Source of the DNA: an uncultured Acidimicrobiales bacterium | GTDB taxonomy: Bacteria > Actinomycetota > Acidimicrobiia > Acidimicrobiales > UBA10347 | Assembly (NCBI GenBank): GCA_937991435.1 | Contig: CALKPY010000094.1 | Span: 15,262-79,261, forward strand | Reading direction: 5' to 3' | Length of the DNA: 64,000 bases | In this document: piece by piece, positions 1 through 64,000 of the stretch | Position numbering within the stretch: the first letter of the stretch is position 1 | Layout of the letters: each line of letters opens with the position of its first letter | Translations under genes and position numbers: made by a program | The notes under the pieces: generated by a model | Told to the model about the DNA's origin: nothing | Databases searched by the model: none | What the model saw: the letters and a program-made list of their open reading frames with translations, nothing else

Positions 1-506
1 TCTTTGTCAGCTTCGGGCATACCGAGCATGAGGTTGATCACATCAAACGGAAGCGTGAAGGCCAGCCGATCGACGACGTCGGCGACGCCGTCAGCCTGCA
101 TTGAGTCGAGGCTCTGATCGACGAGTTGCTGCACCTGTGGCCGTAGCTGTTCAATCGAGCGGGGTGTAAAGGCTTTGGTGACGAGACGTCGCAGGCGGGT
201 GTGATCGGGTGGGTCGACCGTGAGCATCGAACGATTGGGTTCAAACGGAATACCTTCAGCTTCGGCGGCAATTCGAAACTGGTCGGCTCGCTCGCTGTCG
301 AGCACATCTGATTTTTCATCGTCAACACTCAATGACGCATCGCGCAACAAACTGAAGCAATCGTCGTAGCGAAACAGACCCCACCGGTCAATGATCATGT
401 GAACCGGGTGCGCATTGCGGATCTCGCCCATGTGCGTATACGGATCATCGAGATATCCGGGTTGCAGCGGGTTGAAGAACAGCGCTGGTTCATCAGCAAT
501 CGTCAT
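1..506 (-). CDS. cytochrome P450 (N-terminal part only; the gene runs off the left edge)
   Basis: Missing from the ORF track because its stop lies off-window. The reverse strand from ATG 506-504 reads MTIADEPALFFNPLQPGYLDDPYTHMGEIRNAHPVH...TVDPPDHTRLRRLVTKAFTPRSIEQLRPQV...AFTLPFDVINLMLGMPEADK and stays open to position 3. DPPxHxRLRxLVxxAFTPR is a typical bacterial P450 signature. The heme Cys loop would be off-window. Confidence 0.75.
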   Translation of the reverse strand, partial: MTIADEPALFFNPLQPGYLDDPYTHMGEIRNAHPVHMIIDRWGLFRYDDCFSLLRDASLSVDDEKSDVLDSERADQFRIAAEAEGIPFEPNRSMLTVDPPDHTRLRRLVTKAFTPRSIEQLRPQVQQLVDQSLDSMQADGVADVVDRLAFTLPFDVINLMLGMPEADK

Positions 507-548
507 GGTCCAAGGGTAAGGGTGGGCAGACATGACAGCCACTTGACG

Positions 549-1568
549 TCAATCAATGTTGAGTCGATACACCTCGGCCGCCGTGGCGAAGAAGAGCCGA
601 TGATTCTCAGGTTTGGAGTACCTGTCGGCGAGAATTTGAAAGGCATTCCACACCACGGTGTAGGGCAAGGTCTGACGGTCGACCGGAAAGTTCGATTCGA
701 ACATGCACCGAGTTGGGCCGAACACGTCGATGGCTTCGTGGACCATGTCAGCCCACCATGCAGCCACCTCATCAGACGCCGGCGGCTTGTCGTACGTCGC
801 CCACGGCATACCGAAATAGTGAGCCATGCCAAGACCGCCGATCTTGAGCACGACGTTTGGGCAGCTGGCCACCTCAGCAATGCCGGTGCGCCATGATTCA
901 CGCACCTGGTGTCGCTCGGCTGAATAGGGTCCGATTCCCAGCGGCCCGCCCAAGTGATTCACAATGATCTGGGTTCCGGGGGTGGCCCGAGCCAGGTCGG
1001 CAAGCTCGCCGAGCTGGGGGTGGTATACCCACGCGTCAAAGCTATGGCCCATGTCGCCGACACATGCCACACCAGCCCGAAACGCTATGTCGCCCATCAA
1101 TTGCTCAGTCGGGCGGTGATGTCCAACGGCCACATCGTCGTGTGAGCTCCAATTAGTTCCGTGGCGAACGCCGCGGAAAAGGCCAGCTCCTGCGTGTTCG
1201 TGCGCAACGAGCGCCCTGTCGACGGACCGACCTCGGGTCAGATCAACGTGTCCAACGATGCCTGCGATGGTCGTGCCGCCAATCGCCTGCGCTGCTCGCG
1301 CTTGGCGCAACACAAAGTTCGTTTCGCCAACTGGGCGAAGCTCCGGTTCGCCTTCATCGAACCATCCAGCGGAACACTCCACGAAAACAGAGTGGGTCAC
1401 ATTGTGAGAGCGACGGGTATCGGCTAGGAACTGTTCGGCGACGTATCGGCTCTTTGGACGATCCCAAAGGTGGTGATGTGGGTCGATGATCGGGCGTTTC
1501 GGGTCGATTGCCGTCTCGACGCGTTGGGCAATCCAGTCATGCCGTTCATAGATCGCCATGTTGCACAA
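549..1568 (-). CDS. amidohydrolase-2 family metal-dependent hydrolase
   Basis: 339-aa ORF. The N-terminal PIIDPHHHLWD motif and overall layout match TIM-barrel amidohydrolases. Confidence 0.8.
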   Translation of the reverse strand: MCNMAIYERHDWIAQRVETAIDPKRPIIDPHHHLWDRPKSRYVAEQFLADTRRSHNVTHSVFVECSAGWFDEGEPELRPVGETNFVLRQARAAQAIGGTTIAGIVGHVDLTRGRSVDRALVAHEHAGAGLFRGVRHGTNWSSHDDVAVGHHRPTEQLMGDIAFRAGVACVGDMGHSFDAWVYHPQLGELADLARATPGTQIIVNHLGGPLGIGPYSAERHQVRESWRTGIAEVASCPNVVLKIGGLGMAHYFGMPWATYDKPPASDEVAAWWADMVHEAIDVFGPTRCMFESNFPVDRQTLPYTVVWNAFQILADRYSKPENHRLFFATAAEVYRLNID

Positions 1569-1625
1569 CGTACTTGTCGTACGTACCGGGGCGCCCGCCC
1601 AGTGTCCTCTGGCAATCCGCGTTCG

Positions 1626-2096
1626 TTATGCCTGGTGACGCTGGTGCGACCTGCTGCGGCGCACCGCCGCTGACGGGCCAACCAGAACTAGGGCGATCAG
1701 CACGCCGCAAAGGTTTGCCAATGCATCGCTCCATTCTCCGACCCTGCCGACCGACACGAGCGGTTGCAACCATTCGCTTGCGAGACTTACTGCGGCGCAC
1801 GCACCTGCGATCAGCACGGGGTTGGCTAGGCGACGCGCCGACCAAATGACAAAAGATGACCCGATAAACCAGAGTACGACATGTCCAATTGTGTCGAGCG
1901 AGTTCCGGGGCACGTCAGAACGGCGAACAACATCGATGCCGATCTCGTCTTCAACGATCGTCGCCCCCGACGCGAGTGCCTCGTACAACCATGTGGCCAG
2001 CTCAGGCCCGACGTCGGTCCAAAGCAGGGCCATCGCGACTAAGCCGCAAACGACGACTACACGACCAAGGGCCGAACGACGATGGCGCGGATTCAC
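1626..2096 (-). CDS. VanZ-like membrane protein
   Basis: 156 aa with about 4 TM segments. It has the VanZ-type motifs DTIGHVVLWF and SDALANLCGVL. Confidence 0.55.
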   Translation of the reverse strand: MNPRHRRSALGRVVVVCGLVAMALLWTDVGPELATWLYEALASGATIVEDEIGIDVVRRSDVPRNSLDTIGHVVLWFIGSSFVIWSARRLANPVLIAGACAAVSLASEWLQPLVSVGRVGEWSDALANLCGVLIALVLVGPSAAVRRSRSHQRHQA

Positions 2097-2224
2097 AGTC
2101 GTCGACCGTACTGCCTGGTTTTGCCCCGATCCGGTCGCGTCGATTCATACCACTTGCGAACCGGCTCACTATCAGACCCGTTGCTGAGACACCTAGTGTC
2201 TCGCATAACCATGATCGCAACCCT

Positions 2225-3121
2225 GTGAAGTCTCGAGCAATTCTCGGCGTGGTCGTGCTTGTCGCGATGTTGATTGGTGGCAACTTCACTGCACTCAAAT
2301 TCGCGCTCGATCACACGACCCCATTGCTCCTCGCTGGTCTTCGAACCATCATCGGAGGCACCTTCCTGCTCGCTCTCGCCAAGTTCCGTGGCGAGACGTT
2401 CCCGACAGATCGACGTGACTTACTGAACATTTTCATCGTCTCGTTTTCAATCACCACCGTTTCGAGCGCGCTCCTGGTGTTAGGAGTCAGTCGGGTACCA
2501 GCCGGTGTCGCCTCGCTGATCGCAAGCACGATGCCGCTGTTTACGGTCGTGTTGGCCTTTGTCATGCTGCGGGCCTCGATTGGGCGCATGGGTCTAGCTG
2601 GCCTCGTCGTCGGCTTCGCTGGCACGGTCGCGCTCGTTTCGCCATCGCTATCGGGAAGCGCAGCCACCATCGGCATCGTTTCATTGCTGGCATCGGCGTT
2701 TGCATGGGCATTTGGCAACGTTTGGATGAAATTTCGGGACTTGAGCGCTGTCAGCCCGATCATGCTCGTCGGCACGCAGCTGTACATGTCTGCGGCTGTT
2801 CTGATTCCGTTCGCGCTCATCGTCGAGGGCGCTGCCGCCACCGATTGGTCGATCGGCCTGTTCGCTCCCCTGCTCTACGCCGCGATCCCGGCCAACGCCA
2901 TCACGTTCGCGCTACTCGCCACGGTCGTTCGTCGCGCAACCCCAACCCAAGCAGCGTCAAGCGCATATCTCATACCCGTATTCGGAGTGTTCTTTGGCTG
3001 GCTCATCCGTGACGAGCGCCTCGGGCTCGCCGAGGTAATCGGCGGACTTCTAGTCGTGGCCGGGGTCTACCTTCTCGTGACATCAACCGCGCGCCAGGCA
3101 GCCGCGACCGCTTCGAGCTGA
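2225..3121 (+). CDS. EamA/DMT family transporter
   Basis: Polytopic membrane protein with duplicated EamA-like halves (LIGGNFTALKFAL..., ...AFGNVWMKF...). The ORF-track start at 1889 overlaps the VanZ gene, so I moved it to GTG 2225 (VKSRAILGVVVLVAML). Confidence 0.75.
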   Translation: MKSRAILGVVVLVAMLIGGNFTALKFALDHTTPLLLAGLRTIIGGTFLLALAKFRGETFPTDRRDLLNIFIVSFSITTVSSALLVLGVSRVPAGVASLIASTMPLFTVVLAFVMLRASIGRMGLAGLVVGFAGTVALVSPSLSGSAATIGIVSLLASAFAWAFGNVWMKFRDLSAVSPIMLVGTQLYMSAAVLIPFALIVEGAAATDWSIGLFAPLLYAAIPANAITFALLATVVRRATPTQAASSAYLIPVFGVFFGWLIRDERLGLAEVIGGLLVVAGVYLLVTSTARQAAATASS

Positions 3122-3141
3122 TCGGCTGGCAGGCTGGCCAC

Positions 3142-5382
3142 ATGAAGCTGCTGCACGACCTCGTCGTGGTCGAAATTGGTGGTTCGGTTGCCGGCGCCTA
3201 CTGCGCGAAGTTGTTTGCCGACCAGGGCGCTGAAGTACTGCTCGTCGACGGATCCAACCTGAATGCAAGCCAGCGGCGCTACCTGCACTCGGCGAAGACA
3301 CCAGTAACGACCGGCGGCATCGACTGGGAACTCGTCGACGTCATCATCGAGAGTTCATCACCCGAACCACTGCGAGCGCTCCCGCTCGACGCCCCGCATT
3401 CGGTACGAGTACAGATCAGTCCGTTTGGCAGAGGTGGGCGCCACGACGACTGGCTCAGCAGCGACCTGACCGACTATGCCTTGAGCGGCCACCTGTACCT
3501 TTGCGGCGACCAAGACCGCGAACCGCTGCGAGGACCATTCAACCAACCAGCGTTCGCAGCCGGAATCTATGGGTTTATAGGCGCAATGTCAGCCCTCATG
3601 GCCGGTTTGCGACTCGGTCGCGGGCAAACCGTTGAAGTCAGCCACATTCAGGCAATGGTCTCGTTGCATCAGTCAACGTTGATCAGAGCCCAACTCAATG
3701 GTGACATCGCTACCCGCGGTGGGCTAGGTGCATCGTCACCTGACCAGTTCCGAGGTATGTACCCGTGTGCCGACGGCTGGGTTGCAGTCGCTGCGCCTCA
3801 GCCGCACCAGGTCGAAGCTCTACTCGCTGTGACCGGCTTGACGTCGCTGCTCGAGGTCGACGGAGCTGAAACGGTGACTGACCTGGCGCTTCAGGCCAAG
3901 CGCTTCCGTGAAGCCTTCATCGGCTGGCTGTCGACCCGCACCACTCGCGAGGCGACGAATGAGCTGCAGCATGTGCGAGTTCCGGCCGGACCCGCGCTTT
4001 CGCTGACGGAGTTACTCGAAGATCCGCAGTTGGCCGCCCGCGACTTCTTCGTCACCTCGCCCACGGGCGCCCCCGTTGTGCAGCTACCCGGCGCGCCGTT
4101 CCAAATCAGGTCTTCGACCGGGGGTTCAGGCAACGAGTGGAAGCCCGGCGATCTCGCCGACGGACCGCTCGCAGGGTTGCGCGTGCTCGATCTGTCACGA
4201 GTGTGGGCTGGTCCACTTTGCACTCGCATTTTGAGTGATCTTGGCGCTGACGTTGTTTGCGTTGAGTCGCCATCGGCCCGAGGACCCCAACGGCTCACTG
4301 ATGCCCACGTGCGTTCGAGCGGCCACTATCGGGATCACGATGCGAATGACCAGCCTTGGAATCGCAATGGCCACCATGCCAAGTTCGCACTGGGCAAACG
4401 ATCACTCGCCCTCGACCTTGAGACCGAAGCGGGACGCGAAGTTCTCACCCGATTGGTGCCGCTGTTCGATGTGCTTGTCGAAAACTACAGCACACGAGTC
4501 ATGCCACATTTCGGATTCGACGAGGCCACGCTGCACAGCCTGAACCCTGATCTGACGTATCTCACCATGTCTGGGTTTGGCCGATCCGGGCCCGCCGAAC
4601 ACTGGGTCGCCTATGGCTCAGCGCTCGAAGCCCAAGCGGGGCTCGCATCGCTCGTCGGATATGACGGCGATGCCCCCCGGGCAGATCTACCGGCCTGGCC
4701 AGATCCAGTTTCAGCGCTTCACGGTGTTGCTGCGCTGCTGGCCGCGCTTTGGAGCAGCGTCATGTCAGGTTCGGGCGGTTCAACAATCGAGCTTTCCCAG
4801 CTCGAATCGGCGATAGCCATGGTCGGCGATCGTCTTGTCGAAGCCCAAATCGATGGCAACCCTACGCCGAGCGCGAATCGAGTTACCGATTCGGTTGTCG
4901 AGGGTGTGTACCCCACCCTTGGACACGACCGCTGGATTGCGATCTCGGTGTTCGACGAACGCGGCAGAGCCGCACTGTCGGCCTTCGCTGGTCTCGAAGG
5001 CACAGGACTCGACTGGTCCGTTGCCAGCGACGTCGACCAGGCCATCGCCCAGTGGACATCGAGTTGGTCGAGTGGCGACCTCGCTGCACGACTGCAGTTG
5101 CTCGGGATCGCCGCGGCTGATGTGCTCGATGCTGCGCAGATCATGACCTCAGAACAACTGACCGATAGGAGTGCTTTTGTCACCGTGCAACAGCCCCTGC
5201 TCGGAGAGTTCATCGCTACGAACACTGCTGTCGATCTACCAGAGTCGCCGGCGATCGTTCGTCGACCGGCACCTCTTCTCGGTCAACACAATGCCGAGGT
5301 ATTAAGCGAAGCTGGGTACAGCGCCGACGAAATTGCACAGCTCGCCGACAACAACGTACTAGCGACTCAGCCGCCGTCGTGA
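3142..5382 (+). CDS. tandem-fused family III CoA-transferase (two CaiB/BaiF-like modules in one 746-aa chain)
   Basis: Two copies of the N-terminal Rossmann signature: LVVVEIGGSVAGAYCAKLFADQGAEVLLVD at residue ~6 and LRVLDLSRVWAGPLCTRILSDLGADVVCVE at residue ~345. Each is followed by the family III core. Confidence 0.8.
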   Translation: MKLLHDLVVVEIGGSVAGAYCAKLFADQGAEVLLVDGSNLNASQRRYLHSAKTPVTTGGIDWELVDVIIESSSPEPLRALPLDAPHSVRVQISPFGRGGRHDDWLSSDLTDYALSGHLYLCGDQDREPLRGPFNQPAFAAGIYGFIGAMSALMAGLRLGRGQTVEVSHIQAMVSLHQSTLIRAQLNGDIATRGGLGASSPDQFRGMYPCADGWVAVAAPQPHQVEALLAVTGLTSLLEVDGAETVTDLALQAKRFREAFIGWLSTRTTREATNELQHVRVPAGPALSLTELLEDPQLAARDFFVTSPTGAPVVQLPGAPFQIRSSTGGSGNEWKPGDLADGPLAGLRVLDLSRVWAGPLCTRILSDLGADVVCVESPSARGPQRLTDAHVRSSGHYRDHDANDQPWNRNGHHAKFALGKRSLALDLETEAGREVLTRLVPLFDVLVENYSTRVMPHFGFDEATLHSLNPDLTYLTMSGFGRSGPAEHWVAYGSALEAQAGLASLVGYDGDAPRADLPAWPDPVSALHGVAALLAALWSSVMSGSGGSTIELSQLESAIAMVGDRLVEAQIDGNPTPSANRVTDSVVEGVYPTLGHDRWIAISVFDERGRAALSAFAGLEGTGLDWSVASDVDQAIAQWTSSWSSGDLAARLQLLGIAAADVLDAAQIMTSEQLTDRSAFVTVQQPLLGEFIATNTAVDLPESPAIVRRPAPLLGQHNAEVLSEAGYSADEIAQLADNNVLATQPPS

Positions 5383-5408
5383 GCTACCGCAGAACCGTTC
5401 ACCACTGA

Positions 5409-5786
5409 TCAGGAGTAGCTGACGACCTCATATTCGATGTCATCGTGATCATTGAAGTAGAATCGACGGCCAGGTTCGTAGTCGCCGTGGTTGTGAGCTT
5501 CGAAGCCAGCTTCGACTACCCGCTCCTCAGTCACGTCAAGGTCCTCGACCGTAACGCCAACATGGTTGAGCCCGCCAAGACGACGTCGTGGGGCCGCTGG
5601 AGCCGCGGTGTCGTCGGTCGTGTAGATCGCGAGATAGTCGGTGTCGGTTCCAATGTGGATGGTGCGGCCGCCTAGCTGCGACGGGCCCCGCCACCTAATC
5701 TGCCAACCAAAGATCGCGGTGAGCATTGCTGCGGTGCGGTCTGGGTCTGTCACGGTGATGTTCACGTGTTCAAGATGTGCTTCCAT
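5409..5786 (-). CDS. VOC/glyoxalase-family protein (probable SoxR target)
   Basis: 125 aa, with HVNITVTD...LNHVGVTVEDLD VOC repeats. It is divergent from soxR and sits directly behind the SoxR-box promoter. Confidence 0.8.
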   Translation of the reverse strand: MEAHLEHVNITVTDPDRTAAMLTAIFGWQIRWRGPSQLGGRTIHIGTDTDYLAIYTTDDTAAPAAPRRRLGGLNHVGVTVEDLDVTEERVVEAGFEAHNHGDYEPGRRFYFNDHDDIEYEVVSYS

Positions 5787-5793
5787 AGACCTT

Positions 5794-5826
5794 GTTTTAC
5801 AATCTCAAGTAATGTTGAGGTCAAGA
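5794..5826 (-). promoter_or_regulatory. SoxR box within a 19-bp-spacer MerR-type promoter
   Basis: The minus strand reads TTGACC-TCAACATTACTTGAGATTG-TAAAAC. The palindrome CTCAAC-ATTA-CTTGAG lies between the -35 and -10 elements. The -10 element ends 7 nt before the VOC ATG (5786), which implies a leaderless mRNA. Confidence 0.6.
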
Positions 5827-5857
5827 ACTTTCTTCCGCTCTTTGTGAATGGACACAC

Positions 5858-6343
5858 ATGACGCCACCGGAACCCCAAGAGGCCGATCCCCTCATAGCGA
5901 TCGGTGCCGTCGCTGAACGCACCGGCCTGGCCGTGTCGGCCATACGGTTTTACGAAGAACGCGGATTGATCAGCGCCGAACGCGCATCATCAGGTCACCG
6001 CCGGTTCAAACGATCAACGATCAGGCGGCTGTCGTTCATACGCATCTGCCAAAAGCTTGGGTATTCACTCGATGAGATCGCCGAGCATCTCACGACGATG
6101 CCACAAGGGCGAACTCCAAGCGAGCGCGACTGGGCTCAGATGGCGGTGACCTTCGGAGCCGAGATTGACGAACGCATCGCCGGGCTCCAACAACTTCGCG
6201 ACAAACTCAGCGGCTGCATCGGCTGCGGCTGCCTGTCGCTGCAACGATGCGCTATCTGGAATATTGGCGACGCAGCCGCGTCGCTCGGAAACGGCCCTCG
6301 TTGGCTGATGGGCGACGAGAGCACTACTGGCGAGCCGCCATAG
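5858..6343 (+). CDS. soxR: redox-sensitive MerR-family regulator SoxR
   Basis: N-terminal MerR HTH (IGAVAERTGLAVSAIRFYEERGLI) plus the diagnostic [2Fe-2S] motif CIGCGCLSLQRCAIWN. Confidence 0.9.
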   Translation: MTPPEPQEADPLIAIGAVAERTGLAVSAIRFYEERGLISAERASSGHRRFKRSTIRRLSFIRICQKLGYSLDEIAEHLTTMPQGRTPSERDWAQMAVTFGAEIDERIAGLQQLRDKLSGCIGCGCLSLQRCAIWNIGDAAASLGNGPRWLMGDESTTGEPP

Positions 6344-6400
6344 AGCGCACCGCACCGCGCCATTTGCAGCAACTGCGAGCGAAGTGCTAGGTTCGCGAAT

Positions 6401-7849
6401 ATGCACGAATATGGTGGTAAGGCATTGAAATACACAACGAAGACGGCAATAGCAGTCGTTTCCCTGATTGCGCTTGTGGCAAGCCTCGTTACCGACGAAC
6501 GTCAGGCAAGCGCACAGTCCGACCTGAGCAACGCCGGCGAAAGCATCGAAGGATTCAGTTGGATCGGCTCAGCGAGCAAGAGCCCGTTTACCGCGGTGCC
6601 TGACGACGCGGTCGTCGACCTCGACCTGCCGCCCGAGAACACCATCGTGAATGGTACGGGCGCGCAGATCCAGAACTTTCCGTGGATGGTGCAACTCGAA
6701 AACGGCGACGGAAGCCACCTTTGCACCGGAACACTTTTGCGGACCAATCTGGTCATCTCGGCTCGCCACTGTTTCGAGAACGACGACCTCTCAGCATTCC
6801 GGTCTGACTGGCGCACCATCAATGTGCGCTACGGCACAACTGGCCAGTCAGGCGGCTCGACTCGCAATGTCGCCGATGTCGCATACTCGGGCAGATCGGG
6901 AGCCAACAATGAGTTCGCTCTAGACCTTGTGATCGTCGAGCTCGACAAGCACGTTTCGCTCGGACCAAATGTTGGGCTCGTGGAGCTCGCGAGCGCAGCA
7001 GAATCAGCGCAGGCGCAGAACGGCTTGGTCCTCGGATGGGGCGCCATCGGCTTCGACGGTCCGCTGGCGCAACAGCTTCGAAAGGCCACCATCGCTCTTC
7101 GTTCCGATGCGATGTGCGCAAATATCCTTGGCTCGAAGCAAGGCCCTCCGTGGCGGCTACCGCCGTATCTAGGCGGGCGCATGATCTGCGGCGGCGGTTC
7201 GGGCAGCGATACATGTAGCGGCGACAGCGGTGGCCCGTTGATGGTGCGTGGTACCGACGGACAATGGAAGCAGGCCGGGGTGACTTCGTTTGGATACAGG
7301 TGCAATGCTGGCCTGCCCGGCGTGTACGTAGAACTCAATGCGTACCGCTCGGCACTCGCCAATTTCGTCGGCCGAGGATTTTGCAATGGCCAACGATCGA
7401 CCGTTGACCTGAGCCTGGGCGATGTGCCCACCGCAGGTTCTGACCGAATCGTCGGCACCCCGTACAAAGACATCGTCTACGCGCAGGGCGGCGACGACAT
7501 CGTTTGCGGATTGGGCGGCAACGACGTCGTACATGGCGGGCCAGGCAATGACCGGTTACACGGCAACAGGGGCTGGGACGGCTTGTTCGGGGGCCCGGGC
7601 GACGACCAGATATGGGGTGGACTCGGCAACGACAACATTGCGGGCGGACTAGGCAACGACAAGCTCTTCGGCGGCGAACATGACGACGTCTTGAACGGTT
7701 ACGAAGGAACCGACGAGATTTATGGAGGGCCGGGCAACGACCGCATCTCTGGTGGACCCGGTCTTGGCGACCGTTGTTACGGCCTTGACGGCTACGACAC
7801 GGGTCTCGGCGGGTGCGAAATCCGCGGCGGACTCGAAGCCTTCGAGTAG
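6401..7849 (+). CDS. secreted trypsin-like (S1) serine protease with a C-terminal RTX calcium-binding repeat block
   Basis: Signal peptide (TAIAVVSLIALVASLV...ASAQS). S1 motifs IVNG...LCTGTLL..LVISARHC and DTCSGDSGGPL. The C-terminal part has about 9 GGxGxD nonapeptides. Confidence 0.85.
   Translation: MHEYGGKALKYTTKTAIAVVSLIALVASLVTDERQASAQSDLSNAGESIEGFSWIGSASKSPFTAVPDDAVVDLDLPPENTIVNGTGAQIQNFPWMVQLENGDGSHLCTGTLLRTNLVISARHCFENDDLSAFRSDWRTINVRYGTTGQSGGSTRNVADVAYSGRSGANNEFALDLVIVELDKHVSLGPNVGLVELASAAESAQAQNGLVLGWGAIGFDGPLAQQLRKATIALRSDAMCANILGSKQGPPWRLPPYLGGRMICGGGSGSDTCSGDSGGPLMVRGTDGQWKQAGVTSFGYRCNAGLPGVYVELNAYRSALANFVGRGFCNGQRSTVDLSLGDVPTAGSDRIVGTPYKDIVYAQGGDDIVCGLGGNDVVHGGPGNDRLHGNRGWDGLFGGPGDDQIWGGLGNDNIAGGLGNDKLFGGEHDDVLNGYEGTDEIYGGPGNDRISGGPGLGDRCYGLDGYDTGLGGCEIRGGLEAFE
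7436..7800 (+). repeat. coding 27-nt periodic repeats (RTX GGxGxDxUx units)
   Basis: GGDDIVCGLGGNDVVHGGPGNDRLHGNRGWDGLFGGPGDDQIWGGLGNDNIAGGLGNDKLFGGEHDDVLNGYEGTDEIYGGPGNDRISGGPG. Confidence 0.8.
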
Positions 7850-7859
7850 TCATGCATGC

Positions 7860-8633
7860 ATGACACACGACGCGTTTGATCTGACCGGCAAGGCTGCACT
7901 TATCACCGGTGGTAATTCCGGCATCGGCCTTGGGTTCGCGCGCGGTATTGCCCGGGCTGGCGGTGACGTCTGCATCTGGGGCACCAACCCCGACAAAAAT
8001 GCTGCCGCCGAAGCTGAACTCAGGGCCATCAACCCGTCAGCTACAGCCATGCAGTGCGATGTCTCCGACGAGGAGCAGGTCGAAACATCAATGGCCGCCA
8101 CTATTGAACGATTCCAACGCCTTGATGGGTGCTTCCCAAACGCCGGCATTGGCAATCAGAACAGCAAGCCGTTTTTCGAACACACCAACGAAGACTGGTT
8201 CCGAGTCGTCGATGTGAACTTGCACGGTGTCTTTTTCACGTTGCGCGCCGCGACTCGGCACATGGTCGCGCAAGGTGACGGCGGGTCGCTCGTGTTGACC
8301 GCCAGCGGCACCGCCATTCAGGGGGCGGCCAAGAGCCAGGCCTATGCGTCGACCAAGGGCGCAATGCTCGCCATGATGATGGGGCTCTCAGTTGAAATGG
8401 CCCGCTATCAGATCACGGCCAATGCGATCATTCCCGGCTGGGTTGACACGGCCATGACAGCCGACGCGTTGAACTGGGACAAGTTCGTCGACGCCGTCAT
8501 TCCGCGCATTCCAGCACGGCGCTTTGGCCAGCCTGAAGACTTCGAGGCCATCGCCGTCTATCTGATGAGCGACGCCAGCCGTTGGCACACCGGCGACGTC
8601 ATCAAGATCGACGGCGGATTCAGCATCTTCTAG
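7860..8633 (+). CDS. SDR-family oxidoreductase
   Basis: KAALITGGNSGIG Rossmann motif and a YxxxK region (AYASTKGA). The ORF-track start at 7722 overlaps the protease, so I moved it to ATG 7860. Confidence 0.85.
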   Translation: MTHDAFDLTGKAALITGGNSGIGLGFARGIARAGGDVCIWGTNPDKNAAAEAELRAINPSATAMQCDVSDEEQVETSMAATIERFQRLDGCFPNAGIGNQNSKPFFEHTNEDWFRVVDVNLHGVFFTLRAATRHMVAQGDGGSLVLTASGTAIQGAAKSQAYASTKGAMLAMMMGLSVEMARYQITANAIIPGWVDTAMTADALNWDKFVDAVIPRIPARRFGQPEDFEAIAVYLMSDASRWHTGDVIKIDGGFSIF

Positions 8634-8667
8634 ATCGAACCGGATCTTCTCGGCCGGCTCAGCGATC

Positions 8668-9093
8668 TCACTTCGACGAATGGCTACTCGTGATTGAGAT
8701 CAGAAGACCTTCAATTGTCTCGAACTCTACTTCGATGCGCCGGGGCCGTGGCACTTCGGGGTGCTCGATAAGCAGCTCGTCTCCGCCGGCCCAACTGACG
8801 TTCACTTGGCCTGGAGTATAGGCAATCGGCGCCGAGAAGACCTCAAACCCTGAACTCGTTTCGAGCGTTTCAGCATGACTCAAAATGGCGACCTTTGTGG
8901 CGAAGCCAGTTGTTGCGCCGCAGTCGCTTTCATACACGACCGCCTTGTGAATACCGAGCGGCGACGGGATCTCCTCGTGTGTCGCGTATACGACGTTGCA
9001 CCATTCGTAACACCCAACGGCAACACCGCCGAGGCTGAACAACAAGACGCCTGCCATCAAGCCTCGCAGTGACCTTGCTATCAAGTTGAGCAC
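8668..9093 (-). CDS. hypothetical membrane-anchored protein
   Basis: 141 aa with an N-terminal TM (GLMAGVLLFSLGGVAVG) followed by a beta-rich domain. I recognise no catalytic motif. Confidence 0.45.
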   Translation of the reverse strand: MLNLIARSLRGLMAGVLLFSLGGVAVGCYEWCNVVYATHEEIPSPLGIHKAVVYESDCGATTGFATKVAILSHAETLETSSGFEVFSAPIAYTPGQVNVSWAGGDELLIEHPEVPRPRRIEVEFETIEGLLISITSSHSSK

Positions 9094-9114
9094 CGGTGAT
9101 TTGGCGAGCGATCG

Positions 9115-9945
9115 TCAGGCCTTGTCGACATTGCCAGCGTGGCCATGCACGACAGTGTCGCCCATATGGAAGCGATTCGGTTTCATGCCCGATGCCGTTT
9201 GCCCCGCATCGACGACGAGCGTGTGACCAGATACGTACCGGGATTCGTCACAGGCCAAAAACAGAGCGGCGTTGGCGATGTCTTCGGGGAAACCCGCGTA
9301 GCCCAGCGGTGACCCGCTCGCGATGTACTCGGTTGCCTTTTCATAGTTCGTGGCATCGCCAGTCGACACTGCTGCGGTCATATCGGTCACCGTGTTGCCC
9401 GGGGAAATAGCGTTGACTCGCACGCTGAACTGCGCCAGTTCATTGGCTACTGACTTCGTCAGCCCGATCACAGCGTGCTTCGCCGCCGTATATGCATGCG
9501 GTCCAAGACCTCCGAGAATGCCGGCCGTCGACGAGGTGTTGATGATCGAACCTGTGCCTTGAGGACCCATAACCCGAGCAGCGTGTTTGACGCCGTGGAA
9601 CACGCCATGCAACAAGATGTCGATGGAACGACCCCAAGCTTCGGCGCTCGTCTGAGAAATCGGGCCAACGGCACCGACGATTCCCGCGTTGTTGAACATT
9701 ACGTCGAGGCGTCCCCATGCGGTCACTGCAGCATCAACAGCCGCAGCCACATCGGCTTCGGAAGTCACGTCACAGTTCACGAACAGAGCGCCGTCGCCGA
9801 GCTCATCTGCCAACGCCTGCCCGGCGTCGACTTGCAGGTCTGCCAATACAACTCGCGCTCCTTCGTCGATGAAGCGCCGTGCGGTGCCTGCGCCTATTCC
9901 ACTGGCCGCGCCCGTGACAACGGCGGTCTTACCTTCGAGTCTCAT
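9115..9945 (-). CDS. SDR-family oxidoreductase
   Basis: KTAVVTGAASGIG, NNAG and YTAAKHA motifs. It overlaps the stop of the upstream AtuA-like gene by 17 nt. Confidence 0.9.
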   Translation of the reverse strand: MRLEGKTAVVTGAASGIGAGTARRFIDEGARVVLADLQVDAGQALADELGDGALFVNCDVTSEADVAAAVDAAVTAWGRLDVMFNNAGIVGAVGPISQTSAEAWGRSIDILLHGVFHGVKHAARVMGPQGTGSIINTSSTAGILGGLGPHAYTAAKHAVIGLTKSVANELAQFSVRVNAISPGNTVTDMTAAVSTGDATNYEKATEYIASGSPLGYAGFPEDIANAALFLACDESRYVSGHTLVVDAGQTASGMKPNRFHMGDTVVHGHAGNVDKA

Positions 9946-11722
9946 GATGTTCTCCGATCAACGACGTTGGTAATGGAACGATTCGGGCACGAAGCCACTC
10001 CCCGAGCGCCTTGGCCTGTCCATCTTGACGTGTCGACGCGGCGACGCCCTCTTCGAGCAGGCCTCTGACGACGAAGTTGAGTGACCGAATGTTCGGAAGC
10101 CGGTGTCGGTGCACGACCAACGATGCTGTTTCGGGCAGCAGCTCCTGGAACTTGGCCACGGTGAGAAAATTGTCGAGCCATAGCCAACCCTCGTCGCTGC
10201 GGGCATACACGCCGAGATTCGCGTCGCCGCCTTTGTCGCCCGAACGAGCTCCGATGATCGACCCGAGTGCCGCTTCGGTTGTACCTCCGACCGGCGGTGG
10301 CCCGACCGGCGCAACATGGGGTTCGATAGGTTCTCCAGTTGGTGCCGTCGAATCGATCGTGACCGATTCGCCGCCAAGCACGTGCACATATTGCGGCACG
10401 AGATCGCTCGGCACCGTCGCTGGTCGATAGACGCCGAACGGTCCCGCGGCGCCTGGTCCGCCGCTGAGCCCATACATGCCAGGAATCGAACTCAACGCGG
10501 TATGCACGTTCGCGTTGCTAAACGCACGACCGACTTTTTGTTCGTCGCGATCTTTGACCGTCACCCGCCAAATCGCTGTGGCCTCTTCTTGCGTTGCGGG
10601 GTCGGCCTTGTCAGTTCGAATCACCCGTTCGGTGAACGAGTCGAATTCGTCTGGCGCATACGGGCTTGCATCGAAGAAAGTCGCACGGGCGAACTCGATC
10701 TTGTCTTCGATGTTCAAGCCGGTGAGGGCCAGACTGAACGAGTTTCGAAATCCGCCCATCTCATTCATCGCCACCTTGAGCGTGGTCGGGGGTGCCTGGC
10801 CACGAACACCACAAATACGAACCCGATCGGGTCCTTGCTGTTCCAGTTCGATAGTTTCGAAACGCGCGGTGACGTCGGGTCCGAGATACGAAGGCGATCC
10901 GATCTCATAGAGCAGCTGACTGGTCACTGTTTCGACATTGACAACTCCCCCAGTACCGTCGTGCTTACCAATCACCGATGAGCCATCAGCTGCGACTTCG
11001 GCCCAGGGGAAGCCGAACCGGGCCCTGCCGCCGACTTCATTGCGGCCTTCGATCTCGTGGAAGAACGAGTAGTTGCCGCCCGTTGCCTGACCGCTGCACT
11101 CAATCACATGACCCGCGACCACCCCACCGGCGAGTGCGTCGAAGTCGGTCGGCTTCCAGCCGTGGTGCCATGCAGCCGGGCCGCAGACTACGGCGGCGTC
11201 GGTCACACGGCCGGTGATCACGATGTCTGCGCCGCGCGTCAAGGCATCGACGATGCCGAAGCACCCCAAATACGCGTTCGCGGTGAGGTATCTCGAGGTG
11301 TCACCAAGGTCTGCTCCTTCGTCAAATGCGTTGAGCGACCCAGCAGCAGACAGCGCAGCCACGCGGTCAACAAGGTCGTCGCCGTTGACATACGCGATCG
11401 TGGGTGAAAGGCCGAGCTTGTCGGCGAGCTCGCCAACAGCCTCGGCGCAGCCGTCGGGGTCGAGACCGCCTGCATTGGTAACGACCTTGATGCCCTTGTC
11501 GAGGCACTGACCCATCACCTCTTCCATCTGAGCAACGAACGTGCGGGCGTAGCCAGCACCCGGGTGCTTGGCGCGGATTCGACTGAGGATCAGCATGGTC
11601 AACTCCGCGAGCCAGTCACCGGTAAGCACATCGATGTCTCCGCCCTCGACCATTTCGCGGGCACCCGACGGGCGGTCACCAAAGAAACCAGAGCAGTTTG
11701 CAATCCGAATCGGGTTCGTCAT
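9929..11722 (-). CDS. AtuA-like (DUF1446) acyclic-terpene-utilisation family protein
   Basis: The N-terminus IRIANCSGFFGDRPSGAREMVEGGDIDVLTGDWLAELTM is typical of AtuA/DUF1446. I set the start at MTNPIR (11722) rather than 11794, which would overlap the divergent TPP gene. Confidence 0.75.
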   Translation of the reverse strand: MTNPIRIANCSGFFGDRPSGAREMVEGGDIDVLTGDWLAELTMLILSRIRAKHPGAGYARTFVAQMEEVMGQCLDKGIKVVTNAGGLDPDGCAEAVGELADKLGLSPTIAYVNGDDLVDRVAALSAAGSLNAFDEGADLGDTSRYLTANAYLGCFGIVDALTRGADIVITGRVTDAAVVCGPAAWHHGWKPTDFDALAGGVVAGHVIECSGQATGGNYSFFHEIEGRNEVGGRARFGFPWAEVAADGSSVIGKHDGTGGVVNVETVTSQLLYEIGSPSYLGPDVTARFETIELEQQGPDRVRICGVRGQAPPTTLKVAMNEMGGFRNSFSLALTGLNIEDKIEFARATFFDASPYAPDEFDSFTERVIRTDKADPATQEEATAIWRVTVKDRDEQKVGRAFSNANVHTALSSIPGMYGLSGGPGAAGPFGVYRPATVPSDLVPQYVHVLGGESVTIDSTAPTGEPIEPHVAPVGPPPVGGTTEAALGSIIGARSGDKGGDANLGVYARSDEGWLWLDNFLTVAKFQELLPETASLVVHRHRLPNIRSLNFVVRGLLEEGVAASTRQDGQAKALGEWLRARIVPLPTSLIGEHHETRR

Positions 11723-11792
11723 GGGTGCATTCTTGTCGTATGAAACCCCAACCCCAAAGCGGCCGCCTAATCCGCTGCGTAACCTCTGCGCC

Positions 11793-13418
11793 ATGACCGA
11801 ACGTTCTGTTGCCCATCACATCATCGACGGGCTCCGCCAAAGTGGAATCGATCAGCTGTTTTGCATCCCCGGGGTGCAGAACGATGACTTCTTCGATGCT
11901 CTCGTCGATGCGCCTGACATTCGGCCCGTGGTGGCCCGACACGAACAGGGAGCGGCATATATGGCCATGGGCGCGGCGCAAGTAACCGGCAAACCAGCCG
12001 CATTCTGCGTCGTGCCCGGTCCGGGCATGCTCAACGCATCAGCGGCTCTCACCAGCGCGTACTGGGCCTACGCCCGGGTGCTGGCAGTAGTGGGCCAGAT
12101 TGCAACCGGTTTGCAGGGCAAACATTTCGGGGCGTTGCATGACCTTCCGGACCAGAACGCCATCATGCAACAGCTCACAAAGCATGCCGAAGTCGTGCAC
12201 GACCCAACGACAGCTGCAGCACAGATTCAGCACGCGGTCGACCTTGTGCATTCGGGAATGCCTCGCCCCGTCAGCATCGAAGTACCTGTCGACGTTTGGG
12301 CGCGAGCCTCTGCAGGCGCCGTCGCCGCTCCCACGGTCACCAAGCCAATGCCCGACTCGGCAGAAATAGAGCGTGCCGCCGCGATCATTGCGTCGGCCAA
12401 GCGGCCGATGTTCGTTCTGGGCTCCGGTGCCTACGAGGCAAGCCAATCGGTTGTGGAACTCGCGGAGCTTGTGCAAGCAGCCGTCACGACCCGCCGCATG
12501 GGACATGGCGTCATGGCGACCACGCACCCGCTTTTCACGCCCATCACGACCGCCCACGACCTCTGGGCCGACACCGACGTCGTCGTCGGCATCGGCAGCC
12601 GCATCGAATGGCCGCTCGGGTCGTGGGGACACGACGAGAACCTCACGTTGATCCAGATCAACCTCGACGAAACCGAGCTCAACCGCCACGGAATCACCGA
12701 GGTCGGCATCCACGCCGATGCTGACGATGCGTGCCGGGCGCTGATCGCCGCAATCGGCCCCATCGACCGCCCCTCTCGTGCCGATGAGCTCGCTTCGTTG
12801 CGGTCGTCGTTCGACGATCGCACCGCTCACCTCGAGCCGCAGCGCTCGTTCTGCGCGGCAATCCGTGACGTTCTACCCGATGACGGCGCGATCGTCGAAG
12901 ATGTGACTCAGATCGGTTTCGCCGCGCACCTGTTTTATAACCACGTGCGCCCGCGCACGTTCTTGTCGTCAGGCGCCGCTGGCACCCTTGGGGCTGGCGC
13001 TGCCGTCGCGATCGGCGCATCGGCGGCCACCGACCGACCGGTGATCGGTGTGATTGGTGACGGCGGTTTCCTGTTTACCGCGACCGAGTTGGCGACAGCG
13101 GTCCAACACAACATTGCGTGCAACCTGGTGGTGTTCAACAACAACGCCTATGGAAACGTTCGGCGGATTCAGACCGAGCGATTCGGCGCCGACCGAACTA
13201 TCGCCAGCACCCTGCAGAACCCCGACTTCTCCAAGTTCGCCGACGCGTTCGGCGTCAAGTACTGGCACGCCGACTCACCCGAGTCGCTGCGTCCGGCGCT
13301 CGGAGCCGCTATCGAAACCGACGGGCCATGCCTGATCGAAGTCTCAGTCGACCCCATGCCGAATCCTTGGCCGTTCCTGCGCTTGCCAGCGGTGCGTGGC
13401 GCTCAGGCACAGCGCTAG
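11793..13418 (+). CDS. thiamine-pyrophosphate-dependent enzyme (acetolactate synthase-like family)
   Basis: N-terminal Pyr domain (IDQLFCIPGVQNDDFFDAL...HEQGAAYMA) and the TPP motif GDGGFLFTATEL...VVFNNNAYGNV. Start re-set to ATG 11793. Confidence 0.85.
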   Translation: MTERSVAHHIIDGLRQSGIDQLFCIPGVQNDDFFDALVDAPDIRPVVARHEQGAAYMAMGAAQVTGKPAAFCVVPGPGMLNASAALTSAYWAYARVLAVVGQIATGLQGKHFGALHDLPDQNAIMQQLTKHAEVVHDPTTAAAQIQHAVDLVHSGMPRPVSIEVPVDVWARASAGAVAAPTVTKPMPDSAEIERAAAIIASAKRPMFVLGSGAYEASQSVVELAELVQAAVTTRRMGHGVMATTHPLFTPITTAHDLWADTDVVVGIGSRIEWPLGSWGHDENLTLIQINLDETELNRHGITEVGIHADADDACRALIAAIGPIDRPSRADELASLRSSFDDRTAHLEPQRSFCAAIRDVLPDDGAIVEDVTQIGFAAHLFYNHVRPRTFLSSGAAGTLGAGAAVAIGASAATDRPVIGVIGDGGFLFTATELATAVQHNIACNLVVFNNNAYGNVRRIQTERFGADRTIASTLQNPDFSKFADAFGVKYWHADSPESLRPALGAAIETDGPCLIEVSVDPMPNPWPFLRLPAVRGAQAQR

Positions 13419-14098
13419 CGAATACCTCTACCTCGACTCATGGCAAACAGCGTCACGACCCATGCCACCGAGGTGGCAGCTGACGCCACATAGGTGAGCG
13501 CTGCGGCCGTTAGTACCTGACGGGTGCCACGTTGCTGTTCGGGGTCAGTGAGACCCAGCTCTTCGAGATTGGCCATGGCTCGTTTGCTGGCATTGAACTC
13601 GACCGGCAGCGTGAGTAGCTGGAACACCATGGTGCCGGCCATCATCAACCCTCCTAGCCGCAAGAAGAAGTCGCTGCCGAGAAAAAACCCGGCGCCGAGG
13701 AACCAGGGCGATAGCCGGCCGCCAAGCGCAGCAAATGGCACAAACCACTTGCGCATACGGAGCCTGATGTCGTCGCGGTAGTCCTGGATCGCGTGGCCGG
13801 CTTCGTGAGCTGAAACTGCCATCGCCGCCACGCTGATCGAGTCGTGGTTGGTCTTTGACAAACGCAAGATGTCTCGTGCAGGATCGAAATGGTCGGTGAG
13901 CTTGCCGCGCACTTTTTCGATTCGGACATTCTTGATGCCCTTCTTGTCAAGGATCGCTGCGGCAGTTTGGGCACCGGTCACTCGATAGGTATTAGGAACT
14001 CGGCTCCACTTTTTGTAGGTGCGCAGAAGCCACCGCTTGACAAGCCACGAACCGCCAAACGAAATCCCAGCGATTACCCAGATGAAGCCGTTGCTCAT
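13415..14098 (-). CDS. YugP-type putative neutral zinc metallopeptidase (membrane)
   Basis: TGAQTAAAILD...LTDHFDP...LSKTNHD.SVAAMAVSAHEAGHAIQD (HExxH) with flanking TM helices. Start re-set to MSNGFIW (14098), immediately after the stop of the upstream gene. Confidence 0.8.
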   Translation of the reverse strand: MSNGFIWVIAGISFGGSWLVKRWLLRTYKKWSRVPNTYRVTGAQTAAAILDKKGIKNVRIEKVRGKLTDHFDPARDILRLSKTNHDSISVAAMAVSAHEAGHAIQDYRDDIRLRMRKWFVPFAALGGRLSPWFLGAGFFLGSDFFLRLGGLMMAGTMVFQLLTLPVEFNASKRAMANLEELGLTDPEQQRGTRQVLTAAALTYVASAATSVAWVVTLFAMSRGRGIR

Positions 14099-14099
14099 G

Positions 14100-14528
14100 T
14101 CAGGTGGCGTCGGAGACGGTGTCCTGCACGCTTGAACGAGGAAGTTCGTCTGGTCGGTCGGCATCGTCGCCGATACCTGCGGCTTCGGCCATGCGTTCGG
14201 CGGCGTCTTCGGCGTAGTCCTCGATCTGGTCCATGAGTTGTTCGATCTCCGCGCCCGCAGCTCGTAGCGTTTCAATCAGCGCCTGCTTGATCAGCTCTGC
14301 CAATTCGCGCATGTCGTCTTGCACCGCGTCGTCTTTGGCAGCGTTGCCAAAGGCGTCGAACGCATCGGCCACGCGGCCGCTGAGCTCATCAAATGCGTTG
14401 CTCGTTTCGCCCTCGGCGCGGTCGGCAACCTGATCGTCGCGCTCTTGGTCGAGGTGCAACTTGAGTTTGAGGCCGAGTGATTCGACCTTTGACGCTACGT
14501 CGTTCCATGTTTGCTTGGGGTCGCTCAT
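14100..14528 (-). CDS. hypothetical acidic helical protein
   Basis: 142 aa, D/E-rich, predicted helical. It abuts the downstream metallopeptidase gene (stop 14100-14102, next ATG 14098-14096). Confidence 0.5.
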   Translation of the reverse strand: MSDPKQTWNDVASKVESLGLKLKLHLDQERDDQVADRAEGETSNAFDELSGRVADAFDAFGNAAKDDAVQDDMRELAELIKQALIETLRAAGAEIEQLMDQIEDYAEDAAERMAEAAGIGDDADRPDELPRSSVQDTVSDAT

Positions 14529-14665
14529 CTGGCATTGTCCTTGTCGGTTCGTGTGTATTCGTTACTGGGGTGACGGATTGCGGTGTTGGTTTGTCGCAGA
14601 CACGCCATTAAGGCCAACAACCGGTTTGCCGAGCGTGTTCCCGTTGACGTTACGGTCGAGCCTGC

Positions 14666-15292
14666 TCAATCAAGTTCGAGATCCCGCTCGTAGCTCTGCG
14701 ATAGCGCCGACCTCAGCCCGTCGACATCGAGACCTTCAATCTGCGCGCCAAGGATTTCGACAATGCCAGGTGCGCCAGCGTTTCGTGCCCATGCCTCGGG
14801 GCTCCATACCTCGCCACGCATAAAGGCTTTGGCGCAGTGCACAAACGCTTCGGCAACCTCGATCACGATCGCAGTCTTCGGTCGACGAAGCTCACTCATG
14901 AATCCGTCAAGGATGTCCCCATCGATGGTGACCGCCGCTCGACCGTTGACCCGAAGCGTTTCGTTGGACCCCGGCACTATCAACAGCACACCGGCCCAAC
15001 CGGTCGCCACGATGTTCGTCAAGCTGTCGCAAAGGTTGTTGCCATTGAGATCAGGGATCGCAATCTGGGTGCGGCTCAATCGCTGTACAAACCCCGGCGG
15101 ACCGCCCCGAGGAGAAGCATCGATCGATCCATCGAGACCAGCAGTGGCGAGCACCAGAAACGAGCACCGATCGATGAAGTCGGCCGACAGGTCGTCGATA
15201 GTCGCCTGGATCTTGCTCTGCACGAGTTGTGACGGCTCTCGGTAGTGCTCGCGGAGCTCGTCAATCGAGTTGATCTGACCGGGTACCTGCAT
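14666..15292 (-). CDS. PPOX-class (pyridoxamine 5'-phosphate oxidase-related) FMN-binding protein
   Basis: FIDRCSFLVLATAGLDGSIDASPRGGPPGFV is typical of the split-barrel flavoprotein family. Confidence 0.7.
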   Translation of the reverse strand: MQVPGQINSIDELREHYREPSQLVQSKIQATIDDLSADFIDRCSFLVLATAGLDGSIDASPRGGPPGFVQRLSRTQIAIPDLNGNNLCDSLTNIVATGWAGVLLIVPGSNETLRVNGRAAVTIDGDILDGFMSELRRPKTAIVIEVAEAFVHCAKAFMRGEVWSPEAWARNAGAPGIVEILGAQIEGLDVDGLRSALSQSYERDLELD

Positions 15293-15322
15293 TGGTCAAG
15301 TCTGTCATAGCCGGTACTCGAC

Positions 15323-16078
15323 TTGAACCTAGACTCGCCACCTGTGACCTTGTTTGAGGCGGTTCTGCTGCTGGTCGGTGGCGGGTTCGCCGGGGCGGTC
15401 AATGCCATGGCCGGGGGCGGAAGCATGCTCACCGTTCCGCTCCTCGTGTTGGCGGGCGTGCCCGGCGTTGCGGCGAACGGTTCCAACCGGGTCGGGATCC
15501 TTACGTCAAATGTGTCGTCATTGATGTCGTTCCGAAACGAAGGGGTTCGGGTCACGCACAACCTGATTCCGATCGTCGCTCCCGCTCTTGTGGGTTCCCT
15601 TGTTGGTTCCTACGGCGTCAGCGAACTGATCGGCGATGAGTCGTTCGAACGCATTTTTGGACTGCTGATGATCCCGCTGATCCTTTTGACCGTCGTCAAA
15701 CCCAAGGTGAGAGCGACAGAACAGGCGTGGCCATTGGCCGTCACGCTGGGCGTGTTCTTTGCGATCGGCGTTTACGCCGGCGCCATTCAAGCAGGCGTTG
15801 GGCTGGTGCTACTTGCGGCGCTCAGCCGATCAGGCATCGATCTCGTCAGCGCCAACATGATCAAGGTGATCTTCACCTTTTGTGCAACCTGCATTGCGCT
15901 GCCGGTGTTCATTTTGCAGGGCGACGTGCGCTGGGTGCCCGCTCTTGTCCTCGCGGTCGGTCTCAGCGTCGGCGGTTGGGTCGGTGCGCGCTTCGCAGTG
16001 CGAGGCGGCGAGAAATGGATTCGCGTGGTGATGGTGATTGCGGCGATCGCTTTGGCGATCAGGCTGATCGTCGGCTGA
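15323..16078 (+). CDS. TauE/SafE family sulfite/anion exporter
   Basis: 251-aa polytopic protein with the GGGFAGAVNAMAGGGSMLTVPLL motif, repeated in the C-terminal half. Confidence 0.85.
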   Translation: MNLDSPPVTLFEAVLLLVGGGFAGAVNAMAGGGSMLTVPLLVLAGVPGVAANGSNRVGILTSNVSSLMSFRNEGVRVTHNLIPIVAPALVGSLVGSYGVSELIGDESFERIFGLLMIPLILLTVVKPKVRATEQAWPLAVTLGVFFAIGVYAGAIQAGVGLVLLAALSRSGIDLVSANMIKVIFTFCATCIALPVFILQGDVRWVPALVLAVGLSVGGWVGARFAVRGGEKWIRVVMVIAAIALAIRLIVG

Positions 16079-16928
16079 GCCAGTCATCGATCAGCGCCCG
16101 GGCGATCGAACCGTGCGGCGGAATCATCGGGAGCTCATCGCGAGAGAACCATTGAGCGTCTGCGATTTCTTCCGCCTCTGGCACGATCTTACCGGACTGC
16201 CATAGAGCGAAGAAGCCCAGCATCAATGAGTTCGGAAACGGCCAAGGCTGGCTAGCGAAGTACCGAACATCGGTAACGACTACGCCGACCTCTTCAGCTA
16301 CCTCGCGGTGAATGCAATCTTCGAGTGATTCGCCCGGTTCCACGAACCCGGCCAAGGTGCTGTACATCGGCATGGGCCAGGCGATGTTACGAGCGAGCAG
16401 AGCCCGACCGTCAGGATGCTCGATCAGCACAATGACCGCAGGCGACAGCCGCGGATATGTGGTGAACCCGTCAGCAGCACACGACATGGTGCGCTCGGTT
16501 TCGCTCAGCTCCATTACGCCGCCGCAGCGGCCGCAGTTCTGATTGTCGCGATACCAGTCGGCGATCTGGGTGGCGCGGCCGGCAATGTTCCAGGTAATCG
16601 GATCGAGTGTTGCCATGGTCGAACGCAGGTCAGTGAAGATCAGGCCAGGAAGGTCGACTTCGAACTCGTCGAACTCGGCGGCCAGCTCGGCGGTCCACCA
16701 ATGACCTGTCACCCCTTCGAGGTAACCGAGTACATGCCGTTCGCCGAAGTGAGTTGCAAGCGATTCCGCTTCCTCAGCGGTCAGCATGCGTTGACCGTCG
16801 AGGGCGTCGAGAATCAGTATCTTGCCGGCGCGGGTCAGGATCCATTGATCGTCGGCATGCGCTGTGGGGCGAACAGCAGTCGGCACAAACGGTGAGCCTG
16901 AGTCGGAAGCTCGATCAGTAGTTGTCAT
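16059..16928 (-). CDS. nudC: NAD+ diphosphatase (NADH pyrophosphatase), Nudix family
   Basis: Zn-ribbon CGRCGG..x..C followed by the Nudix box [23 protein letters not shown] and the downstream SQPWPFP motif. Confidence 0.85.
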
Positions 16929-16995
16929 CGGTCGCAGTCTGCCATCTCAACCGCGACCTACCCGCGCCGTCGACCCACTGCGTAGTCTCGGGGTT

Positions 16996-17736
16996 ATGGC
17001 CAGTGACCAAGTTCCGGTCGACACATCGGTGGTCGACTTTCATTTCGACGTGCTCTGCCCGTACGCCTATCAAACCGCGAAGTGGATTCGCGAAGTGCGC
17101 GATCAAGCTGACCTCACCATCAACTGGAAATTCTTCAGTCTCGAAGAGGTCAACCTTGTCGAAGGCAAGAAGCATCCATGGGAGCGTGATTGGTCCTACG
17201 GCTGGTCGATGATGCGCATAGGTGCGCTGCTGCGACGCACGAGCATGAACGATCTCGATCGCTGGTATGAGCGAAGCGCCCGTGCCCTTCACGAAGACGG
17301 CCACCGACCGCACGATCCAGAGGTCGCACGTCACTTGCTTGCCGAACTGGATCTCGATCCGGCAATCGTCGACGAGTCAATTACTGATCAGTCAACACAC
17401 GACGAGGTGCGAGCCGACCATGAGCGGGTCATTGCATCGGGCGGCTATGGCGTGCCGACACTGTTCTTCGGTGATCATGCCCTGTTCGGTCCCGTGTTGA
17501 TCGACCCCCCGTCAGGCGAAGCGGCGATGCGTCTGTGGCATGCCGTCACCGCCTGGACTGAGTTCCCCCATCTCTATGAGCTCCAGAAACCAAAGCTCAA
17601 AGACGACGAACGAGCGATTGCTGAGACGTTCAAGCCCTACCTCGAAGCCCGAGACTGGATCAGCATCAACCGCGGCACTGAGATCGCATTCACCAAAGAC
17701 GGCTTCGAGCCCAAAGGAAAGGTCGCTGACCGATGA
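16996..17736 (+). CDS. DsbA-like thioredoxin-fold protein (HCCA-isomerase/GST-kappa-like)
   Basis: [21 protein letters not shown]-terminus and a GVPTLFF motif. Start re-set to ATG 16996. Confidence 0.7.
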
Positions 17737-18518
17737 CTACGCCAGACCCGATTGCCAACCTCAACGCGTGCTTCGACTCGCTCGAGGCTCTCTTTGACGG
17801 ATTGAGCGACGAACAATGGGCGGTGCAGTCCTATTGCCCCGATTGGGACACCCGCGGAATTGCCGCCCACGTAGCCGCAGTCGAATCCATGCTCGCAGGC
17901 GATGCGCCCGGTTCGTGGACCGAGACGGTGCCGTTCGATCGCATAGGCGATTGGCTCAGCGCCAATGACGGCCTGTCAAATGCTGAGCTGCTGGCGTCGT
18001 GGCGCGAAACAATCAATGCCCGCCGAGCGGAAATGGCCACCTACGACCAGGCCCAGCTCGCGCTGCCATCGATGACCCCAGTGGGCCCGAGCACCTATGG
18101 CCACTTTTTGGCGATTCGCGTGTTCGACTGCTGGGTGCACGAACAAGACATTCGCGGTCCACTCAATATGGCAGGCCACGAGGGCGGGCCGGCTGCCGAA
18201 ATGGCGCTTAACGAAATTGAGAACTCGTTGCCGTACATCGTCGGCAAGAAAATTGGTCTTCCCGATGGCAAGACCCTCACGATCAACTTGACCGGGCCGG
18301 TCGAGCGCACAATGCATGTCGCAGTCGACGGCCGAGCTGCGCAGGTCGCGGACCTGACCAACCCCGATGTTGTACTCACATCGAACTCAACGGTTTTTGC
18401 GCTGCTCGCGTGCGGGCGTATAGACCCGCAAGGCCCGATCGACGCAGGATCGATCTCGTGGTCCGGTGACGCCGAATGGGGTGAGAAGGCTGCCCGCAAC
18501 CTGCGCTTCACGATGTAG
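17733..18518 (+). CDS. mycothiol-dependent maleylpyruvate-isomerase-family (DinB-fold) protein
   Basis: The N-terminal domain [24 protein letters not shown] is typical of MDMPI_N/TIGR03083. Its ATGA overlaps the upstream gene. Confidence 0.75.
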
Positions 18519-18544
18519 CCGACTCGAACGAACAGGATCACCTA

Positions 18545-19201
18545 ATGAGTTCAGACATCACGTTTCTCGCACCTGGCATCGCCGGCTATGTGCGTGCGCA
18601 TACCACCGCGGCTGATGCGATCGAGCAGCAGCTGATCGAGGCGACCAACGCCCTGCCCGAAGCCGCAATGCAGATCGGCATCGGACAGGCCCGATTCATG
18701 GGCCAACTCACCCGGCTGCTGCAACCCCGGCTGGTCATCGAGATCGGCACGTTTACCGGGTTCTCCGCGTTATGCGTCGCCCGCGAACTGCCCGTTGGCA
18801 GTCGACTGATTGCGTGTGATGTGAACACCGAATGGACCGCAATTGCTCAAACGCACTGGGCAAAGGCGGCAGTCGACGATCGAATCGATCTACGTATTGC
18901 GCCCGCCGCCGACACGTTGGCTGCGCTTGACGTCGAGCTGACCGTTGACCTTGCATTTATCGATGCCGACAAGACTGGCTATCTCGGCTACCTCGAACAA
19001 CTGATTCCGCACATGAACAAACGCAGTGTGGTGCTCGTCGACAATGTGCTGTGGAGCGGTCGGGTGCTCGACGCCGACGATCAGACTGACGACACGGTTG
19101 CACTGCGACATTTCAACAAATCAGTCGTAGAAGATCCGCGACTTGAGGTCACTATGGCTCCCATTGGCGATGGCGTTTCAATAATCACCCTCGCACGGTG
19201 A
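18545..19201 (+). CDS. class I SAM-dependent O-methyltransferase (caffeoyl-CoA OMT family)
   Basis: VIEIGTFTGFSALCVA SAM motif and DLAFIDADKTGY. Confidence 0.85.
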   Translation: MSSDITFLAPGIAGYVRAHTTAADAIEQQLIEATNALPEAAMQIGIGQARFMGQLTRLLQPRLVIEIGTFTGFSALCVARELPVGSRLIACDVNTEWTAIAQTHWAKAAVDDRIDLRIAPAADTLAALDVELTVDLAFIDADKTGYLGYLEQLIPHMNKRSVVLVDNVLWSGRVLDADDQTDDTVALRHFNKSVVEDPRLEVTMAPIGDGVSIITLAR

Positions 19202-20463
19202 CGAACGACGACCCAACGCTCGAGCGCGCGCCAAAAGCCGCGATTGCAGGGCGAGCGTTTCCGATCAAGATCGTCATTGCGTGCGGCGGCCTACTCACAG
19301 CGGTCTCGCTTGGCGTGCGCTCAACCTTCGGCGTGTTCCTCGACCCCGTCGTCGACAGCGTGCTCGATGGCGCTCAGGGGCCTTACGGACTCGCCATTGC
19401 GGTGCAGAGCATCGTGTGGGGTTTGAGCCAGCCGATCGCCGGAGCCGTGTCTGACCGCTACGGAGCTGCCCCAACATTCGCGGCTGGTTCGGTGCTCTAC
19501 GCAATCGCGCTCGCGCTGATGTCAACTGCAGAAAGCGGGGCGATGATCGTGCTGACCAGCGGGTTCCTTGTGGGTGTCGCGGTCGGCGCCGCAAGCTTCT
19601 CGGTGGTGCTGTCGGCGGTGGGTCGCATGGTCGCTCCAGAGCGACGCACGATGGCCCTCGGCATCGTCAGTGCGGTTGGCTCGCTAGGGCAATTCGTGCT
19701 CGTCCCTCTCGCCGGCTGGCTCATCGATCGCGGATCGTGGGAAAACACCGCCGTCGTGCTGGCGGTGTTGCTTCTCGCCACCGTATTTGTCACGCCAACC
19801 CTGCGAGGAAGCGCACGCCGCCACTTCCCCGAACCAGCGACCGATGAACCCGAGCGATCGCTTCGAGACGAATTACGCGGAGCGGTTCGCGCCAAGCCGT
19901 ACCTATTGCTTAATGCAGCCTTTTTCGTGTGCGGATTTCACGTGACGTTTATCGGCACCTATCTTCCCAGATATGGCGCAGATCTCGGTCATGAATCTGT
20001 CGCTCGCACGGCCCTCGCTCTGATTGGTTTGTTCAACGTTTTCGGATCGTTGGCAGCCGGTTTCTTTGGCGGCCGCCACTCGAAAACAAAACTTCTCGCC
20101 GGTATCTACTTGGCCCGAGCGTTGACGATCGGCGCCTATGTGTCGCTCCCGGCAAGCCCAGGCTCGACAATCGCGTTTGGCTGCGTGATGGGAACGTTGT
20201 GGCTCTCAACCGTTCCCTTGACCTCAGCCATCGTGACGGATCAATTCGGCACCACCCACGCCGGTGCACTATTTGGAGTCGTTTTCTTGTCTCATCAGGC
20301 AGGCGCTCTACTCGGTGCTCTCACGGGCGCAAACCTGTACGACCGAACCGGGTCCTATACGTCGACCTGGTGGATCGCCGTTGGTCTCGGAATCTTCGCG
20401 ATGGCAATGCACCTCATGATCGACGAAGGGCCGATCGCCGAGTCACGCATCGCGAGTCGCTAG
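19198..20463 (+). CDS. MFS transporter
   Basis: 421 aa with about 12 TM. GAVSDRYG-type loop motif. Its GTGA overlaps the OMT gene. Confidence 0.85.
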   Translation: MTNDDPTLERAPKAAIAGRAFPIKIVIACGGLLTAVSLGVRSTFGVFLDPVVDSVLDGAQGPYGLAIAVQSIVWGLSQPIAGAVSDRYGAAPTFAAGSVLYAIALALMSTAESGAMIVLTSGFLVGVAVGAASFSVVLSAVGRMVAPERRTMALGIVSAVGSLGQFVLVPLAGWLIDRGSWENTAVVLAVLLLATVFVTPTLRGSARRHFPEPATDEPERSLRDELRGAVRAKPYLLLNAAFFVCGFHVTFIGTYLPRYGADLGHESVARTALALIGLFNVFGSLAAGFFGGRHSKTKLLAGIYLARALTIGAYVSLPASPGSTIAFGCVMGTLWLSTVPLTSAIVTDQFGTTHAGALFGVVFLSHQAGALLGALTGANLYDRTGSYTSTWWIAVGLGIFAMAMHLMIDEGPIAESRIASR

Positions 20464-20493
20464 GCCCGCACCGATTTCGGTGATCGGCCCGGC

Positions 20494-20937
20494 TCAGCGA
20501 TCAAATCGCGACGAGTATCCAAGGCGCATCGCTGGAACGAAGAACTGTTCCGTGTGGTCATAGACCGAGCCCAAGAGCCGGTCCACGACTTCGGCGTCGA
20601 CAAACCGGTTGTCGATTCGGCCTTGCAGGTACACAGCGTTTTCTTTTCCGATGCAGAAGTGCAGATCGCGCATTGTGCGGTTGCGGACCAACAGGTGCGA
20701 GAACACTTCTTCACGGTTCTCTTCTGGTTCGGGCATGAAGTAGCTCATTACGCTGAACGTGCGCTGGTCGAGCGTGAACTCTGCACTGAAATGCTGCTTG
20801 GCCTCGCCATCAAGGCGCACATACCAAAACGGCTTGTCAACGTCGGCTCGTTCGACCGCCTGTACGGCCTCGATCTCTTCGACAGCTGTTGTTAGGGCCG
20901 CGTCGATCAACGCCTCGAGCCCTGCGATTTGTGTCAT
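20494..20937 (-). CDS. YbjN-like domain protein (Rv0487-type neighbour of mshA)
   Basis: Start set at MTQIAGLEALID (20937), which forms an ATGA overlap with the mshA stop. Acidic alpha/beta protein. Confidence 0.6.
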   Translation of the reverse strand: MTQIAGLEALIDAALTTAVEEIEAVQAVERADVDKPFWYVRLDGEAKQHFSAEFTLDQRTFSVMSYFMPEPEENREEVFSHLLVRNRTMRDLHFCIGKENAVYLQGRIDNRFVDAEVVDRLLGSVYDHTEQFFVPAMRLGYSSRFDR

Positions 20938-22190
20938 GCGCATTCGACAAGAACGCGGTTGGCTAGTTGTGCATAGAGATCCCTCAGACCTGATGCAGTG
21001 ACAGACCACCTGTACTCACGAGCGTGCTGCACAGCGTTGAACGCAAGTTCCGCCGCCAACATCGGATGGCCAAAGATCTGGTCAAGGTAGGTAGCAAACA
21101 CCGCAGGATTTCGGTCAGCAACCAGGAACCCGGTGACGCCGTGGTCAACAAGGGTTCGCAACCCACCCACCGAAGATGCAACGACGGGAGTACCACAGGC
21201 CGCGGCTTCGAGGGCCACCAACCCAAACGATTCGCTTCGACTTGGCACGATGCACACGTCTGCAGCCCTGTACCAACTCGACAGCAGATGGTGCGGCTGA
21301 GGACTCACGAACCGAACCCGGTCGTGAAGCCTGTACTGCTCAATCATGTGATTGACGAGCGCCAGTTCGGTCTCACCCTCGAGGCCGCTCGGCCCGCCGA
21401 CGATGACGAGTTGTGTGTCGGTGTGGCGCATACGACCAAGGGCTTCGACCGCGACCGCTACGCCTTTGAGTGGCTGAATGCGGCCAACAAACAAAATCGT
21501 TGGTTTCTCATCGAGACCAACGGCTTGGCGTGCCGCGGCCTGATTGCCCGGTGAGAACAGCGCATCTTCGACACCTGGCGAGACAAACGCGATGCGTTCG
21601 CGAGGAGTGTCATACAGCCGCTCGAGCCATTGCGCTTCGGCCGTGCAGCTTGCGGTCACTGCGTCGGAGCACGCGATTACCTGGGCCTCGGCCAGGGCCC
21701 GACGCTCGGGCTCGTGATCGCCCGTCTCGGCCTTGACTCGTGCCAGTGTGTGGAAGGTAGTCACCAACGGAATGCCGAGACGGTGCTTTATACGATGACC
21801 TGCTACTCCTGAAAGCCAGTAGTTGGCGTGCAACACATCGACGCCGCCGATCGCTTGAATGTCATCTTCGACGAGCGCCGCAAACTCATCGACGATGCCA
21901 TAAAGGGCTTCTTTCTCGAGGTCGAAGTCGCCGGCCGGAATATGCACCACCCGTACCCCGGGCTCAAGCTCAACTTCGGCGGGAAGATCGTGGTGCCAGG
22001 CACGCACATACACGTGACATTGCGCCCCGGTGTGCGCCAAGTGAGCGACCAGTTCGCGAATGTACACATTCATGCCACCGCTGTCACCGGAGCCGGGTTG
22101 GGCCAATGGTGAGGTGTGTAACGACAGCAGCGCAACCGAGAAGGGCTCGCTTCTGGCATCGCTGATCACGTGTTCAACGGTAGCTGGCAC
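20934..22190 (-). CDS. mshA: D-inositol-3-phosphate glycosyltransferase MshA (mycothiol biosynthesis)
   Basis: SVALLSLHTSPLAQPGSGDSGGMNVYIRELVAHLA matches the MshA N-terminal signature. GT4 C-terminal ESFGLVALEAAACGTPVV. Confidence 0.9.
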   Translation of the reverse strand: MPATVEHVISDARSEPFSVALLSLHTSPLAQPGSGDSGGMNVYIRELVAHLAHTGAQCHVYVRAWHHDLPAEVELEPGVRVVHIPAGDFDLEKEALYGIVDEFAALVEDDIQAIGGVDVLHANYWLSGVAGHRIKHRLGIPLVTTFHTLARVKAETGDHEPERRALAEAQVIACSDAVTASCTAEAQWLERLYDTPRERIAFVSPGVEDALFSPGNQAAARQAVGLDEKPTILFVGRIQPLKGVAVAVEALGRMRHTDTQLVIVGGPSGLEGETELALVNHMIEQYRLHDRVRFVSPQPHHLLSSWYRAADVCIVPSRSESFGLVALEAAACGTPVVASSVGGLRTLVDHGVTGFLVADRNPAVFATYLDQIFGHPMLAAELAFNAVQHAREYRWSVTASGLRDLYAQLANRVLVECA

Positions 22191-22216
22191 TGCACCGGTC
22201 AGACGCTTTGCAGCGC

Positions 22217-22453
22217 TCAGCCACCAGAGACTGGCGGAAGCAGTGCCACTTCATCTGCGGACGTGATCTTGTGTCGGTCCTTGGCCGGTTCGCCGTTGAC
22301 CCAGATTCGACACGTGGGAACCAGGTCACCAAATGCGGTTCCGAAGTGCGCTGTGGCCTGGCTCACAAGCTCATCAACGGTCGCAGCGTCGAACTCTGCC
22401 TGGCGGGTTCCGGCAGCTTCGCGGATCGAGGCAAACAGTCGCAAGGTGGCCAT
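22217..22453 (-). CDS. MoaD/ThiS-family sulfur-carrier protein
   Basis: 78 aa, beta-grasp-like, ending ...ALLPPVSGG with the C-terminal Gly-Gly. Confidence 0.7.
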   Translation of the reverse strand: MATLRLFASIREAAGTRQAEFDAATVDELVSQATAHFGTAFGDLVPTCRIWVNGEPAKDRHKITSADEVALLPPVSGG

Positions 22454-22516
22454 TGTTCACACCTTAGCCACGACGATGCCCCGCGCTCGGTGTGCTGTAG
22501 CCCCTAGTGTGGGAGG

Positions 22517-23128
22517 TTGATGACCGAGATCTTACTCGTGCGCCATGGCCAGTCTGAATGGAACGCTGTGGGGAAATGGCAAGGTCAGGCCGATCCTCCG
22601 TTAAGCCCTTTGGGGCGCCAGCAAGCTACGGCTGCTGGCCGGTTACTGTCCGACCGCCAACCGTTTGACGGCATCGCCTGCTCAACCCTTGACCGCGCTC
22701 GCACGACGGCTCGACTGATCGCCGCTGAGCTCAAGATGGACATGCCCTTTGAGTCGAAACACTTGATCGAACGCAGCGCAGGCGAATGGAGTGGGCTGAC
22801 TCGCGCTGAGATTGATCGCGACTATCCGGGGTACCTCAAATCGGGCCGCTACCCGACCGGCTACGAATACGACGAAGAATTCATCGTTCGCATTCGCGCC
22901 GGAATTGACGAGGTAATCGCCAACGTTCCCGGTGATCGATTACTCATCGTCGCTCACGGCGGGCTGAACTACTGTCTCGAAGCTTCGTTTGGACTGCCCT
23001 TCAAACACATGTCGAACGTCGGCGGACGGTGGTTGACCCGGGCCGACAACGGCACATTGTCGCTTGGCGGCCGCACTGACCTGTTGGCCAATTTCGACGG
23101 CGAAACCACCACACCCTCGGCAATCTGA
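22517..23128 (+). CDS. histidine phosphatase (phosphoglycerate mutase-like) family protein
   Basis: ILLVRHGQSEWN catalytic RHG motif and a downstream AHGG. Confidence 0.85.
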   Translation: MMTEILLVRHGQSEWNAVGKWQGQADPPLSPLGRQQATAAGRLLSDRQPFDGIACSTLDRARTTARLIAAELKMDMPFESKHLIERSAGEWSGLTRAEIDRDYPGYLKSGRYPTGYEYDEEFIVRIRAGIDEVIANVPGDRLLIVAHGGLNYCLEASFGLPFKHMSNVGGRWLTRADNGTLSLGGRTDLLANFDGETTTPSAI

Positions 23129-23150
23129 TACTTGCCCAGCGACGGGCTTT

Positions 23151-23408
23151 TCAGCCGCTCGACGACTTTCCGCTGGCGCAACGAGCTAGCGCTGAGCGGA
23201 AGGCAAGCTGGCCTTGGGCATCAAGTGATGAGCAGGTGTCGCACATTTTCGCCGTGTCGCGTGCCAGGCATTTCAGCACGCGTTCGACATCGTCAACCTC
23301 GGCTTCAACCGTGTCGAGCCACTCGGCATCTGGCAGGCGACTGAGGTGGTCGGTTGCCGACGAAGACGGCACTGGCACTGGCGCACCGGCTTCCTGTGAA
23401 TCATGCAC
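23151..23408 (-). CDS. small hypothetical protein (weak TraR/DksA-type zinc-finger resemblance)
   Basis: 85-aa ORF. LDTVEAEVDDVERVLKCL....MCDTC....RC resembles degenerate C4 DksA/TraR proteins. Coding status is uncertain. Confidence 0.3.
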   Translation of the reverse strand: MHDSQEAGAPVPVPSSSATDHLSRLPDAEWLDTVEAEVDDVERVLKCLARDTAKMCDTCSSLDAQGQLAFRSALARCASGKSSSG

Positions 23409-23453
23409 CGTTGGACCCTACCGAAGCGGCCCGCGCACCGGTACCATCACTTC

Positions 23454-23531
23454 GCCTCCGTGGCGCAGTCTGGTTAGCGCAGTGGACTTTTAATCCATTG
23501 GTCGTGGGTTCGAATCCCACCGGGGGTACCA
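23454..23531 (+). tRNA. tRNA-Lys (anticodon UUU), CCA encoded
   Basis: Hand-folded cloverleaf: acceptor GCCTCCG/CGGGGGT, D arm GCGC-AGTCTGGTTA-GCGC, anticodon arm GTGGA-CTTTTAA-TCCAT, variable loop TGGTC, T arm GTGGG-TTCGAAT-CCCAC, discriminator A, then CCA. Confidence 0.9.
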
Positions 23532-23548
23532 AGCGACGTTCTTTCAAA

Positions 23549-23580
23549 CCTCCGACAGCAGCGTCGGGGGTTTGTTCGTA
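23549..23580 (+). terminator. hairpin plus T-tract after tRNA-Lys
   Basis: CCTCCGAC-AGCAGC-GTCGGGGG followed by TTTGTTCGTA. Confidence 0.5.
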
Positions 23581-23581
23581 T

Positions 23582-24530
23582 TGGCGGACGACCATTTCCC
23601 AGAGGCGGTCGACATCTTCGAGGGTGAGGCCTTCTTCTCGCCGGCCGACCTCGGCGGTGGCCCTGTCGGCCGTGAGACTCGACGACTGAACGGCGTCTCG
23701 CAAGAAGTCGGGGTCGAGCATCGTCTCAAACAGCTCCGTGAACGAGAGTGCAGTGATGCCGTCCTCCCCTATCTCGACTCGTTTCAAGATGGCCTGGTTC
23801 ATCTGACGTCGAGTCTTGTCGTTGGCGGTCTGGCAAGCGGCTCCGACTTGGGTTGTGAATTCGAGAGCTGCTTCCAGATTGGCGACAACCAGAGCATGAC
23901 CATGATGGGCGCTGGAGAGTTGACGGTCAATGGCTTCAAGTTCGGCGCTGATGCGCTTCTGCTCACTCTTCATGAGTTCGAGCGGTACGGCATCGGCATA
24001 GTGGGCTTGTAGCAGCTTCTCTTGCTGCATGACCAAACGTGCCGGCGTGAGCTTTGGGCTTTGCCCTGGCTCTTGGCTTCGTCTCCGACGGCATCGAGTT
24101 CATCGAGTTCATCGAGGATGTAGCTGCGGAGTCCGCCAACGAGGGCGTCTGAAAGTCGGAACCTGTCGTACCACTGTTCGATCCACCATTCGACGAAATC
24201 TTGGCCGACTGATCGAAGACGGCAATCAGTTCGTTTCTGGTGCCTGCCCACGCACATGAAGTAGAAGTAGTCGTAGATCTCACCCGATCGGGAGCGGCTG
24301 TGGGACAGGCGGGACCCGCATTCGCCGCAGAAGATGGTGCCCTTGAGGTAGTGCTGCTGTTTGCGAAGAAGTTCTTGAACCTGGTTCCAAGTATTTAGGT
24401 CGACGAGCGGTTCGTGGTTGCCGTCATAGACGATGCCCTGGCTGAAGCCTGCTTCTTTTCTTCTGGCTCTGATGTTCTTTTCGAACTGGGCGGCTTCTTT
24501 GCAGATGGGCTGGGTCATCAACAAGTCATG
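23582..24530 (-). pseudogene. large serine recombinase remnant (zinc-ribbon plus coiled-coil parts only; frameshifted and 5'-truncated)
   Basis: One frame (within ORF 23970..25034) gives ...GIVYDGNHEPLVDLNTWNQVQELLRK...LKGTIFCGECGSRLSHSRSRSGEIYDYFYFMCVGRHQKRTDC, which is the recombinase and Zn-ribbon region. A second frame (ORF 23401..24036) continues QEKLLQAHYADAVPLELMKSEQKRISAELEAIDRQL, which is the coiled coil. The frames switch near 24036-24060. No resolvase catalytic domain lies upstream. Confidence 0.65.
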
Positions 24531-24590
24531 ATCGACTTGGAGGTGACGCCGAAACAACGGGCTATAGATAAACGGTCTACTATCTCTTCG

Positions 24591-25574
24591 ATGCATGAGA
24601 AGACAGAGCAGAGACCACTCCCACGGCTGCTTGTGACCCTCGCAGCACTCATGCTCATCGCAGCGGCTTGTGGATCGAGCGGGACAGCCGAGAGCGACAC
24701 GACAAGCAAAGCGAGCACGGCGACCGACGACGAACCTGGCATCTCGTTGGGCGCCAACAAAGACCCTGCGGGAGACGGCGACACCGAGACGGAAGCCGAG
24801 ACCGAGCCTGTGGCGACCACGGCACCGATCGCAACGGCTGTGCCAAACGAAGTACCAGAACCGACAGCGACACCAGTGCCGACCCCGACACCAGAGCCTC
24901 TGAACGTGCTCACCTTGGCTGATGCCAAGGCGGGTGTGTCTGGAGTGAACTGGACGATCCACTTCACAGGCACCGAACACTGGGAACCGTTCGGTCAACC
25001 GACAGGTGAGGAAGCCGACCGACTTGACATTCATCCGTGGATGCTTGACAGCGTCCGTGACCTGTTGGTGGTGACCGGATCGCCACAGGACGAATGGGTG
25101 GAAGTGCTGTTGCCGTGGCTTGAGCCGAACGGCCAGACCGGATGGGTGCGGACCGCAAGCGGCGAACTCTTCTCAACCGACGTGGTGTTGGAGATTCAGC
25201 GGTCGGCTGGCGTACTCAGTGTCTGGAGCGATGGTGAAATCATCTGGAGTGCCGATGATCTGAGTGAGCCGGAACGACGCTTGGCACATGTTCCACTGGT
25301 CATTGGGTCAATCGCGGGCATGGCAGAACAAGGCACCCGGGAATTCTTCAGTCCCTCAATTCTTGGGCTATCGGTCACCCTGGTAGATGTCGAAGGCATC
25401 GATTTCCAGCCAGTCCTTGGCATTCGAGGCCTTAACGACGGCGCGAGCGTTGAGGATGCACGAGCGAGCTTGCCACCGGACGCCAAGGGCTCTTCGATCT
25501 GGATTCGTAGCTCGGAGCTGGAGGAGCTTGCCGAGCTGCTTCCGGCGGGGGCTCGGGTGGAGCTTGTGGAGTAG
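24591..25574 (+). CDS. lipoprotein with a C-terminal YkuD (L,D-transpeptidase)-like domain lacking the catalytic His and Cys
   Basis: Lipobox LIAAAC at residues ~20-25, then a T/E/P-rich linker. The C-terminal part VVLEIQRSAGVLSVWSDGEII...LGLSV...GIRGLND...GSSIWIRSSELEELAELLPAGARVELV aligns by eye with the YkuD pattern ...GIHGTN...SHGCIRM...V..G..V. Start re-set to ATG 24591. Confidence 0.55.
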   Translation: MHEKTEQRPLPRLLVTLAALMLIAAACGSSGTAESDTTSKASTATDDEPGISLGANKDPAGDGDTETEAETEPVATTAPIATAVPNEVPEPTATPVPTPTPEPLNVLTLADAKAGVSGVNWTIHFTGTEHWEPFGQPTGEEADRLDIHPWMLDSVRDLLVVTGSPQDEWVEVLLPWLEPNGQTGWVRTASGELFSTDVVLEIQRSAGVLSVWSDGEIIWSADDLSEPERRLAHVPLVIGSIAGMAEQGTREFFSPSILGLSVTLVDVEGIDFQPVLGIRGLNDGASVEDARASLPPDAKGSSIWIRSSELEELAELLPAGARVELVE

Positions 25575-25745
25575 CCAAGGTGGTGATTCGGTTGCCTTGC
25601 TTTGCAGCGACTGGATTCATCGCTAGCAGGATGCCGTAAAACGAACTTGCGGATCAATTTCGGCTTATTCCGCGATTGAGAACGTTGCAATCGCACGGTC
25701 CTCGAAAGCGAGGATTTCGGGCGTTTCGCGGCTGCGGGCCCAAAT

Positions 25746-26279
25746 TCAGCATCCTGCTAGATCGAAGCAGGCAGGATCGTGCCCGTCACTGGCGGTCTTG
25801 AACTCCTCAACGAGTTGCCAGTGCAACTCGATGAGTTCATCCAACACGTCGGTGGAACCAAGCGATAGCGCCAGTTCGAGGGCTTCCTCAGCAGCTGTCG
25901 ATCGCTGACGCGGGTCTGCGCTCGTCGAGCGGGAGGCTATTTCGCTCGATAAGCGGATACTGAGCCGAGAGGACTCAAAGTAGCTTGCGCTCGACTTTGT
26001 TAGGCATAGGTTTCGCGCTGCACGGGCCCGTACCAAGGCATCCTTGGTGAGTCGCTCCCAGAGGTCAACGACCGCTTCAGAGACTGAATCGTTGTTCGGG
26101 CGGGGGAAATTCGTGAGCTTAAGACCCATGACGAGTGCCGAAACGATGGCGGCATCCTCTGGGTCTGGATTGAGGAACTCATCGTCAGACCACGACTTCT
26201 CGCGAGCATTCAGCCAACCGACGAGGCCTTCCGCGCCGAGCGTCGACAGTGGGTCTAGGAACAAGTGGTCAATAGCCAT
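25746..26279 (-). CDS. hypothetical helical protein (island cargo)
   Basis: 177-aa ORF in the lower-GC region. No recognisable motif. Confidence 0.5.
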   Translation of the reverse strand: MAIDHLFLDPLSTLGAEGLVGWLNAREKSWSDDEFLNPDPEDAAIVSALVMGLKLTNFPRPNNDSVSEAVVDLWERLTKDALVRARAARNLCLTKSSASYFESSRLSIRLSSEIASRSTSADPRQRSTAAEEALELALSLGSTDVLDELIELHWQLVEEFKTASDGHDPACFDLAGC

Positions 26280-26568
26280 CGTGGTCTCCTACCCAATAGT
26301 CGCAGAGATGACACGACCGCGAGGGAGAATTCACCTCTCCATCGAGAGACCACTACTTTGCTTGCGGAATGCCCGCACGTTCTGAGTCAAGCTATGACGC
26401 GTCGCCAGACGGAAGCTGGATGTGGCGACGACCGACTCAGGCCATCACGGTTCGAATAACGTCCTATCAGCGGTACAGCGTGATACTGCCAAAGCGACAT
26501 CGCATGGCGAGCGGGCCCAGCCCAGTCGATCGACCGTCTAAGATCGACGATGGCCAACTGGGAGCACT

Positions 26569-27666
26569 ATGAACCTGTCCGAAGCAATCGACGCGTGGGC
26601 TGCGAAACACCGCTCGGGGCTTTCGGCCGCGACGAGGCGCGACATCTTGGGGATCGGGCTAGCCGCATCCGATTCTGAGCACGGGTCTGTAGCAATCGCC
26701 GATCTGGATATCGACGCCATCGACTCCTTTGCCACCGAGGCGGCTGGCGATTCAAATTTGTCTGAGATGGCGATACGCGAATTTGTTGGCGTCGTGAAAA
26801 CGTGGGCAACCAAGAACACGAAAAAGAAGAAGACTCGAACGGCACAAACCAAACGTTCTGCTGGTCCTTTCGGAGCGCTCGTTGACGCATCAACTACCCG
26901 CTCACCCGCTGCCGATGAGCCAGTCTCAGCCGACGACGAAGACAAGCGTTCGTCGAGTGGCTCTGACGCTGACCGGAATCAGGCCGATGATCACGACGAC
27001 TCGTTTGAAGGCAAATCAGACAACACCGAAAAAGATGTCGATCTTGTCGACGGCGATGAAGATGAGGGCACAGGCGTCGAAACCAAGCCAAGCGACCTGG
27101 ATCGAGACGACGAACCGGGCGACCACGCGCCGGCCGAGAGCGAAGACGACGACGCACCCGCCGATCATGACGACGACGCACCCGCCGATCATGACGACGA
27201 AGACGACGACGAAGAAGAAGACGCGCCCGAAGAAGAAGACGCACCAGACGAAGACACACCGGGCGAAGACGACGTCGAAGCCGCACCGGATGAAGACGAA
27301 GACTTAGACGCTCGCGACGACGACGCGCCGGCCGATGATGAGCACGGCGACGACGAAGAACAAGACGACGACGAAGACGATGCGCCGGCCGATGATGACG
27401 ACGAAGAAGACCACGACGCTGAGCTGCCCAATGAGCAGCAGGCAGCATTTATGTCCGCGATCGCGACCGACAAGCGCGAGCAGAAGCCGTCGACATTCGC
27501 GAGGTCAAGTGCACCTTCAACGCACGTAAAACCACGACAGGGTGCGTTCACGGCCGAAACAAAGCCGGTAGAGAAGTCCAGTGGCCCCGACCTGCTCACG
27601 GCATTTTACTTTTCAGTGGCCGCCATCTGCTTCGTGGTGATGATCGTCATGTGGTTTACACGCTGA
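26569..27666 (+). CDS. hyper-acidic, tail-anchored membrane protein of unknown function
   Basis: 365 aa: a ~90-aa folded-looking N-terminus, a ~200-aa D/E-rich low-complexity region (DDDAPADHDDDAPADHDDEDDDEEEDAPEEEDAPDED...), and a single C-terminal TM (LLTAFYFSVAAICFVVMIVMWF). Confidence 0.6.
   Translation: MNLSEAIDAWAAKHRSGLSAATRRDILGIGLAASDSEHGSVAIADLDIDAIDSFATEAAGDSNLSEMAIREFVGVVKTWATKNTKKKKTRTAQTKRSAGPFGALVDASTTRSPAADEPVSADDEDKRSSSGSDADRNQADDHDDSFEGKSDNTEKDVDLVDGDEDEGTGVETKPSDLDRDDEPGDHAPAESEDDDAPADHDDDAPADHDDEDDDEEEDAPEEEDAPDEDTPGEDDVEAAPDEDEDLDARDDDAPADDEHGDDEEQDDDEDDAPADDDDEEDHDAELPNEQQAAFMSAIATDKREQKPSTFARSSAPSTHVKPRQGAFTAETKPVEKSSGPDLLTAFYFSVAAICFVVMIVMWFTR
27145..27192. repeat. 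perfect 24-nt tandem duplication inside the acidic-protein gene
   Basis: GACGACGACGCACCCGCCGATCAT occurs twice in tandem (27145-27168 and 27169-27192), encoding DDDAPADH twice. Confidence 0.9.
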
Positions 27667-27683
27667 GCAACACCTTGAATCCG

Positions 27684-28952
27684 TCAGGAATCAACGACGC
27701 CATCGCACAGATCACTCTGGTCTTTGGTCGCAAGTACCCGCAACGCCCGTTGGGCAACAAGATCAGCAAACTCGACGTCGTCTTGCATCACCCGCGTCAG
27801 GTGGTCAAGAACTGGCCCAACATCAGATAGGGCGCCCAGAATCACGATGTCAGATCCGGCTCGAAGCGAACGTTCAGCGGCCTGCACCGTGCCGTAGCTG
27901 TTCACGATGGCACCCATATTGATGGCATCGGTAAATACCAACCCATCGAAACCGAGTTCTGTTCTGAGTAGTCCATCGACAGTTTCTCGCGAAAGGCTCG
28001 TTGGTTCGCCGTCGCTCAATCCTGGCACGGAGAGGTGGCCGATCATGACGGCTGACTCTGCAATTAGCTCTGGCCGTTCCAGCAGGGTTTGATATGGCAC
28101 AAGGTCCCATTTGCGGACTTCGTCGATCGCGGGAGTCGACGGGAGTTCAAGATGCGAATCCGCAGACGCTCGACCGTGTCCAGGAAAGTGCTTGAACACC
28201 GGGGTGATGCCTGCACGAACCAGTCCCGATGCAACTGCTCCGGCGAAGTCGGCAACGATGTCGGGGGTATCGCCAAAGGAGCGGCTGAGAATTCCCGGTG
28301 CGCTTCCGACATCGAGAACTGGACCGAAGAAAACATCAATGCCAAGATTCGAGGCACGAGTCGCATAGTCGAACCACATCTGCTCCACTTGCTCGGTCGA
28401 CATCGTGGTTGCCATCGTCTTCGCCGAGGGCATCGCTCCTAACACCGCGTCGAGCCGTTGAACGGAACCGCCTTCTTCGTCGCTCGCGACAAGCACGTGC
28501 GCGAACGAACGATCCTGCAAGGCTGCAAGCCCCTCAGCCAGACCTGCCCCCGGTGTACCGAGAAGGCCGATTCCGCCAAGGTCACCGACTGCTGCAATGT
28601 CTGCAGCAGCGATGAGCTCCGGCTCTGTCACCAGGGCCAAGAGCAGCTGAGCTGCCTGATGGCGAGGAGTCAGGCACGCCAAGAGGTCAGGCTCTGGCAT
28701 TGCGGTCTCGATTGTTGGCTCGATTCCAACCGTTGATGTCGGCGTAGCCGTGACCACCACAGGTGCCGTGGTCGGCACAGCCGTCGGCTCCACCCCTCGT
28801 TCGGGGCCTGGTGCCGATGCTGACTCCAGCTCTGGCTCAGAGCCAGAAGAACTCCCCGCGCATGAGGCTGCGAACACAAGCAACCCACAAGCCGCCAACG
28901 ACAGCGAACGCAGAGCTCGCCCCAACGCAACGAAAGCAAACCGGGAGCGCAC
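27684..28952 (-). CDS. glycoside hydrolase family 3 (NagZ-like beta-N-acetylhexosaminidase) lipoprotein
   Basis: KHFPGHGRASADSHLELP and GFDGLVFTDAINMGA are GH3 N-domain motifs. Lipobox VFAASC. I set the start at GTG 28952 (VRSRFAFVALG...); the ORF-track ATG at 29066 is also possible. Confidence 0.8.
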   Translation of the reverse strand: MRSRFAFVALGRALRSLSLAACGLLVFAASCAGSSSGSEPELESASAPGPERGVEPTAVPTTAPVVVTATPTSTVGIEPTIETAMPEPDLLACLTPRHQAAQLLLALVTEPELIAAADIAAVGDLGGIGLLGTPGAGLAEGLAALQDRSFAHVLVASDEEGGSVQRLDAVLGAMPSAKTMATTMSTEQVEQMWFDYATRASNLGIDVFFGPVLDVGSAPGILSRSFGDTPDIVADFAGAVASGLVRAGITPVFKHFPGHGRASADSHLELPSTPAIDEVRKWDLVPYQTLLERPELIAESAVMIGHLSVPGLSDGEPTSLSRETVDGLLRTELGFDGLVFTDAINMGAIVNSYGTVQAAERSLRAGSDIVILGALSDVGPVLDHLTRVMQDDVEFADLVAQRALRVLATKDQSDLCDGVVDS

Positions 28953-29092
28953 CTGCGCTCTGGGGAAGCTGGTCGATGGTCGTGACACGCCGGTGAGCGT
29001 AGAAGAGCCCGGTCGACAATAGGCGGAGGGGTGCGCGCACCGTCTTGAGGGGGTGCCGCCTGTCACAGCGGGCTATGCCCTAGCGTTTTGCT

Positions 29093-29842
29093 GTGATCCC
29101 CGAGCCCGTCCCAGCAAACACAGCGTCGTCTCGTCGCCGAGCGCGATGGATCGCAGCGGCGAGCGCGGTCGTGACAGTCGCCGCCATCGCGGCGGCGTGC
29201 GGCGGGTCTGATGACACCTTGACCACGTCCGAAGCCGAGACAGCTGAGGTGGTTGCGGAAACATCGACTCCAAGGCCAACCCGAACACAGGTCTCCGTGC
29301 CCACGAGTAGTCCGCTGCCCTCAGCGACCTCACTACCGACGGCGACTGCGCTTCCGCTCGATGCGCCAACACCCGCGGTAATCATTCTTGAGGGAGCGTT
29401 CACGAACTCATCGCGGGTTACAACGGTAGGCATCGACGAAGTGTTCTTCGGCATGCAGGCAGCCGAAGCAGCCGAAGCAGCGTCGACCGAATGGGTCGGC
29501 GAGCCCAACGATGATTCGGATTGTTACCTCGTGACACCGATTGACGGACCCGATCGCATAACGCTATGGGTCGTCAATGGGCGAATCGAGGCGGTCGACA
29601 TTGCCCACCCTGAGATCCGAACACCATCAAAATTTGGCGTTGGCAACACACTCGAAGAGCTTCAAACCCAACTCGGTGATCGCCTCACCACCACAAACAA
29701 CGCGAATGGTTCCGTGACTGCAACCTTCACCCCAACTGACGACGGCGACAAGGATTATCGACTGATCTTCGAAGTCGTCGATAACCGTGTTGCCTCGTAT
29801 CGCGCTGGCCGGGTCGGTGTGGTCGACCGCTCTAGCTGCTAA
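29093..29842 (+). CDS. hypothetical lipoprotein
   Basis: Signal peptide plus lipobox (AAIAAAC), then a T/S/P-rich linker and a ~130-aa globular domain. Confidence 0.6.
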   Translation: MIPEPVPANTASSRRRARWIAAASAVVTVAAIAAACGGSDDTLTTSEAETAEVVAETSTPRPTRTQVSVPTSSPLPSATSLPTATALPLDAPTPAVIILEGAFTNSSRVTTVGIDEVFFGMQAAEAAEAASTEWVGEPNDDSDCYLVTPIDGPDRITLWVVNGRIEAVDIAHPEIRTPSKFGVGNTLEELQTQLGDRLTTTNNANGSVTATFTPTDDGDKDYRLIFEVVDNRVASYRAGRVGVVDRSSC

Positions 29843-30374
29843 CCGGCACCGACGCCACAAGTTCCATTGACCATCGCGGATCCAGCGTTGATGGCTCGGT
29901 GACAACGGTTGTTGAGGGCCCTAGCGCAGCGAGCTGTAGGCGTTGTATGACCCGGTCAGCCGGGCGCTGACCAATAGCGAGGACAACCAGTTCGCCTGGC
30001 CGGCTCAGCACTTCAACCTCGAGATCGGCTTCAGCTCGCAGTACCTGGTCGGTCCAACCCCTCAACGCGGGATCGCCACCCGGCGGCAACCCCTCGCGCC
30101 GCACCCAATGCTTCTGGGCCTTACCACCAGGCACTCGCAGACCGCTCAACCGCAACGAGCGCACGATGTCTCGCGGGTCAACCAACGTGGCGACCTCACA
30201 AGCGGCTGGCCACAACTCTTCTGGCACGTCGTAGTGATCGAGACCAAACGACATGTACCGCAAGCCAATCAAGCGAGCGAAACCGTGAAGCTCATCAGCT
30301 GACGTATCGCTGATCAAGTGAGCCCATAGTCGGCCGCGCCAACGCCAACGCGGCGTGTCAATAAGCAGACTCAA
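29832..30374 (-). CDS. DUF4031-domain protein
   Basis: LIDTPRWRWRGRLWAHLISDTSADELHGFARLIGL....HYDV is the DUF4031 core. I set the start at TTG 30374, just after the dut stop. The ORF-track start at 30515 would overlap dut. Confidence 0.6.
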   Translation of the reverse strand: MSLLIDTPRWRWRGRLWAHLISDTSADELHGFARLIGLRYMSFGLDHYDVPEELWPAACEVATLVDPRDIVRSLRLSGLRVPGGKAQKHWVRREGLPPGGDPALRGWTDQVLRAEADLEVEVLSRPGELVVLAIGQRPADRVIQRLQLAALGPSTTVVTEPSTLDPRWSMELVASVPVSS

Positions 30375-30381
30375 GAGAGCG

Positions 30382-30822
30382 CTACTTGCGACCGGTTGAC
30401 CCGAAGCCGCCGACACCGCGTTCTGAGTCATCAAGCTCGTCGACTTCGACGAACTCAACGGTCGCATACGGTTGAATGACGAGTTGGGCAACCCGCTCCC
30501 CGCGGACAACCTCAAATGCTGCAGTCGGGTCGGTATTGATTAGCAATACTTTGAGCTCACCCCGATAGCCGCTGTCGATCAGACCCGGAGTGTTCAACAC
30601 AGTGACGCCGTGTTTGAGCGCCAACCCACTTCGCGGCTGCACAAAACCGGCGTAGCCCACAGGAATCGCGATGGCGAACCCCGTCGCAACGAGCGCTCGT
30701 GCACCACCGGCAGCGAGCGTCAACGACTCTGCAGCGCGCAGGTCGATGCCAGCGTCGCCAACCGAGGCATGAGACGGAAGTTCAAGTTCGGGGTCAAGGC
30801 GTTTCAGCGGAATCGAGAGCAC
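30382..30822 (-). CDS. dut: dUTP diphosphatase
   Basis: [17 protein letters not shown] and [11 protein letters not shown] motifs. Confidence 0.9.
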
Positions 30823-30876
30823 CCATTCACGCTAACGGACTGGGACGCAGCCAACAGCGGCGGGTACGGTGACCCG

Positions 30877-31431
30877 GTGCTCGCCTGGATGGACCTTGAA
30901 ATGACCGGCCTCGACCCTGGTCGACACGTCATTGTCGAAATTGCAACGATCATCACCGATGACGAACTCAACATCGTGGCCGAGGGGCCCGACATTGTTG
31001 TGCATGCCACCGAACCCGAACTGGCCGAGATGGACGACTTTGTCGTCAATATGCACACCCACAGTGGACTCCTCGAACAGATCCGAGCTTCCGACGTTTC
31101 ACTCGAGCAGGCAGGCCGCGAGACAATGGAGTTCCTTCGGGCCCACATTCCCAAGGCTCGATCAGTTCCCCTTTGCGGCAATTCGATCGGAACCGACCGC
31201 CGCTTCCTCGCCGCGTATCTGCCCGAGATCGAGGAATACCTGCATTACCGCTCGGTCGATGTTTCGACAATCAAGGAACTCGGGCGACGTTGGTACCCGC
31301 GAGCTCTTGCTGACATGCCTGCCAAAGACGGCGGCCACCGGGCCCTCGATGACATTCGGGAAAGCCTCGAAGAACTCCGCTACTGGCGAGGCGCGGTGTT
31401 CGTCGATCGGGCAACCGAAGCAGGAGAATGA
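30877..31431 (+). CDS. orn: oligoribonuclease
   Basis: DEDDh motifs WMDLEMTGLD, ...HSGL... and GNSIGTDRRFL...HYRSVDVST. Start (GTG 30877) is approximate. The ORF-track start at 30610 overlaps dut. Confidence 0.85.
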   Translation: MLAWMDLEMTGLDPGRHVIVEIATIITDDELNIVAEGPDIVVHATEPELAEMDDFVVNMHTHSGLLEQIRASDVSLEQAGRETMEFLRAHIPKARSVPLCGNSIGTDRRFLAAYLPEIEEYLHYRSVDVSTIKELGRRWYPRALADMPAKDGGHRALDDIRESLEELRYWRGAVFVDRATEAGE

Positions 31432-32486
31432 GCACAGAAGCGCACCAAGGCGCACCGAGGTCCGAGAAGCGCAAAGCAACCACAGACGTAACCGAACTTG
31501 CGCCCGGTGTACTGCGATCAGAACTGCCAATCAATCTGCCAGGCCTGGGGCACGTGAATTGCTACATGCTCCAAGACGGCGACGGCGTTGCCCTCGTCGA
31601 CCCCGGCCTGCCCGGTGAAGACTCGTGGAATGCCCTCGTCGATCGCCTCAAGCGAGCGCACTACCGGGTGAGCGATGTGCACACGGTGATCGTTACCCAC
31701 TCACACTTTGATCACTACGGCGGCGCCGAGCGTCTACGCGAAGAGGCTGGCGCCCGCATTGTCGGGCATTCGAGCCTTGCTCACTGGCGAAGCAAGCCCG
31801 AGCTGCACGATGTCAGCGAGTTCATGGCCCCTGACGACATCGAACAGCGAATCCCGCCAAACGACGGACCGCTCGGCCATTGGACACCCTGGGGAACGTG
31901 GTCACAGCCACCCGCAGAGATCATCGAGCATTGGCAAAAACTCGGCGTCGAAGATTTCGAGACGCCGGCGATCGATCATGCACTAGACGACGGCAACACA
32001 ATCACGCTTGCCCGACGCGAATGGGTGACCGTGCACACGCCCGGCCACACCGCCGACCACGTCTGTCTGTACGACGCCGACGCAGGCTTGATGATCACCG
32101 GTGACCATGTGCTGCCGACGATCACGCCGCACATCAGTGGGTTTGCGGCGCCCAACGGGCCTCTCGGCCACTTCTTTGACTCTCTGCAACGCATGCACGA
32201 ATTCACCGATGTCACGCTCGCGCTCCCCGCTCACGGTGATCCATTCGATGACCTCTACGGTCGAGCAGACTCGATCTGCGCTCACCATGATGGTCGACTT
32301 GATGAGATTCGATCGTTGAACAATAACGGTGAACCAGCGTCGGTCGAGGAATACATGAAGCACCTCTTTCGCGAGCGTTCGTGGGGCGACATGGCAGCGA
32401 GCGAAACGTATGCACACCTCGTCCACCTTCGCGACGCAGGTGAGTTGACGACCACGTGGTCCGATGGGCTGATGCACTTCCACTAA
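31428..32486 (+). CDS. MBL-fold metallo-hydrolase
   Basis: VIVTHSHFDHYGG (HxHxDH) motif and downstream HTPGHT. ATGA overlap with orn. Confidence 0.85.
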   Translation: MSTEAHQGAPRSEKRKATTDVTELAPGVLRSELPINLPGLGHVNCYMLQDGDGVALVDPGLPGEDSWNALVDRLKRAHYRVSDVHTVIVTHSHFDHYGGAERLREEAGARIVGHSSLAHWRSKPELHDVSEFMAPDDIEQRIPPNDGPLGHWTPWGTWSQPPAEIIEHWQKLGVEDFETPAIDHALDDGNTITLARREWVTVHTPGHTADHVCLYDADAGLMITGDHVLPTITPHISGFAAPNGPLGHFFDSLQRMHEFTDVTLALPAHGDPFDDLYGRADSICAHHDGRLDEIRSLNNNGEPASVEEYMKHLFRERSWGDMAASETYAHLVHLRDAGELTTTWSDGLMHFH

Positions 32487-32664
32487 GAAATCGATGTGGA
32501 AAAAACTCATATCGCAGCTGCTTAAAAAGGCTGACATCTCAACGATTTTGAGCCCGTGTAGCTAGCTAGTGCGTCTCACGACACAGCCAATATCGAATAA
32601 TCATTTGACAATCCTAGCGAAACCTTGTTCGCTGGTCCTTGTCCCGACCGACCCGGAGTTCGCC

Positions 32665-32889
32665 ATGAGCACCCAGCTATGCACACGAACCGAGCGCCCG
32701 CAGCGTTCGGTTGCGCGCGTGCTCGCCGGTGCATCGACCCAGGGTCGCCTTGCCCAAAATCGGCCAACTGTGACCGATATGGCGACCAAGGCGATGTTTG
32801 TTTGGTCTGACAAGCCGTTCGTCCCCGCCCTTGCCACGTGCACGATTCATAACGGTTATGAACGGCGGCTCCAGGAGATGCGTACCTAA
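32665..32889 (+). promoter_or_regulatory. candidate leader uORF in the whiB7-like 5' leader
   Basis: ATG 32665 to TAA 32887-32889 (74 codons; an internal ATG gives a 36-codon alternative). It ends 23 nt before the attenuator stem, and its last codons contain the anti-terminator segment. Confidence 0.4.
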
Positions 32890-32912
32890 AAGGAACGCAA
32901 CACTCACTTCTG

Positions 32913-32953
32913 AAGCCGCCGGATCACTGATTCCGGCGGCTTTGTTGCTTTTG
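32913..32953 (+). terminator. intrinsic terminator/attenuator in the whiB7-like leader
   Basis: Perfect 11-bp stem AAGCCGCCGGA (32913-32923) / TCCGGCGGCTT (32932-32942), an 8-nt loop, then TGTTGCTTTTG. It lies 62 nt upstream of the whiB7-like ATG. Confidence 0.7.
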
Positions 32954-33015
32954 CCCCGACCCACCACTGTCCCTGTCCCCGACCCAACAACCACTTTCAC
33001 TGGAAGAGAAACCTC

Positions 33016-33375
33016 ATGGTCTCCACCATTTCCATCGACACCGACCAGGAAACCGGCTTTGAGCCGTGGCGAGCACAGGCAAGCTGCGGCACGATCAACG
33101 GCACTTTGGCGGCGACGTTCTTTAGCGAAGAGCTGCAAGACATTGCGACAGCCAAACGGGTCTGTGAGAGCTGCCCTGTGATAGCCGAGTGCCTCGAAGG
33201 CGCGCTAGAGCGTCACGAGCCGTTTGGCGTCTGGGGTGGGCAGCTGTTCCTCAACGGACGGGTTCTTACCGCCAAGCGCCGTCGCGGCCGCCCGCCAAAG
33301 GTCGCTCGGCCCGAGGATGACTTCCCGATCATCGCTGTTCCCGAGCGTCTCGTGCCGTTGCTACGCACCGCCTGA
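33016..33375 (+). CDS. whiB7: WhiB-family [4Fe-4S] transcription factor with a C-terminal AT-hook (WhiB7-like)
   Basis: Four Cys (C-x24-C-x2-C-x5-C: ...QASCGT...AKRVCESCPVIAECL), the FGVWGG turn, and then KRRRGRPPK (an RGRP AT-hook). Confidence 0.8.
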   Translation: MVSTISIDTDQETGFEPWRAQASCGTINGTLAATFFSEELQDIATAKRVCESCPVIAECLEGALERHEPFGVWGGQLFLNGRVLTAKRRRGRPPKVARPEDDFPIIAVPERLVPLLRTA

Positions 33376-33587
33376 GCCTGCAACAGATCTCTGTACAAGT
33401 TGTGGCGCCGCTTTGACGAGCTGCAGCTGCGTATGGATCTTTTCTCGCTCACTGGCCAAACTCTGCATTCCTAAAACGAACTGTTTCTTGTTCGGTAAGG
33501 AATGCAGCAGCGATGCCGGGGGGTTTGTGACTGTCAATCGAGCTCCTGCCTGCCGTACACGGTCGGCGCATGATGGAATGAGACGAC

Positions 33588-34235
33588 ATGACACATACCC
33601 CCCGGCGCTGCAAACCGAACAACAGTCGCATTCGCCCAGTATTGGCGGTGTTGTTAACGTTGCTGATCGTCGCCTCGAGCTGTGCCAGCGATGAACCCGT
33701 AGCCATAGCGACCAACGATGGCGGCGTGCTCGTCAAACCGCCAGATGTTCTCGACGGCGATGCCCCGGTTGAAGCCACCGACGCCGACGCGGTTGACGAC
33801 GCCGACGCTGCACCTGCACCTGACGTTGTGGATTTCACCTGGTTCGACGGAACGCCCGGGTCGACCGCAGATTTCGCCGGTGAACCAACGGTCGTTAACT
33901 TCTGGGCCAGTAACTGCCCTCCGTGCGTGGCCGAAATGCCTGAGTTCGAGTCGGTTTATCAGGCGATCGGCGATCGCGTCTCATTCGTGGGCGTGAACGT
34001 GGCTGACATTCGCACCGAAGCCGACCGGCTCGCTGACCAAACGGGCGTCAGTTACCCGCTTGTCGAAGATCCAGACTCCGCAGTCTTTCGTGCGTATAGG
34101 GGCTTTGTCATGCCCACGACGGTGTTCTTGAACGAAACCGGGCAGCCAGTGTTCACCTGGTCTGGAGTTCTCACGGGCGAGGAACTCCGCATTCTCATCG
34201 ATCGCCACATAGCCCCTGGGAGTCTCGATGTTTGA
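33588..34235 (+). CDS. TlpA/ResA-family thiol-disulfide oxidoreductase lipoprotein
   Basis: Lipobox IVASSC and a thioredoxin fold with VVNFWASNCPPCVAEMPEF. Confidence 0.85.
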   Translation: MTHTPRRCKPNNSRIRPVLAVLLTLLIVASSCASDEPVAIATNDGGVLVKPPDVLDGDAPVEATDADAVDDADAAPAPDVVDFTWFDGTPGSTADFAGEPTVVNFWASNCPPCVAEMPEFESVYQAIGDRVSFVGVNVADIRTEADRLADQTGVSYPLVEDPDSAVFRAYRGFVMPTTVFLNETGQPVFTWSGVLTGEELRILIDRHIAPGSLDV

Positions 34236-35352
34236 CGCCGATCTTGCGTTTCCGTTCACACTTGGCCTGGTGGCGGCGTTTAATCCATGTGGGTTCGCGA
34301 TGTTGCCCGTCTATGTGTCGTTCTTTCTCGGGACAAACAGCGCCGATGACACCAGCTCGACCCGCAACGTGCTGCGAGCTCTCAAAGTTGGGTTTGCGCT
34401 CACAGCCGGCTTCATCGCCGTGTTTGGCGCTGTCGGACTGATGACCACCAGCCTGCTCAAAGGCGTCCCCATCACCCGCTACACGCCGTACGTGACCTTT
34501 GGCTTGGGATTCTTGTTGATTCCGCTTGGCCTGGCCATGCTCCGAGGCTTCGAACCAAAGATCGCGACCCCCCGACTTGAAAAGGGTGGCGACTCAGGCG
34601 AGATGAAGTCGATGTTCTTGTTTGGTGTGAGCTACGCAGTTGTATCTCTCGGCTGCACACTGCCTCTGTTCATCGCCAACGTCACCAATGTCTTTACCGC
34701 CGATGGCTATTTCGATGGCGTGCTCGTCTTCATTGCTTACGCCGTGGGAATGGGCGCGGTGATCATGACCCTCACCATTGGTTTGGCGATGGCTCGCACC
34801 TCGATTGCCACGAACATGCGCAAGGTATTGCCCTGGGTCAACCGCATCTCGGGAGTACTCCTTGCACTCTCTGGTGCGTACCTGATCGTGTACGGCTGGT
34901 GGGAAATTCAGATCTTCCGCGGCAACATCACGTCGAATCGTCTGGTGACGTTCTTTGAGAACATGCAGACCGAGGTCACCATCTGGATTCAGGAAACCGG
35001 CGCCACCAGACTCGGCGTTGGCTTGCTGTTGATCATCGGCGCTGCACTTGTTCGAGCACTCTGGGGCAATCTCGACAAGCCCACCAAGGCCATCGCTGGC
35101 ACCGGACTCATCGTCGCGTGGGGGTTGGCGGAGTTCGCTTGGCAAGGCGCCAACTTGTTCATCTTGCCGGTGATCCGCACCATTGGTGACCTTCCGGAAC
35201 GACTCGGCAATTGGTTCACCGATCCGATTCGTTGGGCTGTTCTCGGCGAGGTTCTCATAATCGCGGCCATTGCCTGGACCGTCTGGTTCCGGGTCCGCCG
35301 TCAGCGCGACACGCCACCGGTTGGGGTTGGCGGAGACCTCAGCCGCGCGTGA
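34228..35352 (+). CDS. CcdA/DsbD-family cytochrome c biogenesis thiol transporter (with extra C-terminal TM helices)
   Basis: AAFNPCGFAMLP and VVSLGCTLPLF are the two conserved Cys-containing helices. It overlaps the tlpA-like gene by 8 nt. Confidence 0.85.
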   Translation: MFDADLAFPFTLGLVAAFNPCGFAMLPVYVSFFLGTNSADDTSSTRNVLRALKVGFALTAGFIAVFGAVGLMTTSLLKGVPITRYTPYVTFGLGFLLIPLGLAMLRGFEPKIATPRLEKGGDSGEMKSMFLFGVSYAVVSLGCTLPLFIANVTNVFTADGYFDGVLVFIAYAVGMGAVIMTLTIGLAMARTSIATNMRKVLPWVNRISGVLLALSGAYLIVYGWWEIQIFRGNITSNRLVTFFENMQTEVTIWIQETGATRLGVGLLLIIGAALVRALWGNLDKPTKAIAGTGLIVAWGLAEFAWQGANLFILPVIRTIGDLPERLGNWFTDPIRWAVLGEVLIIAAIAWTVWFRVRRQRDTPPVGVGGDLSRA

Positions 35353-35974
35353 GTTCGCCCCAGGAGTTTGCCGCGTCGACGAGACCGTCGATCAGAGCTT
35401 GCACCTGCGGCGCGCGCCCCATCTCACCGCGGTCACTCCAATGTCGGCCGGCTCGGTTCCACCGCACCGTGGGCGGAAGCTCGATCTGCACTCCTGCCCC
35501 AGTAGGCAGATTGACCGGGTTGGCTTCGTGCATGCCAGCGAGTTCTTTGGGTAGGTCCAGCACATTTTCGATGATGTCGTAGTCAGGAAGCCGACGACGA
35601 AGATCCTGCGCCACGACTGCGGCCAGTTCTCGGTTTTGGCCACCGAGAAGCAACGCGTGCCATAGTCGCTTACGCCCGAATCCGTGAATGGTGACTACTG
35701 CATCGACGTGCTCGACGAACGACCTCAACTCTGGTGACGATGCCGGGTCGACTGTCTTTGACGGCAAATGCACGACGGTGTCCGCCGTCTGCAGTACGCC
35801 GTAGTAGGAACAGTTCGACCGTCGGGCTGCCTCTTCGGCGATCACATCGGTGACCTTTTCGAGTCGGCCACCGTGGTACGCCATGAACCCGAGCGTCGGC
35901 GAGCGGAGCACGCACACTTCTTCGACGCTGGGCTGTGCGAGAAGCGCTGCGAACGATGGGACAGCAGCAGTCAC
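35339..35974 (-). CDS. DUF867 / poly-gamma-glutamate hydrolase-like family protein
   Basis: LGFMAYHGG..E..T..IA.......SYY.....VHLPS...D......VVTIHGF...LLGG...ELA matches the DUF867 (PghP-like) pattern. GTG start shares 1 nt with the E2 stop. Confidence 0.7.
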   Translation of the reverse strand: MTAAVPSFAALLAQPSVEEVCVLRSPTLGFMAYHGGRLEKVTDVIAEEAARRSNCSYYGVLQTADTVVHLPSKTVDPASSPELRSFVEHVDAVVTIHGFGRKRLWHALLLGGQNRELAAVVAQDLRRRLPDYDIIENVLDLPKELAGMHEANPVNLPTGAGVQIELPPTVRWNRAGRHWSDRGEMGRAPQVQALIDGLVDAANSWGELTRG

Positions 35975-37530
35975 TATGCGAGTTTCGCCGGGTCCTCGAG
36001 GTATCGCACAACTGACTGGGCGAACTCGGCTGCAGGTGCGCCGTCAAAGGCCCGGTGATCCCACGTCAGGCTTAAGGTCAGCAAGGTCACAGGCGATGGT
36101 TTGCCGTTGCTCCAGGCGGTATCGGTGCGCAAGCGTCCGACTCCCAGGATTGCAGTGTTCGGCGGATTGATTACCGGGGTGAACATGTCAACGCCGTACA
36201 TGCCGAGTGCGGTCACAGAGAACGTCCCGCCCTCAAGATCGCTGAGTCCCAACTTGCCTTCGCGAGCCCGTGCAGCAACATCGGCGACCGCCTCGTGCAG
36301 CCTCACAACTGATTGCTCGTTGGCCAGGTGAACCACCGGCACGATCAATCCGTCTTCAAGCGCGACGGCGATGCCGATATTGACTTCGGGTAGGTACGCG
36401 ACTGCACCATCAACAATCTGGCTGTTGACATACGGGTGGTCGGCTAGCGAGCGGGCGACTGCGGCCACAACCCAAGCGGTAAACCCCGGAACAGTCTGGT
36501 CGAGGGCGGTCAGCCGCGCCCGCTCGGCCTCAACCGCAGTCATATCTGCATCGATGCTCAGGGTTAGCTGGGCCATCTCTGCCAACGACCCGTGCATGCG
36601 TTGAGCGATCACGCCACGCATGCCGGTCATCGGAACTGACGTAGTCGGAGTCTGTAACAACGGCGCCTCAGTGATCGACGGAGCACTTGCCAACGGTGCG
36701 GCACCGGACCCATCAGGCGCCACCACTGATGTCTCGGCTGAACCCGCCGACGCCGGGCTCACTGTCTCTGGGGTTGCGCCTTGATGTAGACGAGCCCGAA
36801 CCCAGCCTGCGACGTCTTCACGACTGACTCGTGCTCCCGGCGACGATGGTTCGACGAGCGCCAGATCGACCCCCAATAGATCGGCGAGCATGCGCGCTCC
36901 GCTGCCCGCGCTCACGGTCGCGCTGGCGCCGGAACTGGCACTGGCACTGGCACTGGTCGGTGCAGCGCGCTGCGCTGCAACCGCCACCGAAGCGGTTCGT
37001 GTGGTTGACGCTGAGTGGGCGATGACATCAGGTTGCACAATGCGGCCGCCTGGGCCTGTACCTGCGATCGATTCCAAGTTGAGTCCCAGCTCGTTCGCCG
37101 CGGCTCGCGCCCGGGGAGAAGCGAGAATGCGGCCGCGTTCACCGCGAGCTGCAACAGTATTCCCCGCGGAACTTGCCACTAATGCGCCGTCCGTTGTCGC
37201 ACCGGGAGCAACGACCTGATCTGCGACAGCAGCGATGGGGGCACCTGAGACCGCGGTTGTCGGCACTACCTGGGTGGCAGCGGGAACAGATTCGCCTGGC
37301 TCGAGTAGCCAACCGATAATCGCGCCGCACTCGTAATTCTCGCCGATCGTGGCGGTCGGCACGAAACGGCCAGATTCACGCGCTTCGACCTCGGTCTCGA
37401 CCTTGTCTGTCTCAATAACAAGAACGGCTTCGCCAGGAGTGACGTCTGTGCCCTCGGGGACCAACCACTCACGGATGGTTCCGTCGGTCATGGTAAGCCC
37501 GAGCTTGGGCATGGTGAATTCGCGTGCCAT
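35974..37530 (-). CDS. 2-oxoacid dehydrogenase E2 dihydrolipoamide acyltransferase
   Basis: Lipoyl domain (FTMPKLGLTMTDGTIREW...VIETDKV), Ala/Ser-rich linkers, a PSBD (ASPRARAAANELGLNL), and the catalytic motif LSLTWDHRAFDGAPAAEF. Start re-set to MAREF (37530). Confidence 0.85.
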   Translation of the reverse strand: MAREFTMPKLGLTMTDGTIREWLVPEGTDVTPGEAVLVIETDKVETEVEARESGRFVPTATIGENYECGAIIGWLLEPGESVPAATQVVPTTAVSGAPIAAVADQVVAPGATTDGALVASSAGNTVAARGERGRILASPRARAAANELGLNLESIAGTGPGGRIVQPDVIAHSASTTRTASVAVAAQRAAPTSASASASSGASATVSAGSGARMLADLLGVDLALVEPSSPGARVSREDVAGWVRARLHQGATPETVSPASAGSAETSVVAPDGSGAAPLASAPSITEAPLLQTPTTSVPMTGMRGVIAQRMHGSLAEMAQLTLSIDADMTAVEAERARLTALDQTVPGFTAWVVAAVARSLADHPYVNSQIVDGAVAYLPEVNIGIAVALEDGLIVPVVHLANEQSVVRLHEAVADVAARAREGKLGLSDLEGGTFSVTALGMYGVDMFTPVINPPNTAILGVGRLRTDTAWSNGKPSPVTLLTLSLTWDHRAFDGAPAAEFAQSVVRYLEDPAKLA

Positions 37531-37686
37531 GTCAACAGTCTCGCACTGCTGAGACCCGTGGCTGAAACAGAGCCGACATTTAGAGCTGACCGCGCGGGTA
37601 GCTATCAATCGGGGTGGCCGACGTAAACCGCCATATCGTCGACTGCAATGCCACCGGCATTGCCACGACTGTGAAACGATCAGGGC

Positions 37687-38886
37687 ATGGCTTCATTTGA
37701 CGAATCTCGACTTGATCACATCGGTGCTGTTGGCCGTCGCTATGTAGACGGCGGCAAGCTGCCGTGTTCTGTCGTTCAAATTGCCGATGCATCGGGCGTT
37801 GTGTATCAAGACGCATACGGCTGGGCCGACGTCGAAGAGCAACGACCAATCGCTCACGACAGTGTGTTTCGCATCTACTCGATGACCAAGCCCATCACCT
37901 CGATCGTGCTCATGCAGCTCTTCGAAGAAGGCCGCCTGCTACTCGATGACGCGGTCGAAAAGCACCTTCCTGACATGGCCAACCCGACCGTGATGACCGG
38001 CGGCACCGCCGATGAACCCGAAACGCGCCCAGCATCACGTTCGATCATGCTGCGCGACCTGCTGAGCCACACCTCTGGCTTGACCTACGGATTCATGCAG
38101 CAAAACGCGCTCGACGAACGCTATCGCCGACAAGGTCTTGGCGACTTCACCACGCCTGACTACTCGCTACAAGAAGGCATCCGCCGCATCGGCCAAGAGC
38201 CGCTGCTTTTCGACCCGGGAACGTCGTGGAACTATTCGATGTCGACCGACGTATGCGGAGCCGTAATCGAGGCAGTCACTGGTCAGACGCTCGCCCAGGC
38301 AATGAGCGAGCGGGTACTCGAGCCGCTCGGTATGACCGACACCGGATTCAGTGTGCCGGAGCAGGCCGCTGATCGCTTCACGTCTCTGTACGCCTGCCTA
38401 CCGACGGGCGATCTCACACGAATAGACAAGTTCGCGGCGAGCTCGTACCTGCGGCCGCCCGCATTTCTCAGCGGCGGCGGCGGACTTGTCGGCACCATCG
38501 ACGACTACCAGAAGTTCTGTTCGATGTTGCGCGCCGGCGGCATGGGCAACGGGCAACGAATCATCGGACGCCACACGCTGGAATACATGGCGAGCAACCA
38601 TCTTCCCGGGGGCAAGCTTCTCAACGACCTTGGACAGTCCTTGTTCTCCGAAGTCTCGATGCAGGGACAAGGATTCGGGCTCGGCTTCTCGACCGTCGAG
38701 GCCCCGTCGGCAATGAGCTGTCTGTCAGCGCGTGGCGAGTTCGCCTGGGGCGGAGCAGCGAGCACCGTTTTTTGGGTCGACCCTCTGCACGAGATCACAG
38801 CGATCTTCATGACCCAACTGCTGCCGTCAAGCACCTACCCGCTTCGACCGGCGCTGCGCAATGCGGTGTATCAGGCACTGATCTAA
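37687..38886 (+). CDS. class C beta-lactamase-fold serine hydrolase/esterase
   Basis: FRIYSMTKPITS (SxxK) and a later YS.S/..G motif. 399 aa. Confidence 0.85.
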   Translation: MASFDESRLDHIGAVGRRYVDGGKLPCSVVQIADASGVVYQDAYGWADVEEQRPIAHDSVFRIYSMTKPITSIVLMQLFEEGRLLLDDAVEKHLPDMANPTVMTGGTADEPETRPASRSIMLRDLLSHTSGLTYGFMQQNALDERYRRQGLGDFTTPDYSLQEGIRRIGQEPLLFDPGTSWNYSMSTDVCGAVIEAVTGQTLAQAMSERVLEPLGMTDTGFSVPEQAADRFTSLYACLPTGDLTRIDKFAASSYLRPPAFLSGGGGLVGTIDDYQKFCSMLRAGGMGNGQRIIGRHTLEYMASNHLPGGKLLNDLGQSLFSEVSMQGQGFGLGFSTVEAPSAMSCLSARGEFAWGGAASTVFWVDPLHEITAIFMTQLLPSSTYPLRPALRNAVYQALI

Positions 38887-38903
38887 CCCCACTGATCTAC
38901 CCC
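38876..38903. repeat. 14-nt tandem duplication spanning a stop codon
   Basis: CACTGATCTAACCC then CACTGATCTACCCC. The first unit contains the TAA stop (38884-38886) of the serine hydrolase gene. Confidence 0.9.
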
Positions 38904-38919
38904 CACGGGCCTAACCCTC

Positions 38920-38947
38920 GGGCGCGGCCTCTAGGGCGCGGCCTCTA
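38920..38947. repeat. perfect 14-nt tandem duplication spanning a stop codon
   Basis: GGGCGCGGCCTCTA occurs twice. The second unit contains the reverse-strand TAG stop (38945-38947) of the PPOX-like gene. Confidence 0.9.
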
Positions 38948-39304
38948 GGCGTCTTTGCAGTCATTACCGCCGCCATCGGCATTGCGGTGCAAGATTGCAT
39001 GCGTGGCTTGAATCTCGGCCCAGCCCTTGCCGTCGTCATCAAGGTCGACGACCGTCGCGTCGCCGTCGATGATCAGGTTGTAGTCGCCGGCCATCGCAGG
39101 CGGCCACAGTAGGGCGACTAGCGGTTGTGCAGCGATGTTGCGGCATGTCTTGCGGCCTGCTGGGGCACGCAGTGTCTGCCCATCGATGGTGAACACGACC
39201 TGTGTTGTATGTGGTCGACCATCTGGCCCGGTTGTCACGAGGAAGCCGGCGCCTCGTCCTTGCACGTCGGCAGCCAATTCGGACAGGTCAACCTTGATGC
39301 TCAT
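38945..39304 (-). CDS. PPOX-fold (pyridoxamine 5'-phosphate oxidase-like) small flavoprotein
   Basis: GAGFLVTTGPDGRPHTTQVVF...LLWPP, a split-barrel pattern. Confidence 0.65.
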   Translation of the reverse strand: MSIKVDLSELAADVQGRGAGFLVTTGPDGRPHTTQVVFTIDGQTLRAPAGRKTCRNIAAQPLVALLWPPAMAGDYNLIIDGDATVVDLDDDGKGWAEIQATHAILHRNADGGGNDCKDA

Positions 39305-39348
39305 GGCCTCGTTCTACCAAAGGTTCCGTCAAACGGCGAGTGGTCGCG

Positions 39349-40422
39349 CTAGAGAGGTTCCGGTCGATCGCCGGGAGCAGCAGTGATCACCGGAGGCGGC
39401 GGCGGAGTGTCCGCCAATCGCCAGGCGAGGTAGTCGTGGAAGTCGCCAACGGCCGATTCAAGATCGATCAGGGGGCCCGGCGTAAACCGGGCACGAGCGT
39501 TGCGTTGCACTCGCTCACAGATCGCTCGGTCTTCGTCGATAAACGCAGCATCCCATCCCGGCAGATGCACCGAAGACCCCTCGGCCACAGGCTGTTCGCT
39601 GGCCATGCCCACCCGCACGTTCGTGTGGCCCACATCGGCAGGGTTCCAAGAACGCCAAAGCAGCGTGTCAGGCCAGGCAACGGCGACGAACGACGGCGGA
39701 ATCGCAATCACGAGATGATCGGCTCGTTGCGACGATTCCCCGCCCATCACAGTCGCAGCCGCTGACCCCGCGAGGTAGTAAGTCGCGTCGGTCGGGCTCA
39801 CCGGTTCAATCGTTTCTGCGTGTACACGAAAGTGGCTGTACGAGTCGACCGCGGCAATGTGTGCTGACTTCCAGTTTGTCTTCCAGAGCTCGCTTGACTC
39901 GCTGGCTGTGTCGTGGTGCAGCCGGTCAAGGGCGAGCGGCCGGACGTACGGGTCGATCACCGACAGCCGTTCGGCCAACGGTTCGACCTCGTCGTCGAGG
40001 CAGACGAAGACAAGCCCCTGCCACTGCTCGGCTCGGTATTCGTGCAGCCCGTGCTGGTCCTTACAAATTTCATCGGGCTGGGTGTAGGGCACGCTCAACA
40101 ATGCACCCCAGGTATCAAAAGTCCAGGCGTGGTAGGGACAGCTGAACCGCTTCAGCGAACCTGGGCCGTCGATTAACGGCGTGCCCCGATGCGTGCACGC
40201 ATTGGCAAAGGCGCGAATCGCCAGATCCTCGCCGCGTACAACAATGACCGATTCGCGTCCGACTTTGACCTCGACATGATCACCTGGATCAGCCACGGCA
40301 TCGACCGATGTGGCGAACACCCAGTCGCGTTCCCACAGTTGACGCATCTCGAGATCGAAGACGGCTTCGTCGACGAGCAGGTCAAGCGGCAGCGCGGTGC
40401 CACGTTCAATTCGGGTCGGCAT
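39349..40422 (-). CDS. Rieske [2Fe-2S] aromatic-ring-hydroxylating oxygenase alpha subunit
   Basis: CTHRGTPL...CPYHAWTF Rieske motif plus a C-terminal catalytic domain. Confidence 0.85.
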   Translation of the reverse strand: MPTRIERGTALPLDLLVDEAVFDLEMRQLWERDWVFATSVDAVADPGDHVEVKVGRESVIVVRGEDLAIRAFANACTHRGTPLIDGPGSLKRFSCPYHAWTFDTWGALLSVPYTQPDEICKDQHGLHEYRAEQWQGLVFVCLDDEVEPLAERLSVIDPYVRPLALDRLHHDTASESSELWKTNWKSAHIAAVDSYSHFRVHAETIEPVSPTDATYYLAGSAAATVMGGESSQRADHLVIAIPPSFVAVAWPDTLLWRSWNPADVGHTNVRVGMASEQPVAEGSSVHLPGWDAAFIDEDRAICERVQRNARARFTPGPLIDLESAVGDFHDYLAWRLADTPPPPPVITAAPGDRPEPL

Positions 40423-40464
40423 AGAAGCAGGTGTCCTCAGTCAGCGCGGGGCGTGGTGCGTGAG

Positions 40465-41097
40465 CTACCACTCATTCCAGTGAACAAAGTTCTCGACTGG
40501 CTTGCGTTTCGCCAGCTTGAAGTCGGTGCCGACGGTATAGGCCACAGGGAAGAGCCCGGCCTGGGTCCACTCGCTGTATTCGATTCCCAAGAGTTCCGCA
40601 ACTTCCTTTTCGCGAGGAAGGTGCAAGGTGGTCCATGCTGATCCCATACCCCTGGCTCGCAACGCCATCATGAAACTCCACACCGCCGGAAGAATCGAAC
40701 CCCACGCGCCGGCCTGGCGAAAGCTCTCTGCTCCTTCGAGTCGGCCTCGGTGCAACGGAATTACGAGCGCTGGAACGTCGTGCAGAACTTCAGCGAGGTG
40801 GTTCGCCGAATCAGAGATGCGAATGCTCTGGGCATCATCGCTCAGTTTCGAGCTTGCTTCTCGGTACGGGTAGTAGACGTCGCGGTAGTGATCAGCGATG
40901 ACCTTCTTCTTTTCCGGATCGTCAACGATCATCCATGACCAACCCTGGGCGTTGGACCCAGTCGGAGCTTGGTGCGCTATCTCGATGCATTCGGTGATCG
41001 TCTCGCGGCTGACCGGGCGCTCCAGGTCCAGGCGCTTGCGCACCGACCGTGTCGTTGTGAGTACTTCTTCTGCGCTTAGCCCAATGCTCTCGCCCAT
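40465..41097 (-). CDS. nitroreductase family protein
   Basis: TTRSVRKRLDLERPV...APTGSNAQGWSWMIV. It is a paralogue of 48702..49367. Confidence 0.8.
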   Translation of the reverse strand: MGESIGLSAEEVLTTTRSVRKRLDLERPVSRETITECIEIAHQAPTGSNAQGWSWMIVDDPEKKKVIADHYRDVYYPYREASSKLSDDAQSIRISDSANHLAEVLHDVPALVIPLHRGRLEGAESFRQAGAWGSILPAVWSFMMALRARGMGSAWTTLHLPREKEVAELLGIEYSEWTQAGLFPVAYTVGTDFKLAKRKPVENFVHWNEW

Positions 41098-41139
41098 GAC
41101 GTGTGCTCCTCGGTGTCGTTTCGGTCGGCGACAGCGAGG

Positions 41140-41649
41140 TTAGTCATCGACGTGCCGCGCCTCATGATCGAGCAGCCAGCGTTTGGTATCGAGACCCCCG
41201 GCGAACCCGGTGAGCTTGCCGTTGGCGCCCACGATTCGATGGCACGGAAGCACGATCGACAGCGGGTTACGACCGTTTGCAGCCCCGACCGCTCGCACGG
41301 CTCTGGGGCGACCAATCTGACGGGCCTGTTCGCCATAGGTCGACGTCGTGCCGTACGGAATTTCGGCCAGCGACCACCAGACGGCACGTTGGAACTCGGT
41401 TCCGACCGGTGCAAGCGAAAGGTCAAATGCGTGGCGCGTTCCGGCGAAGTACTCGTCGAGTTGGCTCGCGGTCGCGGTCAGTATCTCGGTCGCAGGGTTC
41501 TGATCTGACGGATCGGCTGCAGCGGGGGCCGTTGCAAATCGAACCCGAGCGGCGTCTTCGTCGGGCCAGAGCACGGCGACCAGGGCGCCGGGTTCGGCAA
41601 CCAGTTCGAGCGTGCCTACCGGTGATGGATAGTCGACGATGAACAACAT
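41140..41649 (-). CDS. ogt: methylated-DNA--protein-cysteine methyltransferase
   Basis: The active site IVLPCHRIVG and the helix-turn-wing region FQRAVWWSLAEIPYGTTSTYGE. Confidence 0.9.
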   Translation of the reverse strand: MLFIVDYPSPVGTLELVAEPGALVAVLWPDEDAARVRFATAPAAADPSDQNPATEILTATASQLDEYFAGTRHAFDLSLAPVGTEFQRAVWWSLAEIPYGTTSTYGEQARQIGRPRAVRAVGAANGRNPLSIVLPCHRIVGANGKLTGFAGGLDTKRWLLDHEARHVDD

Positions 41650-41651
41650 GA

Positions 41652-43148
41652 TCAGTCCTTTAGAGATTCAGGGTTCGAAGTAGCCCACAGGTGATGAGTG
41701 GCGTAACTGCGCCAAGGCGAGATCAGGCGCAACTCCTCAGCGCGAAGACCGAGTGCGTTTGCTGACCGAGCAGCGACCAGGTCGCCGCCGAGCCAGATGT
41801 CTGGATCGGCCATGACCCGCATGAGCACGTAGTCCGCCGTCCACGGCCCAATACCGGAGACCGTGAGCAACTCGGAGCGCACCGAGTTTCGGTCACCAGA
41901 CGGGCTCAGTTCGTTGGTGCGACCAGCCCACTGACGGGAGATCGCGTGAAGAGTGTGTATTCCCCGCGTCGTCAGTCCAAGGTCGCCAAGGTCGGTCTCA
42001 GCCAGCACCTCGGGTGACGGAAACGGAACGAGCTCTTCGGTGCCGGCGCCCGCGTGAGCTCGAACTCTCGCCACGATTCGACCCGCGAGTGTGCGGGCGG
42101 CCGCCACGCTTCGTTGTTGTCCGAGCACGGCGAACGCCAGCGTCGCGAATCCGTCGGTCGAACCTGGAGATCGCAACCCTGGTCGCGACTTGACGAGCGG
42201 GCGAAGCGGTTTCAGAGCACCGAGCGCAGCGTCGATCGCAGTCGGATCGCAATCAAGATCGAGCATGGCCCGACATTGGCGCACGGCTTCGCCGACATCG
42301 CGCACCTCGTCAAGACGCAACCTGCAGTCGACGAAGCCTTCATCAAAACGAAGTTCGACCGTGCCGCCGCCATGGGGCAAACGCAACGCGGTCCTCAACG
42401 TCTCACCATCGACCTGGCTTACTCCGGCCACACACCGGTGAGCAGCCCAACCAAGCAAGTAGGCACTTGCGATCGGAAGCCGATGGGCCAGGCGCAGCCG
42501 AAGCTCGCCGCTCGAAACCGCGATGCCGGATCGGCTCTTGGCACGCAGCTCCGTCGGTGTCTCGGCAAACACAGCCTTGACGGTGTCGTTGAATTGGCGT
42601 TGGCTCTGAAAGCCAGATGCAAAGGTGACATCAGTGAATGTCATGTCGGTAGTTTCAATCAAGGTGCGCGCCGTCTGTGCCCGGTGGGCTCGGGCCACAG
42701 CGATCGGTGGAGCTCCAACCTCGTCGATCATGACCCGTCGCAGGTGGCGCGGCGTGACGCCGAGCGAGCCGGCCAGCTCGTTGACCGAAACAGAATCGAG
42801 GCACCCGTCGGTGATCATGCGCATAGCTCGGCCAACAAGGTCTTGGCGTAGGTTCCACTGGGGGGAACCTGGTGAAGCGTCAGGGCGACAGCGCTTACAG
42901 GCTCGCAAACCTTGCCTTTGCGCAGATGCCGCGGTGACGTAGAAGTCGACGTTTCGACGAAGCGGCTGTACCGGCGTGGGACAACTCGGGCGGCAATAGA
43001 TCCCTGTAGTGCGAACTCCGACAATGAACATGCCGTCAAAGCGTGGATCGCGGCTCTCGACGGCACGCCAACGGTCGTCATCAGAGAATCCGAGTGCTCC
43101 CCGGTGGGTTGCGTCGAAATCCGTTTCGCTGCGCGCCCTGGCTTCCAC
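41652..43148 (-). CDS. alkA: fused Ada regulatory domain / AraC HTH / DNA-3-methyladenine glycosylase II (AlkA)
   Basis: Ada Zn domain (YCRPSCP...CKRCRP), an AraC-type HTH, an AlkA_N region and an HhH-GPD (...VSGIGPWTADYVLMR). The architecture and the adjacent ogt match the mycobacterial ada-alkA/ogt pair. Confidence 0.9.
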   Translation of the reverse strand: MEARARSETDFDATHRGALGFSDDDRWRAVESRDPRFDGMFIVGVRTTGIYCRPSCPTPVQPLRRNVDFYVTAASAQRQGLRACKRCRPDASPGSPQWNLRQDLVGRAMRMITDGCLDSVSVNELAGSLGVTPRHLRRVMIDEVGAPPIAVARAHRAQTARTLIETTDMTFTDVTFASGFQSQRQFNDTVKAVFAETPTELRAKSRSGIAVSSGELRLRLAHRLPIASAYLLGWAAHRCVAGVSQVDGETLRTALRLPHGGGTVELRFDEGFVDCRLRLDEVRDVGEAVRQCRAMLDLDCDPTAIDAALGALKPLRPLVKSRPGLRSPGSTDGFATLAFAVLGQQRSVAAARTLAGRIVARVRAHAGAGTEELVPFPSPEVLAETDLGDLGLTTRGIHTLHAISRQWAGRTNELSPSGDRNSVRSELLTVSGIGPWTADYVLMRVMADPDIWLGGDLVAARSANALGLRAEELRLISPWRSYATHHLWATSNPESLKD

Positions 43149-43250
43149 CCGACCATCGTGCCCGATCAGGAACTCCGATGCTGGCGGTTTTCGGACATTC
43201 GAGTCGAGACGCGCCTCGCGTCTGGGTCACAGACGGACGAGACTGTGACC

Positions 43251-43637
43251 ATGAACCCATCTGACGACGTTGCTGTTTCGGTTCTGCGCAGCAACCAACG
43301 CTTCTACGACGCCCACGAAGGACGTGATATCGCTGCGATGCGCGCGGTCTGGGAGCAGTCCGACCGAGCCACCTGTGTGCACCCGGGCTGGCCCATTCTT
43401 CGTGGTTGGTCTGCGGTCGAAAATTCGTGGACTCGGATACTCGCAGGACCGGGTCACAATCAGTTCATTCTCACCAATGAGTCAGTGACCATCGAGGGCC
43501 CACTTGCGTGGGTAACCCTTGATGAAAATCTCGTCAGCGAATCGGGCACGGGGACCGTCGCGGCGACGAATCTGTTTGCTCGACACGGCGCCGACTGGCT
43601 ACTCGTCGTGCATCATGGCTCACCCGTCATGTCCTGA
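43251..43637 (+). CDS. SnoaL/NTF2-like (DUF4440-type) protein
   Basis: 128 aa. LRSNQRFYDAHEGRDIAAMRAVW...WSAVENSW is typical of NTF2-fold proteins. Start re-set to ATG 43251. Confidence 0.65.
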   Translation: MNPSDDVAVSVLRSNQRFYDAHEGRDIAAMRAVWEQSDRATCVHPGWPILRGWSAVENSWTRILAGPGHNQFILTNESVTIEGPLAWVTLDENLVSESGTGTVAATNLFARHGADWLLVVHHGSPVMS

Positions 43638-43644
43638 ACCAGCT

Positions 43645-43686
43645 AGCCAAGACGGTGTAGCCAAGACGGTGTCGCCAAGACGACCT
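43645..43686. repeat. 14-nt tandem repeat: two perfect units plus one degenerate
   Basis: AGCCAAGACGGTGT, AGCCAAGACGGTGT, CGCCAAGACGACCT, in the convergent intergenic region. Confidence 0.9.
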
Positions 43687-43727
43687 CGCCCGGGGTAGAT
43701 CCAGCGAAGTCGACCATCGCCGATGCT

Positions 43728-44351
43728 CTACAGCGTGGTGGTGCGCAGGTATGGCTTGTGGGTAACGAACTCGCCAAACTTCTCGGTGGCCTCTTCGTCA
43801 GAAAGGGCTGGCGAGATGATTACGTCGTCGCCCGGAGTCCAGTTGACTGGTGTCGCGACCGGCCGCTCTGCGGTGAGCTGAAGCGAGTCAAGGACCCGAT
43901 CAATCTCATCGAAGTTTCGTCCCGTGCTTGCCGGGTAGGTCAGCGTGAGCTTGACCTTGTTGTCAGGACCCACGATGAACACCGATCGCACCGTCAGAGT
44001 TGCGAGCTCGTTGGGATGGATCATGTCGTAGAGCTCGGCGACCTCTCGCGAGGTGTCGCCGATGATGGGGAAGTTGACCGCCACCCCCTGGGTCTCTTCG
44101 ATGTCACCGGTCCATGCGTTGTGGTCTTCGACCGAATCAACGCTGACCGCGAGCACCTTGGTGTTCTTGCCAGCAAATCGATCGGCCAGCTTGGCCGTGT
44201 AGCCCAGCTCCGTCGTACAGACCGGCGTGAAGTCTTTGGGGTGCGAGAACAAGATTGCCCAACTGTCGCCCTTCCACTCGTGGAAGTTGATCTCTCCCTG
44301 GGTGGTGTTGGCCGTGAAGTTTGGTGCTTCGTCGCCGAGACGCAATGCCAT
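43728..44351 (-). CDS. 1-Cys peroxiredoxin (Prx6-type)
   Basis: LGDEAPNFTANTTQGEINFHEW..DSWAILFSHPKDFTPVCTTELG. Start re-set to MALRLGD (44351). Confidence 0.9.
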   Translation of the reverse strand: MALRLGDEAPNFTANTTQGEINFHEWKGDSWAILFSHPKDFTPVCTTELGYTAKLADRFAGKNTKVLAVSVDSVEDHNAWTGDIEETQGVAVNFPIIGDTSREVAELYDMIHPNELATLTVRSVFIVGPDNKVKLTLTYPASTGRNFDEIDRVLDSLQLTAERPVATPVNWTPGDDVIISPALSDEEATEKFGEFVTHKPYLRTTTL

Positions 44352-44536
44352 CGGTGGTCTCCTTTCGTTGCAGCAGCGGGTCACCGCTACTGGTGTGTTT
44401 GCTACGTCGGTAGCTGCACGTTATCGACAAGAACTCTAAATCCGACTATTCCGATCGGCTTTTCAGTTTTTTAAGACGGTCTCGTTGCTCGTAGTGTCTT
44501 GATACCACCCAATCTTCAATCAAATCGGAGCCTTCA

Positions 44537-44929
44537 ATGCCTTCACTCGAACCACTCATGACCGTCACGGCAACCCTGAGCTACGCCATGATTGGCGACG
44601 TTGGGGCAGGTACCCGCCTCGACGTGCCGTTCACGGGCACCGCCACCTCGTCGCACTGGGACGGCGAGCTTCCGGTCGAGGGCGTCGACTATGTAACCCT
44701 GCGGTCTGACGGCTTCGGCGAACTGCTGATTAAAGCTCGTATGGGGTCGGGCAAGGACCTGGTTTCCTACGACGCAACCGGTATCAACGGGCCCGATGGC
44801 ATTCAAGAACTACTGACATTCCGCACCGGTTCTGAGACCTTCAAGTGGCTCAACGGCATAACCGCCGTTGCCTTTGGGGCCACCGAAGGCGATCAGCTCA
44901 CCCTCGAGGTCTACAAGGTCGTCGCATGA
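44537..44929 (+). CDS. DUF3237-like beta-barrel protein
   Basis: 130 aa. The G.R..VPF.G......G......DY...R.DG pattern is a weak family assignment. Confidence 0.45.
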   Translation: MPSLEPLMTVTATLSYAMIGDVGAGTRLDVPFTGTATSSHWDGELPVEGVDYVTLRSDGFGELLIKARMGSGKDLVSYDATGINGPDGIQELLTFRTGSETFKWLNGITAVAFGATEGDQLTLEVYKVVA

Positions 44930-45354
44930 GCGAGGCCGGTCCATCAGCGCTGTCGCTTGACGAACTGAACACCTTCTTCGAGTCGCTCAAGATGGACCGG
45001 CCGCCAGTGCAGATCGATGAACTTGCCCAAGACCTGGTGCGTGGTCACATCGACACCAATGCCATCCACACCCGACCTGGCGGCTTCATACCCGGGCCGG
45101 TCATGATGGCAATGGCTGACGTCGTGGGCTGGATCCTCGTGTTCACACGAGTCGGCATTACGCCGATGGCGCTTACATGGGATTTATCGATCAACTTTCT
45201 TCGACCGGCACACGGCAGCGATCTGATGATCGAGTCACGACAAACCAAGTTTGGGCGGCTCAGCCACGCTACGCACGAGTTCACCATGCGAGCTGAACCG
45301 ACCAAGGTCGTCGCTCACGCGACGACTACCTATGTGGTGCCCGACAATCGATAG
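44926..45354 (+). CDS. PaaI-family (hotdog-fold) thioesterase
   Basis: GGFIPGPVMMAMADVVGW is typical of PaaI/4HBT. ATGA overlap with the upstream gene. Confidence 0.7.
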   Translation: MSEAGPSALSLDELNTFFESLKMDRPPVQIDELAQDLVRGHIDTNAIHTRPGGFIPGPVMMAMADVVGWILVFTRVGITPMALTWDLSINFLRPAHGSDLMIESRQTKFGRLSHATHEFTMRAEPTKVVAHATTTYVVPDNR

Positions 45355-45360
45355 CCGCTG

Positions 45361-46143
45361 TTATTGAGCGGTCCAACCGCCATCGACCGTGACCGTTTGA
45401 CCGGTCATATAGCTCGAAGCATCGCTCGCCAACAGCAGCAGTGCGCCGTCGAGTTCGTGCAGCTCACCCGGCCGCCGCATTGGCGTGCGTTTGGTGATGT
45501 AGCCATAGCCCATAGCCGGGTCATCGGGATCCATCATCGGCTCGGTGAGTTCGCTCGGGAAATACCCCGGCGCAAGCGAGTTGACCCGAATGTTGTGTCG
45601 AGCCCATTGACCTGCGAGCTCACGGGTCAACCCGATCAGCCCGCTCTTGCTTGCGACATAGGCCGCCTGGTTGTTCGGGGCTGATGCCACCAACCCATGC
45701 ACCGACGCGACGTTGATAATCGACCCACCTGATTGCGTAGCGATCATCTCGCGTGCCGCGGACCGTGCTACCAGGAAGCACGAATTCAGATTGATATCGA
45801 CCACGCGGGCGAATTCGTCAGCCGTTTCCGTTTCAGCATTGGCCGGCGCATCGCTGACTCCTGCGTTGTTGATGACAACGTCAAGTCGACCGAACCGGTC
45901 ATAGGCACAACCGATCAATGCTTCGATATCGGCTTCGATTCCTACATCGCACCGTTGCGCGACCACGCCGTCGGTCGATGCTGCCAGTTCATCGAGCCGA
46001 TCGACCCGTCGGGCCGCAGCGACGACGTGCATGCCAGCCGCAGCAAGCACTCGCACCATGTGTTCGCCAATGCCACTTGACGCTCCGGTAACGATGGCGA
46101 CACGGCCTGTTACGCCAAAGATCTCGTCTGCGGTTCTCGTCAT
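45361..46143 (-). CDS. SDR-family oxidoreductase
   Basis: RVAIVTGASSGIG, NNAG and YVASKSG motifs. Start re-set to MTRTADE (46143). Confidence 0.85.
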   Translation of the reverse strand: MTRTADEIFGVTGRVAIVTGASSGIGEHMVRVLAAAGMHVVAAARRVDRLDELAASTDGVVAQRCDVGIEADIEALIGCAYDRFGRLDVVINNAGVSDAPANAETETADEFARVVDINLNSCFLVARSAAREMIATQSGGSIINVASVHGLVASAPNNQAAYVASKSGLIGLTRELAGQWARHNIRVNSLAPGYFPSELTEPMMDPDDPAMGYGYITKRTPMRRPGELHELDGALLLLASDASSYMTGQTVTVDGGWTAQ

Positions 46144-46194
46144 TGGTGCGATGTTAGGAGCGCTGCGACGGCCGACGTAAGCCGGCACAAGAAA

Positions 46195-47013
46195 TCAACC
46201 CGAATAGTCGGCCCACCACGCGTCAAGGCGGGCTTCGGTCGCAGTCACGTCGAGGTCGGGTTCAGACCGCTTCAGCTCAAGCAAGAACCGCAACGCTTGA
46301 CCGATCTCGCGCCCAGGCGCCAGACCGAGACGTTCCATAACTGCTGCTCCGTCGAGAAGCGGGCGTTCGGCCTTGCGACGTTCTTCGGCTGCGAGTTCAA
46401 TAATGCGCTCTTCAATATCATCGACGTGGTGATGAAGCTCGAGGCGTTTTCGCTGGTTGCGCGTCGTGCAATCGCTGCGCACAAGTTCATTGAGTAGTCC
46501 CAGTAGGTGTCCCGCATCTCGCGCGTAACGGCGCACGGCTGAGTCGCTCCAACCGCCGGCATAGCCCTTGAATCGACCGCTCAGCCTGACGAGTTCGGTC
46601 ACATCGCTAACGACCTGCTCGGGGTATTCAAGCTCGGTCAGCCGCTTCTCGGTCATGCGAGCCCCAACGGCCTCGTGATGACGGAAGGTCACACCTTGTT
46701 CGTCGATACGCCGAGTGCGAGGTTTGCCAATGTCGTGAAACAACGCAGCGAGACGAAGGACCAGATCAGCACGAGTCTTCGATGTCACCGCGATCGTGTG
46801 GGCCAACACGTCTTTGTGCTTGTGGATCGGGTCCTGTTCGAGCGCCAGCGCGGGCAGCTCAGGAATGATTTTCTCGGCATCGCCAGACTCGACAAGTTGC
46901 CACAACGCGTTGCGCGGATCTTCTTCAAGTAGCACGGCGGAAAGACGCTCACGGCCGGTTGCGGCCTCGACGATCATCGACACCCCGACAGTGTGCCCGA
47001 TCCAATGACGCAA
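46195..47013 (-). CDS. HD-domain protein equal to the C-terminal part of a CCA-adding tRNA nucleotidyltransferase (no polymerase head)
   Basis: IPELPALALEQDPIHKHKDVLAHTIAV...LRLAALFHDIGKPRTRR...FRHHEAVGARM...SAVRRYARDAG...LVRSDCTTRN matches the HD half of actinobacterial PcnA/CCA enzymes. The start is uncertain. Confidence 0.7.
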   Translation of the reverse strand: MRHWIGHTVGVSMIVEAATGRERLSAVLLEEDPRNALWQLVESGDAEKIIPELPALALEQDPIHKHKDVLAHTIAVTSKTRADLVLRLAALFHDIGKPRTRRIDEQGVTFRHHEAVGARMTEKRLTELEYPEQVVSDVTELVRLSGRFKGYAGGWSDSAVRRYARDAGHLLGLLNELVRSDCTTRNQRKRLELHHHVDDIEERIIELAAEERRKAERPLLDGAAVMERLGLAPGREIGQALRFLLELKRSEPDLDVTATEARLDAWWADYSG

Positions 47014-47042
47014 GCCTGCCCCCCATCACTACCCTCGGGGCC

Positions 47043-48206
47043 ATGAAAGCGCTGCTGTTCGAGCGACGAGAATCCCGATACGCCGCAGCCATGATCGCGT
47101 CAAAGTTCTCGCCCGCGGCCGGTGCCCTCGCCGGACCACTGCGACTGGCCGATATCGACGAGCCTGAGCTTCCAGGCATCGACTTCAAACGCATCACTCC
47201 CCGGCTGTCGGGTATCTGCGGAAGCGATCTGTCTACGCTCGCTGGCGCAACTTCTCGCTACTTCGAAGCGCTCGTCTCGTTCCCGTTTGTTATGGGTCAC
47301 GAAGTCGTCGGCACAACCGAAAGCGGCAACCGCATCGTTCTCGACGCCGTGCTAGGGCACGCAGCACGCGGCGAAGATCCTCCACACCCCGGAGCTGCAC
47401 CGGCCGATGGCCTCGACCACGGCCACCTCATTGGCGGCCAGCTCGAACCCGGTCTGCAGACTGGCAGTTGCGAAAGCACAAGCGGTGGCTGGTCAGAGTC
47501 GATGATCGCTCATGAGAGCCAACTGCATGTGGTGCCTGACTCGATGACCGATGAACACGCGCTCATGATCGAACCCGCAGCTGGGGGGCTCCACGCCGCG
47601 CTCAAGGCCAACGTGCCTGACGGCGGCATTGTCGCGGTGCTTGGCGCCGGAACAATCGGCGCTTGCGTTGTTGCCGCGTTGCGAACCCACGCACCAACTG
47701 CTCGAATCGTTGCTACTGCCAAGTACCCCGAACAGCGAGCGCTCGTTTCAGAGCTCGGCGCTGACCTTGTGGTTGGTCCAGGCGAGATCCGCAGGGCGCT
47801 TCGCCGCATGACCGCGAGTCGCATGATTGGCTCGGTTCTGTCAGGCGGTGCCGATGTTGTCATCGACGCGGTCGGAAGCGCCTCGTCGCTCGACGACGCC
47901 ATCGCCATCACCCGGCCACGCGGCAGGGTCGTTGTGTGCGGAATGCCCGGCGTCGTCGAAGTCGACCTCGCTCCTTTGTGGCATCGCGAGACTGAACTTG
48001 TCGGCGCCTATGCCTATGGCACCGAAGAACTAGCCGACGGCACGCGCACCCACACCTTTGACCTGGCCCACGACCTCGTCGAGGCCTGCAACTTGGGCCG
48101 AATGGTCACGGCCACGTACCCGTTGTCGCAGTACAAGCAAGCCATCAGACACGCTTCCGAAGCTGGTTCCCGCGGTGCGTTCAAGATCGCGTTCGACCTG
48201 CGCTGA
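47043..48206 (+). CDS. zinc-dependent MDR-family alcohol dehydrogenase-like protein
   Basis: GICGSDL...GHEVVG catalytic Zn motif and the Rossmann motif VLGAGTIG. Start re-set to ATG 47043. Confidence 0.8.
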   Translation: MKALLFERRESRYAAAMIASKFSPAAGALAGPLRLADIDEPELPGIDFKRITPRLSGICGSDLSTLAGATSRYFEALVSFPFVMGHEVVGTTESGNRIVLDAVLGHAARGEDPPHPGAAPADGLDHGHLIGGQLEPGLQTGSCESTSGGWSESMIAHESQLHVVPDSMTDEHALMIEPAAGGLHAALKANVPDGGIVAVLGAGTIGACVVAALRTHAPTARIVATAKYPEQRALVSELGADLVVGPGEIRRALRRMTASRMIGSVLSGGADVVIDAVGSASSLDDAIAITRPRGRVVVCGMPGVVEVDLAPLWHRETELVGAYAYGTEELADGTRTHTFDLAHDLVEACNLGRMVTATYPLSQYKQAIRHASEAGSRGAFKIAFDLR

Positions 48207-48240
48207 GCTGATTAAGGGCCGCACAGTCGCGGCAGTGACA

Positions 48241-48273
48241 CGTTCAGGTCCGCCGAAGAGTCTGACCTGAACG
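48241..48273. terminator. perfect 10-bp hairpin between convergent genes
   Basis: CGTTCAGGTC (48241-48250), a 13-nt loop, then GACCTGAACG (48264-48273). There is no clear U-tract. Confidence 0.45.
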
Positions 48274-48275
48274 CA

Positions 48276-48650
48276 TTACGGCTCTCGCACGTTCAATTCC
48301 ACTCGAATGCCATTCGGGTCAGTAACAAATATCTGGGTCAGCCCCAGCTCCGGCCGTACTCTGGATCGGTACTCAACCCCTCGGTCGTCAAGCATTGCCG
48401 TCAACTCGCCGAACCCGTCAGCCTCGAATGCGACGTGGTTAAACGCACCGGTCGTAGCCGGTTTGGGTTCATCGAGGAAGTTCAAGTGGATGACCGCCCG
48501 GTCTCCGGCAAACAACCATGCGCCGGGAAAGTCGAACGCCGGACGTTCCTGCGGCCGATTCTCGAGCCCCAATAACTCGGTGTAGAAGTCGAGTGTTTCG
48601 TCTGGCTTCGCGGTGTCAATGTTGATGTGGTCCAAGCCCCAAATGCTCAT
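48276..48650 (-). CDS. VOC/glyoxalase-family protein
   Basis: LDHINIDTAKPDETLDFYTELLGL...FNHVAFEA. Confidence 0.75.
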   Translation of the reverse strand: MSIWGLDHINIDTAKPDETLDFYTELLGLENRPQERPAFDFPGAWLFAGDRAVIHLNFLDEPKPATTGAFNHVAFEADGFGELTAMLDDRGVEYRSRVRPELGLTQIFVTDPNGIRVELNVREP

Positions 48651-48701
48651 CGCATGACCGTAGATCACTACGCTTCGAACAACGCTCTCAGGGGGAACAT
48701 C

Positions 48702-49367
48702 ATGGCAACACTCGGACTTTCAGTTGATCACGCACTGCACACCACACGAGCAGTGCGTAAGCGTCTCGACTTTGACAAGCCACTTGAAAAGGAACTGATC
48801 GTCGAGTGCCTCGAAGCCGCTGTGCAATCACCCACTGGATCCAACAGCCAGGCATGGCAGTGGCTCGTGGTCACCGACTCCGACAAAAAGGCGGCGCTCG
48901 CCGAGCTGTACCGACAGGCTTGGGATGTCTACACAACAATGGACGGAAATGCAGCGACCGCCTATGACGGCGCCGACACCGCTCGAGTCGCGCAGCAGAA
49001 CCGGGTGCAGAACTCAGCGTCATATCTCGCAGAGAACTTTCATCGAGTGCCCGCAATGCTTATTCCGTGCATGCCTGGGCGGTTCGAGGGCATGCCCAAC
49101 ATGGTCACCGCATCGACCATGGGCTCGATCTTGCCAGGTGTATGGAGCTTCATGATCGCCGCTCGCGAACGTGGTCTCGGAACCGCGTGGACAACCCTGC
49201 ATCTCATGCACGAAGAAGCCGCTGCCGACATCCTCGGCATTCCGTTTGCCGAGGTCACCCAATGCGCCTTAGTCACAATCGGCCACAGCATCGGTACTGA
49301 CTTCAAGCCAGCGAAACGCCCGCCGCTCGAAACCGTCGCCCACTGGGATTCGTGGGGTAGCCGCTGA
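48702..49367 (+). CDS. nitroreductase family protein
   Basis: TTRAVRKRLDFDKPL...SPTGSNSQAWQWLVV. It is a paralogue of 40465..41097. Start re-set to MATLGL (48702). Confidence 0.8.
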   Translation: MATLGLSVDHALHTTRAVRKRLDFDKPLEKELIVECLEAAVQSPTGSNSQAWQWLVVTDSDKKAALAELYRQAWDVYTTMDGNAATAYDGADTARVAQQNRVQNSASYLAENFHRVPAMLIPCMPGRFEGMPNMVTASTMGSILPGVWSFMIAARERGLGTAWTTLHLMHEEAAADILGIPFAEVTQCALVTIGHSIGTDFKPAKRPPLETVAHWDSWGSR

Positions 49368-49371
49368 GCGG

Positions 49372-50202
49372 CTACTTCGAGACCTGGCTAAATCGGCGAA
49401 TCGCCATCGTGGCGAAAATCACCGTGATCAGCCCCGTCCAGCCGAGAGCCCACCAAAGATCCGGTGACGGATCGAGACCGTTGTACAGCGCTCTCGCGGC
49501 GTTGGTTAGGCGCGTGAACGGATTGTGCTTGGCCACCGGTTGCAGCCACCCCGGCATCGTGCTCGGGTCCACAAAGGCCGAGGAAACAAACGTGAGCGGG
49601 AACATCCAGGTAAACGAGGCCGCGTTGGCTGCCTCGACCGAACCGACGCTCAATCCGATCCAGGCCTGAATCCAACTAAATGAATAGCTGAAGGCCAGCA
49701 TCAACAACGAGCCGCCAATCGCGCCGGCGATTGACCCTTCGAATCGGAAGCCGAGCACGAAGGCAACCGCCAGCATGACCACAAAGGTGAGCACGTTGCG
49801 CACAAGATCTGAAAACGTGCGACCGACCAGCACCGCCGAACGAGCAATTGGCAGGGAACGAAGCCGATCTATCAGCCCTTTGCTCAGATCTTCAGCCAAT
49901 CCAACAGCAGTGAATGAGGAACCAAATACAACCGTCTGGGCAAAGATGCCGGGCATAAGAAATTGGTCATAGTCGGCAAAGCCGGGAACCTCGATCGCTC
50001 CACCGAACACGACAGAGAACAACAGCACGAACATGACGGGTTGAATAACGACAAAGCCGAGCACCTCGGGGTTGCGAGGCATGATGCGCAAATGGCGGCC
50101 TGCTTCGGTTGCGGCGTCGCGTAGCCCGTCAGCCAGCGTCAATGAGGTCGCAGGATCAGAACCCACGTCGCTCAAGGCACGAGAAGAGTTGTCGATCGTC
50201 AT
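49372..50202 (-). CDS. ABC-2 type exporter permease (DrrB-like)
   Basis: 276 aa with 6 TM and an ABC-2 pattern. It lies downstream of the ATPase. Confidence 0.85.
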   Translation of the reverse strand: MTIDNSSRALSDVGSDPATSLTLADGLRDAATEAGRHLRIMPRNPEVLGFVVIQPVMFVLLFSVVFGGAIEVPGFADYDQFLMPGIFAQTVVFGSSFTAVGLAEDLSKGLIDRLRSLPIARSAVLVGRTFSDLVRNVLTFVVMLAVAFVLGFRFEGSIAGAIGGSLLMLAFSYSFSWIQAWIGLSVGSVEAANAASFTWMFPLTFVSSAFVDPSTMPGWLQPVAKHNPFTRLTNAARALYNGLDPSPDLWWALGWTGLITVIFATMAIRRFSQVSK

Positions 50203-50221
50203 GGCGTCTCTGACGAGTTGG

Positions 50222-51193
50222 TCATGATGTCTCCGACGAGTTATGGGTATCGGCTTCGGCCCTATGTCCAGTCAGGCTCAAGAAGACATCATCGAGCGTC
50301 GGACGGCGTACCTCAACATCGCGCACGTCAGCGCCGCAGTCATCAAGCGCCCTAATCGCCTGAGGCACGACGCCGCCGCCCGCTTTGATCGGTGCAAGCA
50401 GTGTTGTTGTGCTTCCTGATTCAAGCTCAATCGGCCCGGTCACCAGCGGTCCGAGTGCTTCACGGGCTGACGCCAGATTTGACGGATCGAAAATGCTGAC
50501 CCGAATCTTGTCGCCGCCGATGCGGTCCTTGAGCTGATCAACCGTTCCCTCGGCAATTTTGGCACCCCGATCAATAACGACAACGGAGTCGGCCAGGCGA
50601 TCAGCTTCTTCGAGGTACTGGGTTGTCAACACAACCGTTGTGCCATCACTACTGAGCTCCTCGATGACCTGCCACATGCCGAGTCGACTTCGAGGGTCAA
50701 GGCCGGTCGTCGGCTCGTCGAGAAACAACACCGACGGGCGCGCCACGAGGCTCATGGCGATGTCGAGCCGGCGCCGCATGCCGCCCGAATAGGTCTTGGC
50801 TATGCGATCGGCTGATTCGACCAGGTCAAAGCGTTGAAGCAGCTGGTTCGCTCTGGCAGACCGCTTCGGCCGGTCAAGCCTGAAAAACGAACCGACGAGT
50901 TCAAGATTCTCACGCCCGCTCAGGCGCTCTTCGACCGCGGCGTACTGGCCGGTGAGTCCAATACGTGAGCGCACAGCCTGTGCCTGCGTTACAACGTCGT
51001 GCCCTGCGACCTCGGCAGAGCCTGAATCTGGTCGTAGCAGCGTGGTCAAGATGCGAACAGCCGTCGTCTTGCCAGCGCCGTTAGGGCCGAGCAGACCCAG
51101 CACTGTTCCAGTTGGAACCTCGAGGTCGAGACCATCGAGCGCCCGCGTCTGGTCATATGTCTTGACCAGTCCGCTGGCCCGCACCGCATACAC
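50222..51193 (-). CDS. ABC transporter ATP-binding protein (DrrA-like)
   Basis: Walker A GPNGAGKTT, signature YSGGMRRRL and Walker B VLFLDEPT. I chose GTG 51193 because it puts Walker A at residue ~36. The ORF-track ATG at 51292 is an alternative. Confidence 0.85.
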   Translation of the reverse strand: MYAVRASGLVKTYDQTRALDGLDLEVPTGTVLGLLGPNGAGKTTAVRILTTLLRPDSGSAEVAGHDVVTQAQAVRSRIGLTGQYAAVEERLSGRENLELVGSFFRLDRPKRSARANQLLQRFDLVESADRIAKTYSGGMRRRLDIAMSLVARPSVLFLDEPTTGLDPRSRLGMWQVIEELSSDGTTVVLTTQYLEEADRLADSVVVIDRGAKIAEGTVDQLKDRIGGDKIRVSIFDPSNLASAREALGPLVTGPIELESGSTTTLLAPIKAGGGVVPQAIRALDDCGADVRDVEVRRPTLDDVFLSLTGHRAEADTHNSSETS

Positions 51194-51236
51194 GCCAGAA
51201 ACCGTAGCTAGTCGTACACGAGTCGACACGACGCTG

Positions 51237-52013
51237 ATGGTCGCAACCCACGAGTTAGCCTCAGCTCGAGTGACCACCGAATCTGACAACATTGAGCTAT
51301 TCGACCTGGCCGATGCCCCTCAAACAGCACTCGTGGTCGTCGCTCACCCTGACGACATCGACTTTGGCATTGCCGGCACAGTTGCTGCGCTGTCAGGAGC
51401 GGGCACGACCGTGACCTATGCGCTCTGCACGTCAGGTGAGGCAGGCATTCCCGAAGAAATGGACCGGTCAAAGCTCGCCGCACTTCGTCAAGCCGAGCAA
51501 CGGACCGCCGCAGCTGCTGTCGGCGTTACCGATGTTCGCTTCCTGGACATGCCAGACGGCCACCTCGAGGCCAATCTTGAGCTTCGTGCCGCAATAAGTC
51601 GAGTCATCCGACAGACCAAGCCCCAAGTGGTCATTTCGCAGAGCCCCGAACGGCGCTACGACAGCATCTACGCGTCGCATCCCGATCATCTGGCGTCTGG
51701 GGAGGCCACGATCGCGGCTGTGTATCCCGACGCCCGGAATCCCCACGCCCACACCCACTTGCTGGCCGAGGGACATAAGCCGCATGCGGTTTCACACATC
51801 TGGATCGCCGGCGGACCAAATCCAAATTTGGCTGTCGACATCACCACCCACATCGACGCCAAGGCCGCCGCGCTCTCAAGCCATTCGAGCCAGATCAGCT
51901 CGATTGACGATGTTCAAGCCATGTTGCATGGGTGGGCAACCGAGACCGCGACACGCCACAATCTGTCCGAACGAGCGCCGCTTGTCGAAGTATTTACAAA
52001 GGTGAACACATGA
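51237..52013 (+). CDS. PIG-L/LmbE-family deacetylase (MshB/Mca-like)
   Basis: ALVVVAHPDDIDFG...HPDH motifs. The start (ATG 51237 or GTG 51270) is uncertain. Confidence 0.8.
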   Translation: MVATHELASARVTTESDNIELFDLADAPQTALVVVAHPDDIDFGIAGTVAALSGAGTTVTYALCTSGEAGIPEEMDRSKLAALRQAEQRTAAAAVGVTDVRFLDMPDGHLEANLELRAAISRVIRQTKPQVVISQSPERRYDSIYASHPDHLASGEATIAAVYPDARNPHAHTHLLAEGHKPHAVSHIWIAGGPNPNLAVDITTHIDAKAAALSSHSSQISSIDDVQAMLHGWATETATRHNLSERAPLVEVFTKVNT

Positions 52014-52035
52014 ACGGGGTAAAACACATGAACGG
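52005..52035. repeat. 13-nt direct repeat (period 18) spanning a stop codon
   Basis: AACACATGAACGG at 52005-52017 (contains the TGA stop of the PIG-L gene) and again at 52023-52035. Confidence 0.9.
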
Positions 52036-52044
52036 ATTGCCTTC

Positions 52045-52386
52045 ATGAGCGGCCTTGTCGCCATCGTCACCGTCGTGATCGTGCTCGCTGCGATCGGGTA
52101 TGTCTGGTTCCGCCTCAGCACCGACGCGTCGAACTCGGCCGATGGATCAGCCGGCTCGGTGCTCGATGCCGGTGAAGAGGTTCGGCGCGTCGACCTCGGC
52201 ACCAACACCTTCGTGGCTCAAGAGGCACATGCCACCCTCGAAAGCGAAGGAATCAAATGCCGCACCGTCAGCCTTGAGGACGGCGCATTTGGTATCGGCA
52301 TGGGCGAACACTGGTACCTCGTGTACAACGCCGAAGACGAAGCGCGCGTACTCACAGTCGTCGACGAACTTCTTGAAGATTCGTGA
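52045..52386 (+). CDS. hypothetical membrane-anchored protein
   Basis: 113 aa with an N-terminal TM (LVAIVTVVIVLAAIGYVWF) and a small alpha/beta domain. Confidence 0.45.
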   Translation: MSGLVAIVTVVIVLAAIGYVWFRLSTDASNSADGSAGSVLDAGEEVRRVDLGTNTFVAQEAHATLESEGIKCRTVSLEDGAFGIGMGEHWYLVYNAEDEARVLTVVDELLEDS

Positions 52387-52429
52387 TGCTGATCGCCTGA
52401 ACCGCCCCGCCCCGGTCGGCTATGTCGAG

Positions 52430-53095
52430 TTACGGAGCCAACCGTTCGATGTGCCAAGAAGCGTCGGCCCACCGGTAACGCAATCGGTCATGCAAGCGAC
52501 TTGGTCGGCCTTGCCAAAACTCAAACAACACCGGTGACACGCGGTAGCCGCCCCAGAAGGGCGGTCGTGGAATCTCGCCCTCACCGAAACGGGCGACCAC
52601 ATCGGTCACCGCACGCTCGAGCACCGATCGGTCAGCTATCAGATCGCTCTGAGGTGATGCCCACGCGCCTAGTTGGCTAGCTCGGGGACGAGAAGCGAAG
52701 TACTCGTCAGCCTCACTCGCTGCTACCCGGGTAACCGTACCGACGACGCGTACTTGGCGGTGGACTGACAGCCAGCTGAACAGCAGGCTCGCACGTTGGG
52801 CTGATTCAAGCTCACCAGCCTTCGCGCTCTCGAGGTTCGTGTAAAAGGCGAAGCCTCGCTCGTCGACCCCCTTGACGAGAACATTGCGCGCTTGTGGCCA
52901 ACCGCCTTCGTCGACTGTCGCCACCACCATGGCATTTGGCTCGTACACCCCTGATTCGCTGGCGTGGGTGAACCACTGCCGCCATTGTGCGACCGGGTCA
53001 GGATTCATCGTGTCAGGATCAATCGCGCCGACGTCGTACTCCTCGCGAAGTGAGGCGAGATCCAATGAGTCAGCATCGTCCATGGACACAGTCAA
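52430..53095 (-). CDS. pdxH: pyridoxamine 5'-phosphate oxidase
   Basis: RNVLVKGVDERGFAFYTNLESAKAGEL and the C-terminal FEFWQGRPSRLHDRLRY. Confidence 0.9.
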   Translation of the reverse strand: MTVSMDDADSLDLASLREEYDVGAIDPDTMNPDPVAQWRQWFTHASESGVYEPNAMVVATVDEGGWPQARNVLVKGVDERGFAFYTNLESAKAGELESAQRASLLFSWLSVHRQVRVVGTVTRVAASEADEYFASRPRASQLGAWASPQSDLIADRSVLERAVTDVVARFGEGEIPRPPFWGGYRVSPVLFEFWQGRPSRLHDRLRYRWADASWHIERLAP

Positions 53096-53115
53096 CCATC
53101 GCTAGGTTCGTCCCC

Positions 53116-53583
53116 ATGCCACGTTCCCTGTTCAGCGCTGCAGATTTGGCTGCAATCGCGGGCGGTGGCGTGGTTGGCGCAACTGTTCGCCGATTGGTGA
53201 CCGGCTGGCTCGCGCCCGAACCCTCCACCCTTGATACCTGGTTTGCCTATGCATCCAGCGCGTCGGCTAGCGCTACACCGTTCGACTGGTCGACGATTGC
53301 CGTCAATCTCACGGGCTGCCTTTTGCTCGGCGTAGCCGTAGCGCTCATGACAGGAGCCGTTGGTGTACGTCGACGAGCGCTGCTCGCCGCAAGCACAGGA
53401 TTCTGCGGAAGCTTGACCACATTTTCGACATTCGCCGTCGATGTGGCCACCAAGCTGCAGCCCTCGGCGCCGACCGGATCATGGCGAGAAGGGTTGTCCT
53501 ACATTTTCCTCAGTGTGCTCGGCGGCGCTGCGCTGTTTGCAATCGGGCGCATGGGTACCCGGCGCTGGGTGGTTTCTCAATGA
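53116..53583 (+). CDS. crcB: fluoride channel CrcB/FluC (copy 1, with a longer N-terminus)
   Basis: 4 TM. NLTGCLLLG...GFCGSLTTFSTF motifs. Start re-set to ATG 53116. Confidence 0.8.
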   Translation: MPRSLFSAADLAAIAGGGVVGATVRRLVTGWLAPEPSTLDTWFAYASSASASATPFDWSTIAVNLTGCLLLGVAVALMTGAVGVRRRALLAASTGFCGSLTTFSTFAVDVATKLQPSAPTGSWREGLSYIFLSVLGGAALFAIGRMGTRRWVVSQ

Positions 53584-53927
53584 CGGCTGTTGCGTTTGTG
53601 CTCGTTGCGGTTGTCGCCACGTTGCTCCGTGTGTTCGCAACGAGTGGGCAACCTGCCACTGTGCTTCCGTGGCGAACCTTGGCAGTCAACGTGACTGGGT
53701 CGGCGCTACTCGGACTGTGGGTCGGCGCAGGATGGTCAAACCAAATTGTGATCACCGTCGCTGGGCTCGGGTCGTTCACCACGTTTTCAACCGTTGCCGC
53801 CGAGTCAGCAGCGCTGCTCGATAATCGCGCTCGTTCCACCGCTGTCGCCTACCTTGGACTCACCCTGATCCTCGGGGTGGCAGCCGCACTGCTTGGCCTC
53901 GAAGTTGGAGACGTAATCGATGCATGA
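53580..53927 (+). CDS. crcB: fluoride channel CrcB/FluC (copy 2)
   Basis: NVTGSALLGL...GLGSFTTFSTV motifs. ATGA overlap with copy 1. Confidence 0.8.
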   Translation: MTAVAFVLVAVVATLLRVFATSGQPATVLPWRTLAVNVTGSALLGLWVGAGWSNQIVITVAGLGSFTTFSTVAAESAALLDNRARSTAVAYLGLTLILGVAAALLGLEVGDVIDA

Positions 53928-54570
53928 CCTTGCGACCGAACCCGTCGTCGTTGAAATGTTCAGCGACTTCCTTTGACCTTGGTGCCATGTCGGCACCGTG
54001 CGTGTCGACGAACTCAAGCGCCGAATGGGCGATCAGATCATTGTTGAATACAAGAGCTACCTGTTGCGAACCGAACCAAAGACCCAGTCACTCGAGAAGT
54101 TCGTGACGTACACGAACTCGTGGCAACGTCCCGCTGAACTCGAACCCAAAGCAATGTTCACTACGCCATGGCGGTCAGGCGCTAGTCCGCCGACCAGCTC
54201 GCTTCCCGCCCAGGTGGCGTGGAAAGCAGCGGCCACTTTTGGGCCAGCAGCGCAGGACAGCTTCCACCACGCTCTGCTCGATTCTTATTTCGTGCAAAAT
54301 CGCAATATCAGCGACTTCGACGAGTTGTTTGCGATCGCCGGAGAGTGTGGTCTCGACCCCGACAGGTTCAAGACCGTGATCGATGAGCAACATGTCGCTC
54401 TAGCCGAGATCGTCTGGAGCGAGCACAACGATGCGGTCACACGCGGGGTGACAGCCGTGCCAACAATGGTGCTCGGCGGGTCCTTCGGCGTGCCCGGCGC
54501 GCAAGATGTAGACACCTATGAGCGACTCATCGCTCGGCTTGTTGAGCGCCGCTCACACGGCACGGTCTAA
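53920..54570 (+). CDS. DsbA/FrnE-family thiol:disulfide oxidoreductase with an in-frame TGA at the first Cys of CxxC (candidate selenoprotein; otherwise a pseudogene)
   Basis: The frame is open from ATG 53920 (which overlaps the crcB-2 stop, with GGAG 9 nt upstream): MHDLATEPVVVEMFSDFL-TGA(53974-53976)-PWCHVGTVRVDELKRR..., continuous with track ORF 53998..54570. The downstream GVTAVPTMVLGG motif is typical of the family. Confidence 0.6.
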
Positions 54571-54591
54571 CCGGCGAAAGCGCCGCCGGAC

Positions 54592-55845
54592 CTATTTGCG
54601 AGGGGCAATCGATTCGATGCCACCGCAGAACGGCCGCAAGACCTCGGGCACGGTAAAGGTGCCGTCGGCCTGCTGGTAGTGCTCCATCAAAAACACCAGC
54701 ATGCGTGCCACAGGAATCGCGGTTCCATTGAGGGTGTGCGCGAACACTGAACCAGACTCGCCTTTGATGCGGGTGTCGAGGCGCCGAGCCGAATAATCGA
54801 GATAATTCGAGCAACTGGTCACCTCGCGATAGGCGCCCTCAGATGGAAGCCAAACTTCGCAGTCGTACTTTTTGGCCGCGGCGCCGCCAAGGTCACCAGC
54901 AGCGATGTTGACGACCTGATACGGCAGCTCGAGCTCATCAAGAATCTCGCGCTCGATCTCGAGTAACAGTTCGTGTTCGTCCCAACTGGTTTCGGGGTTG
55001 GACCAGATGAACATCTCGACCTTGTCGAATTGATGCACGCGAAAGATGCCGCGGGTGTCTTTGCCATACGTGCCGGCCTCGCGGCGGAAACACGACGAAA
55101 AGCCGCAGTACCGAAACGGCAGGTCTTCAGCAGTGAGCCGTTGTCCGCGATGCACGCCCGCTAAGGGGGCCTCGGCGGTACCCACCAGGTAGAGGTCGTC
55201 GCTGCCAATGCCATACACCTGGTGTTCATCGGTCGGGAAGAACCCTGCGTCGATCATCATCTGCTCGCGCACCAGCACGGGCGGGACCACCGGAATGAAC
55301 TCTCGCGCCATCAGCTTGGCGAGAGCCCACTGCACCAACGCAAACTCGAGCTGCACGGCACCGCCGAAAAGATATGCAAACCGTGATCCACTGACGTCGG
55401 CCCCAAGCTCGGTGTCGACCCAGCCAAGGTGTCGACCAAAGTCGGCGTGGTCCATCGGCGGAGCGTCAGGAGTTCCCCCGACTGTCGCGACGACAGTTCC
55501 TTCGTCTTCGCCACCGTCGGGAACCGATTCGTGGGCCGGCACCGGGAGCTGCAGTGCGAGGGCCTTTAGCTCATCGGCGAGCGCACCGTAGGACTGTTCT
55601 GCAGATGCGAGCGCAGTCTTAACCACCGCAGCCGCTTCGATCTTGGCAGGTCGCTCTTCGGGGGAGGCCTTGCCGATCGCCTTAGAAACGGTGTTCGACT
55701 CGGCGCGAAGACGTTCGAGCTCGAGTTGGGCGCTGTGGCGCTGGTCATTGAGCGCCGCAACTTGCCCAATAAGGTCAGCCGATGCGCCTTTGCGTTGCAT
55801 GCCCGATCGGTATTCGGGCTCAGACAGTCGCTTGAGGTCAATCAC
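54592..55845 (-). CDS. serS: seryl-tRNA synthetase
   Basis: N-terminal coiled coil (VIDLKRL...) and class II motifs (FRVHQFDKVE, GLPYQV.N...GD..AAKKYD.EVW.P, ..S.SN..D.QARR). Start re-set to GTG 55845. Confidence 0.9.
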   Translation of the reverse strand: MIDLKRLSEPEYRSGMQRKGASADLIGQVAALNDQRHSAQLELERLRAESNTVSKAIGKASPEERPAKIEAAAVVKTALASAEQSYGALADELKALALQLPVPAHESVPDGGEDEGTVVATVGGTPDAPPMDHADFGRHLGWVDTELGADVSGSRFAYLFGGAVQLEFALVQWALAKLMAREFIPVVPPVLVREQMMIDAGFFPTDEHQVYGIGSDDLYLVGTAEAPLAGVHRGQRLTAEDLPFRYCGFSSCFRREAGTYGKDTRGIFRVHQFDKVEMFIWSNPETSWDEHELLLEIEREILDELELPYQVVNIAAGDLGGAAAKKYDCEVWLPSEGAYREVTSCSNYLDYSARRLDTRIKGESGSVFAHTLNGTAIPVARMLVFLMEHYQQADGTFTVPEVLRPFCGGIESIAPRK

Positions 55846-55897
55846 CGGATCGATCGTATCTGAGCGCTGCAGTGTCGATCGAGCAGATTCGCCAGGA

Positions 55898-56920
55898 TCA
55901 GCTGGCAGACGCCAAGCTGGCTGCAGCACTGACGGCGATATCCAGATCCTTTGACCACTCGCCGATCAACTGGACCGACCGTGTCGGGATTTCGTGATTG
56001 TAGGTCGAGGAGTCGCTCACATTGTGCAACGACGCCGTCAAGGCGTCGAGGCCGACGAGTTCGACTCGGACCCCCATGGCCTTGATGTGGGTAAGCAACG
56101 GCACAAGGTCAGATTCAACTGCGTCGGTTGCTGATACAGCGAAGGTGAGGCGGCAGCCGTCTAGTCGAGAGGAGCGCAACGTGCCATGAAGGGCCGGAAG
56201 CACGCCGGCGAGAAATTCGACGTGCGGAATCGCGATGCGAAGATTGATCTCGTCGTTGTCGACACGCAACAGTTCGTCGGCTGCAGCGTGGAGCAACGTG
56301 GCCATCACGGTCGAAGCCATTCCCAGGGCCACGATCTTGTCGGCAATAGGCCAAAGCTCGATGCTTTGACCGCTTGGAAGAGTCCACCATGGCGAGGTCT
56401 CAAGAAGCGGGTTCGGGCCGTCTTCGAACATGCGGTATTGGGCGGCGACTTCAGATGGTCGCATATCGCGCAGCGACGGCACCGTCGCCGAGGCAGCGGT
56501 GGCGGCGCGAGCTTCGCGACCCCAACACACCACGAACAGACATTCGTCTGAATGATCATCGAGAACAGGAGCCAGCAGCACTTCGTTTTCGTCGGACGTG
56601 GCGAACACGGCACGTCGATGCGAGCGTGCAACTTGCGCACAGACCCGTTCGAATTCACGGCGATTTTCGCCAGCCAGCAAGCTACGCACGGTGTCGCTCA
56701 CGAACAGCGAAGCGAGTTGCTCGTAGCCAACAATGGCGCCGTTGTGATCGACCCGAACAACCAGCGAGTTCGAGTCGAGCAGGCGTCGCATCGGCACAAG
56801 GTCGGCCACACGAAGTGCTGCATCTCCCGACTGTGCCGTGTTGTTGTTTTGTTGCGGTAGGCCCACAGATATCTGTCGGCTCCAGACGCCTCTACATAAG
56901 CGAAATACGAACCATGTCAT
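55898..56920 (-). CDS. hypothetical protein; the C-terminal half weakly resembles a degenerate EAL domain
   Basis: 340-aa ORF. ...INLRIAIPHVEFL....LTFAVSATDAV...LLTHIKAMGVRVELVGLDAL follows the EAL strand pattern (lsvNls / lEitE / GialDDFG), but the catalytic residues are replaced. The start is uncertain. Confidence 0.4.
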   Translation of the reverse strand: MTWFVFRLCRGVWSRQISVGLPQQNNNTAQSGDAALRVADLVPMRRLLDSNSLVVRVDHNGAIVGYEQLASLFVSDTVRSLLAGENRREFERVCAQVARSHRRAVFATSDENEVLLAPVLDDHSDECLFVVCWGREARAATAASATVPSLRDMRPSEVAAQYRMFEDGPNPLLETSPWWTLPSGQSIELWPIADKIVALGMASTVMATLLHAAADELLRVDNDEINLRIAIPHVEFLAGVLPALHGTLRSSRLDGCRLTFAVSATDAVESDLVPLLTHIKAMGVRVELVGLDALTASLHNVSDSSTYNHEIPTRSVQLIGEWSKDLDIAVSAAASLASAS

Positions 56921-56968
56921 TACGAATGTGCCGTTTGACCCACACGAAATACGACCGTGGGGTAGACC

Positions 56969-57904
56969 TCAACCGGACCGCGGCGATTCGGTGCCAGCTT
57001 CACCCTCGGGAATCGGCTCACCGGCTTCGGCGAAGGCATGTTGAACCTGGTCGAACGTCAATTCTTCAGGAAGGCGTTTTGACCGATTCGAGGCCGCGGC
57101 ACTTGGCCTGAGTGAGTCCTGCCGGCTGACCCACAGGAAGAACAGCAAGGCAATGACTGACCAGATGAAGATACCGCCGCCCAGCTTCATGATCAGGCCC
57201 GCGGCTTGTTGGTCGTCGACCGCACTCACACCACCCAATCGGACCTCATGGTCATACACCCGGTAGAGCGGCGACTCGGCAAATGTCAAAAAGCCGCCAG
57301 GAACCGTTGGTAGTACCGAGTTCAGGAACATGAAGATCATTTGCCCAGGGAACGACGCTCGCAGCTCAGGAAGCGGGCTGACGACCGGCATCCACATAAG
57401 CAATGCTGTCGAGAACACGATGAGGTGTACGAAATAGTGAAAAACGCCATTCTCAACCGACGAGTTGACGATTGGGGCCAAGTGAGTCATCGCCACGACC
57501 ACGTTGAACAGCAACGCAGCTGGCACCGGCCTCGTCAGACGTCGCACCCATTGACCGCTGGATCCGTCGGCGCTGACCACAAGACGAGCTAACCATTCGG
57601 GCGTCGCCAACAAGAACAGCGGCGGGATCAGCAAGGTGATTGTTAAGTGTTGAGCCATGTGCACGCTGTACAGATACTCCTCGGCAATGTCGTGCACCGG
57701 CCAGTCGCTCGCGAGCCACAACAAAGCCACAGCACCAACGAAACACAAGCGTTGTCGGCTGGTGACGATTGGCTGGCCTTTCGCCACTGCCTTGGGGCCT
57801 AACACGCGCGTCACCCACCAGCCGAAACCGGTGACGACAGCGATGATCAGCCACACCTCGGGGTGAGTCTGGAAACGCCAAATATCGGTGTTCGCGGCGA
57901 TCAA
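56969..57904 (-). CDS. ctaG: cytochrome c oxidase assembly factor CtaG (Caa3_CtaG family)
   Basis: Polytopic membrane protein with YSVHMAQHLTITLLIPPLFLLATP and a later ...VHLIVFSTALLMW. Confidence 0.8.
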   Translation of the reverse strand: MIAANTDIWRFQTHPEVWLIIAVVTGFGWWVTRVLGPKAVAKGQPIVTSRQRLCFVGAVALLWLASDWPVHDIAEEYLYSVHMAQHLTITLLIPPLFLLATPEWLARLVVSADGSSGQWVRRLTRPVPAALLFNVVVAMTHLAPIVNSSVENGVFHYFVHLIVFSTALLMWMPVVSPLPELRASFPGQMIFMFLNSVLPTVPGGFLTFAESPLYRVYDHEVRLGGVSAVDDQQAAGLIMKLGGGIFIWSVIALLFFLWVSRQDSLRPSAAASNRSKRLPEELTFDQVQHAFAEAGEPIPEGEAGTESPRSG

Positions 57905-58001
57905 CGTCGACTCCGCAAAGAGCCCGCACCGCAGCGGCTATGCAGAGCTCTCACAGGACTCGGGCTCACCGCAATCAACACCTGACTCGAACGTCGAAGA
58001 A

Positions 58002-58340
58002 TCAGACGAATCCGAACCGGTTGTACGCCAAGAACATGATCACATAGACAATGCACGCAAGGACTACTCCTGCGATAAACACTCGACGGAACCACACCGT
58101 GTCGTATTTGAGGTGCATGAAATAGGCACCGACCATCACGAACTTGATGATCATGAGTACCGACAGCACCACATACATCGCCCACTCGGGTGCATTGTGG
58201 ACCGACTCGAAATAGGTGCCAACTTCAATGAGCGTGAAGAACGCAAGAATCAGAGCGATCTTGACATAAAAGGCATCGGTCGGATGATCGTGATCGTCGT
58301 GCGCGTCGGAATCGACATGTTCTACAGCAAGATCGGTCAC
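58002..58340 (-). CDS. cytochrome c oxidase subunit IV (prokaryotic COX4 family)
   Basis: 3 TM (FYVKIALILAFFTLIEVGTYF...). GTG 58340 forms a GTGA overlap with the ctaE stop. Confidence 0.65.
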   Translation of the reverse strand: MTDLAVEHVDSDAHDDHDHPTDAFYVKIALILAFFTLIEVGTYFESVHNAPEWAMYVVLSVLMIIKFVMVGAYFMHLKYDTVWFRRVFIAGVVLACIVYVIMFLAYNRFGFV

Positions 58341-58984
58341 AGCACACTCTCCGGTTGTGGGAACAGGTACACGACAGTGAAGATGAGAATCCACACGATG
58401 TCCACGAAGTGCCAGTAGAGGCCAACGATTTCGACCGTTTCAGCCTTGTCGGAGTTGAGGCGCCCCTGCTTGTGCATGATGTAGGTCACCAGCAACATGA
58501 TGATGCCGATCGTTACGTGCACACCGTGGAATCCGGTCAAGGTGTAGAACGACGATCCAAAGATGTTGGTTGTGTAGCCAAGACCTTCTTCGTAAAAGAC
58601 CGTGAATTCGTAAATCTGACCGGCGATAAAGGTCGCACCGAGGGCTGCGGTCGTGAGTGTCCAGACACGGAACCGGTGGTAGTCACCTCGTGAGATCGAA
58701 GACAGCGCCAGCACCATCGTCAGCGAACTCAGCAGCAGCACGAATGAAGACACCGAAGTGAACGGAATGTCGAAGACGTCTGCCGGTCCGAGTTCTCCGT
58801 CGGGCAAGCGCTCTTTGTAGAGCATGTATGTCGAAATCAGCGCTCCGAACAGCAGACACTCGCTGCCCAGGAACACCCACATCATCAGCTTGTTGTTCGA
58901 AATACCGGTACTCGTGCCGTGACCATGGGAGCCATCGTGCGAGTCACCGTGTTCAGTGGCAGTTGCCACAGCTGCTTCAGCCAA
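58337..58984 (-). CDS. ctaE: cytochrome c oxidase subunit III
   Basis: NKLMMWVFLGSECLLFGALI...FHGVHVTIG...LYWHFVDIVWILIF. TTG 58984 is preceded by AAGGAG with a 6-nt spacer. Starts at 59023 and 59101 are in frame but overlap ctaD more deeply. Confidence 0.85.
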   Translation of the reverse strand: MAEAAVATATEHGDSHDGSHGHGTSTGISNNKLMMWVFLGSECLLFGALISTYMLYKERLPDGELGPADVFDIPFTSVSSFVLLLSSLTMVLALSSISRGDYHRFRVWTLTTAALGATFIAGQIYEFTVFYEEGLGYTTNIFGSSFYTLTGFHGVHVTIGIIMLLVTYIMHKQGRLNSDKAETVEIVGLYWHFVDIVWILIFTVVYLFPQPESVL

Positions 58985-60980
58985 CGGAAGCTCCTTGGTC
59001 GGTAGCGGCGACGCCGTCTGCATCGTGGTGGTCGGCGTCGTGATCGTCGTGGTGGCCGTGGGCAGCTTCGGGGTCATCGGCTGGTTCGAGTGCCCAACCA
59101 ACGAATGAAAGCACGAAGAGAATGCCTGCCGGTACGAGCAACCACAGCGAGAAGATGATCGCGTAACCGATCAGTGGAAGCGAGAACGACAATACGAGCG
59201 GCCAATATGACGGCGACGGTAGATGCACATTGGTGTTACTGCCGTCGTCTGCGATGTCTTCAGGGTGCGCAATACGCACGATCTTGCCGTCGTCGTCGGT
59301 GCCCCATTTGCGGTGCCACCAGTCGTCTTGGAACTCGACCGTAGGGTCGGAATCGAAGTTGTGGACTGGGGTTGGCGATGCTGTCGACCATTCGAGGCTG
59401 CGGGCATCCCATGGATCGGGGCCGACATCGACAGGATTCTTCTTCGCAGCTCGTGCGGAGATGACGATGTTGAACAAGAAGATGAGCACACCAATGCCAA
59501 TGACGAAGCTACCCAAGGAGACGATTCGATTCCACTGGGTGAAACCGTCGGCTTCGGCGTAGCTGTGGTGACGACGAGCCATGCCCTGCAAACCAAGAAT
59601 ATGCATTGGCCCAAAGGTCATGTTGAACCCGATCAGCATGAGCCAGAAGTTGATCTTGCCCCACTTCTCATTGAGCTTGTGACCAAACGCTTTTGGCCAC
59701 CAAAAGTAGAAGCCGCCGAACATGCCGAGCAGTGCGCCACCGAAAATCACATAGTGAAAGTGCGCCACGATGTAGTAAGTGTCGGTCTGCTGTGTGTCGC
59801 TTGGCGCAACGGCGTGAGTCACGCCCGACAGGCCACCGATGGTGAACATGGCGATCACGCCGACCGAGAACAGCATCGCTGTGGTGAATCGCAGTCGACC
59901 GCCCCACATCGTTGCGAGCCAGTTCAGGATCTTCACACCGGTTGGTACGGCAATGAACATCGTTGACATGGAGAAGGCTGCAACGGAGATGGGACCGAGG
60001 CCGCTCACGAACATGTGGTGAGCCCACACGCCCCAGCCCATGAAGCCAATGGCTATGCCTGAGCCGACCATAAACGGATAGCCAAAGATTGGTTTGCGGC
60101 TGAAGGTCGGGATGATTTCCGAGATGATGCCGAAGGCCGGCAGGATCAAGATGTAGACCTCAGGGTGACCAAAGATCCAGAAGAGATGCTGCCACAACAG
60201 TGGGCTTCCGCCCTCGGCGACGTTGAAGAAGTTGGCGTCGAAGCTGCGGTCAAAGGTGAGCAGGAACAATGCAATCGTGATCACCGGAACCGCGAAGAGC
60301 AGCAGGAACTGCACAACCAGCATCATCCAGGTGAAGATCGGCATCTTGAGCAGCGTCATGCCCGGCGCTCGCATGTTGAGCACGGTCACGATCAGGTTGA
60401 TTGCCGAGACGAGCGAGGCAATACCAGCGATTTGCAGGCCAATAGCGTAGAAGTCCATGCCGTTGCCCGGCGCAAATGTTGCCGAGGTGTTAGGCGCGTA
60501 GGCAAACCAACCGCCGTCGGGCGCACCGCCAAGGAACCAGGAGGTGTTCAAGAACAGCGCACCGGCCAGCCAGCACCAAAAGCTGAATGCATTGAGACGA
60601 GGAAACGCAACATCTCGAGCGCCAACTTGTAGTGGCAACAGATAGTTCGCGAACGCCGCAGCCATCGGCATAATCACGAGGAACACCATGGTCACGCCGT
60701 GCATCGTGAAAACTTGGTTGTAGACGCTCTCTGACAGGAAGTTGTTGCCAGGCTGCGACAGCTGAATGCGAATCAGCAGCGCTTCGAGGCCGCCGACCAA
60801 GAAGAAGAACAGCGAACCAACGCCGTACATGATGCCGATTTTTTTGTGATCGACGGTCGTGAACCAGCTGGCCCAGCCGACATCGCTCTGCGGACGGGTC
60901 AGCGCCCCGAGCGGACGGGTGTTTGTTTTGGTGACTTCGCCTGACTCAAGAGCCAGGGGGCGGTCTTCGGTGATTGCCAT
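58977..60980 (-). CDS. ctaD: cytochrome c oxidase subunit I with a C-terminal two-helix extension
   Basis: Canonical heme-copper motifs (GHPEVYILILPAFG, WAHHMF, HFHYV) and the LEW....P.P.HNF tail. An extra ~110 aa follows, including SPSYWPLVLSF... Confidence 0.95.
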   Translation of the reverse strand: MAITEDRPLALESGEVTKTNTRPLGALTRPQSDVGWASWFTTVDHKKIGIMYGVGSLFFFLVGGLEALLIRIQLSQPGNNFLSESVYNQVFTMHGVTMVFLVIMPMAAAFANYLLPLQVGARDVAFPRLNAFSFWCWLAGALFLNTSWFLGGAPDGGWFAYAPNTSATFAPGNGMDFYAIGLQIAGIASLVSAINLIVTVLNMRAPGMTLLKMPIFTWMMLVVQFLLLFAVPVITIALFLLTFDRSFDANFFNVAEGGSPLLWQHLFWIFGHPEVYILILPAFGIISEIIPTFSRKPIFGYPFMVGSGIAIGFMGWGVWAHHMFVSGLGPISVAAFSMSTMFIAVPTGVKILNWLATMWGGRLRFTTAMLFSVGVIAMFTIGGLSGVTHAVAPSDTQQTDTYYIVAHFHYVIFGGALLGMFGGFYFWWPKAFGHKLNEKWGKINFWLMLIGFNMTFGPMHILGLQGMARRHHSYAEADGFTQWNRIVSLGSFVIGIGVLIFLFNIVISARAAKKNPVDVGPDPWDARSLEWSTASPTPVHNFDSDPTVEFQDDWWHRKWGTDDDGKIVRIAHPEDIADDGSNTNVHLPSPSYWPLVLSFSLPLIGYAIIFSLWLLVPAGILFVLSFVGWALEPADDPEAAHGHHDDHDADHHDADGVAATDQGASVG

Positions 60981-61000
60981 GATTTCGTACTCGGTGCTTC

Positions 61001-62251
61001 TCAGTCGAGGGTCATCAGGAAGGCGACAAGATTGTCGACATCGTCATCGGACAATGCTTCGAACGGGGTCATTCCCCGCTGTCCGGTGGGGCTGTCCCAC
61101 GCATTTGCTTTTTGTTCCGGCGCATTGATTATCCATGCTTCGAGCTGGCCGCGATTGAGGTCGCCAGCGCTGGCAAGATCGAGATAGTCGACCTCGTCAA
61201 CGTTTTCGTAGAGCTCAAAGATGCCGCCTGCGAAACTCGAGCGAGATGCGATGTGCGTCAGGTTCGGAGCCGCTCCGGAGACCTGCGTCTGCTTGTCGAT
61301 CAGGCGGTTGGCGCCGTCATAGAGTTCGACACTGTCGACCGCGTCGGTGTCGTTCAGTGAAGTCAGACCATTGATCACATGACAGGAGGCGCATTGTGCG
61401 CTGAATACTTCCCAGCCTGCAGCAGCGTCGGTTCCTTCAGCAGGGGCCGTGGCATCGGCCATCTGGTTAGCGGCCCAGGTCTTCCAGTCGGCAAGTTCGA
61501 GACCGACTGCCCACTTTTCCATATAGGCATGAGACAGGCCGCAGAACTCGGTGCATTCGCCGGGGAACCGACCAACCGAGCCGGCTTCGATGGTCCACGG
61601 GCTTGATCGGCCCGGCACGGCGTCGCGCTTGCCGTTAAGAGCTGGAACCCAGAACGAGTGAATGACGTCGCGGCTGGTGACTTCGAGCAGAATCTCTTCG
61701 CCAACTGGAAGCACAAGTTCACCGGCGGTGACAATGTCGGCAACGCCGTCGTCGTCGAGGTGGTACTGAAATTCCCACCACCATTGTTGGCCCACAACAA
61801 CGACTTTTTCGATCTGCTGATCGTCTGATGCCGAAACATCGTCGAGATTGAACAAGGTGCCGAGCGTGAAGAATCCGACGATTGCCATGATGACAGTTGG
61901 AACGATGGTCCAGCCGATTTCAAGGCGAGTATTGCCGTGGATCTGCGCCGGGAATTCTTCGTCTGGGTAGACGTCATCTTCGTCATCGGGAGCGTCGACC
62001 CGAAAGCGTCGGGCCATGTAGATGACCGCGCCTTGCACGAGCACGAACACGATGATGGCCACGATGCCGACACCGATGAAGAGGTTGTTGATCTCGTTCG
62101 CGATTGGGCTCTCAGGAGCCATCGTGTCAAGTGGGGTGTCGGCACAGGCCGACAACAACGCCACGGTTGCAAGGGCAACGAGCGCTCGGAGCTGGCGTGA
62201 CCGGCTCGGCATCGATCGCACCGATTGCACAGGAAGTTCTGATTCGGTCAT
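61001..62251 (-). CDS. ctaC: cytochrome c oxidase subunit II fused to a C-terminal cytochrome c domain (caa3-type)
   Basis: Lipoprotein signal (LLSAC). CuA site VIHSFWVP...CTEFCGLSHAYM. C-terminal heme-c motif CASCH. Confidence 0.9.
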   Translation of the reverse strand: MTESELPVQSVRSMPSRSRQLRALVALATVALLSACADTPLDTMAPESPIANEINNLFIGVGIVAIIVFVLVQGAVIYMARRFRVDAPDDEDDVYPDEEFPAQIHGNTRLEIGWTIVPTVIMAIVGFFTLGTLFNLDDVSASDDQQIEKVVVVGQQWWWEFQYHLDDDGVADIVTAGELVLPVGEEILLEVTSRDVIHSFWVPALNGKRDAVPGRSSPWTIEAGSVGRFPGECTEFCGLSHAYMEKWAVGLELADWKTWAANQMADATAPAEGTDAAAGWEVFSAQCASCHVINGLTSLNDTDAVDSVELYDGANRLIDKQTQVSGAAPNLTHIASRSSFAGGIFELYENVDEVDYLDLASAGDLNRGQLEAWIINAPEQKANAWDSPTGQRGMTPFEALSDDDVDNLVAFLMTLD

Positions 62252-63084
62252 TCGTCGCTCACCGTAGTTTCTTCGCTGTGGTCATCGCCATGGTCACCAT
62301 GGTGTTCTATGTCACGCGGACCAACGGCTGCCGAAAGCACGCCGAGGCCGATAATGCCGATGGCCAGGCCGCCAACCATGGCGCCCATGGTGCGTCGGCT
62401 GAGGCCGGGTTTGTAGATAGCAATCAACGCCACCGCTAACACGATCAGTGCCAGCACACCAGCAACGGCAACAGATCCGAATTTGCTCACGGTGAGGAAG
62501 ATGCGAGAGATGGCAATGGCGATGACCGCAAGGCCCGCCGTTGCGAGCAGCGGGATTTCAAGAGGCGCAACGACACGGCTGCGAATTGCGCTGTTTGTGT
62601 CGGCGTCTCCGGTTGCCCGGTCGGCCCAGGTCGTCAGCGCCCACTCGGCGGCGACGACCGCCAAGATCACGAGGCCCATGATCCAAAAGGCGCTGGTCTC
62701 GAGTACGAGACCCATCAGCAACACGCCTACGCCAAGAGCGCCAGCAAAAGGCCACCAGCTTGGTGCGGTGGGTCGCTGGGCGGGAGGTAGTGCAGAGGTC
62801 GTGCCGAGTTCGGCGACAGATTCCACATCGGCGTCGCGGAAGGCCACAACAGTTCCGCCGATCAGTGCGGCGCTCGACGCAAACGACAAGAGAACGAGAT
62901 AGCCGAAGCCACTGCCCACGTTGCCTTTCCAGCCAAGACTGATCAAGCCAATAACCGCTTCGCGGTCTACGAAACCGAAGTAGTCGGGGCCGGTGACATC
63001 GCCTGAGGAGAATCCGTAGATCAGCGCGCCGAGCACGCCCAATGCGGAAAGTCCAGCGAAGAGTTTAAATCCTGGGGTGAACAC
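62248..63084 (-). CDS. polytopic membrane protein with a CtaF-like (actinobacterial subunit IV) PSWWP segment
   Basis: 278 aa with about 8 TM. The central APSWWPFAGALGVGVLLMGLV...EW resembles the CtaF core. ATGA coupling to ctaC downstream. Confidence 0.45.
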   Translation of the reverse strand: MFTPGFKLFAGLSALGVLGALIYGFSSGDVTGPDYFGFVDREAVIGLISLGWKGNVGSGFGYLVLLSFASSAALIGGTVVAFRDADVESVAELGTTSALPPAQRPTAPSWWPFAGALGVGVLLMGLVLETSAFWIMGLVILAVVAAEWALTTWADRATGDADTNSAIRSRVVAPLEIPLLATAGLAVIAIAISRIFLTVSKFGSVAVAGVLALIVLAVALIAIYKPGLSRRTMGAMVGGLAIGIIGLGVLSAAVGPRDIEHHGDHGDDHSEETTVSDE

Positions 63085-63090
63085 AGCTGC

Positions 63091-63750
63091 CTACTTGGTG
63101 ATGAAGATCAGGATCCAGATAATGAAGTACAACGCCACCATGGCGTACCAGAACACCGCCACAGAGGCGACGCTGTCCACGTGTTCGCTAGTCGCGCTGC
63201 TTGCAAGGGCTCGGAAGGCCACAAACAACAACATGACAAGGGCAATTGCGATCATGCCCACATGAGAGGCAGTGATCGTATAAATCAAGGTGGCAGCGGC
63301 TGAACCGCTGACATCGTCGATGACAAGGCCGAGCTGCTTCCACTGGAATACGACCTGGTTAATGACGGCGACACCGAAGATCGCGGTGACGGCGAGCCCA
63401 AGCAGGCCATGGGCACGATCGTCACGCTTGTAGGAGTACACCGCCCACTGCATCGTGACGATGGACATGAGCAGGGTCCACGCCATGATCGTCGGCGGAG
63501 CCAACTCAACCGTCGCACTATCAGGAATCCAAGACGACGTGCGTTCGCCAGCAGCTTCGAGGCCATCTTGAGTGGTCAGGAATCGGTTGCGACTCGACAC
63601 ATATGCGCCGAACAGACCACCGAAATACATGATCGATGCCGCGGTCATGAGCGCGGTGCCGATTTGCACAGTGCGTGGTCGCGGCGTGAACGGGGCGGGA
63701 CCGTCGGTCACCACCATCGAACTCGGGTCGGTCAACGTGATCTCGGTCAT
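63091..63750 (-). CDS. heme-copper oxidase subunit III-like membrane protein (second copy, divergent)
   Basis: 219 aa with 5 TM, and subunit III-like topology and spacing. The terminal motif is VFWYAMVALYFIIWILIF, against YWHFVDIVWILIF in ctaE. Confidence 0.6.
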   Translation of the reverse strand: MTEITLTDPSSMVVTDGPAPFTPRPRTVQIGTALMTAASIMYFGGLFGAYVSSRNRFLTTQDGLEAAGERTSSWIPDSATVELAPPTIMAWTLLMSIVTMQWAVYSYKRDDRAHGLLGLAVTAIFGVAVINQVVFQWKQLGLVIDDVSGSAAATLIYTITASHVGMIAIALVMLLFVAFRALASSATSEHVDSVASVAVFWYAMVALYFIIWILIFITK

Positions 63751-64000
63751 GACATCACCTCGGCGTAGGGATTCTCAAAGTCGTCGTCGAGTAGTGGAGC
63801 TTCGGAGGTAACCACGAGCGGACCGGCAAAATTGCCAGGAACCGGCGGCGAGTCGGTCAGCCATTCGAGCGTGTGCCCGCCCCAGGGGTTGCGGGGATCT
63901 TCGTCGTCTTCGTCTCGGTCGTCACCAAAGACAAACGAACCGGCTACCGCAGCCAGAAGCGCAAGCACGCCGGCGAGTACGCCGATCGCTCCGACAAGGC
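63747..64000 (-). CDS. second heme-copper oxidase subunit I (3' end only; the gene continues beyond the window)
   Basis: ...NPWGGHTLEWLTDSPPVPGNFAGPLVVTSEAPLL is the conserved subunit I C-terminal motif. The frame stays open to position 64000. ATGA overlap with the next gene. Confidence 0.7.
   Translation of the reverse strand, partial: LVGAIGVLAGVLALLAAVAGSFVFGDDRDEDDEDPRNPWGGHTLEWLTDSPPVPGNFAGPLVVTSEAPLLDDDFENPYAEVMS

Follow-up and report, generated by a model that had tools for sequence, protein, structure and literature searches.

A conserved in-frame UGA in a DsbA/FrnE-like gene of Acidimicrobiales is almost certainly a selenocysteine codon

The TGA codon at positions 53974-53976 of the 64,000-nt stretch of DNA analyzed here (the window) almost certainly encodes selenocysteine (Sec), as judged from sequence comparison, and no fewer than 80 related Acidimicrobiales species retain it. 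The gene that contains it (Table 1) very probably specifies a 216-residue thiol-disulfide oxidoreductase of the DsbA/FrnE-like type, with the predicted active centre Sec19-Pro-Trp-Cys22, and the complete account, in which Sec19 is inserted by SelB-type recoding directed by a hairpin at 53989-54009, can be proposed with high confidence. Its observed basis is the conservation of the UGA, the pairing of this codon with Cys in homologues, purifying selection on both sides of it, a covarying hairpin that is specific to the Sec forms, and the normal use of UGA as a stop codon elsewhere in the window. SelB is expected to bind the hairpin and selenium to be incorporated at Sec19, while the protein would presumably reside in the cytoplasm and serve as a reductase or isomerase. 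An earlier, sequence-only reading had proposed that the TGA specifies Sec at the nucleophilic position of a DsbA/FrnE-like motif, and this central claim has withstood the comparative tests described below.

Table 1. Positions of the dsbA-like gene and its associated features in the window
Feature	Position	Strand	Remarks
GGAG, Shine-Dalgarno-like	53907..53910	+	9 nt 5' of the start codon; read in the sequence, putative function
Start codon ATG	53920..53922	+	Overlaps the TGA stop (53925-53927) of the upstream crcB
Complete DsbA/FrnE-like selenoprotein gene (predicted)	53920..54570	+	216 sense codons including one putative Sec-UGA, then TAA
In-frame UGA, proposed Sec, residue 19	53974..53976	+	Equivalent to the nucleophilic Cys position of CPWC
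Hairpin of the sequence-only reading, GGUGCC-AUGUC-GGCACC	53981..53997	+	Arms 53981-86 and 53992-97; present here, not conserved
TGC, resolving Cys of U-P-W-C	53983..53985	+	Cys invariant in 81/81 sequences
Conserved SECIS-type hairpin	53989..54009	+	5' arm 53989-53996 (GUCGGCAC), loop 53997-54001 (CGUGC), 3' arm 54002-54009 (GUGUCGAC)
GTG, conserved Val codon in the SECIS loop	53998..54000	+	Taken by gene callers as the start of a 190-aa ORF

Reading of the sequence shows that the frame from ATG 53920 to the TAA at 54568-54570 is interrupted only once, by the TGA under study; its translation begins with MHDLATEPVVVEMFSDFL, followed by the TGA and then by PWCHVGTVRVDEL... Between the preceding stop and the conserved β1 segment, ATG 53920 is the only start codon available. 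This start, the GGAG upstream of it and its overlap with the crcB stop had all been pointed out in the sequence-only reading and are read directly in the DNA. The same is true of its remark that only a GTG-initiated ORF is listed: the automatic ORF listing contains solely the 190-aa ORF at 53998-54570, and many database entries likewise start exactly at the Val codon GTG 53998. In a near-identical locus from an independent assembly (L083), the gene upstream of dsbA is identified as CRCB (PF02537). The crcB/pdxH/serS synteny is kept in only about 10-13 of the 80 related loci, which are the closest relatives of the window, and the crcB-dsbA operon junction is therefore a local arrangement. For the same reason, a functional link between dsbA and crcB was rejected.

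A database search with the protein listed approximately 120 homologues at 38-72% identity, nearly all of which are 175-194 aa long and cover 80-88% of the query; about 110 among the 120 matches listed end N-terminally at the same truncation point. The DNA was fetched for 80 species-representative genomes, which share 41-73% identity with the window protein and which, except for a few differently labelled bins, are metagenome-assembled genomes (MAGs) of Acidimicrobiales or Acidimicrobiia. Together with the window, these 80 loci form an alignment of 81 sequences. Closed genomes with the gene include OZ244195.1, OZ242187.1, OZ240616.1 and CBDCFR010000013.1. The homologous codon is TGA in 80/80 related genomes, and TAA, TAG, TGC and TGT occur in none of them. 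The peptide encoded upstream of the TGA is conserved as P-V-x-L-t-V-W-S-D-F-L across the alignment, in agreement with the expectation of the sequence-only reading that this segment should be preserved at the protein level. Over the 11 codons upstream of the TGA, the entropies at codon positions 1, 2 and 3 are 0.62, 0.55 and 1.39, respectively. Variation thus falls mainly on third positions, which indicates purifying selection on a translated segment. Moreover, a start codon lies between the preceding stop and the TGA in all 81 sequences, and 190-201 residues follow the TGA before any further stop.

These observations bear directly on the possibility that the gene has simply lost its active site, either through a TGC/TGT-to-TGA nonsense mutation or as a 190-aa truncated DsbA that begins at GTG 53998. 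In its favour, gene callers do annotate precisely this truncated ORF, and Sec machinery was not found in the window. A decaying gene, however, would not be expected to carry the same TGA, never replaced by TAA or TAG, in 80/80 species at 41-73% identity, nor to have an upstream peptide under purifying selection, no other lesions, and a covarying hairpin 3' of the TGA. The nonsense mutation that the sequence-only reading had held out as its alternative is refuted by the conservation of the codon and of its flanks, and a pseudogene can be regarded as extremely improbable. The alignment of orthologues which that reading had called for accordingly contains TGA (80/80) or, in six Cys forms, a Cys codon at this position, and no decay downstream.

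An error of sequencing or assembly at base 53976 has nothing specific in its favour. The locus L083 derives from an independent Logan assembly (ERR9287622) of a near-identical strain, which differs from the window by 7 mismatches in 7367 nt; its segment corresponding to 53920-54570 is identical, with the same TGA, so that the base in doubt is confirmed. The TGA is also conserved across 80 genomes that span many projects and sequencing technologies, and the chance that it is an artefact is negligible.

When the TGA is read as Cys, the protein matches the Pfam family DSBA (PF01323) over residues 10-204, corresponding to profile positions 1-190/191, with E = 6e-23 and a score of 82 bits against a gathering cut-off of 25.6. 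Because this match starts at residue 10, the 18 codons 5' of the TGA belong to the domain, and the full DSBA domain is recovered only if the UGA is read through. No NCBIfam model scored above its cut-off with the window protein. By sequence, the closest solved structures are those of FrnE from Deinococcus radiodurans (5cnw, E = 6e-15; also 5cp1) and of SCO1869 from Streptomyces coelicolor (3gl5, E = 5e-12), both of which share with the window protein the β1 strand and the motif (D/E)(I/M)(W/F)SD..CPWC(Y/H)(I/V)G. In the alignment, ...DIWSDIACPWCYIG of FrnE overlays with ...EMFSDFL[U]PWCHVG of the window protein. The CxxC-type redox motif that follows β1 thus reads U-P-W-C in the latter, where FrnE and the Cys homologues have C-P-W-C; at the position occupied by Cys in FrnE and SCO1869, the window protein would carry Sec.

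Despite this resemblance, the window protein is not assigned to FrnE sensu stricto. FrnE of D. radiodurans has a C-terminal extension with additional Cys residues and comprises 260 aa, whereas the window protein comprises 216 aa and has no Cys after about residue 145, that is, in its last ~70 residues. Classical periplasmic DsbA was likewise rejected, since inspection of the 18 residues before the Sec position reveals no hydrophobic leader and the active-site motif is UPWC rather than CPHC. The lack of a signal peptide, as judged by this inspection, therefore implies a DsbA-fold protein that is cytoplasmic.

Homologues with Cys in place of the putative Sec provide a natural comparison. Seven full-length matches possess an intact CPWC motif that aligns with U-PWC (P0049, P0051, P0065, P0091, P0105, P0118 and P0120). 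One of these, P0049, is encoded at a locus (L081) with the same gene context as the window, pdxH-crcB-crcB-dsbA...serS, and this shared context makes it an orthologue with a Sec/Cys exchange. For comparison of the codon and of the hairpin, six Cys-form homologues were used, of which one is the syntenic locus L081. A library-wide search with the Cys orthologue showed that the broader family is mostly of the Cys type. Roughly a sixth of the best 150 clusters (at 50% identity) from this search begin exactly at the Val/Arg that follows the SECIS, and this starting point marks them as truncated Sec forms.

The sequence-only reading had placed the SECIS element in a hairpin at 53981-53997. A perfect hairpin does exist there, with a 6-bp stem and an energy of about -10 kcal/mol, and it is part of the minimum-free-energy fold of the window sequence; however, it is not conserved. 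In the alignment, 77% of its cells are paired, which equals the expectation from shuffled sequences, and no compensatory change is seen. In 63 of the 80 distinct sequences the central pair is disrupted, and apart from the window only a few close relatives have this hairpin. Covariation and consensus together place the SECIS assignment 8 nt further 3', at 53989-54009.

The conserved hairpin at 53989-54009 is separated from the UGA by 12 nt, a distance that shrinks to 11 nt if an optional ninth pair, U53988.G54010, is included. Across the alignment, 94% of its cells are paired, as opposed to 28-44% in controls with the partners displaced by 1-3 columns. The stem contains 22 double-change cells, a count that none of 500 shuffles reached, and RNAalifold independently predicts the same hairpin. 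Two pairs contribute Watson-Crick switches: pair 21-31 is GC in 60 sequences and CG in 14, and pair 22-30 is AU in 67, GC in 7, UA in 1 and GU in 4. Mapping of these states on a neighbour-joining tree of the remaining protein sequence calls for at least three independent switches at pair 21-31 and at least five at pair 22-30, amounting to at least eight compensatory events. The G.U states found at covarying pairs look like intermediates.

In one coupling, a Gly wobble base is tied to position 1 of a Val/Leu codon; in the other, position 1 of a Thr/Ala/Ser codon is tied to an Arg wobble base. Constraints on the protein do not explain why the coupled codon bases should be linked to each other. 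Part of the covariation falls on codon positions (Val/Leu and Thr/Ala) on which the protein imposes constraints of its own.

The apical loop of the conserved hairpin follows the consensus N-G-U-N-C, in which G is present in at least 90% of the sequences and U is invariant. According to the published consensus for bacterial SECIS (bSECIS) elements, the loop has 3-9 nt, with a G in its first two positions, and the stem has 4-16 bp (PMC13188914, Fig. 2A); the loop is typically N1-G-[G/U]-N-N2, the distance from the UGA to the loop is 16-37 nt, and the minimum free energy is at or below -7.5 kcal/mol (PMC13188914). The window hairpin lies within these bounds on all four counts, having a stem of 8 bp, the loop CGUGC, a distance of 20 nt and an energy of -10.7 kcal/mol. 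All four features are found in 58 of the 81 sequences, and 19 more miss the energy cut-off alone; scored in isolation, the 21-nt hairpin falls short of -7.5 kcal/mol in 22 of the 81. By the same measures, the hairpin at 53981-53997 has all four features in none of the 81 sequences: its spacing of 10 nt is too short and its first two loop positions contain no G, so that it departs from the consensus on two of the four.

Comparison with the Cys forms shows that the conserved hairpin is a property of the Sec forms. In the Sec forms it folds with -10.6 +/- 1.9 kcal/mol, whereas the six Cys forms span -4.5 to +5.8 kcal/mol and keep only 2-6 of the eight pairs, even where they encode the same peptide (YVGTVRL or YVGAVRL). 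Two general measures did not single out the element. The folding energy of the region does not stand out from that of shuffled sequences (z = -0.6), and Rfam scans at gathering and at permissive thresholds matched no SECIS family, their sole hits being chance snoRNA matches (E > 2); Rfam is poor in bacterial SECIS. From its agreement with the bSECIS consensus, the hairpin at 53989-54009 is best described as a conserved SECIS-type element to which SelB would bind.

The SECIS of E. coli fdhF is likewise a hairpin within the coding sequence that starts 11-12 nt after the UGA and has a small apical loop containing G-U. The minimal fdhF element is a 17-nt stem-loop located 11 nt after the UGA, and its stem contains a bulged U. 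In contrast, the window hairpin has no sequence similarity to that of fdhF and no obvious bulged U in its 5' arm, and position five of the stem in the window family is a G.U pair, or C.U in part of the sequences.

The two hairpins of the window overlap and are mutually exclusive, since the one at 53981-53997 occupies the 5' arm of the SECIS-type element. Their energies, -11.6 kcal/mol for the former and -12.2 kcal/mol for the latter, are nearly equal, and thermodynamics alone therefore gives no choice between them. The hairpin at 53981-53997 might accordingly be thought to act as the SECIS in this particular genome, alone or together with the conserved one, given its perfect 6-bp stem of about -10 kcal/mol and its presence in the minimum-free-energy fold. 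Yet 63 of 80 distinct sequences lack the central pair, no compensatory change occurs, and its pairing is no better than that of shuffles. Furthermore, it starts only 4 nt past the UGA, and to judge from known footprints it would therefore be inside the ribosome, and melted, while the UGA is being decoded. A SECIS function for this hairpin is thus considered very unlikely. Also very unlikely is the idea that in the window and its closest relatives (L001 and L003), where the two hairpins are nearly isoenergetic and exclude each other, it is a lineage-specific conformational switch, which would set the ratio of Sec insertion to termination according to, for example, translation rate or selenium supply; were this to hold, the hairpin would not be a mere by-product of codon choice.

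With the conserved hairpin as the SECIS-type element, a course of events for the decoding of the UGA can be proposed. Translation would initiate at ATG 53920, coupled to that of the upstream crcB. Once UGA 53974-53976 occupies the A site, the hairpin at 53981-53997 would lie within the mRNA channel in melted form, and the conserved hairpin, 12 nt past the UGA (11 nt with the U.G pair), would sit at the mRNA entrance. There its NGUNC loop could recruit SelB.GTP.Sec-tRNA(Sec), such that Sec would be inserted without termination. The resulting protein would be expected to cycle between the selenol/thiol and selenenylsulfide states.

Such a mechanism requires Sec machinery, and genes for it were sought in the DNA at hand. 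A search of the 64-kb window and of 60 related loci with ARAGORN turned up no tRNA-Sec, and none of the 20 largest ORFs of the window gave a Pfam match to SelA, SelB or SelD. Similarly, tblastn with approximate E. coli SelA, SelB and SelD queries returned no match in the window and all loci (~0.6 Mb); the flanks of the related loci account for ~0.5 Mb of the DNA covered by these searches. Two scans for other selenoprotein genes in the window, one for TGA-interrupted frames and one for TGA followed by a SECIS-like hairpin, yielded only the DsbA-like gene as a candidate with a redox motif in a plausible frame, the GC3 coding signal being too weak at 60% GC to settle the matter.

That the source genome possesses the machinery is nevertheless suggested by literature surveys that cover cultivated species of its order. 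SelD, SelA and SelB are all present in Ilumatobacter coccineus, I. nonamiensis and Ca. Microthrix parvicella, which have 15, 10 and 7 selenoproteins, respectively (PMC5029168, Tables S1 and S2); Acidimicrobium ferrooxidans is without SelD, SelA and SelB (Peng et al. 2016, PMC5029168). In Actinomarina, which belongs to the same class, selA, selB, selC and selD were found in 84/84 complete genomes (2026 preprint). Three of the loci with the TGA form, L039, L049 and L073, come from Microthrix MAGs.

A further explanation to be weighed is that the UGA is read through without Sec, by a near-cognate or suppressor tRNA that inserts Cys, Trp or Gly, or by local reassignment, with the hairpin acting as a stimulator of read-through. 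It is general knowledge that hairpins 3' of stop codons can have such an effect, and the Sec machinery of the source genome is presumed from the surveys of cultivated relatives. Against this, the UGA pairs with the catalytic Cys of homologues, which is the classical signature of Sec, and both the spacing of the hairpin and its G-U loop fit the SelB-type consensus. UGA is also the main ordinary stop in the window: TGA terminates 35 of the 61 ORFs, including full-length COX1 and COX2, and is the commonest stop. Therefore, only the codon at 53974-53976 is recoded, and genome-wide reassignment of UGA was rejected. In addition, the cultivated members of the order that have SelA, SelB and SelD have 7-15 selenoproteins each, and the family itself is already catalogued as a selenoprotein family. 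Read-through without Sec is accordingly rated as very unlikely, and insertion of Sec by a SelB-type mechanism is the preferred reading.

DsbA-like UxxC selenoproteins (COG2761/PF01323) were first described from the Sargasso Sea, as nine sequences (Zhang, Fomenko and Gladyshev 2005, PMC1088965), and later in Anaeromyxobacter, Desulfovibrio and Desulfotomaculum (Zhang et al. 2006, PMC1794560). The tally of Peng et al. (2016, PMC5029168) stands at 45 genes from 41 organisms, and the family is named "DsbA-like protein form 1" in a 2026 review (PMC13188914). Its members have the same Pfam domain as the window protein, a UxxC motif with Sec in place of the first Cys, and widespread Cys homologues; just 3' of the UGA they also have a bacterial-type SECIS whose small apical loop contains a G. 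Because the PF01323 domain, the UxxC motif and the bSECIS are the defining features of this family, the window gene belongs to it, as a member that is new or at least so far unannotated, and one that uses the known bacterial mechanism. The protein family and the mechanism were thus both already known. What differs from the catalogued family is that the Sec form is nearly fixed in the Acidimicrobiales clade, as seen in 80/80 species representatives.

In public records, these proteins appear truncated to 175-194 aa, and entries of 177-186 aa carry the names "DsbA family protein" or "hypothetical protein". The active site is hence missing from the annotation of this gene in no fewer than 80 species-level Acidimicrobiales genomes and over 100 public protein clusters, and no NCBIfam model exists that could rescue the truncated annotations. 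The alignment of the SECIS-type element, with its 81 sequences, at least eight compensatory events and Cys-form controls, could be the starting point of a covariance model for the SECIS elements that Rfam misses in actinobacteria. Finally, the gene adds a selenoprotein that is nearly fixed in an abundant, largely aerobic order of marine, freshwater and soil habitats.

The in-frame TGA codon of the DsbA/FrnE-like gene, almost certainly read as selenocysteine, has a cysteine counterpart at a syntenic position in a related genome. In this orthologue (P0049, locus L081, 3001-3642), TGT (Cys) replaces TGA, and the gene lies in the order pdxH-crcB-crcB-dsbA...serS, which matches the gene neighbourhood in the window. 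The hairpin is altered as well, with its outer three pairs gone in the Cys orthologue. Comparison of L081 with the window provides an instance of Sec/Cys exchange at a syntenic locus.

In public databases (NCBI, JGI/IMG, ENA and Tara), the Sec forms are recorded as truncated proteins of 175-194 aa; this applies to protein clusters P0010 and P0269-P0286 and to most of the matches from the homologue search. Their start sites are called either at the Val codon within the SECIS loop or at a Met further downstream, and the names given to them are 'DsbA family protein' or 'hypothetical protein'. Among the NCBIfam models, none attains its cut-off for the DsbA-like selenoprotein family. The TGA form typical of Acidimicrobiales is also present at two loci from metagenome-assembled genomes labelled 'uncultured Gammaproteobacteria bacterium' (L022) and 'Actinomyces sp.' (L007), labels that likely reflect mis-binning or mislabelling.

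Further features of the window are collected in the table.

Features encoded elsewhere in the window
Feature	Position	Strand	Domains or basis
482-aa protein	6401-7849		trypsin-like serine protease domain, four RTX calcium-binding repeats
tRNA-Lys(UUU)	23454-23531		
354-aa ORF	23970-25034	minus	recombinase zinc-ribbon domain PF13408, E = 1e-8
CcdA/DsbD-type transmembrane thiol-disulfide transporter	34228-35352		PF02683
498-aa Ada/AlkA-type fusion	41652-43148		Ada zinc-binding, AraC-type HTH and AlkA N-terminal domains
aa3-type cytochrome c oxidase cluster	56969-62251	minus	
CtaG	within 56969-62251	minus	synteny with L083 (near-identical strain)
COX1	58977-60980	minus	fused subunit-IV-like tail
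COX2	61001-62251	minus	cytochrome c domain

The presence of the oxidase cluster indicates that the organism is aerobic. Anaerobes are often said to have richer selenoproteomes, and the aerobic lifestyle of an organism that bears a selenoprotein is noteworthy in that light. Between serS and ctaG sits a 340-aa ORF (55898-56920), also present in L083; neither this ORF nor a 365-aa ORF at 26569-27666 has a Pfam match at E <= 1e-5.

Besides the DsbA-like gene, the window carries a second thiol-redox module (33588-35352), in which a 215-aa ORF precedes the CcdA/DsbD-type gene and slightly overlaps it. The tRNA-Lys gene is followed by the recombinase zinc-ribbon ORF, and this segment may represent a mobile element integrated at a tRNA gene. 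The combination of a trypsin-like protease with RTX repeats is unusual for an actinobacterium, and the Ada/AlkA-type fusion belongs to the adaptive response, as a regulator or glycosylase of DNA repair.
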